Virus record (IMG/VR): IMGVR_UViG_3300024051_000127
Coordinates: 1-24,418 of that record
Direction: 5' to 3' (one strand)
Length of the DNA stretch: 24,418 nucleotides
Source: a virus
Taxonomy: Duplodnaviria; Caudoviricetes
Shown: piece by piece, positions 1 through 24,418 of the stretch
How positions within the stretch are numbered: the first letter of the stretch is position 1
Layout of the letters: every line of letters starts with the position of its first letter
Program-made: the position numbers and the translations under genes
The notes under the pieces: model-generated
Told to the model about the DNA's origin: nothing
Seen by the model: the letters and a program-made list of their open reading frames with translations, nothing else
The model's database searches: none

Positions 1-1146
1 TCAACTGTTCAGATTTGCCGAGCCACCTCTGGTAATGTTGCCGGACTGCGCGGTGAGCGGCTGACGGCCAAGCTCGCGCAATTGCTTCTCCGTCTTGTCC
101 ACCTCGTCGGAGCAGAAGGTGAGAGACGTGCCCTGCGGCTCGATGGTAGTCCATTCGCCATGCTGCCCGTCGCCGGACATCGGAGCGTAGAGAACGCCGA
201 ATGGCCCGACAGGGATAGGCTTCGGGTTGCCGTCATCACCCACGTCAGGACTGACGCCATTGCCGGCCAGCATCGCGAAAGCGGTGCGCTGACGCATGTA
301 TTTCAGCTCGCTCTCCTGCTGGTAGTGTTCGATCTGGAGATGAGCGGCCGACTGGAGCGCGGGCCGGATCACCCAGCCGGAAAGCCGCTTGCCGGTGACG
401 AATGCGAAGAGCGGGATGTACCCGATGGAATAGTTTCCCGTACCGATAGACACCCACTGTTTCTTGCCGCCCTCGGCGTCCTGCTTCTCGAAAAGTTCCC
501 AGATGGGCGGCCCGGCAGCAACAGCATCACCGCTATCATTGTAGGCCACCTCTCGATTGATCACACGGACGCGTTCCTTCACCACTTCGCCGTAACCGTC
601 GCGCTGTTTGGCATCCTCCTTGATGCGGGCATGGACGAAGGTTTCCTTGCCGGCGATGGTCTCGGAATAGACAGCCAGCAGCCGCGTGGCGGGGATTTGC
701 ACCCAGTACGGCCGCGCACCTAGCGCGCGCTCCTCGGCCACCGTCGCACCAGCAGGAACGCCTTTGGTGAAATCGACAAAAAGCCAGGTGATCGAGTCCG
801 TTACGCCCGAGAGGAAGGTGTTCGCCGCCCACACATGAACGTGGTTGCCCTGCCCGTCGATGTCCTCTAGCAAGTCCTTGACTGCATCGGCCTTCTCGAC
901 GCCGATTTCTTGCTCAAAAGGCTTGGAGGCAAGCGTGTCGACGATATCACCAAAGATGTTGGTGAACTTCGCCGCCGCGAGGCGCGTGTCGTAACACTTC
1001 TTGCTCTCGTGCTCGAACCGAGGCAGGTAGGTCTCACCCGCCGCGCGCATAGTGGCTGTTCCGCCCATGATCGCCGTCACCATCGCCCAATACGAACGCA
1101 TAGCTTCGTAGTCGGACGATGGCGTGTCCGGTCCTTTTTCCGTCAT
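1..1146 (-). CDS. Phage portal protein (DUF4055-like), probably C-terminally truncated
   Basis: Directly follows terL. Contains GGTATMRAAGETYLP and RPYWV motifs typical of this portal family. Ends abruptly at SGNITRGGSANLNS. Confidence 0.8.
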   Translation of the reverse strand: MTEKGPDTPSSDYEAMRSYWAMVTAIMGGTATMRAAGETYLPRFEHESKKCYDTRLAAAKFTNIFGDIVDTLASKPFEQEIGVEKADAVKDLLEDIDGQGNHVHVWAANTFLSGVTDSITWLFVDFTKGVPAGATVAEERALGARPYWVQIPATRLLAVYSETIAGKETFVHARIKEDAKQRDGYGEVVKERVRVINREVAYNDSGDAVAAGPPIWELFEKQDAEGGKKQWVSIGTGNYSIGYIPLFAFVTGKRLSGWVIRPALQSAAHLQIEHYQQESELKYMRQRTAFAMLAGNGVSPDVGDDGNPKPIPVGPFGVLYAPMSGDGQHGEWTTIEPQGTSLTFCSDEVDKTEKQLRELGRQPLTAQSGNITRGGSANLNS

Positions 1147-1150
1147 GCAA

Positions 1151-2551
1151 CTATCCTGACTGCGTTCCGAAGAGAGCTTTTGGCCGATCAATCAACAACG
1201 CGTTGAAGGCGCGGCTCGTACTATCCGCGTCGTCATCGTGCTTTGCCTCTGGGAACCCTTCCAAAGCGGAGAACCACACCTCATTCCACGGTCCACGAAG
1301 AACGAGGACATTGCCGGCTTCGGCCTGAGCTGAAAACGGCGAGAAGCGCGTTACCTTGTCTCCAGATTCGGGCGTTGCCCTCGCGGAGAAACCTGCCAGC
1401 ATCGTGATTAGACTACGAACTTGCGACTTCCCCGCTTGTCCTGGGTCTTGAGGAAGCGATATTTCAACGTCGCGGCCATCAGCTGAGGCCGTGTTTTTGA
1501 TCAACGTTTCAACGCCGTTCGGCGACAACCAATCGCTGACATTATGTGCGACAATGTACCGTCCGTCTGGGAGTTTGCCGATCTTCGTTCCGGACGTCGC
1601 ATCAGGGTCGCCCCCTTCAATTTTAGGGGTTGCGGCCAAGTCCCACCCCCGGCACCAGCGGACAACGTTTGCCGGAATAGCATCAACAACCTGACACCAG
1701 CCCCGCTGAAACAGTAGCCCGGACGCCGGCCTTATCTTCCAGTTTCCGCCGAGGAGACGTTCCCGCTCCACGGTCGGCTGCGCCATGAGATTGGCGAGAT
1801 ATCCCGGGTCAGCCGCCATCAACATGGCGTTGTCGCTGAGCTTAGCCGGGATGAAGGTAACGGACTTCGCCGGGATCGGCTCGCCCGTCAGCGGATTGGT
1901 ATGGTGGGCCAACTCCTCGGGACTGTGTGCCCATATGATGGTGTCGCCGATCCGAATGAACCAGCGTAGGACGCCAGCCCGTTCGGGGATGGCTAATCCG
2001 GTCTCCTGATCGATCCACCAGGCAATGAACTCGGCAACCCAGCTATCCGCATCGGGGTTGCACGTCGCCCTGACGTAAGGCCGGATGCCGCACATCGAGC
2101 GGTTGCGGCTTAGCATGTACCAGAACTGCTTGGCGCTGAAATGGGTCAGCTCGTCGAAGCAGATGAGCGGAATCTGCGACCCCTGCCAGTTATAGATCGT
2201 CTTCTCGTGTTCGAGGTGGGCGAAGGCCACCCCTGCCCCAGACGGGAAGGTCCAACTGAGATCCGGCGCTGATCGCGGATTCGCGCTCAGGTGCGGATAG
2301 AGCTTTTCGCTTTCGTCCCACAAGCCTCCTTCGTTGCGGACCTGAGTGAGGTTGCGGCGGAAGAATACCGCGCCGAATGCCGGGTTACCGACATGACGCA
2401 GCGGCTCCATGAGAAGTGCCCATGTCTTCCCGCCACCTGCCGCGCCGCCATAGATCGCGATATCAGCGGGCGACGAAAGAAAGGTCGTTTGTGGCCCTGG
2501 TTGCGGCCTGATTATCGTCTGGGCTGCCGCGCCCTTCTCATCCCCTGCCAT
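1151..2551 (-). CDS. terL: Terminase large subunit
   Basis: Walker A GGAAGGGKT, Walker B ICFDE, motif RATCNP, and C-terminal nuclease motifs GWDLAA and HDDDAD. Confidence 0.95.
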   Translation of the reverse strand: MAGDEKGAAAQTIIRPQPGPQTTFLSSPADIAIYGGAAGGGKTWALLMEPLRHVGNPAFGAVFFRRNLTQVRNEGGLWDESEKLYPHLSANPRSAPDLSWTFPSGAGVAFAHLEHEKTIYNWQGSQIPLICFDELTHFSAKQFWYMLSRNRSMCGIRPYVRATCNPDADSWVAEFIAWWIDQETGLAIPERAGVLRWFIRIGDTIIWAHSPEELAHHTNPLTGEPIPAKSVTFIPAKLSDNAMLMAADPGYLANLMAQPTVERERLLGGNWKIRPASGLLFQRGWCQVVDAIPANVVRWCRGWDLAATPKIEGGDPDATSGTKIGKLPDGRYIVAHNVSDWLSPNGVETLIKNTASADGRDVEISLPQDPGQAGKSQVRSLITMLAGFSARATPESGDKVTRFSPFSAQAEAGNVLVLRGPWNEVWFSALEGFPEAKHDDDADSTSRAFNALLIDRPKALFGTQSG

Positions 2552-3002
2552 TGTCGGGCAACTGGAAGATCGTCACCGGCGATACTGGCACCGGCAAATC
2601 CTTTCCGTCCTTCCCTGTCAGCTCGCGCCGGTTGGTGTAGCTGCCGCCGACTTCCTCTGCGGCTTGCTTTAGCAGTGAAGATGCCAGCACCATGTTGCCC
2701 TGCCCCTCTGCCTTGTCGGCCATGCGCTGAAGAGCGCGAAGGCGAACGGCGCGATGGCTGATGGCGATGGAGGCCGTATCCTCAAGGAACGTCTTGCGCG
2801 TTTCCTCGAACAGCGCTTTCCAGCGCGCGGCGACATTGCGGCCTGCCTTCTTCGTCGGATCATATGTCTCGACGAGCTGCGGGCTCAGCGTGACGCCGAA
2901 ATCCTTCTTGACCGAGGCGACGACGACAGAGGGCGTATCGAAGCAGGCGAGCGCTTGAACCACGTAGGTTTGCTGCTCACGGGTGAGTTTCGGTTTAACC
3001 AT
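2538..3002 (-). CDS. Terminase small subunit (DUF2280-like)
   Basis: Motifs LACFDTPS, YDPTK and ELTGKDGKDL. Overlaps the terL start. Confidence 0.85.
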   Translation of the reverse strand: MVKPKLTREQQTYVVQALACFDTPSVVVASVKKDFGVTLSPQLVETYDPTKKAGRNVAARWKALFEETRKTFLEDTASIAISHRAVRLRALQRMADKAEGQGNMVLASSLLKQAAEEVGGSYTNRRELTGKDGKDLPVPVSPVTIFQLPDNGRG

Positions 3003-3026
3003 CGGTCTATCAAGGTGCCTTCAAGG

Positions 3027-3650
3027 TCAGGCGACACGCAAATTGCAGGTCCCGCATGCATGCTCGATGTGGGCGCGGGCAACCTCTGGCGGCCGGCTGG
3101 CGGCGTCTACGAGCTCGCGCACACCGGCGGCATCTGCCCCATAGCGACGAACCACGCCGATGAACTGCTCTACGTCATGCCCGCGGATGGTGAAGACCGG
3201 GCGGCCGGTCATGCTGTTGAACTTCGGGGCGCCGAAACTGTCGACGTCCTGGGCGGCGTGATAGAGCTCGTGCTCGACCAGCGCCATGAACTCGGCATCG
3301 CCGCAAGCCGCGCAGTAGTTGGCATCGAGCGTGATGATGAAATCCGGCACTGAGCCGAACCATTCCGTGATCTGTTGCTCGACGCGGGCCTTCGCCCATT
3401 TGCCCATCGCGCCTTGCGGCGTTCCGGTCTCGCACTGCCCTATGACACGCTTCCCCTTGCGGGTGTTTTCGACGGCGGCCCAGAGATAGCCGATGTGGGC
3501 GTCGGTAAGGTGAGCGTGCTCGGGATTGGCGACGGGCGAAGCTTCGTCCAAAAACGTGCCCCGCACCCACTCCGGCATGTCGAGCGCGGGCATGAACGGT
3601 GAACCATCGACCCCGAACATGCTTTCCGGTGGTTGTGGGCGGTCGGTCAT
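3027..3650 (-). CDS. Putative phage metallopeptidase
   Basis: HExxH motif (EHELYH) plus RGHDVEQFIGVVRRYG. Usual position upstream of terS. Confidence 0.8.
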   Translation of the reverse strand: MTDRPQPPESMFGVDGSPFMPALDMPEWVRGTFLDEASPVANPEHAHLTDAHIGYLWAAVENTRKGKRVIGQCETGTPQGAMGKWAKARVEQQITEWFGSVPDFIITLDANYCAACGDAEFMALVEHELYHAAQDVDSFGAPKFNSMTGRPVFTIRGHDVEQFIGVVRRYGADAAGVRELVDAASRPPEVARAHIEHACGTCNLRVA

Positions 3651-3761
3651 GTTCAGCCTCAATTGACTTGAAGCCCCTACCTCTACCCTCCACCGAGGAT
3701 ACAGAGAGAAGCACCTGAGAAGCCGGACCTAAGCCCGGCTCTCGTTTTGGGGATGCGGGGA

Positions 3762-3908
3762 TTAGGGGATACTCCGCGCTCGAATGGCGCGCTGGAACTG
3801 CTGCCAACAATCCCATGTCTCCGGGTGATCGGCGCCCAGCGTGTTGAACAGGAACTCATAGCTTGCGGCGAGTTGCTTCAAGATTGCCGTCTGCGTTCCC
3901 ACGTTCAT
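3762..3908 (-). CDS. Small hypothetical protein (48 aa, not in ORF track)
   Basis: AAGGA SD followed by MNVGTQTAILKQLAASYEFLFNTLGADHPETWDCWQQFQRAIRARSIP*. Confidence 0.6.
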   Translation of the reverse strand: MNVGTQTAILKQLAASYEFLFNTLGADHPETWDCWQQFQRAIRARSIP

Positions 3909-3938
3909 GGGCTGGTTCCTTTCTGCTGGGATGGAGGG

Positions 3939-4133
3939 TTAGGCGAGCAAGGCCCAGATGAGCCAGGCGACGAGAGCCGGGATTGCGGCGATGATGAGGA
4001 GGAAGCCGTTCCACACCTCGGGAAAGCTGTAGTCTCCGCCGCCACTGGTGAACTTCGAGACGGCATAGCCATAGGAAAGTACCGTGACGGCGAGCGGCAG
4101 CAGCCACCAGCCGAATGTGATGGTGATGTCCAT
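3939..4133 (-). CDS. Small membrane protein (64 aa, two hydrophobic segments)
   Basis: AGGAG SD. Sequence MDITITFGWWLLPLAVTVL...FLLIIAAIPALVAWLIWALLA. Confidence 0.7.
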   Translation of the reverse strand: MDITITFGWWLLPLAVTVLSYGYAVSKFTSGGGDYSFPEVWNGFLLIIAAIPALVAWLIWALLA

Positions 4134-4267
4134 CGCTCTCTCCTGAAATGAGAACCCCGTCACCAGTGAAGGCGACGGGCTATTATCGGCTGGCGAAACT
4201 ATGAAGCTGGCGGTCAGATTATAGTAACGGCAGGTGTTGGTATAATCTGGCCGTGGGCTATGCCGTA

Positions 4268-4380
4268 TGGGGTCGGGAAGGCCTTTCGGCTTGCAGCGGG
4301 CGAACGCATCTAGCATCAGCGCATCGCGTTCAATCAAGCTGCCGGTGGTCCCGTGCACGTCGGGCCGTGCTGCTTCCCGA
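4268..4380 (-). ncRNA. Putative structured RNA closed by a TCGGGAAG/CTTCCCGA helix, ending CCCCA
   Basis: Inverted repeat 4273-4280/4373-4380, internal GCC-GAAA-GGC tetraloop hairpin, 3' CCA. Confidence 0.4.
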
Positions 4381-4426
4381 TCTCGTTTAGCGAGTTTATC
4401 CCTTTATAGGGTGATCTCGCTATAAA

Positions 4427-4515
4427 TGGTCGGGAAGGTGCGACACTCGCCCTTTTCTGCTGCTTTGCGCGATCACGATAACGCCATCGTGTCCGCCGGC
4501 TAGCAGCCTTCCCGA
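4427..4515 (-). ncRNA. Putative tRNA-like RNA closed by a TCGGGAAGG/CCTTCCCGA helix with 3' CCA
   Basis: 9-bp terminal helix followed directly by CCA. Inner stems GCTGCT/AGCAGC and CACGAT/ATCGTG. Confidence 0.45.
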
Positions 4516-4599
4516 TGGGCTTTGGAATGGGCCGAGCGTTGCGCGCTGGTCTCTGGCTTCTCAGCTTCCGCTTCTATCCAGCGCGCCGCCATTCCAAAC

Positions 4600-4676
4600 T
4601 GGTTGCGGTGGCAGGATTTGAACCTGCGGCCTCCAGCTTATGAGGCTGGCGAGCTACCGGGCTGCTCTACACCGAC
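4600..4676 (-). tRNA. tRNA with CAU anticodon (fMet-like body)
   Basis: GTCGGTG TA GAGC AGCCCGGTA GCTC G CCAGC CTCATAA GCTGG AGGCC GCAGG TTCAAAT CCTGC CACCGCA A CCA gives a full cloverleaf with encoded CCA. Confidence 0.9.
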
Positions 4677-4778
4677 AAGAGACGGGCGCGACTGGTGCGA
4701 ACCAGCTTTCAGCAGCGATTACGCTCTAACTGTGATCCGCGCCCTAATGATGAAGTCGCCCCTAAGCGCAAATCACCA

Positions 4779-4818
4779 CTATAGTTTTCATATAGCGGAT
4801 TCGGGTTCCGAGTGGAAT
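4779..4818 (-). promoter_or_regulatory. Putative late promoter with downstream -10-like repeat
   Basis: ATTCCA-N17-CTATAT (4818-4790) just after the late regulator gene. A second CTATAG lies at 4779-4784. Confidence 0.5.
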
Positions 4819-4824
4819 CCCTAT

Positions 4825-5385
4825 TCAAGCAGTTTTCCTCATTTTTCCATTGTTCTCATAGCCGAAATGCACGGCGAGCGCGGTCAACCCCTGCTTCAGC
4901 ATTTCTACATAGGCACGCTGTAGGTTCTTGCTCTGCGCGAGGTCGGAAACAGCCCTACCCTCGCCGGCAACCTTGACCATGACGTCATATCCGATACCGA
5001 GGACGCGGCGGCAATCAGCAAGGTCGATACCGGCCTGCACCTGATTGTCGGAAAGCGCCGAGCGAGGCCCTCCACCATCGACCGGCTCGCGGCTGTAGTC
5101 GAAAGATCCAGCCCCGGCGCCGCCGAGAGCTTCCCAGATGCGCCGGAATCGCTCCCCGGCCTTCACCTGCGCGTCGTCGATGAGCTTTCGCTGCTCCAGC
5201 ACGACGAGCGCGCTTTCCTTCATGTTCTTGACCGCATAAACCTTCTTCGGGTTCCACGTCTCGCCATCGTGGGCCCGATTGTAAAGCGGGTTGTCGATCT
5301 CGCTGAGTTCGGGCTTGGCTTGGCTGTGACCGACCGCCGCCAGATCGATGCCGCCGAGCCTTGCCTTCCGTCCTCGTCTTGCCAT
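4825..5385 (-). CDS. DUF6456-like late transcription regulator (Q position)
   Basis: Motifs AGERFRRIWE, DYSREPVDGG and LKQGLTALAVHFGY. Last early gene before the late leader. Confidence 0.7.
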   Translation of the reverse strand: MARRGRKARLGGIDLAAVGHSQAKPELSEIDNPLYNRAHDGETWNPKKVYAVKNMKESALVVLEQRKLIDDAQVKAGERFRRIWEALGGAGAGSFDYSREPVDGGGPRSALSDNQVQAGIDLADCRRVLGIGYDVMVKVAGEGRAVSDLAQSKNLQRAYVEMLKQGLTALAVHFGYENNGKMRKTA

Positions 5386-5410
5386 TGTGGTGTTCCTCGT
5401 GTTCCGCCGT

Positions 5411-5659
5411 TCAAACTGCTTCAGGCAGTGACCATGTGTAGCCCTGCCCGCCGTGAGAGTATTTGCTCCTGATGAAGTGCCCCTCGTCGGCAAGCTCCTG
5501 CATCCATGTCCGCAGGAGCGATGGTGAGAGGAGAATGCCGTGATCGTGTATGAGACGGAGCCTCAAGTGGTAGGCCTCACCGTAAAACCGACTGGCGCCG
5601 ATGATCGTTACCGCTGCCGCCCTAAGCTGCTCTTTCCGTTCTTTGCGCGTCATCCTCAC
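5411..5659 (-). CDS. Hypothetical protein, possible winged-helix
   Basis: Coupled in the operon. C-terminal LRTWMQELADEGHF...YTWSL. Confidence 0.6.
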   Translation of the reverse strand: MRMTRKERKEQLRAAAVTIIGASRFYGEAYHLRLRLIHDHGILLSPSLLRTWMQELADEGHFIRSKYSHGGQGYTWSLPEAV

Positions 5660-5967
5660 CCCTCCTTGCCGTTGAGGGCGGCGTCAATCATGGCGCGGTG
5701 CTTATCAGCCACATATTCAGACCAGCGATATTCGCCGCTGATGGTGACGTTGAGAGCGAATGCAACGCCGCTATCGATCATGGCTTTGGAAGGCTCCCGC
5801 ATCGCCTCTATGGCGGCGCGGGCCATGGCTTGGTAATGGCCCTCCTCGACCGCAAGGCGCACATACTCGGCCATCGTCTCCATCGGCACGTCCGGTATAG
5901 ACTTCGCGGAGGCGTTCAGATCGGCAACCGCGATGGAGTTCGCCACTTTCTCGATCATATCATTCAT
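5656..5967 (-). CDS. Phage hypothetical protein
   Basis: AGGAGG SD. ARAAIEAMREPS motif common in alphaproteobacterial phage proteins. Confidence 0.7.
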   Translation of the reverse strand: MNDMIEKVANSIAVADLNASAKSIPDVPMETMAEYVRLAVEEGHYQAMARAAIEAMREPSKAMIDSGVAFALNVTISGEYRWSEYVADKHRAMIDAALNGKEG

Positions 5968-5995
5968 GGCTGGCCCTCCTTGCCGTTGAAATTCA

Positions 5996-6208
5996 TCATT
6001 CGATCCATCCTTTCCGCAGCGCGGTCGCAACAAGCGCCGTTGAGCGATGAACGCCCGTTATCGCCATTGCCGTGGCGATGTAGCTGTTCGTCGTGCTCGG
6101 GGAGATGCCGAGCTTGATGGCAATCTCCTTTGCCGAAAAGCCATCCGCTATCAGCGATACGATCTCGATCAGGCGGGCTGGCAGCGGGCATTGCGTGGTA
6201 GAAGTCAT
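5996..6208 (-). CDS. Stand-alone LuxR/GerE-type HTH protein
   Basis: LIADGFSAKEIAIKLGISPSTT...LVATALRKGWI. ATGA-coupled start. Confidence 0.85.
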   Translation of the reverse strand: MTSTTQCPLPARLIEIVSLIADGFSAKEIAIKLGISPSTTNSYIATAMAITGVHRSTALVATALRKGWIE

Positions 6209-6411
6209 GCTGCTGCCCTCCCCGCTTCTGTCTTGGCGGGCGGAGCCCATATTTCGCCGATGGCCCAGAGGAAAATTGCGCCAGTCGGAAGGGCGTGCTT
6301 TTTGCAAAGCGCAACGAATTGATCCTGCGACGGGCAATCCGTGAACTTTGTCCATCCATCGAAAGACAGATCATCGGCGCGGCGCTGGTGGTCTTTGCGA
6401 ATATCCCTCAT
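6205..6411 (-). CDS. Hypothetical protein
   Basis: ATGA-coupled at both ends. Confidence 0.7.
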   Translation of the reverse strand: MRDIRKDHQRRADDLSFDGWTKFTDCPSQDQFVALCKKHALPTGAIFLWAIGEIWAPPAKTEAGRAAA

Positions 6412-6854
6412 GCCGATGCCCCTTGCTTGAAACCATCGACGAGCTTGCGGACGCGCTCGATCATGGCGGGGTCTTTACGCGCCGCCGGGGCGGTGAGCGC
6501 CTGATAGGTCTCGCGCTTACGGACCAGATCCTCGCGATACCGCGCGGCCTCTGCCCTCGCACGCTTTGCCAATTCGGCCGGTCGGGGCATGAAAGAATAA
6601 TCCATGTCGGTGTACTCGCCCTGGCGGATGCGCCGCATGGCGTCCTTGAGGCCGATCTTCGGGACCGACCGCAGTGCGATGGAATACTCGTGAACGATTT
6701 CAGCCGGCGGGATACCGGCAGGAACCGCCATGCCGGCCCGCTTCATCGCATCGATGCAGGCGGCAATGGTCTCAGCCGAGGCCGGGGCCAGATCGTCAGT
6801 GAGCGCGGTAATCTCGCGCTCCAAGGTCGAGGGTGTTGCCGGTAAATTCGTCAT
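6408..6854 (-). CDS. Replication-associated protein (P/helicase-loader position)
   Basis: Follows the initiator gene. Contains a YSFMPRPAEL motif. Confidence 0.6.
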   Translation of the reverse strand: MTNLPATPSTLEREITALTDDLAPASAETIAACIDAMKRAGMAVPAGIPPAEIVHEYSIALRSVPKIGLKDAMRRIRQGEYTDMDYSFMPRPAELAKRARAEAARYREDLVRKRETYQALTAPAARKDPAMIERVRKLVDGFKQGASA

Positions 6855-7506
6855 CGGTTTTTCGTCCTAGAACTTTGTCGATTTCGCGTTGGCAGTCGTC
6901 TTGGTGCTGCTGGAAGGCGGTCTTTCGGGGCGGGGCTTGAGACTGCCGGGGCACCCTGTCGTCATATTTGCCCTCGATCAGACCGTTGAAGCTCTTCGGC
7001 TGGCAGAGGAAATCCAGATCGGCGCGCCAGCCCCGGTCGTTCTCGCCGCGGCAGAACGCGCTGGCCGCCATTCGCCGGCAGGCCTCGCCCCAAACATCCT
7101 CGCCGTGCTCCCGAAGCCGGGCCTCGATCTTGCGCCGACGGTCAGCCGTGATCCGACGAGGGACCGGCAAACCGGCTCTGGAAGCCTGATCCGAAAACAC
7201 CTCGATTGCCCGATCCGTGGGGGAAGAGCCCCCTTTAGGGGGCGAAGGGGGTATGGATTGAAGGGGTTTAGGAGAAGGGGGTGTGGGGGAAGAACCTTCC
7301 GGGGAAGAAAGGGGCGGTACTTCCGCAGATTCCGCAGAATTCCGCAGACGTTTACGCTCGCGATCCTTGGCGCGGCGGCGTTCGGCCTGCTCGTCCACGA
7401 TCTTCAGTGGCTCTCGATCAGCCAACGCGGCGGCGGTGCGCCCGATGAGGTCGGGGTCTACGCCAGCGCGCACGAGATCAGCAATGATAGCGGCGACATC
7501 GCTCAT
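6796..7506 (-). CDS. Phage replication initiator (O-like)
   Basis: Pro/Ser linker and C-terminal GENDRGWRADLDFL...LIEGKYDD. Carries internal DNA repeats. Confidence 0.75.
   Translation of the reverse strand: MSDVAAIIADLVRAGVDPDLIGRTAAALADREPLKIVDEQAERRRAKDRERKRLRNSAESAEVPPLSSPEGSSPTPPSPKPLQSIPPSPPKGGSSPTDRAIEVFSDQASRAGLPVPRRITADRRRKIEARLREHGEDVWGEACRRMAASAFCRGENDRGWRADLDFLCQPKSFNGLIEGKYDDRVPRQSQAPPRKTAFQQHQDDCQREIDKVLGRKTDDEFTGNTLDLGARDYRAH
7321..7348. repeat. 3x TTCCGCAGA, candidate iterons/origin
   Basis: Copies at 7321, 7330 and 7340 inside the initiator gene, next to G-run-rich DNA at about 7218-7316. Confidence 0.5.
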
Positions 7507-7510
7507 TTCG

Positions 7511-8077
7511 TCACCACTCAACGCGCCGGATGGCGGAATCTAGCTGATCCGTCCAACTCGGGCCGCGCCATATCTCCGCCCCACGGACGCGAACGACATC
7601 ACTCACGCCAAAACGGTTTCGGAGGTCTCTGTCCCTGTAATCGTCCCTGGCGAAGTCGTGATATTTCTTTCCGTCACACTCGACGGCGATCATCCTTCGG
7701 CTTGGAAACGCAACCAAGAAATCAACGCGATACGGGCCAAGCGGATACTGAGGGACTATCACGAAATCCGAAGCGTCGAAGGACGCGGGAATGGCTGAGC
7801 AAATGGAAGCGTACATAGGATACTTGAAATCGTGGCCGTATCCTCGCCCCGCCATTTGATAGAGCGCGACCTGCTCTATAGGGCTCTCGCACAAAGTTAC
7901 GACGCGCTCGATCTGAGGTATGACGGCGGAATAGATATGCGCGGGAATACCCGTCATTTCGTCGCACCGGGCAATTGCCGCCCTGTCGTCAAAGCGCTTC
8001 CATGACCTGGAATGCCGCTTGGCACGGTCTTTTATTTCAGCGAGTGTAATTCTAGCGACATCGCCAATCATCGGCAT
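7511..8077 (-). CDS. DUF559/Vsr-like endonuclease domain protein
   Basis: ESPIE, PQYPLGPYRVDFLV, IAVECDGKKYH, RDRDL. Confidence 0.8.
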   Translation of the reverse strand: MPMIGDVARITLAEIKDRAKRHSRSWKRFDDRAAIARCDEMTGIPAHIYSAVIPQIERVVTLCESPIEQVALYQMAGRGYGHDFKYPMYASICSAIPASFDASDFVIVPQYPLGPYRVDFLVAFPSRRMIAVECDGKKYHDFARDDYRDRDLRNRFGVSDVVRVRGAEIWRGPSWTDQLDSAIRRVEW

Positions 8078-8274
8078 CAGCCCATCTCCTTCGCCAACGA
8101 CAAAGAGACGGCCTTAGCCTCCGATGGGGCGAACATGGTAAGCCATGCCGCCCACAACGCCCTTGCGGCTTCAATGTCTGTGGATGCCCCTGTTTCGTCG
8201 GCCCGCTTCTGAGCGGCGACATATTCCGACCAGCGGGCGTCGATATGGGCGTGCAGGGAAACGACGTTGCTCAC
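8077..8274 (-). CDS. Hypothetical protein
   Basis: Coupled ORF in the operon. Confidence 0.7.
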   Translation of the reverse strand: MSNVVSLHAHIDARWSEYVAAQKRADETGASTDIEAARALWAAWLTMFAPSEAKAVSLSLAKEMG

Positions 8275-8645
8275 TTTATCACCTCGACATCTATACCGTA
8301 CAGCGCCTTGACGTGCTTCTTCGCCCGCTTGAATTCGCGGGTCTCGACGCCCTTCACGTCGATGACGCGGAACCGATCTTCCTGCGCGTCCCAGAAGGCG
8401 AAATCGGCTGTGTACTTTCCGATGAATTGGCCGTTGACGATCAGCGGGAATTCCGGCTGGCAGGCGAGCGCGTATATTTCGCCAGCACGCAAGCGGACAC
8501 GGAGACCGGCGAGATACTTCCTCTCGGCTTTGCTATCGATGCGCCTGCCGTCTTCGACTGTGGCGATGGCCCCGAACTTGTTCTCGCGGGCGTTGTCACC
8601 GGATAGCCTCTGGCGGTATTCTGCGGCTGACATGCGTTCGGTCAT
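8271..8645 (-). CDS. DUF1064 family PD-(D/E)xK protein
   Basis: NKFGA, DSKAE, QPEFPL, YTADF, DVKG. Confidence 0.85.
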   Translation of the reverse strand: MTERMSAAEYRQRLSGDNARENKFGAIATVEDGRRIDSKAERKYLAGLRVRLRAGEIYALACQPEFPLIVNGQFIGKYTADFAFWDAQEDRFRVIDVKGVETREFKRAKKHVKALYGIDVEVIK

Positions 8646-8782
8646 GCCGCCACCTCTTCAAATTTTCCGGCGTCGACGGGCTGCCCGATCTTGAATCCTA
8701 GATGCGTCGAAAATAGATTCCGGGTCGGCGCTCGATTCCGAAGCCACCCTTGTTGATCACCAACGTTTTCAGTGAGGTAGAG

Positions 8783-9085
8783 ATGAACTCGAAGGTATTT
8801 GATAGGCCCGTTTATCTGAAGAAGGGTAGAGACCTTATCGAAGAGATTACGTGCCTGGAGGACGCCATCGATTTTCTGGAAGCATGGCCTGAACGCGATC
8901 GTGACATTGTTCACGATGCGACGTTGAAGACCTGCTACATGTCCTTTGACGGCCACAAGCCCTTGAAGGTCGGACGTGATGCCCTCCGCTCCTTTGGAGA
9001 GAAGAAAGGCATTCTCGTGAAATCTCCCGGCATCATGCCGTGGATGATCCGTTCGCGCTCCGGCGGCGGGCGCGTTTCTCCGTAA
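8783..9085 (+). CDS. DUF982 family protein
   Basis: FDRPV, DAIDFLEAWP, GIL. GAGG SD. Confidence 0.8.
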   Translation: MNSKVFDRPVYLKKGRDLIEEITCLEDAIDFLEAWPERDRDIVHDATLKTCYMSFDGHKPLKVGRDALRSFGEKKGILVKSPGIMPWMIRSRSGGGRVSP

Positions 9086-9196
9086 CGCATCCGCCGAGTA
9101 CGAGGGGCCGTCACGGCGGCCTCTCAGTCCTAAGTCTGAGGAACCGTTATCTCTCTGGAGAATTATTCCGCTCGAGAGAGCCGGAATGGAGATCAC

Positions 9197-9442
9197 ATGA
9201 CCGAGGACCTTTGGGACAAACCGATCGAACTGGTGGTCGAAAATTCCGACCACTTTCATTGTGTCAGCAATAGCCGAGAAGCTATCGCTTTCCTTACGAC
9301 AAGTTGGCCTGGAGGCCGGGACGCGGCCTATGCTGCTGCCCGACGGGCCTGCATGAAGGCCATTGAAGGGAAGGTGCGCACTGAGGAAGCTCAGGCTGCT
9401 TTCATCAGTGCCGCTGAGAAGGCTGGTATTCTTCGACCATAG
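9197..9442 (+). CDS. DUF982 family protein
   Basis: WDKPI, EAIAFLTTSWP, AFISAAEKAGIL. GGAG SD. Confidence 0.85.
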   Translation: MTEDLWDKPIELVVENSDHFHCVSNSREAIAFLTTSWPGGRDAAYAAARRACMKAIEGKVRTEEAQAAFISAAEKAGILRP

Positions 9443-9447
9443 AGTGG

Positions 9448-9633
9448 TCATGCGCTCGCCCTCCTGTCATCGAGGGAGGCGATTTCGCGATCAAGCCGCG
9501 CAACCGTTCTGGAAAGGATGGCGATCCGGGCGTGCTTCACGCCATTGTCGGCGCGGTTCATCGAGCCGCGAAGACGGTCGATCTCCGCTTGGATCTCTTT
9601 TCTTTCTTCCTTGAGGAGGGTGAGTTCGTTCAT
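9448..9633 (-). CDS. Small coiled-coil protein
   Basis: ATGA-coupled, heptad-rich sequence. Confidence 0.7.
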   Translation of the reverse strand: MNELTLLKEERKEIQAEIDRLRGSMNRADNGVKHARIAILSRTVARLDREIASLDDRRASA

Positions 9634-10355
9634 GCCGCTGCCATCACCTGAGTATTGAGCGACTTCAGCCCGAACGGAGGCTTATGCAGTTTCAGCTTGG
9701 ACTTCCCGCCGCTGGTGAGTTGGGCGCGGACGGCGTTCGTCATCCATTGCGTAAAGGTTTTGCCCTCTGTGCAAAGAATGTAATCGTGGGGCGAGACCTG
9801 AAACGAGTGATACCCGGTCTCCGAAATGAATGGCTTGGAATCGTCCAGAGGGCGAGCAGAACCGCCGCAGACGGCGAAGATGCCTTCATATCGGAAATCT
9901 ACACGGCATCCGTCGATGTCGATTTCGATGCGCCCCATCTGGCCGAACATCGGCTCCTGCCAGTCCTCGGCGGCGGTTTGCTGCGCCAGCCATGTCGCTG
10001 CGTCATACCAGCAATAGTGTCCATCTCTCCGGCTCTGGAAAGGATCGCCGCCGTCAAGCGTGCGGTTGAATAGCTCATCCGCCATGGAGTGGAGCTGATT
10101 GGCGACACGGCGCTGCTCGTCCATATCATCGGCAACGGCGGCGCGGTGATAGTCGGCGAGGAGCATGGAATACAGGGTGACGTACCCTTCGCGGTCGGCG
10201 GGCATCGCCCTACGATAGACCGCTCGCTCGGCTTCCAACTGGTCCCGCTGGATTTCCCATGCGGATTTCTTGTGCGGCTTGTCGAGCTTGATAGGCTTCG
10301 CCGCGACTGGCGCGGGCGCAGCCATCAGGTCGAGCATGGAAAGCTGCTGCATCAC
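9630..10355 (-). CDS. Hypothetical protein
   Basis: Operon ORF with a KPFISETGYHSF motif. Confidence 0.75.
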   Translation of the reverse strand: MMQQLSMLDLMAAPAPVAAKPIKLDKPHKKSAWEIQRDQLEAERAVYRRAMPADREGYVTLYSMLLADYHRAAVADDMDEQRRVANQLHSMADELFNRTLDGGDPFQSRRDGHYCWYDAATWLAQQTAAEDWQEPMFGQMGRIEIDIDGCRVDFRYEGIFAVCGGSARPLDDSKPFISETGYHSFQVSPHDYILCTEGKTFTQWMTNAVRAQLTSGGKSKLKLHKPPFGLKSLNTQVMAAA

Positions 10356-10778
10356 CTATTCCTCCGCTTCTTTCGACGTTTCCAAAGGAGCCGAACCCAC
10401 TCCCACAGCCGCCGGGCCGCGCTTTTCGTCAGCCGCTTCATGTCCCTCGTCCATGCTGAGGCGTTCGGCTCGATGCCGATCCGCCGCTTCCTCATTCCTG
10501 CGGCATGCCTCGTCGTAGGCGAGTTTCAGCGCCCGGTAGACAGAACCGGCCACGTCCTTCATGTCGCGTGTCTTGTATTGGAGTCGGTAAAGGTAGCTCT
10601 CGGAGACGCCAGTGCGTTCGGAAAGGCGATAACGTGCGAGGTATTCCTTGTCGCCGCGACCTTTAAATTCGCGCGACATAAGGTCATCCGCCCAGTTTTT
10701 CGCCTCGATCAACGCAACGCTGCTCATTTCATCCTCGGAGACATTCTTTCCGGATTTGCCAATATTATTTCCGTACAT
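10356..10778 (-). CDS. HTH-like phage regulator (possibly CII-like)
   Basis: RLSERTGVSESYLYRLQY resembles an HTH. An alternative start lies at 10727. Confidence 0.6.
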   Translation of the reverse strand: MYGNNIGKSGKNVSEDEMSSVALIEAKNWADDLMSREFKGRGDKEYLARYRLSERTGVSESYLYRLQYKTRDMKDVAGSVYRALKLAYDEACRRNEEAADRHRAERLSMDEGHEAADEKRGPAAVGVGSAPLETSKEAEE

Positions 10779-10829
10779 TCCGTCGCCTCTCGTGCATCTT
10801 CGACTTGCTTAGAGACGAAGGAGTTGCAC

Positions 10830-11147
10830 ATGAAGCGACCTTCAAATTTAGATGGTGACGAGGCGAACCGCTTTCCGCAGGCGGCGGATGAGTTATCCGC
10901 CTCGTCACCGGCCCGCCGCATCGGCGAGACGATAATTCCATTCCCGGCCCCACCGCCGTTGCCGGGTAGAGAGGACGCCGGGGTATCCTCGGCTTCGGCG
11001 TCCTCGACGTTCGCTTCCATCGGAGCCGTCACCCATGCCGTCGTGCTGCGGTTGAAGGGAGGCTTTCCGAAAATCTCGATGCCGCCGAGGCTGAGGGAGG
11101 AGGAGCCAGCCTCGGCGGCAGATCAGTCGGCCGGGGACCTTGGCTGA
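10830..11147 (+). CDS. Antisense-oriented hypothetical protein (105 aa)
   Basis: Strong AAGGAG SD before ATG 10830. Fills a gap in the minus-strand operon. Confidence 0.45.
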   Translation: MKRPSNLDGDEANRFPQAADELSASSPARRIGETIIPFPAPPPLPGREDAGVSSASASSTFASIGAVTHAVVLRLKGGFPKISMPPRLREEEPASAADQSAGDLG

Positions 11148-11290
11148 CCGAATGGGAATGGTCCTTCCGGCGCACCAGATTCCTCATCGTGCGATGAGGC
11201 GGCTCGGAAGACGGCAAACCCCATCAAGCCGAGGGCGAAACCACAGATGAAGGCCGTGCAGGCTATGGAAAGAATGATGAGCGGGGTCAT
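11123..11290 (-). CDS. Small membrane protein (55 aa, not in ORF track)
   Basis: ATGA-coupled. Sequence starts MTPLIILSIACTAFICGFALGLMGFAVFR. Confidence 0.65.
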   Translation of the reverse strand: MTPLIILSIACTAFICGFALGLMGFAVFRAASSHDEESGAPEGPFPFGQPRSPAD

Positions 11291-11652
11291 GCTGCCCTCC
11301 TTCTCAAAGGCTCCAGCCCCTCGCCGAGGCGGATACCGTCAACAAACTCGATCACCTTCGACCAGTTCATGGGCTTCGGACGACCGCGTTGACCGGGAAT
11401 GGTGATGATGAAGCTGGCTTGGCTGCGATAGGTGCTGAGGATGTATCCCCGATCAGCGAGGAAGACCTTCAAGGACTGGTAGTCTCCAGACGTGCCAGCC
11501 TCGAAACGACGAACGCCGTTGCGCTCGATGTAGGCCTTGACGATGGAAGAGACCTCGGCGCGGGCGATCTGTGTTCGGCTATCGCGAACGCGGCCTTCAA
11601 CGATGTTCTGCGCTGCGGCGTCATAGCCATTGGAGAAACGGATTGGTCGCAT
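11287..11652 (-). CDS. Hypothetical protein
   Basis: TGATG-coupled start MRPIRFSNG. Confidence 0.7.
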   Translation of the reverse strand: MRPIRFSNGYDAAAQNIVEGRVRDSRTQIARAEVSSIVKAYIERNGVRRFEAGTSGDYQSLKVFLADRGYILSTYRSQASFIITIPGQRGRPKPMNWSKVIEFVDGIRLGEGLEPLRRRAA

Positions 11653-12749
11653 CACTCGGCAACCTCCAGAGATTCGGCCAGCCCGAAGGCGGCGAAGATA
11701 TCGTCGGCACGGTGCGGGATTTCCTTCGCCAGATCGGCGGCGATCTTCTTTTCCTGTGCCTGGGTGAAATTGCGGGCGGCGCGCTGCCACTCGATCACGT
11801 CGAGGAGCACGTCATCCCCGCTGTATGGTTGAACCGGGTAATTGAAGCCGAGTTCACGGCTGATGTTGTACCGGTCCCAGCCTTCGACAATCACGTCGCC
11901 GTGCCGGACGATTGGCTGGCAAATGCCGTTAGCCTGGATCTCGTCGTGCAACAGAGCGTAAGCGGCGTTGGAGAGTTCCGGGAAGCAGGCAGCAAAGTCC
12001 GGACGCTTCATCGGTGCGGGCGGAACGCTTTCGATGACGATACCGCCGGCGGGAAGAGCACTTGCGGCGCCCTCCCCTGTGTTCGAGGTCGGGTCCGCAA
12101 GACCTGCGCGCAACGCGCTGCCAGTAGCCACTTCATGTTCGCCTCCTGCCTGCTCGGCCGTTTTCGTGGTTTCCGATGTGTTTTCTTCGCTCTGAAAATG
12201 GTGCCGGCGATCAAGGTTTACGTGTTGGTCTTGGGCATCGTTGCCTCCTTCATCAGATTGATCGGAATCGGTGCGGACGAGCGCTGCTCCACCATCGGCT
12301 TCAACACTCCGCTCGTCCGCTGCGGCGTCCTTTTCAGGTGCCGCGCACTCGGTCGCCGTTTCCGGCGAATGGGGTACGACGCTTTCTTCGGCCTCGCGCG
12401 TCGTCAGCGAGGTAGAGACGGAGGGAGACCCGTCCGAAGCTGTGATTTCGGTCTGCTTGGTGATGATGTTCAGGCCGGAGTCGGGACGGTCCTCACGCGT
12501 ATGCGCGTGCGAGGGGCGCTCGTAGGCTTCCAGATACAGGTCGAACTTGGCCGACTGCTCGGCAACCTTGTCGCCGTCCTTCTCGCGCTTGCGGAGGAAC
12601 GTAACGACCTGTCCGACGATAGCCTTCTCATAGCCCTCGGCAGCAAGTTCGGCATAGACTTCCTTCGTGTCCCGCTTGGCTTCATCCTCAGCCTCGCGGC
12701 AGCGAAGGATGCGGTCGATGTAGGCTTTCAGCTTGGCGTCTGCGCTCAT
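11652..12749 (-). CDS. GapR (DUF2312) domain, acidic linker and ParB-like domain fusion
   Basis: N-terminal LKAYIDRI...KEVYAE...GYE...DLYLEA. C-terminal LHDEIQANGICQPIV...IVEGWDRY. Confidence 0.75.
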   Translation of the reverse strand: MSADAKLKAYIDRILRCREAEDEAKRDTKEVYAELAAEGYEKAIVGQVVTFLRKREKDGDKVAEQSAKFDLYLEAYERPSHAHTREDRPDSGLNIITKQTEITASDGSPSVSTSLTTREAEESVVPHSPETATECAAPEKDAAADERSVEADGGAALVRTDSDQSDEGGNDAQDQHVNLDRRHHFQSEENTSETTKTAEQAGGEHEVATGSALRAGLADPTSNTGEGAASALPAGGIVIESVPPAPMKRPDFAACFPELSNAAYALLHDEIQANGICQPIVRHGDVIVEGWDRYNISRELGFNYPVQPYSGDDVLLDVIEWQRAARNFTQAQEKKIAADLAKEIPHRADDIFAAFGLAESLEVAE

Positions 12750-13052
12750 CTACGCCTCCCCGCGCACAGCGGCGGCAAACGCCTTGGCGTCAGTGTGTTG
12801 TTGTTCGGAAATGCAGTTCTCGGCGGAGTCTGCCTCGTCCTGGCAATAGCGCTCGAAATAGATCGATGCCGGACGCCATCGCTTCCTCTTCGCCATAAGG
12901 GCGTCGTGGATGGCTTTGGCGAAGTGCCGGACGAGCGCATTGGCCTGCATGCCGTTGATGATCTTGACCGGGCAAGTGGCGTAGGCGTCTCGTGCGACCT
13001 TGTGTTCCCAGCCGGGCGCGCTGTGAGGGTTGGGGATGGTGCTGGTCGTCAT
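12750..13052 (-). CDS. Hypothetical protein
   Basis: ATGA-coupled start MTTSTIP. Confidence 0.65.
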   Translation of the reverse strand: MTTSTIPNPHSAPGWEHKVARDAYATCPVKIINGMQANALVRHFAKAIHDALMAKRKRWRPASIYFERYCQDEADSAENCISEQQHTDAKAFAAAVRGEA

Positions 13053-13207
13053 GCGGCGGCTCCCCAGAAATGCAGGAAGACAAACAAGGCGTTGAGGAGG
13101 AATACCGGCACGACGGCGAGCCACGCCCACCAACGAGGAGACAGGAAGAAGGATATCGAGAGCGTTCCGCAGGCGAACGCATTCATGGCTAGATCGATAT
13201 CGCTCAT
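13049..13207 (-). CDS. Small membrane protein (52 aa, not in ORF track)
   Basis: Coupled to the cro stop and to the next start. Sequence MSDIDLAMNAFACGTLSISFFLSPRWWAWLAVVPVFLLNALFVFLHFWGAAA. Confidence 0.7.
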   Translation of the reverse strand: MSDIDLAMNAFACGTLSISFFLSPRWWAWLAVVPVFLLNALFVFLHFWGAAA

Positions 13208-13413
13208 GCTGCATTCTCCGGCTGGCGGGCGGTCATGAAGTCATTTGCCGTGACCTTGCCGTTCGTGGCCTTCGAGATGCGCACGAGGATTTCGGGCTTC
13301 GGAATGCGCCCAGCAACCTTGTATCGCCACAGCGCTTGCCGACTGACGCCGATGCGCTCCGCAAAGTCAGCGTCCGAAGTATTCGTCTTGAGAAGCCAGT
13401 TGGTCAGGGTCAT
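13204..13413 (-). CDS. cro: Cro-like HTH repressor
   Basis: FAERIGVSRQALWRY...RIP...TNGKVTANDF. Divergent from cI. Confidence 0.85.
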   Translation of the reverse strand: MTLTNWLLKTNTSDADFAERIGVSRQALWRYKVAGRIPKPEILVRISKATNGKVTANDFMTARQPENAA

Positions 13414-13419
13414 GCGCCA

Positions 13420-13502
13420 TATATGTCACCATTTTGGTGACGGCGCAAGAGAAATTGTCACCACTTTGGATACTCGCCACATCTCCGGTCTGGTGACATG
13501 AC
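13420..13502. promoter_or_regulatory. OR region: three operators plus divergent PR/PRM
   Basis: Operators GTCACC-N5-GGTGAC 13425-13441, GTCACC-N5-GGATAC 13457-13473 and ATCTCC-N5-GGTGAC 13481-13497. Minus-strand promoter TTGCGC-N17-CATATA. Confidence 0.85.
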
Positions 13503-13508
13503 TCCGGC

Positions 13509-13931
13509 ATGACCAAAGGAAAGTTCCCGAACGGCCTGCGGAAGGCCATGAACGCCAAGAAGATTGGCCTGACCGAGTTGGCTAATCTTGTCGGGACGGC
13601 CAAGCAGAACATCGAGCGATGGGCCAACGGCGAACGTGCGTTGAAGCCAGACATGGCCGCGAAGCTCGCGCCACTCCTCGACGTGTCGGCCAGCCAGCTA
13701 CTTCTGCTGCCAGACGACGGCAGACCGAGCGAACCGAGCAAGGAAGAGAAAATGGAGGCGGACGCACTCGCAACCTTGCGCGCCGCCCTCATAGCCTACG
13801 GTGTCGATAAACGGCAACTGGCTACTCTGCTGCCCGTTATAGATACCTTCGTCACGAAGGCAAAGCAGGCGCAACCAGAACAAACGGGTTCTCGTGATCT
13901 ACCTCAACCCGCCACTCCCCGCCGTGCATGA
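13509..13931 (+). CDS. cI: CI-like XRE repressor without S24 peptidase domain
   Basis: LTELANLVGTAKQNIERWANGER HTH. Only 140 aa. Confidence 0.8.
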   Translation: MTKGKFPNGLRKAMNAKKIGLTELANLVGTAKQNIERWANGERALKPDMAAKLAPLLDVSASQLLLLPDDGRPSEPSKEEKMEADALATLRAALIAYGVDKRQLATLLPVIDTFVTKAKQAQPEQTGSRDLPQPATPRRA

Positions 13932-14082
13932 GAGCCATGAAATAAGCGAGTTCCGCGGCCTTCCGTTTGATGACGGCCTCAGGGTCTAGCGACGAAAGAG
14001 CGCCGGCGTATTCCATAATCTCACCGACGATCTCCTCTTGCTTGGTCGCATATTTCCGCCTGATCTGGTGAATGATTGCCAC
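13852..14082 (-). CDS. Hypothetical protein overlapping the cI 3' end
   Basis: GGAG SD and GTG start, just after the upstream stop. Confidence 0.6.
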   Translation of the reverse strand: MAIIHQIRRKYATKQEEIVGEIMEYAGALSSLDPEAVIKRKAAELAYFMALMHGGEWRVEVDHENPFVLVAPALPS

Positions 14083-14093
14083 GTCGCCGCTCC

Positions 14094-14348
14094 CTACACC
14101 TTCTCCATATCCGCTATTTCTTCCGGCAAATGGTCGCCGTGCGCGAAGATCAGCTTCGGCTCGCCGAAGTCTCCCGCCTCTGGATCTGCATGCGTGACGG
14201 TCGCGACGACCATCGGCTTATAGAGCGCCAGGCGCTCCGCCACTCGCCTCGCATGCATGATGCTGGTGGCCTGCACCGGCACGTCGGGCTTCATGCCCTT
14301 CTTCGCCGGGGAGAAGGATTGAACCACGAAAAACTCTGCCATGTTCAT
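14094..14348 (-). CDS. Putative SOS-regulated small protein
   Basis: AAGGAG SD, with a LexA box overlapping its promoter. Confidence 0.75.
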   Translation of the reverse strand: MNMAEFFVVQSFSPAKKGMKPDVPVQATSIMHARRVAERLALYKPMVVATVTHADPEAGDFGEPKLIFAHGDHLPEEIADMEKV

Positions 14349-14393
14349 GCTCCTTTTGGGCTTTGGATAGCCCTAAGCATGACTCGAAAATGA

Positions 14394-14408
14394 GAACGCA
14401 ACAAGAAC
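14394..14408 (-). promoter_or_regulatory. Alphaproteobacterial LexA (SOS) box
   Basis: GTTC-TTGTTGC-GTTC on the minus strand, overlapping the -35 of TTGTTG-N17-CATGCT. Confidence 0.8.
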
Positions 14409-14535
14409 AAAATTAGGAAAATAGTCACACAAGTTAACGGCTACCAGATGTAGCGATTACCCGTTTTGAGAGTCGCCTTCTGTTGTGCCGCGGCGGAATC
14501 ACGCTATCGTGCTACTCAGCCTTGGGGACGACATC

Positions 14536-14802
14536 ATGAATGGTCGAGTGGAATTTGAAGCCCTCCAGATCGAGGTTTGGGCAACACAGTACTGGCTGAA
14601 ATACCTCTTCGCTTCCCAGGCGAGAGGCGAGCGGATTAGGGCTTCGGACATCATCGACCTCATCGAAGAGATGAAGGCAACCGCGCCGCCAGACAACGAA
14701 GCATCACCCGCCGCATTCGACGAGCGGCATGTCGATCGCTTTCCTATCTACGAGCGGATCGGGCTAGAAATTGCGGACCTGCTCAAAAATGTGGAAAACT
14801 GA
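14536..14802 (+). CDS. Hypothetical moron protein
   Basis: GGGGA SD, 88-aa ORF. Confidence 0.6.
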   Translation: MNGRVEFEALQIEVWATQYWLKYLFASQARGERIRASDIIDLIEEMKATAPPDNEASPAAFDERHVDRFPIYERIGLEIADLLKNVEN

Positions 14803-14833
14803 CTGGAATTGTTGGAGGAGAGGACTTAACGCC

Positions 14834-15322
14834 ATGCCTTCTGAAGACTTTTGGGATGCCGCACTGAAGTATTCAGACATCCTAAGCAATTTTGCGGCGA
14901 TAGCTGGTGTCGTCGCCTTGATATTTTTATGGAAGCAAGTTCGCTTGATGGAGAGAACAGATAAAGGCCGAAATACGATTGAAGTAATGAACTTTCTTCA
15001 AAAAGCCGAAATTCGGAGCGCTCGATATCATATACGGACAATTAAAGACAAACCTGTTTCTGAATTCAATAAAGTCGATTTTGAAATGGCATCACTTGTG
15101 GCCTCTTCATTTGATCTTGTCGGAATAATGGCTGAAAAAAAATACATTGAAGAGGAAATAATAATAGACGCATGGGGCCCCGCATTAATATACAACAATA
15201 TTGCCCTAGCAGAATACATCAATGCAAGGAGAATCAAGGAAGGACCGCGCTTCTGGGTCCGCTTTGATAATATCACTAGAAAATCCAAGGAGTTTCATTC
15301 AATTTTCACGCCACACCAATAG
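14834..15322 (+). CDS. DUF4760-like membrane-anchored protein
   Basis: N-terminal TM helix, pattern FDLVGIM...W...YINARR...FWVRFD, AT-rich DNA. Confidence 0.65.
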   Translation: MPSEDFWDAALKYSDILSNFAAIAGVVALIFLWKQVRLMERTDKGRNTIEVMNFLQKAEIRSARYHIRTIKDKPVSEFNKVDFEMASLVASSFDLVGIMAEKKYIEEEIIIDAWGPALIYNNIALAEYINARRIKEGPRFWVRFDNITRKSKEFHSIFTPHQ

Positions 15323-15477
15323 CCCAATGAGCAGAAAGCAATCTTGATCATAATAGTGAAGGCTGGAGGCTGATATCTGATCGAAATTCACAGCCGGCCC
15401 AATGGGAAGACGTAAGAGGCCGACGCATTGAAGCGGTAAGCACACCAATGAAGGCGACACGGGCAAGCCGGCCTCAA

Positions 15478-15544
15478 ACCGGCCACCTATTTTACTAATA
15501 ATATCAATATATTAAGGAGTTCTTTCATGGCTTTACCGGCCACC
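15478..15544 (+). promoter_or_regulatory. Candidate anti-BstA (aba) element
   Basis: ACCGGCCACC direct repeats at 15478-15487 and 15535-15544 straddle an AT-rich spacer and the bstA start codon. Confidence 0.65.
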
Positions 15545-16432
15545 CCTAAACAGATGAAACTTGATTTGGGAGTAGAAATAGAAAGCGATGTCGGAGGCAT
15601 TGAGATGGGGGTGCTGGAAAACGGCATGGCCTACCTCACACAACGTGGATTGTCCTCAATGTCTGGCGCGGCAAGATCAACCATTCAGGAAATCTCCAAG
15701 GAATGGGAGGACAATTACGGCACAGGAATGGAACCTCCTGGGCGCGTAAGATGGTTTTCGGACTATCTTCGGGAAGCCGGATACGACGCCCCCACGCTAT
15801 ACATGGAAACTGAGCGAAACGGATCGCCGCACTACGCTTATCCTGACCTGGTGTGCATGGCATTCATCGAATACTACGCATTTGAAGCCCAAAGGAAAAA
15901 CGATACAGCCATGGCGAATTATCGCCGGTTAGCCCGTTATGGCCTCAACAAGTTCATTTACGACGCACTGGGGTACAAGCCTACCGATAAATGGGCATAC
16001 TTCACCGATCGCGTAACCATTCTAAACGACGCTACGCCTGAAGGTTGCTTCATCGTCTTCAAGGAAGTCACAGGCATGATCGTGGACCTTATCCGTGCCG
16101 GCCTGCCGATCAGCGATAAGACGATACCCGATATAAGCGTAGGTCAGGTTTGGGCGAACTACTGGCGAGACAAGGGGCTAGAGACACGGTTCGGTGAGCG
16201 ATGCGGGTACGATCATTATTACCCGAGTTATTATCCCCAAGCAAAAAGCAATCCTCAACCCGCTTGGGCCTACCCTGAAGATGCGCTCCCGGAGTTCCGA
16301 CGCTGGTTCAGAACTATCTATCTCCCCACAAAGTACCCAGCCTACATACTAAACAAAGCCAAGGTTCTCGCTGGGGGTAAGGCGCAGGCTCAGCAGATCG
16401 CCGAGTTGTACCAGCCGAAGAAAATCAAGTGA
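15527..16432 (+). CDS. bstA: BstA-family abortive infection protein
   Basis: Motifs GIEMGVLENG..YLTQ.GL, HYAYPD.VCMA..EYYAFEA and SNPQ...AYP..AL.EFRRWF match my recollection of Salmonella BTP1 BstA. Size (~300 aa) and position downstream of cI also fit. Confidence 0.85.
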   Translation: MALPATPKQMKLDLGVEIESDVGGIEMGVLENGMAYLTQRGLSSMSGAARSTIQEISKEWEDNYGTGMEPPGRVRWFSDYLREAGYDAPTLYMETERNGSPHYAYPDLVCMAFIEYYAFEAQRKNDTAMANYRRLARYGLNKFIYDALGYKPTDKWAYFTDRVTILNDATPEGCFIVFKEVTGMIVDLIRAGLPISDKTIPDISVGQVWANYWRDKGLETRFGERCGYDHYYPSYYPQAKSNPQPAWAYPEDALPEFRRWFRTIYLPTKYPAYILNKAKVLAGGKAQAQQIAELYQPKKIK

Positions 16433-16480
16433 CAAAAACAGTCTGACCCCGTCAGTTTTTTTACTTTGCGAACATTCACC

Positions 16481-16506
16481 AGCCCGCCCTTCCGGCGGGC
16501 TTTTTT
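16481..16506 (+). terminator. Intrinsic terminator after bstA
   Basis: AGCCCGCC-CTTCC-GGCGGGCT followed by a T tract. Confidence 0.85.
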
Positions 16507-16575
16507 GTGCGATCCGTACCGAAAAGCCGGAATCAGCCCTTCCCGCTGATGAGGGAAAGCCATAAGCTTGCTTCC

Positions 16576-16660
16576 GAAACCCTCCCATGGAGTTTCACCC
16601 GCGGCAAAATTCCTGACTCCGTCGCGTCATTGCCCCGCCTTCGTGCGGGGCTTTCTTTTT
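16576..16660 (+). ncRNA. Putative sRNA, copy 1
   Basis: Promoter TTCCCG-N17-TAAGCT (16540-16568), 5' hairpin GAAACCCTCCCATGGAGTTTC, terminator GCCCCGC/GCGGGGC plus Ts. Confidence 0.65.
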
Positions 16661-16714
16661 GCGCGTCACGAGACCCCCTTCCCGCGCAGCCGTGAAAGTT
16701 ATAGACTGCCCCTC

Positions 16715-16791
16715 GAAACCCCTCCCCGGAGTTTCATTTGCGGATATCGATCAACCTTCATATTTGCCCCGCCTTTGTGCGGGGCTTTTTT
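16715..16791 (+). ncRNA. Putative sRNA, copy 2
   Basis: Promoter TTCCCG-N17-TAGACT (16679-16707), 5' hairpin GAAACCCCTCCCCGGAGTTTC, near-identical terminator. Confidence 0.65.
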
Positions 16792-17070
16792 GTGCGGCGT
16801 GGACTCAATCCTGAATTGGTGATCTTATCGAGATGCGGCCCCGGCGAGGCCCCGACTGGTAATCGGACAATCCTCGCCGGCACTCCGCATCCTGCCCGGA
16901 CAACCGGACTTGCGGATGCACTTCCGGAACCGATACCAAGCAGGGCCGCCAAAAGGTGTGCGCACACCAGGAGGCGGGCCGGTAGACCAAGAGAACGGCG
17001 GCTTATCCGTTCCTACTTGGCATGAACACGCAACCGTAAGGTTCCGTGGCCACGGACCTGGAGCTATCTC

Positions 17071-17160
17071 ATGAAGAAGCCCACGGTCAGCATCGAGGTT
17101 AAGATCGACTTGGTAGCCTGCGTCCTGCTCGCTATCTTCGTCATCGAACGCCTCACCTGA
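17071..17160 (+). CDS. 29-aa hydrophobic peptide, type I toxin-like (not in ORF track)
   Basis: GGAG SD, sequence MKKPTVSIEVKIDLVACVLLAIFVIERLT*, long structured leader, own terminator. Confidence 0.7.
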   Translation: MKKPTVSIEVKIDLVACVLLAIFVIERLT

Positions 17161-17166
17161 TGCCTC

Positions 17167-17201
17167 GCCCCTCTCGGTTTTGCCGGGAGGGGCTTGTTTT
17201 T
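17167..17201 (+). terminator. Intrinsic terminator after the peptide gene
   Basis: GCCCCTCTCGG...CCGGGAGGGGC followed by TTGTTTTT. Confidence 0.8.
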
Positions 17202-17303
17202 GAGAGGGCCAACTTGGTAGGCCGCCTCTCTCCTTCTCGATAAAGAACCTACGATCGTTGCCTCGAAGCCCTCGGTTCACGCCGAGGGCTTCTTGCGTTG
17301 GTG

Positions 17304-17332
17304 ATTCTACGCGGGTTTGGTGGAGGGGGCAA
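17304..17332 (-). promoter_or_regulatory. Sigma70 promoter for a convergent antisense RNA
   Basis: TTGCCC-N17-TAGAAT on the minus strand. Predicted start ~17297, followed by hairpin 17265-17292. Confidence 0.65.
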
Positions 17333-17338
17333 TCTTTT

Positions 17339-17391
17339 GTCACCATTTCGGTGACTTTCTGATTGACGCGTCACCAATTCGGTGACATATT
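17339..17391 (+). promoter_or_regulatory. OL operators and PL promoter
   Basis: Perfect GTCACC-N5-GGTGAC at 17339-17355 and 17370-17386. Promoter TTGACG-N17-CATATT. Confidence 0.9.
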
Positions 17392-17435
17392 CTCCTCATC
17401 ACCCCGACACACCGGGAACATGAGGAGCAAGGGAA

Positions 17436-17831
17436 ATGGCAAAGAAGGTCGAGTTCAAGATCGACATCGCTGACTTCGATAAGGACGGCTCTGCCCGCCT
17501 CAAAGCTGCGCGCGAAGAAGTAGCAAAGATCGAAAAGCAGATCACCGACGCGTACCTGAAGAGTGACCGTTTTACCGCTGCTCGCGATCTTGCCGGCGTG
17601 TCGGATTACGGAACCAAGAACACGCCGATCATAGGCATCCAGCACAACAAGATCGTCACGACGATCTATGCCGATCTGGCCGATGAGGTGACGGTCGCTA
17701 ACCGCCCCACCCTCTATCTCGGGGAGAAGACCATCAACATGCTCCTGAGCGGCAAGCTGCTCGACGAGGCGCAGAAGAAGGCCCTTCTCAAGCAAATCGG
17801 CTTCGATGCCGACAACCTCATCACCGCCTGA
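17436..17831 (+). CDS. Hypothetical protein, first PL gene
   Basis: SD-led ORF with phage-like codon usage. Confidence 0.8.
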   Translation: MAKKVEFKIDIADFDKDGSARLKAAREEVAKIEKQITDAYLKSDRFTAARDLAGVSDYGTKNTPIIGIQHNKIVTTIYADLADEVTVANRPTLYLGEKTINMLLSGKLLDEAQKKALLKQIGFDADNLITA

Positions 17832-17893
17832 TCCCCTTCGGCATCGCCTCCCACCCGAGGCGATATCGAAAGAGATCACCTGAGGAAACCGAC

Positions 17894-18235
17894 ATGGCAC
17901 ACGAAGCCGACCGACTGGCAGATGCCGTCCGCTTGAACATCACGGACCTTGATCGCGTGATCGTCAAAATCCGCGGCCTTCACCGTCGCGGCCTCCCGGC
18001 CCCGAAGGCCGCAGCTCGCTACCTCGAATACGTCCGCCGCATTTACGAGTTCAGCGAGCGGGCAAAGTCGGTCGGCGGTCACGGCCCCCTCTTCGACAAC
18101 AAGCACCAGCCCATTCCCTTCCGCGATCAGATGGTCGGCTTCACCGCCGAGCAGATGCAGGAGCTTCGCTGGAAGGGCGTTTGCGACGACCTGCGAACGG
18201 TCCAGCCGGTTCTCTTCCTCGAAGCTGCAGAGTAA
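17894..18235 (+). CDS. Hypothetical protein
   Basis: GAGG SD. Confidence 0.75.
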   Translation: MAHEADRLADAVRLNITDLDRVIVKIRGLHRRGLPAPKAAARYLEYVRRIYEFSERAKSVGGHGPLFDNKHQPIPFRDQMVGFTAEQMQELRWKGVCDDLRTVQPVLFLEAAE

Positions 18236-18240
18236 CGGCG

Positions 18241-18486
18241 ATGATCCTCACCTGCACCAGATGCGAAGGCGAAGGCTCGATCTACGCCAGCCGCTACGGC
18301 GGCAATGATCCCGATGCATGGCGCGTCGGCCCCTGCGAGGACTGCGGCGGCTCCGGGAACATGACCTGCGAGGCGCGCGGATGCGGCGAGCCCGCAGTCG
18401 CTTTCAACGACGACGGAGAGGCGCTTTGCGAAGACTGCCTCTGCGAATGGGCGGTCATCCAGTCGTTTGAAGACGACGCCGCCTGA
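18241..18486 (+). CDS. Cys-rich zinc-finger protein
   Basis: CTRCEGEG, CEDCGGSG, CEARGC, CEDC. Confidence 0.7.
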   Translation: MILTCTRCEGEGSIYASRYGGNDPDAWRVGPCEDCGGSGNMTCEARGCGEPAVAFNDDGEALCEDCLCEWAVIQSFEDDAA

Positions 18487-18522
18487 TTTTTCCGAAACCA
18501 CTCAAATCTAAGGGGACGCCAG

Positions 18523-19218
18523 ATGGCAAAGAAATCCGCATCCGAAGAGCAGGAAGTCATCATCGCCATCAAAGGCTTCAATGCTAACCTCACCTGCCGT
18601 GGATACCAGTTCAAGGAAGGCGAGACCTTCAAACATGAAGGTAAGGTCGAGGCCTGCAAAGGCGGCTTCCACGCCATCGAAGGCCACCCGCTGGAGGTCT
18701 TTGGCTACTATCCGCCGGCCGGCTCGGTCTACCACGAAGTAGGTATGCGCGGCCCGTTCTCTCGCCATAGCGAAGACAGCAAGATCGCGGCCGGCGAAAT
18801 CACGATCCGCGGCGAGGTCAAAATCCCCGAACTAGTCACCCGCGCCATCAAGTGGGTTATGGACCGGGCGAATACGGAAGAAGGTGGTCACGCCACCGGC
18901 ACTCAGGGCGCGGCATCCGCCACCGGCACTCGGGGCGCGGCATCCGCCACCGGCGATCAGGGCGCGGCATCCGCCACCGGCACTCGGGGCGCGGCATCCG
19001 CCACCGGCGATCAGGGCGCGGCAATGGCTCCTGGCAAAGATGGCAGGGTCATGGGCGCCGAGGGCGTCGTCCTCTTCGCCGTTGAGCGCGGCGATTGGGA
19101 TGGCGAAGGATATCCCGCCATTTCGACGGCCTCTGGCATCGTAGGTCAGGACGGCATCGAGCCGAACGTCTGGTATCAGGCCAAGGGTGGCAACCTAGTC
19201 GAGGTGGAGGACGAGTGA
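18523..19218 (+). CDS. DUF7666-like phage protein with GAASATG repeats
   Basis: KGFNANLTCRGYQF, GFHA..PLEVFGYY, GIEPNVWY. Confidence 0.8.
   Translation: MAKKSASEEQEVIIAIKGFNANLTCRGYQFKEGETFKHEGKVEACKGGFHAIEGHPLEVFGYYPPAGSVYHEVGMRGPFSRHSEDSKIAAGEITIRGEVKIPELVTRAIKWVMDRANTEEGGHATGTQGAASATGTRGAASATGDQGAASATGTRGAASATGDQGAAMAPGKDGRVMGAEGVVLFAVERGDWDGEGYPAISTASGIVGQDGIEPNVWYQAKGGNLVEVEDE
18892..19023 (+). repeat. 27-bp coding tandem repeat, about 5 copies
   Basis: GCCACCGGC(ACT/GAT)C(A/G)GGGCGCGGCATCC. Confidence 0.95.
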
Positions 19219-19454
19219 TGTCTCGTTGCGACCTCTCCACCATCGGCGAATGCTCCTGCATTCCCTCCGGCGTCCCCTGCAAGGTTCAGGCCCCGATTGA
19301 TCTTGGCACCTACCGCGGGACGAACAACCACGGCCCTCTGGACGATTACCCGAAGGCCGCGCGCGATCTGAACGTCGCGCTGATCCTCCTCTCCGCAATC
19401 GTTTTCGCAATCATCATCGGCGCTGGCCTCACGGTCGGTCCGATCAACGTATAG
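19218..19454 (+). CDS. Small protein with Cys-rich N-terminus and C-terminal TM helix
   Basis: TGATG-coupled. TM-like VALILLSAIVFAIIIGAGL. Confidence 0.65.
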   Translation: MSRCDLSTIGECSCIPSGVPCKVQAPIDLGTYRGTNNHGPLDDYPKAARDLNVALILLSAIVFAIIIGAGLTVGPINV

Positions 19455-19467
19455 GAGAATTACCGCC

Positions 19468-20250
19468 ATGGCGCAGGCTCTTGAAATTCAGGCAGCATCC
19501 GAAATTCCGATGGTCGCCGACCGGCAGGCTATCACGCCCATGATCATGCTTGATCAGGCCATCGCGCGCGGCGCTGATATCAACGTCCTTGAGAAGTTGA
19601 TGGGGCTGCAAGAGCGGTGGGAGGCCAATCAGGCGCGCAAAGCGTTCGATGCGGCAATGGCGGATGCCAAGGCGAAAATCCCGCCGATCCTGAAAAACCG
19701 CAAGGTCGATTTCACGTCGCAGAAGGGCCGGACGAACTATCGACATGAAGACCTCGGCGAGATCGCCAAGACAGTTGACCCGATCCTTGCCGAGTTCGGC
19801 CTTTCCTACCGTTTCAACACCGAGACGGCAGGCGGAACGGTCAGCGTAACGTGCATCGTATCGCACCGTGACGGACATTCCGAGCGCAACACCCTTTCGG
19901 GCGCGCACGATCAGTCCGGAAACAAGAACAGCATCCAGGCGGTCGGATCCACAATCACCTATTTGCAGCGCTACACGCTGAAAGCCGCGCTCGGCCTTGC
20001 CGCATCGAATGACGATGACGGCGCAAAGGCCGACAATACCACCAAGGATGACGAGGTGATCACGGAGGCGCAGGCCTCTGTCATTCGGGAACTGGTCGAG
20101 AGAGCCCAGCTCGAAATGGATCAATTTTGCGGTCACTGGAAGATTGAGGCCGTCCCCGACATTCCCATGAACAAGTTCAACGATGTCGTGGCCTCGCTCC
20201 GCCGCCGCATCGCGTTCCTCGCAGAGCAGGAGGCTAAGAACAATGGATAA
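19468..20250 (+). CDS. ERF-family single-strand annealing protein
   Basis: QAVGSTITYLQRYTLKAALGLAASNDDDG. Confidence 0.92.
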   Translation: MAQALEIQAASEIPMVADRQAITPMIMLDQAIARGADINVLEKLMGLQERWEANQARKAFDAAMADAKAKIPPILKNRKVDFTSQKGRTNYRHEDLGEIAKTVDPILAEFGLSYRFNTETAGGTVSVTCIVSHRDGHSERNTLSGAHDQSGNKNSIQAVGSTITYLQRYTLKAALGLAASNDDDGAKADNTTKDDEVITEAQASVIRELVERAQLEMDQFCGHWKIEAVPDIPMNKFNDVVASLRRRIAFLAEQEAKNNG

Positions 20251-20905
20251 CATCGAACAGGGCAGCATCGAATGGCTGCGACTGAGGGCCGGCAAGGTTA
20301 CTGCATCGCGCGTTGCCGACGTGATTGCAAAGACCAAGACTGGCGTTTCCGCTTCGCGCGCAAAGTATGCTGGCGAGCTTATCGCTGAACGCCTCACCGG
20401 CGCGCCTGCGGAACGCTACAGCAATGCTGCGATGGCTTGGGGCACGGAAATGGAGCCTGAGGCCAGGAGCGCCTACGAATACAATCGCGCGGCGAAGGTC
20501 GATCAAGTGGCCTTTGTCCTGCACCCGTCTATCGGCGACAGCGGCGCGTCTCCGGATGGTCTCGTCGGCGAAGACGGCCTCGTCGAGATCAAGTGCCCCG
20601 AGACCCACACCCACATCGAAACGCTTCTCGGCCAGACTGTGCCGTCGAAGTACGTCACGCAGATGCAGTGGCAGATGGCATGCACAGGCCGGGCATGGTG
20701 CGATTTCGTCTCCTATGACCCTCGCCTGCCCGAGCCCATGCGGTTCTTCTGCAAGCGGGTGATGCGCGACGACGCCCTGATTGCCGAACTGGAGCGCGAA
20801 GTCGTCGCCTTCCTGAACGAGGTTCGCGGCACGGTAGCGCAGCTGCAGCGCATCTATGACCCGCAGCCGGCTGATGCGTCGGCAGAATTGTTGATGGCGG
20901 GGTGA
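20243..20905 (+). CDS. YqaJ/lambda-exonuclease family protein
   Basis: QGSIEWLRLRAGKVTAS, GASPDGLV, EIKCP, QMQWQM, WCDFVSYDPR. Confidence 0.93.
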   Translation: MDNIEQGSIEWLRLRAGKVTASRVADVIAKTKTGVSASRAKYAGELIAERLTGAPAERYSNAAMAWGTEMEPEARSAYEYNRAAKVDQVAFVLHPSIGDSGASPDGLVGEDGLVEIKCPETHTHIETLLGQTVPSKYVTQMQWQMACTGRAWCDFVSYDPRLPEPMRFFCKRVMRDDALIAELEREVVAFLNEVRGTVAQLQRIYDPQPADASAELLMAG

Positions 20906-20909
20906 TGCC

Positions 20910-21368
20910 ATGGCTACCAACAACCGCATCGTCGACACAGAACAGGCCCGCGATCAGCTTCACAAGTTCATCGCCGGCAAGAATCTGCCGTTCACGGCCA
21001 GCATCACGGACGGCAAGCACCGCACCAACGACCAGAACAGCCTCCAGCGGAAGTGGGTTCTGGAAATATCGGCGCAGCTCGGCGACCGGACCCCGGAAGA
21101 GGTCCGGGGCTACTGCAAGCTTCACTTCGGCGTGCCGATCCTTCGGAACGAGAACGACGTGTTCAAGGCCGAATATGATGCCGTGATCATGCCTCTCCCC
21201 TACGAACACAAGCTCAAGCTGATGATGGTGCCGTTTGATTTCGGCGTCACCCGGATCATGACGACGCGGCAGAAGACCGACTATCTCAATGCGGTCCACC
21301 ATCATTTCTCCGAGCAGGGGCTTATCCTCACCAACCCGGAAGATCGCAAGTACGGGAGGGCAGCATGA
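20910..21368 (+). CDS. NinB-like recombination accessory protein
   Basis: RTNDQNSL..W and VTRIMT...YL. Confidence 0.6.
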   Translation: MATNNRIVDTEQARDQLHKFIAGKNLPFTASITDGKHRTNDQNSLQRKWVLEISAQLGDRTPEEVRGYCKLHFGVPILRNENDVFKAEYDAVIMPLPYEHKLKLMMVPFDFGVTRIMTTRQKTDYLNAVHHHFSEQGLILTNPEDRKYGRAA

Positions 21369-21550
21369 CCGCCGCCGATCACCTCCGCAAGTACCCCAAC
21401 GCCCGGCCTTCGACCATCGCATGGATGATCCTGCGCGATGCGAAGACGGAAGAGCTTCGCGCCGAACTCCCCCGCAAGCGGGCCGGCATCTTTTCCCGGT
21501 TCATCGGCTTTCTTCGCAAGGCCGTCCTCGATGATCTGAGGAGGGTGTGA
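21365..21550 (+). CDS. Hypothetical protein
   Basis: ATGA-coupled. Confidence 0.65.
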   Translation: MTAADHLRKYPNARPSTIAWMILRDAKTEELRAELPRKRAGIFSRFIGFLRKAVLDDLRRV

Positions 21551-21747
21551 TGGCCTACAAAACCATTACCGCAGGCGGCTGCGATCCAGAGCATGGAGAA
21601 TGGGAAGTCTATTACGTCGTGCCGGATCACGTGACCGGGCAGATGGTTATGTACTCCCCGGAAGAGGCCGACGTTTTCTGCGAATGCTACGAGAAAGAAA
21701 ACGCCGACCTGATCGTGTCGCTCCTGAATAGGGAGGCTCGGCACTGA
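21550..21747 (+). CDS. Hypothetical protein
   Basis: TGATG-coupled at both ends. Confidence 0.65.
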   Translation: MAYKTITAGGCDPEHGEWEVYYVVPDHVTGQMVMYSPEEADVFCECYEKENADLIVSLLNREARH

Positions 21748-22112
21748 TGGCGAAGCGCCTGGAATTCAACCGCAAGACCCGCGCCGCCATTATAGCGCGC
21801 GCCGCCGGCAAGTGCGAGCTTTGCAGCGCTGCACTGAAAACCGGAGAGGGCGAGGTGGACCATATCCTGCCTTGCGCCCTCGGAGGCGAGCCGACGATTG
21901 CCAACGGCAGATTGCTTTGCCGTGTCTGTCATAAGCAAAAATCAGCCAGTGACGTGCGGCAGGTGCGCAAGTCCGACCGCCAGCGTGACCGGCAAACAGG
22001 GGCCATCCGCCCCGCCGGCAAGCTGAAATCCGCACCTTTTCCGAAGGCCGACAAGCCCAAAAAGCCGGTCGTCTACCGGCCCTGCACCTTTTACCGCGAG
22101 GAATCGAGATGA
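21747..22112 (+). CDS. HNH endonuclease
   Basis: CELC, EVDHILP, GG, NGRLLCRVCH. Confidence 0.9.
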   Translation: MAKRLEFNRKTRAAIIARAAGKCELCSAALKTGEGEVDHILPCALGGEPTIANGRLLCRVCHKQKSASDVRQVRKSDRQRDRQTGAIRPAGKLKSAPFPKADKPKKPVVYRPCTFYREESR

Positions 22113-22414
22113 CCAAGAAGATAGAAGACGGCGGGCCGGCGTATCCGCAGCACGATTTGAGCGGATACGGCTTTGGGCCTTCCGAACGCGGGGAGCATGG
22201 CGACGGACCCGAAGATTTCGGCACGCGCCGCTACACAGTGGAAGGTATGTCGCTCCGGGATCATTTTGCCGCTCAGGCCATCCCGGCGATTATTGAGCGT
22301 TGCGGTGCTGACCATCGCCAGCCGCACGAGCACATCACCGACTATTTCGCGCGCAAGGCTTACGAGGTTGCCGACGCCATGCTGCTCGCCCGCAAGTCAG
22401 GCGGTGAAGCATGA
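22109..22414 (+). CDS. Conserved phage hypothetical protein
   Basis: DGGPAYP, GMSLRDHFAAQA, AYEVADAML. Confidence 0.8.
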   Translation: MTKKIEDGGPAYPQHDLSGYGFGPSERGEHGDGPEDFGTRRYTVEGMSLRDHFAAQAIPAIIERCGADHRQPHEHITDYFARKAYEVADAMLLARKSGGEA

Positions 22415-22818
22415 CCTCCCCCGCATCCGCCGTAGAGGCCATAGAGAAGGCACCGAACCGCATCCAGGGCATGGTGCGGTCCATCGATCAGTACCGGAAC
22501 AGCGATCCAAAAGCGGTAGCTGACGGTTCATATGCGCAAGTCCTCTATGCCCTGACCGACGATAAGCACGACATTCTAGTGCTTTGGGATTTTGCGAACG
22601 AAGCCGCCCGCCAGGCAGAGGCGTTGCAGCGGGAGAATGCGGAGCTGCGGGAAGCGCTCAAACCGTTTGCCGAATGCGCGCCTGAATGGGAAGGCGAGTC
22701 TGATTCCCTCCACGTTTTCTTTGAATGGAACGACGAAAGCGCTCCGGTGCCCAGCCTACCGGTAGCTGACTTCTTCCGCGCCCGCGCACTCCTCGGAGGA
22801 TCTGAAAATGCAGAGTGA
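22411..22818 (+). CDS. Hypothetical protein (Ead/Ea22-like modules)
   Basis: ATGA-coupled. Contains LREALKPFA. Confidence 0.7.
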   Translation: MTSPASAVEAIEKAPNRIQGMVRSIDQYRNSDPKAVADGSYAQVLYALTDDKHDILVLWDFANEAARQAEALQRENAELREALKPFAECAPEWEGESDSLHVFFEWNDESAPVPSLPVADFFRARALLGGSENAE

Positions 22819-23446
22819 AGCCAAATCGAAGGCGCTGGAGCAGTTCACCGACTATTTCGTCAAGAACTACCCGGGCCCGGATACGGTCATCGCCGATCCG
22901 AAATGGCATGCGCCGAAGATTTTCGCCGCCGCCTACTCGGCAATCACCGCCGCCAAGGCCGCAGCCCAAGCCGACTACGAGCAGCGCATCCGAAGCGCCC
23001 TTGTCGATGTGCCGGTAGAGCCGGTGGCATCGACCAGTTCGGATAAGCTGGCGCTGGGCGATATGCCATCCTATGGCGATTGCTCTGCAAACGACATGCT
23101 CTCCGCTGTGGCAGACGCGATCTTTGGTGATCGAGATATAAGTCTTCTGCGGCAGATCGATAATGAAAGGTCTGTCGGGCATCAAATGGTCCCGACTATC
23201 AATTTCAACTCTCTCAACCGGATCATATCGGCGTTCCACAACCATCGGCCCTCCCTCCATAGAGAAGGAGAGGACAACGCGGAGGTGATCGACAAGGCAC
23301 GCACCCTGGCGACGGCGATCCTGCAAAACTTCGGCGCCATGGAAGATGGCAACGGCGAGGAAGCGCCTGAACTTTCCATGGCCCGCGACCTCCTCGCCGC
23401 CACGCGCAGCGGTTCCGCCACAAGTGCTAAGGGGTGCGCCGAATGA
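22808..23446 (+). CDS. Hypothetical mosaic protein
   Basis: Overlap-coupled. Contains AKAAAQADYEQRIRSAL. Confidence 0.7.
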   Translation: MQSEAKSKALEQFTDYFVKNYPGPDTVIADPKWHAPKIFAAAYSAITAAKAAAQADYEQRIRSALVDVPVEPVASTSSDKLALGDMPSYGDCSANDMLSAVADAIFGDRDISLLRQIDNERSVGHQMVPTINFNSLNRIISAFHNHRPSLHREGEDNAEVIDKARTLATAILQNFGAMEDGNGEEAPELSMARDLLAATRSGSATSAKGCAE

Positions 23447-23994
23447 TGAATCGCCCTGTCCTCGACGCATGCTGCGGAAGCCGGATGTTCTGGTTTGACC
23501 GTGCCGATGATCGTGCTGTCTTTGGCGATATCCGACATGAGCGCCACGAACTCACCGACCGTTCCAGCACTGGCGGCAGCCGAAGCCTTATCATCGAGCC
23601 GGACCAGGTCATCGACTTCCGAGCGTTGCCGTTCCCCGACGACAGTTTCCACCTCGTTGCCTTTGATCCCCCACACCTGATCCAGAACGGCTCCAAAGGC
23701 TGGCTGGCGAAGAAATACGGCAAGCTCGGCACTGACTGGCGAGATGATCTGCGCGCCGGCTTCTCTGAATGCTTCCGCGTCCTCCGACCGCTCGGAACCC
23801 TCATTTTCAAATGGAACGAGCATGAGGTGAAGGTGTCGGAAATCCTGAATCTCACCGATCAGAAGCCGCTTTTCGGGAACCGCTGCGGCAAGAACGCGAA
23901 ATCGCACTGGATCGTTTTCATGAAACCGGTCGGCGATGATGCCCACGTATCATCTGGAACCTCCCCTATCCGCCAGAGAGGAGACGGAGAATGA
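23443..23994 (+). CDS. SAM-dependent (probably DNA amino-) methyltransferase
   Basis: LDACCGSRMFWF, FDPPH, ECFRVLRPLGTLIFKWNE. Confidence 0.85.
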   Translation: MMNRPVLDACCGSRMFWFDRADDRAVFGDIRHERHELTDRSSTGGSRSLIIEPDQVIDFRALPFPDDSFHLVAFDPPHLIQNGSKGWLAKKYGKLGTDWRDDLRAGFSECFRVLRPLGTLIFKWNEHEVKVSEILNLTDQKPLFGNRCGKNAKSHWIVFMKPVGDDAHVSSGTSPIRQRGDGE

Positions 23995-24188
23995 AGCTGA
24001 CGAAGCCACAATGGGATCTGCTGTGCGACGTGGCCAACGGTGGAAACGCCGTTGATACCTATCCGCCTGCGAAAAAACTGGTTGAGCTTGGCCTCTGCGT
24101 GCGCACGGCAGTTGGTTTCTCGGACAGGCTGGAGCTGACCGACGCCGGACGTGAACGGCATGCCAGGGGATATGGAGAGAAGGGATGA
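23991..24188 (+). CDS. Small winged-helix-like protein
   Basis: KKLVELGL...LTDAGR. Confidence 0.65.
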   Translation: MKLTKPQWDLLCDVANGGNAVDTYPPAKKLVELGLCVRTAVGFSDRLELTDAGRERHARGYGEKG

Positions 24189-24418
24189 ACCTGACAACAG
24201 AACATTGGCAAGCCCTGTCCTTCGTTTCAAAGGCAAAGAAACTCGTGTGGTGCGGCGTGTTCGATAACGGTGGCGATGACGTGATCGCCGAGCTTGCTGC
24301 GTCTGGCCTGATCGAAGGCGTCAAGCAACATATCAGGATCGGCCGCATGAATTATTCTGGCGGGTACCGCATCACCCCTGCCGGCCGCAACGCACTGGAT
24401 AAGGAGCGGGGTGGATGA
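24185..24418 (+). CDS. Small winged-helix-like protein
   Basis: ELAASGLI...ITPAGR. Confidence 0.65.
   Translation: MNLTTEHWQALSFVSKAKKLVWCGVFDNGGDDVIAELAASGLIEGVKQHIRIGRMNYSGGYRITPAGRNALDKERGG

Follow-up and report, generated by a model that had tools for sequence, protein, structure and literature searches.

What does a temperate phage keep in the non-coding leader that separates a putative late regulator gene from its packaging genes? We addressed this question in a virus record of 24,418 nucleotides (IMGVR_UViG_3300024051_000127), the whole of which is referred to hereafter as the window. The nearest relatives of this temperate phage are prophages of Shinella and Ensifer genomes, and repressor-like genes lie near 13200-13900. 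Terminase and portal genes occupy the minus strand at 1-2551. A DUF6456 gene and this packaging block flank an array of minus-strand RNA elements, and the features of the region, in the direction of reading, are as follows.

4825..5388, minus strand: upstream gene, DUF6456 / phrog_21451, 187 aa, start codon ATG at 5388
4769..4795, minus strand: candidate promoter end, a -10-like hexamer, its second copy and then a conserved GTGATTTG box, kept in relatives
4684..4744, minus strand: module A, a three-way junction with a 7-bp closing helix and a 5-bp hairpin (4691-4706) with a 6-base loop, not followed by CCA
4600..4676, minus strand: tRNA-Met(CAT), called by ARAGORN and Rfam
4521..4598, minus strand: module B, frame TTTGGAATGG/CCATTCCAAA around an H-type pseudoknot, from covariation in 7 sequences
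4427..4515, minus strand: module C, frame TCGGGAAG/CTTCCCGA (4508-4515 with 4430-4437) around a 70-base insert, then CCA
4388..4422, minus strand: module D, a hairpin with an internal loop
4268..4380, minus strand: module E, frame TCGGGAAG/CTTCCCGA (4373-4380 with 4273-4280) around a 92-base multi-arm insert, then CCCCA
4256..4272, minus strand: 3' flank of the last cassette, kept and common to the arrays of relatives
4212..4252, minus strand: module F, a long hairpin, from its fold
4156..4179, minus strand: module G, a terminator-like hairpin closing the array, kept in relatives
3939..4133, minus strand: first ORF past the array, 64 aa, hydrophobic, without family, from the ORF list

The DUF6456 gene appears to occupy the slot of a late regulator, and a Q-like role for it is only putative. 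NusG-like antiterminators are annotated in this slot in phiLM21 and RHph_TM3_3_3, and a near-identical tRNA-Met stands behind an annotated NusG-like antiterminator in two cultured rhizobial phages. The DUF6456 protein itself matched uncharacterised phage proteins only. Its predicted structure was confident (pLDDT 85), yet neither its sequence nor its fold had a match in the PDB and no solved antiterminator was matched, and a lambda Q-like identity was dropped. From its position the region would be a late leader, with 4769-4795 as a candidate promoter end, at which a sigma-70 scan found no promoter site. Downstream of the 64-aa ORF follow phage metallopeptidase, DUF2280, terminase and portal genes; short non-coding blocks at 3676-3779 and 3911-3945 are kept in relatives, and the genes between them vary. 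Elsewhere in the window, a homolog of the abortive-infection protein BstA is encoded at 15527-16432 on the plus strand (phrog_6287, E 4e-105), with a DUF4760 gene just upstream (14834-15322), and another non-coding stretch, at 16400-16950 and 17251-17400, also folds strongly (z -5.0 and -5.5) and contains repeated terminator-like hairpins.

A sequence-only reading had proposed that the leader is a chain of about eight structured RNA elements with no credible ORF. All eight were recovered on the minus strand, from 4156 to 4744, around the tRNA-Met. Four ORFs of at least 50 aa extend into the array; none is credible, because relatives swap in unrelated sequence of different lengths. The 651-base leader folded with a z score of -4.6 (20 shuffles). 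When the whole minus strand of the record was cut into 162 segments of 150 bases, the lowest z score (-6.1) fell at 4351-4500, the five segments from 4051 to 4800 giving -4.2, -2.6, -6.1, -2.3 and -1.4 against a record mean of -0.46. Scores for individual modules ran from -1.7 to -6.4, values that are inflated because the bounds were picked on the stems. Apart from the tRNA, the Rfam 15 families, which include ribozymes and riboswitches, had no match in the window; weak rows (ar14, BjrC80, mir-9256 and others) were far below cut-off and were rejected.

The chain had been thought to contain a tRNA together with tRNA-like elements. ARAGORN and Rfam both placed tRNA-Met(CAT) at 4600-4676, while all other modules went without a score. 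The tRNA-Met derives from the host initiator tRNA, to which it is 91% identical. It carries acceptor mismatches 1-72 and 2-71 at the top of the stem, common to six other variants, and its 31-39 pair is flipped; anticodon stems vary among arrays. Phage tRNAs have been proposed to evade anticodon nucleases (PMC10264068). The altered anticodon stem fits this proposal and is no test of it.

Modules C and E have the closing helix TCGGGAAG/CTTCCCGA in common and unrelated interiors, as the sequence-only reading had it. The CCA that it placed after both follows C directly, whereas E is followed by CCCCA; B is followed by GCCCA and A by GTC. The loops beside the closing helix are of 3 and 4 bases in C and E. 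Thirteen loci found via the upstream protein have leaders that share little beyond short blocks, which correspond to the closing helices and linkers. Further arrays came from pattern scans, which returned 13 viral stretches and 21 metagenome stretches, plus additional ones; of the 21 metagenome matches to the 3' flank, 8 fell in unrelated sequence by chance and were discarded. When both arms were required to be exact, across all loci collected, frame TCGGGAAG/CTTCCCGA enclosed 20 distinct inserts of 44-112 bases, belonging to 16 families by blastn, and frame B enclosed 9 inserts of 44-152 bases belonging to 8 families. In the predicted folds, 7-8 of the 8 pairs of TCGGGAAG/CTTCCCGA were closed in 20/20 inserts. 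In a further relative, a contig from an RNA library, these frames recur and are separated by 184, 244 and 76 other letters. The helix TCGGGAAG/CTTCCCGA is thus a reusable frame, and inserts move between frames, the same insert being met in different ones.

Two properties of the cassettes call for caution. When the 29 inserts were folded with the frame held fixed (five B-frame rows in the opposite orientation), 3 had a z score of -2 or lower and most folded no better than shuffles. The constancy of the 3' flank is partly selection, because most TCGGGAAG/CTTCCCGA cassettes were found through it. Cassettes not anchored by the flank end in CCA in module C of the window and in L014, L075, L084, L092 and L226, and lack CCA in L016, L217 and L218. 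The frames are copies of each other, and the CCA endings therefore have one origin and are not independent support.

The scans also returned other recurrent sequences. Of 120 loci matching a 16-base frame-B pattern, most were unrelated and 6 were true arrays, 2 of which were already known. In L093, L101, L124, L132, L182 and many other phage loci, 17 bases match the right arm of frame B, which may reflect chance or a related module boundary; the matching bases form the 5' arm of another hairpin directly behind varying genes, and 46 share one context. A further recurrent frame, absent from the window, starts with GGGGAAGCCGC, ends in a GGGAGG hairpin and holds variable inserts (L002, L005, L008, L010, L011 and L231). 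Protein-coding morons stand among the RNA cassettes of the sister arrays L011, L024 and L025, and an ar35 small RNA (RF02346, 105 bits) lies at L041:880-1023, 450 bases upstream of a sister array.

Structural conservation was found: covariation across related phages backs modules B and A and, more weakly, E. Module B is an undescribed helix-closed pseudoknot, in which P1 pairs 4578-4586 with 4541-4549 and P2 pairs 4560-4565 with 4531-4536, and in which the loops are purine-rich and nearly invariant. Among 7 sequences, paired cells make up 97.5% and 12 of the 23 pairs are doubly changed, a covariation score reached by 0/500 shuffles; slid controls pair at 29-47%. Double changes affect 4 of the 9 pairs of P1. 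P2 is the weaker claim, because 1 of its 6 pairs is doubly changed and one further change is single-sided. Six other loci carry module B, whose core is enclosed by four different closing helices, frame C/E of L226 being one of them.

Module A has a 30-base core that is nearly invariant, and 6 of its 20 pairs are changed on both sides among 5 sequences; the inner arm never varies and for this reason has no support from covariation. Homologs were found in Shinella prophages, in Rhizobium phage RHEph10 and in one related record. The RHEph10 copy adjoins a tRNA-Cys and is closed by a different helix, and the core has been seen in three closing helices. In module E (4 sequences, the window and 3 homologs), 4 of 16 pairs are doubly changed, a count reached by 16/500 shuffles. 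A pseudoknot in its first arm, possible in the window and in L033, was rejected as it is not kept in L090 or L232. A decayed copy of E with a broken closing helix lies at L033:1506-1626 (genome G004). No homolog was found for the insert of module C or for module D, homology of F is partial, with only the 3' part recurring (L097), and hairpin G has a weak T tail.

The sister arrays indicate what kinds of RNA such rows can hold. In an Rfam scan of 20 arrays, which also found tRNAs, abiF RNA (RF03085, covariance cut-off 37 bits) exceeded the gathering score in two, with 42.8 bits in L021 and 40.0 bits in L226.

L021:1543-1578, minus strand: single abiF antitoxin-type RNA, by Rfam
L226:582-617, plus strand: single abiF antitoxin-type RNA, by Rfam

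The L226 array holds both this RNA and module B, and in L277 an abiF motif scoring below cut-off lies between the tRNA-Met and frame C/E. The window has no RF03085 match, and the best abiF core match in its leader has 8/19 mismatches. The abiF RNA is an antitoxin that neutralises AbiF in trans (10.1101/2025.04.15.648962), and the AbiF antitoxin RNA, AbiFr, is likewise described as acting in trans (PMC12737573). No Abi_2 gene was present in five array-bearing records, one of them the 96%-complete provirus of L226.

The 19-base abiF core was met in about 260 viral stretches, 120 of them listed (L239-L358); the 120 matches listed represent 100 distinct viral contexts, in which the stems vary and the core is invariant. 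Eight of 14 such viral units tested were above the Rfam cut-off. Among the matches listed, the downstream ORF of at least 90 aa was Abi_2 in 0/65 viral contexts. In the host locus L359, Abi_2 lies 71 bases downstream of an abiF RNA; tblastn of this Abi_2 protein over 123 viral loci found none, 67 of the 124 searched loci being at least 2900 bases long. Abi_2 was found in 15/200 host-family genomes and the RNA, at cut-off, in 1/150 (L359). Stretches upstream of 12 other host Abi_2 genes contained a sub-threshold abiF match in 2/12 cases, and the phage core within 4 mismatches in 0/12. The literature within reach, which took in few subscription papers, held no account of orphan abiF RNA in phages. 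Orphan abiF RNA is a candidate for a widespread anti-AbiF decoy in many unrelated phages, and its link to cassette arrays is new here.

Other sister units resemble Y RNAs and tRNAs. YrlA-like units scored 37-40 bits against a cut-off of 69; these sub-threshold matches are, in L021, a permuted domain of tRNA-like type and, at L217:1030-1089 (plus strand), a stem of 60 bases, and of the two only L217 has an intact GNCGAA motif, which is a Y RNA motif (PMC4201824). Stems of about 60 bases that resemble the Ro60-binding end of a Y RNA and lack a tRNA-like domain occur in L217, L003, L022, L023, L076 and L198. No TROVE (Ro60) gene was found in five array records, all incomplete; TROVE (Ro60-type) proteins gave a weak signal in 2/200 host-family genomes, and YrlA had no match in the window. 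A circularly permuted tRNA-like RNA lies at L021:1702-1851 (minus strand), and others in cassettes of L021 and L214 after a GAAA hairpin linker. In these RNAs the T arm comes first, the acceptor is closed by a tetraloop or a 45-base insert, and the ends of the molecule lie in the anticodon stem. Sister inserts also include degenerate tRNAs and T-arm minihelices.

Some sister inserts thus copy known host RNAs, including the antitoxin RNA of an anti-phage system, and the row is therefore likely to be one of exchangeable RNA decoys against bacterial immunity. We propose that the leader is an exchangeable array of processed RNAs, likely decoys for host RNA-binding defence proteins, a reading to which we give an even chance. 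It builds on the frames, the swapping of inserts, the folds kept in A, B and E, and the abiF, Y-RNA-like and tRNA look-alike units that sister arrays hold alongside. The leader would be transcribed as one RNA with the tRNA, from the phage late promoter to hairpin G. Cuts by host tRNA-processing nucleases at the helix and the (N)CC(C)A tail would free the tRNA and the helix-closed units, and the closing helix would protect the ends of the freed units. Recombination at the repeated frame arms could swap cassettes between phages, as the mosaic suggests. Each insert would show some host protein a conserved loop or fold, and the target of the abiF unit would be an anti-phage RNase. Several observations count against the decoy reading: known RNA families gave no match to the inserts of the window itself, the evidence from abiF belongs to sister arrays and not to the window's own array, the host-genome searches given below yielded no cognate, the abiF RNA reaches cut-off in 1/150 host-family genomes and Ro60-type proteins give a weak signal in 2/200, and most inserts fold no better than shuffles. 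Late expression may also come too late to block some defences.

More tentatively, and with somewhat less than even confidence, we suggest that such arrays could be the RNA counterpart of an anti-defence island in alphaproteobacterial phages. The helix frames would form a processing scaffold for dozens of unrelated, swapped decoys, each for another immune protein; module B or A would be bait for a defence with an RNA partner yet to be found, and orphan abiF RNA would be among the most widespread phage counter-defence RNAs.

Searches of host genomes bear on possible cognates. Module B was found by pattern in 0/401 host-order genomes and by model in 0/30 host-genus genomes, and its comparison with plasmids and cultured phages gave nothing useful. 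In 150 class genomes, module A was found only in the known prophage and in one chance coding match. Among about 400 family genomes searched by blastn (E <=0.01), 20 matched 4200-4599 and 7 matched module A. The real matches were L033, L041, L060 and L062, plus copies of the 3' flank in L045 and L061; eleven weak matches, inspected and rejected, were in long open frames or lacked the module helices. Plasmid matches in Caballeronia and Cupriavidus were due to chance. A search of sequencing runs returned 24, none with half of the query words and all as contigs; eight assembled contig runs were inspected, and contigs carry no ends, strand or level. In one sample a contig stops 79 letters upstream of the tRNA in 2/4 libraries; the stop is not evidence of a start site, because the contigs of the other two libraries run on.

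The decoy reading has to be weighed against five others. The modules might specifically be tRNA mimics that titrate tRNA-cutting or tRNA-modifying enzymes, which is close to the original idea of processed tRNA mimics. Module A, described from the letters as an acceptor-like stem with a T-arm-like hairpin, does have the 7-bp closing helix and the 5-bp hairpin and retains a 7+5 coaxial stack; its loop, however, has 6 bases instead of the 7 of a T loop, and varies in homologs. A 7-bp acceptor-like stem followed by N-CCA, here A-CCA, is present in module C alone. The degenerate tRNAs, T-arm minihelices and permuted tRNAs of sister arrays favour the same view. Modules A to F, however, contain no T-loop or D-loop consensus and gave no tRNA or YrlA model score even at E 10; B is a pseudoknot, and abiF units are not tRNA-like. 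We therefore regard a purely tRNA-directed role as unlikely. The related suggestion of decoys for tRNA-targeting defences keeps its first half, a decoy-type role being the most likely one; it must reach beyond tRNA-targeting defences, because tRNA-shaped sister inserts stand beside abiF and Y-RNA-like units.

Alternatively, a terminated leader might yield the RNAs in the lysogen, and they would serve as regulators or as defence, acting on the host or against superinfecting phages. Lambdoid prophages make leader-derived small RNAs. The conserved terminator-like hairpin at the end of the array, the protein morons in the same slot in relatives and the BstA homolog carried by this phage are all consistent with this explanation. 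An orphan antitoxin RNA, on the other hand, would relieve a defence rather than impose it, module A is also present in the 115-kb phage RHEph10, and the inserts show conservation of structure and probably no obvious pairing seed. A lysogenic function is in our judgement quite unlikely.

The sequence-only reading had also raised antitermination or packaging as functions. In the first case the structures would influence late transcription in cis, by antitermination or by loading an antiterminator, and the position of the array between a putative late regulator and packaging genes, together with NusG-like genes upstream of related leaders, would agree with this. Both functions are a poor fit, because among close relatives that share the upstream gene the inserts differ or the array is missing: L004, L006 and L009, whose upstream protein is 72-94% identical, have wholly different inserts or none of the array. 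The same insert also stands behind different upstream genes, and a role in cis is improbable. It is still less probable that the modules are for the most part neutral remains of tRNAs and other RNAs, which recombination shuffles and palindrome repair keeps symmetric. Most inserts are indeed not unusually stable, C, D and F are without covarying homologs, and a decayed copy exists in L033; against this stand the compensatory changes and nearly invariant loops of A and B across distant phages, and an abiF core that is invariant inside varying stems. That the RNAs are components of the virion or the packaging motor, as a site upstream of terminase and portal genes might suggest, is very improbable, because the modules turn over much too quickly for a part of the motor and the array is missing from close relatives.

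If the decoy reading is true, the arrays amount to an inventory of RNA-based counter-defence, in which the conserved inserts can serve as baits for new RNA-binding defence proteins. The presence in such arrays of a known antitoxin RNA without its toxin makes the idea testable with a characterised toxin. The frames may also serve as a natural scaffold for expressing small structured RNAs.

The literature, of which few subscription papers were within reach, held no description of such cassette arrays, and several known systems offer partial parallels. GOLLD and ROOL also adjoin tRNAs in prophages (PMC5737381); unlike the present arrays, they are single large RNAs. Polycistrons of irregular tRNAs and allo-tRNAs are odd tRNA-like clusters, some near toxin-antitoxin genes (PMC5389517), and they are full cloverleaves with anticodons, which modules A to F are not. 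Sister arrays share permuted tRNA-like domains and 60-base stems with bacterial Y RNAs of the YrlA type (RF02553; PMC4201824). They differ from YrlA in that the sister units are below cut-off and the five incomplete records have no Ro60 gene, and the window has no such unit. In contrast to the abiF RNA or AbiFr locus, the abiF units of sister arrays are single copy with no adjoining abiF gene, and are absent from the window.

A closer functional parallel is pseudo-ToxI of phage PhiTE, a non-coding RNA by which the phage imitates a type III antitoxin of its host (PMC3475682). The orphan abiF units of sister arrays would likewise work as antitoxin mimics; PhiTE, however, expands tandem repeats of one mimic, whereas the arrays here line up single unrelated RNAs. 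Module B is a pseudoknot of a size suitable for a type III antitoxin mimic, but it is present in single copy, and its host cognate was found in 0/401 and 0/30 genomes. The closest parallel in position is T4, whose RNAC and RNAD are transcripts of the tRNA region with roles given as unknown (PMC3014915); the function of stable non-tRNA RNAs of this type has been open for decades. A phage-wide blastn, the sole sequence comparison with them, did not return T4 or T5 RNAs. As in T4, non-tRNA structured RNAs occupy a phage tRNA region, the modules flanking tRNA-Met here and tRNAs in relatives. Unlike those of T4, they are cassettes, with at least 16 and 8 insert families in two fixed frames, carried by temperate Rhizobiaceae phages.

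What the first reader, a model, noticed from the sequence alone, without database searches (positions are those of the whole stretch)
16537..16791. Tandem sRNA genes with a constant scaffold and a variable 20-25 nt core, directly behind bstA
Seen in sequence: two units 139 bp apart. Each has its own promoter-like TTCCCG-N17-TA(AG/GA)CT, a G 8 nt after the -10, a hairpin GAAACCC(C)TCCC..GGAGTTTCA carrying an anti-SD CCUCCC, and GCGG. A divergent segment follows (CAAAATTCCTGACTCCGTCGCGTCAT versus ATATCGATCAACCTTCATAT), then a near-identical terminator. Both variable segments carry CAT (anti-AUG) near their 3' end. Inference: a modular family of guide-like antisense RNAs aimed at translation starts of rival-phage, host-defence or own genes. 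I do not recognise the family, although suhB/MmgR and cuckoo RNAs also carry CCUCCC motifs.
Basis: partly seen in the sequence, partly recalled or inferred. Interest (0 to 1): 0.85.

Follow-up and report, generated by a model that had tools for sequence, protein, structure and literature searches.

The report
Phage-borne pair of rhizobial small RNAs
A temperate phage of rhizobia carries two duplicated small-RNA gene units that are divergent relatives of an uncharacterised Sinorhizobium RNA; they likely dampen translation by pairing at ribosome-binding sites like ordinary bacterial small RNAs, not as swappable guides.

Summary
The two units are real (2 matches, 0 in 100 shuffles). They have no Rfam match, but unit 1 shares an upstream motif, promoter, three-hairpin layout and terminator with a multi-copy rhizobial family that includes the sequenced S. 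meliloti RNA SmelC434. A model built without the window scores unit 1 at 85 bits and unit 2 at 40. SmelC434's mapped start and 3' end fit the predicted promoter and terminator. Across the family the 5' hairpin is the most variable part, and the 'core' is a covarying second stem-loop that usually carries GAGCCAA/GAAGGCAA. The CAT is not conserved and lies on the wrong side of the anti-SD to pair with one ribosome-binding site. No perfect core target was found. bstA linkage is loose (1 of 10 bstA loci). Unit 1's loop does show a modest predicted preference for start regions. Best reading: AbcR1/AbcR2-like anti-SD sRNAs in a prophage accessory slot, locally duplicated with remodelled seeds. Expression and targets in this phage are unproven.

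The parts
15527..16432 (+). bstA (context; not required partner)
   Evidence: phrog_6287, E 3.9e-105
16481..16508 (+). Intrinsic terminator separating the upstream gene from unit 1; a like terminator precedes family members in L140, L225, L328 and L349
16516..16545 (+). Conserved family upstream motif running into the -35 (TTCCCG 16540-16545); likely an activator or extended promoter element; absent from unit 2 apart from the -35
   Evidence: 0.88 mean identity in alignment A2 (members were picked by this motif)
16563..16568 (+). -10 of unit 1 (TAAGCT)
   Evidence: Aligns with TAGCGT of SmelC434, whose TSS is mapped 7 nt downstream
16576..16660 (+). Predicted sRNA 1, about 85 nt: SL1 16576-16596 with CCUCCC; SL2 16600-16626 with a 15-nt pyrimidine-rich loop 16606-16620; terminator 16632-16660
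   Evidence: transcript not observed
16679..16707 (+). Predicted promoter of unit 2 (TTCCCG-N17-TAGACT)
16715..16791 (+). Predicted sRNA 2, about 77 nt: SL1 16715-16735 with CCUCCCC; weak SL2 16742-16765; terminator 16766-16791; inferred local duplicate of unit 1
   Evidence: transcript not observed

Best explanation
The two units are duplicated, divergent members of the rhizobial SmelC434-type gene family, likely transcribed as ~85- and ~77-nt three-hairpin small RNAs that are predicted to repress translation by short anti-Shine-Dalgarno pairing at ribosome-binding sites, probably of host mRNAs and probably with Hfq. Shown: the anatomy, family membership by covariance model, covariation of the second stem, and (in the S. 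meliloti homolog only) the start site and 3' end. Inferred: a sigma70-type promoter with an upstream activator motif drives unit 1 in the lysogen, from the accessory slot between cI and the leftward early promoter. A local duplication from the -35 to the T-run made unit 2. In this lineage the family's C-rich linker seed shrank, a CCUCCC seed sits in the 5' hairpin loop (kept in both copies), and the second loop was replaced. In unit 1 that loop is a second, accessible anti-RBS seed; in unit 2 it is weakly folded and of unclear use. This resembles AbcR1/AbcR2: many short-seed targets, not one guide per target.
For: Model R2 (27 non-window members) scores unit 1 at 85 bits, E 1e-22, and unit 2 at 39.9 bits; the next window hit scores 7 bits. 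The RNA-only model R1 gives 48.7 and 42.7 bits, next 12.2. The L223 element reads the same as SmelC434 in the PMC3927594 supplement. Its TSS is mapped at 1821286, 7 nt after the homologous -10 (PMC3616915 Table S2), and its 3' ends fall at the T-run (PMC2873474 Table S1). SL2 covaries in 5 of 7 pairs, and 0 of 500 shuffles reach the score. 79 of 90 bodies keep a YYCCC run and 85 of 90 fold into three hairpins. L318, L343 and L401 also carry CCUCCC in SL1. AbcR1/2 use aSD1 in the 5' loop and aSD2 (UUCCCCUC) between SL1 and SL2 (PMC8844928), the same two positions. Unit 1's SL2 part gives <= -7 kcal/mol at 17 of 290 start regions against 1 of 282 internal ATG controls; none of 20 loop shuffles reached 17.
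Against: No transcript of either unit was seen. Much of unit 2's model score comes from the terminator, and its SL2 did not align to the model. Both units lack the family GAGCCAA loop. Whole-RNA start enrichment for unit 1 was not significant by rank test (p 0.20) or in the held-out subset (6/120 vs 4/112); for unit 2 it was 29/290 vs 19/282 (p 0.10). The test genome G320 is a stand-in, not the known host, and its starts were called crudely. Unit 1's SL1 anti-SD was seldom used in the best predicted duplexes. 454 data also show a longer 156-nt SmelC434 form that includes the upstream motif. No Hfq data were seen.
Confidence: 0.6

Rival explanations
1. Relaxed duplicates: the family gene entered the phage slot and duplicated; only the promoter, SL1 and terminator remain constrained, and the 'cores' drifted after losing the GAGCCAA loop, so they carry no target information.
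For: Core identity between the copies (11/26) is no higher than that of the promoter spacer (9/17). Unit 2's SL2 is weak and its upstream motif is gone. Related phages lack the module.
Against: Unit 1 keeps a 6-bp SL2 stem in family register, and its loop beats 20 of 20 shuffles for start-region pairing. Unit 2's core is unchanged in a contig from another run (low depth).
Confidence: 0.17
2. Protein-binding or decoy RNAs: they titrate Hfq or another RNA-binding protein, or act as antitoxin for the neighbouring 29-aa peptide or as a BstA modulator.
For: Structure, and a loop motif, are conserved across the family. A type I toxin-like peptide gene follows at 17071-17160. A family member also sits directly behind bstA in G318 and head-to-head with bstA in L230.
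Against: Pairing to the peptide start region is negligible (-1.3 and -2.6 kcal/mol). The peptide homolog in L147 has no family member. Only 1 of 10 bstA loci found by protein search carries one. BstA self-immunity is the DNA aba element at the gene start (PMC8585504). Neighbours are highly varied (largest cluster 11 among 116 genes).
Confidence: 0.13
3. One reading: a constant scaffold with hypervariable, exchangeable guide cores aimed at start codons of rival phage or defence genes.
For: Two copies share SL1 and terminator but differ in the core. A second tandem pair with unlike cores exists in L438. Unit 1's loop is a predicted seed.
Against: The scaffold is not found elsewhere (0 of 90; pattern scans gave only apparent chance hits). 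The cores form a stem-loop. CAT is not conserved, has the wrong polarity, and AUG is covered in only 3 and 5 of the top 30 duplexes, like controls. No long complement was found in 50,697 phage records or 30 genomes. The cores were unchanged where covered in run X6.
Confidence: 0.07

Closest known systems
SmelC434 (Sm118, SMc06565) and, by position, SmelC435 (Sm48) of Sinorhizobium meliloti; RFM SmelC434 in PMC3927594
   Same: Upstream motif, -35/-10 spacing, start position, SL2 stem register and terminator; homologous by covariance model.
   Different: The published model has 4 Sinorhizobium sequences and includes 75 nt upstream of the later-mapped TSS. The window copies are phage-borne, tandem, lack the GAGCCAA/GAAGGCAA loop and have CCUCCC in SL1. 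No function was found in the papers searched.
AbcR1/AbcR2 (alpha-r15)
   Same: Tandem homologous sRNAs with three hairpins; anti-SD in the 5' loop and C-rich anti-SD between SL1 and SL2 (PMC8844928).
   Different: No Rfam ar15 hit even at E<=10; shorter (77-85 nt vs 114-121 nt); no lsrB neighbour; in a phage accessory slot.
NfeR1 / cuckoo (alpha-r14) and MmgR/suhB
   Same: CCUCCC-type motif in a hairpin loop.
   Different: Only one such loop per RNA, where NfeR1 has three. suhB scores 15.4 bits against a cut-off of 41, on unit 2 only.

Membership tests
SmelC434-type family | Upstream GTACCG..GAATC..CCTTCC motif fused to the -35 | tested here: met
   Unit 1 full; unit 2 keeps only the -35 part
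SmelC434-type family | TA-started -10 at 16-18 nt from the -35, start 6-7 nt later | tested here: met
   115 of 119 members; both units; TSS mapped for SmelC434
SmelC434-type family | Three hairpins; SL2 opened by GCG; GCCCCGC terminator | tested here: met
   Unit 1 clear; unit 2 SL2 weak
SmelC434-type family | GCCAA/GGCAA motif in the SL2 loop | tested here: not met
   80 of 90 members have it in the body. Neither window loop does; unit 1 has GGCAA only across the stem edge. Hence 'variant'.
SmelC434-type family | Single-stranded C-rich linker between SL1 and SL2 | tested here: inconclusive
   Reduced to ACC in unit 1 and absent in unit 2; CCUCCC lies in SL1 instead, as in L318, L343 and L401
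AbcR1/2 (Rfam ar15) | Match to the Rfam model | tested here: not met
   homolog loci also unmatched
AbcR1/2 (Rfam ar15) | Hfq binding and anti-SD repression of mRNAs | not testable with these tools
   Only predicted pairing
Cuckoo/NfeR1 | Repeated hairpins each showing the anti-SD loop | tested here: not met
   One such loop per unit; no Rfam hit
Guide-type array (constant repeat, unique spacer) | Scaffold constant across loci, cores matching targets at length | tested here: not met

The most novel reading that the evidence does not exclude
Rhizobial temperate phages capture a host AbcR-like sRNA gene with its regulated promoter into defence-gene slots, duplicate it and rewrite the second loop, giving each phage its own set of seeds to silence host defence or rival-phage genes alongside BstA.
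Probability: 0.15. Interest if true: 0.7.

Novelty: new variant of a known kind. Interest (0 to 1): 0.4.

Why it matters
It turns an orphan S. meliloti transcript (SmelC434; 3 papers in the library mention it) into a multi-copy family. The family occurs in most genomes of two rhizobial genera and in prophage accessory regions, is missing from Rfam, and was annotated with a 5' end that probably includes its promoter. The phage pair is a compact natural case of sRNA duplication and seed remodelling. It is not evidence of a new guide-RNA system.

Tried and rejected
None combined the anti-SD hairpin with a following terminator. Rfam at gathering and E<=10: only sub-threshold hits, best anti-hemB at 23 bits against 49.5. 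blastn of the region against phages: only terminator-sized hits. Core searches: unit 1 had no match and unit 2 had three E=3 same-strand matches in phages; unit 1's core had 0 of 30 genomes at up to 3 mismatches; unit 2's core was not searched in genomes. Own-phage targets: 43 hand-picked starts (at least one misplaced) scored no better than 60 random windows; the bstA RBS ranked 2nd for unit 1 at -7.0 kcal/mol, a value 5 or more random windows beat. SmelB126 was considered from its text description; its sequences were not compared. RNA-labelled runs X5, X8 and X9 did not cover the units; contigs cannot show absence. Earlier findings: nothing. PMC4152363 (tried as the S. meliloti Hfq co-IP study, id recalled) is not held. 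PMC2573895 main text has no sm48 or sm118.

Full report
Setting. The window is a fragment of a temperate phage of rhizobia. Its terminase is 82% identical to Rhizobium phages RHph_TM3_3_3 and RHph_N28_2, and it has divergent HTH genes at 13204-13413 and 13509-13931, read here as cro and cI. Between cI and the leftward early promoter (about 17363-17391) lie accessory genes, bstA (phrog_6287), two terminators, the two units and a leader-peptide module. Owen et al. describe this slot as a mosaic hotspot (PMC8585504, passages). Related prophage stretches L463, L464, L141 and others lack the units (0 of 6 loci above 14 bits). A contig in run X2, possibly the source sample, joins 16509 to 17386 with 71 other letters between.

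Observation. Confirmed in full, with two matches against none in 100 shuffles. Between the copies SL1 is 18/22 identical, the terminator 26/30, the promoter spacer 9/17 and the core 11/26. The shared SL1, found in no other member, points to an old local duplication (inference).

Family. Searching with the terminator and the DNA upstream of unit 1 found a family in named Sinorhizobium, Shinella and Ensifer records, viral contigs and metagenomes. The upstream pattern occurs in 26 of 30 genomes of G283's genus, with 0 for the reversed control. Model R2 finds members in 30 of 32 genomes of G062's genus, 5 of 10 of G070's and 9 of 151 sampled across the family, often at 2-4 copies. Models built from 26 and 27 members without window-identical loci score unit 1 at 48.7 and 85 bits and unit 2 at 42.7 and 39.9 bits; unit 2's score rests largely on promoter and terminator.

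After dropping L273 and L281, which are identical to the window, I held 119 distinct genes with 90 distinct RNA bodies. Of these, 85 fold into three hairpins, 80 carry GCCAA/GGCAA, 79 carry YYCCC, 9 carry CCTCCC, 4 have CAT in the last 10 nt, and 0 have the window's SL1. Members were picked by upstream motif and terminator, and many were fetched with the models, so those figures lean high. In alignment A2 mean identity is 0.28 for the SL1 region, 0.70 for the linker and 0.64 for the SL2 loop. The SL2 stem has double-sided changes in 5 of 7 pairs. L318, L343 and L401 bridge to the window by carrying CCUCCC in SL1. L438 is another close tandem pair with unlike cores.

Known member. The L223 element reads the same, by eye, as SmelC434 in the supplement of PMC3927594 (I read sections 2.2, 2.3, part 1 of 2 of section 2.5, and supplement rows). 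A second member about 1.86 kb downstream in L258 matches SmelC435 by position only. PMC3616915 Table S2 maps a TSS at 1821286 with first bases GCA, position 76 of the 156-nt model and 7 nt after the -10 that aligns with the window's TAAGCT (passages and supplement rows). PMC2873474 Table S1 gives 3' ends at the T-run, but also 5' ends at 1821211-16 and 1821313, so a longer form containing the upstream motif exists. I read the motif as DNA because no conserved pairing was found there and, in the window, it begins about 8 nt after a terminator. PMC7143759 lists SmelC434 as expressed in nodule zone II (table passage). Searches for SmelC434, Sm48/Sm118 and SMc06565 returned 3, 4 and 1 papers, none giving a function in the passages or listings seen. 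(listings only) showed no report of this family in phages. Subscription papers and bioRxiv supplements were out of reach and may hold Hfq data.

The guide idea. A 5' anti-SD and a 3' CAU cannot pair with one SD-AUG site, because antiparallel pairing would put the AUG upstream of the SD (sequence logic). No long complement was found. In run X6, unit 1 up to 16614 follows a different upstream sequence with two promoter changes, and unit 2's core is unchanged; these are separate low-depth contigs. The phage's own starts are not enriched. In 400 kb of stand-in genome G320, unit 1's best duplexes use the SL2 loop. The SL2 part reaches -7 kcal/mol at 17 of 290 starts against 1 of 282 internal ATGs, above all 20 loop shuffles (best 15 vs 4). 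The whole-RNA figure is 23/290 vs 8/282 (p 0.006), but 6/120 vs 4/112 in the held-out part, and the rank test on 170 of each gave p 0.20. Unit 2 gives 29/290 vs 19/282. A canonical member uses its C-rich linker and GAGCCA loop. This is modest, generic anti-RBS behaviour.

bstA. Of 10 bstA loci found through protein searches (L447-449, L489-494, L217), one (L494, the same place as L328) has a member directly downstream. A closely related bstA in G200 has none. L230, found by its terminator, has one head-to-head with bstA. Other divergent members lie by lysis, methyltransferase or integrase genes. The link is best read as shared accessory slots, though three occurrences leave a functional tie open.

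Mechanism and verdict. AbcR1/2 carry anti-SD seeds in the 5' loop and in the SL1-SL2 linker and repress many mRNAs at the RBS (PMC8844928, passages). The family has the linker seed and the window copies have the loop seed. I conclude that these work like AbcR1/2 without being Rfam ar15 members (0.6). Rivals are drifted cores (0.17), protein-binding or antitoxin roles (0.13) and exchangeable guides (0.07). The finding is a real, unannotated variant of a known kind; interest 0.4.

Noticed in passing
window 16830-17335: A 29-aa hydrophobic ORF (17071-17160) with a ~240-nt leader, its own terminator, a downstream hairpin and a minus-strand promoter-like site. It is conserved in L147 (8826-8921) and L465, and the leader is in contigs of RNA-labelled runs X8 and X9. 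It looks like a type I toxin-antitoxin or leader-controlled peptide module with no Pfam or Rfam hit.
   Followed up: partly
window about 15478-15545: Direct repeat ACCGGCCACC before and inside the bstA start; the CCGGCCACC-type repeat is kept in L447-L449 and nearly in L489. Candidate aba self-immunity element, by analogy to the terminal repeats in PMC8585504.
   Followed up: partly
window 17339-17355, 17370-17386 and about 13427-13443: Palindromic GTCACCA..TGGTGAC-type repeats at the early promoter and between cro and cI: likely repressor operators.
   Followed up: no
L438:1308-1641 (minus strand): A second tandem pair of family-like units 193 nt apart with different cores; the second type also occurs alone in L439.
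   Followed up: partly
L328/L494:370-504 and L230:2496-2629: Canonical family members beside distantly related bstA genes (42% and 37% identity to the window's).
   Followed up: yes
L258:6103-6177: A short hydrophobic ORF (about 24 aa) behind an RpoE2-type promoter, where PMC3616915 lists SMc_sRNA_259 as non-coding; it may be a small membrane protein.
   Followed up: no
window 4604-4676 (minus strand): A tRNA gene in the phage.
   Followed up: no
window 14835-15322: AT-rich DUF4760 gene just upstream of bstA in the same accessory slot.
   Followed up: no
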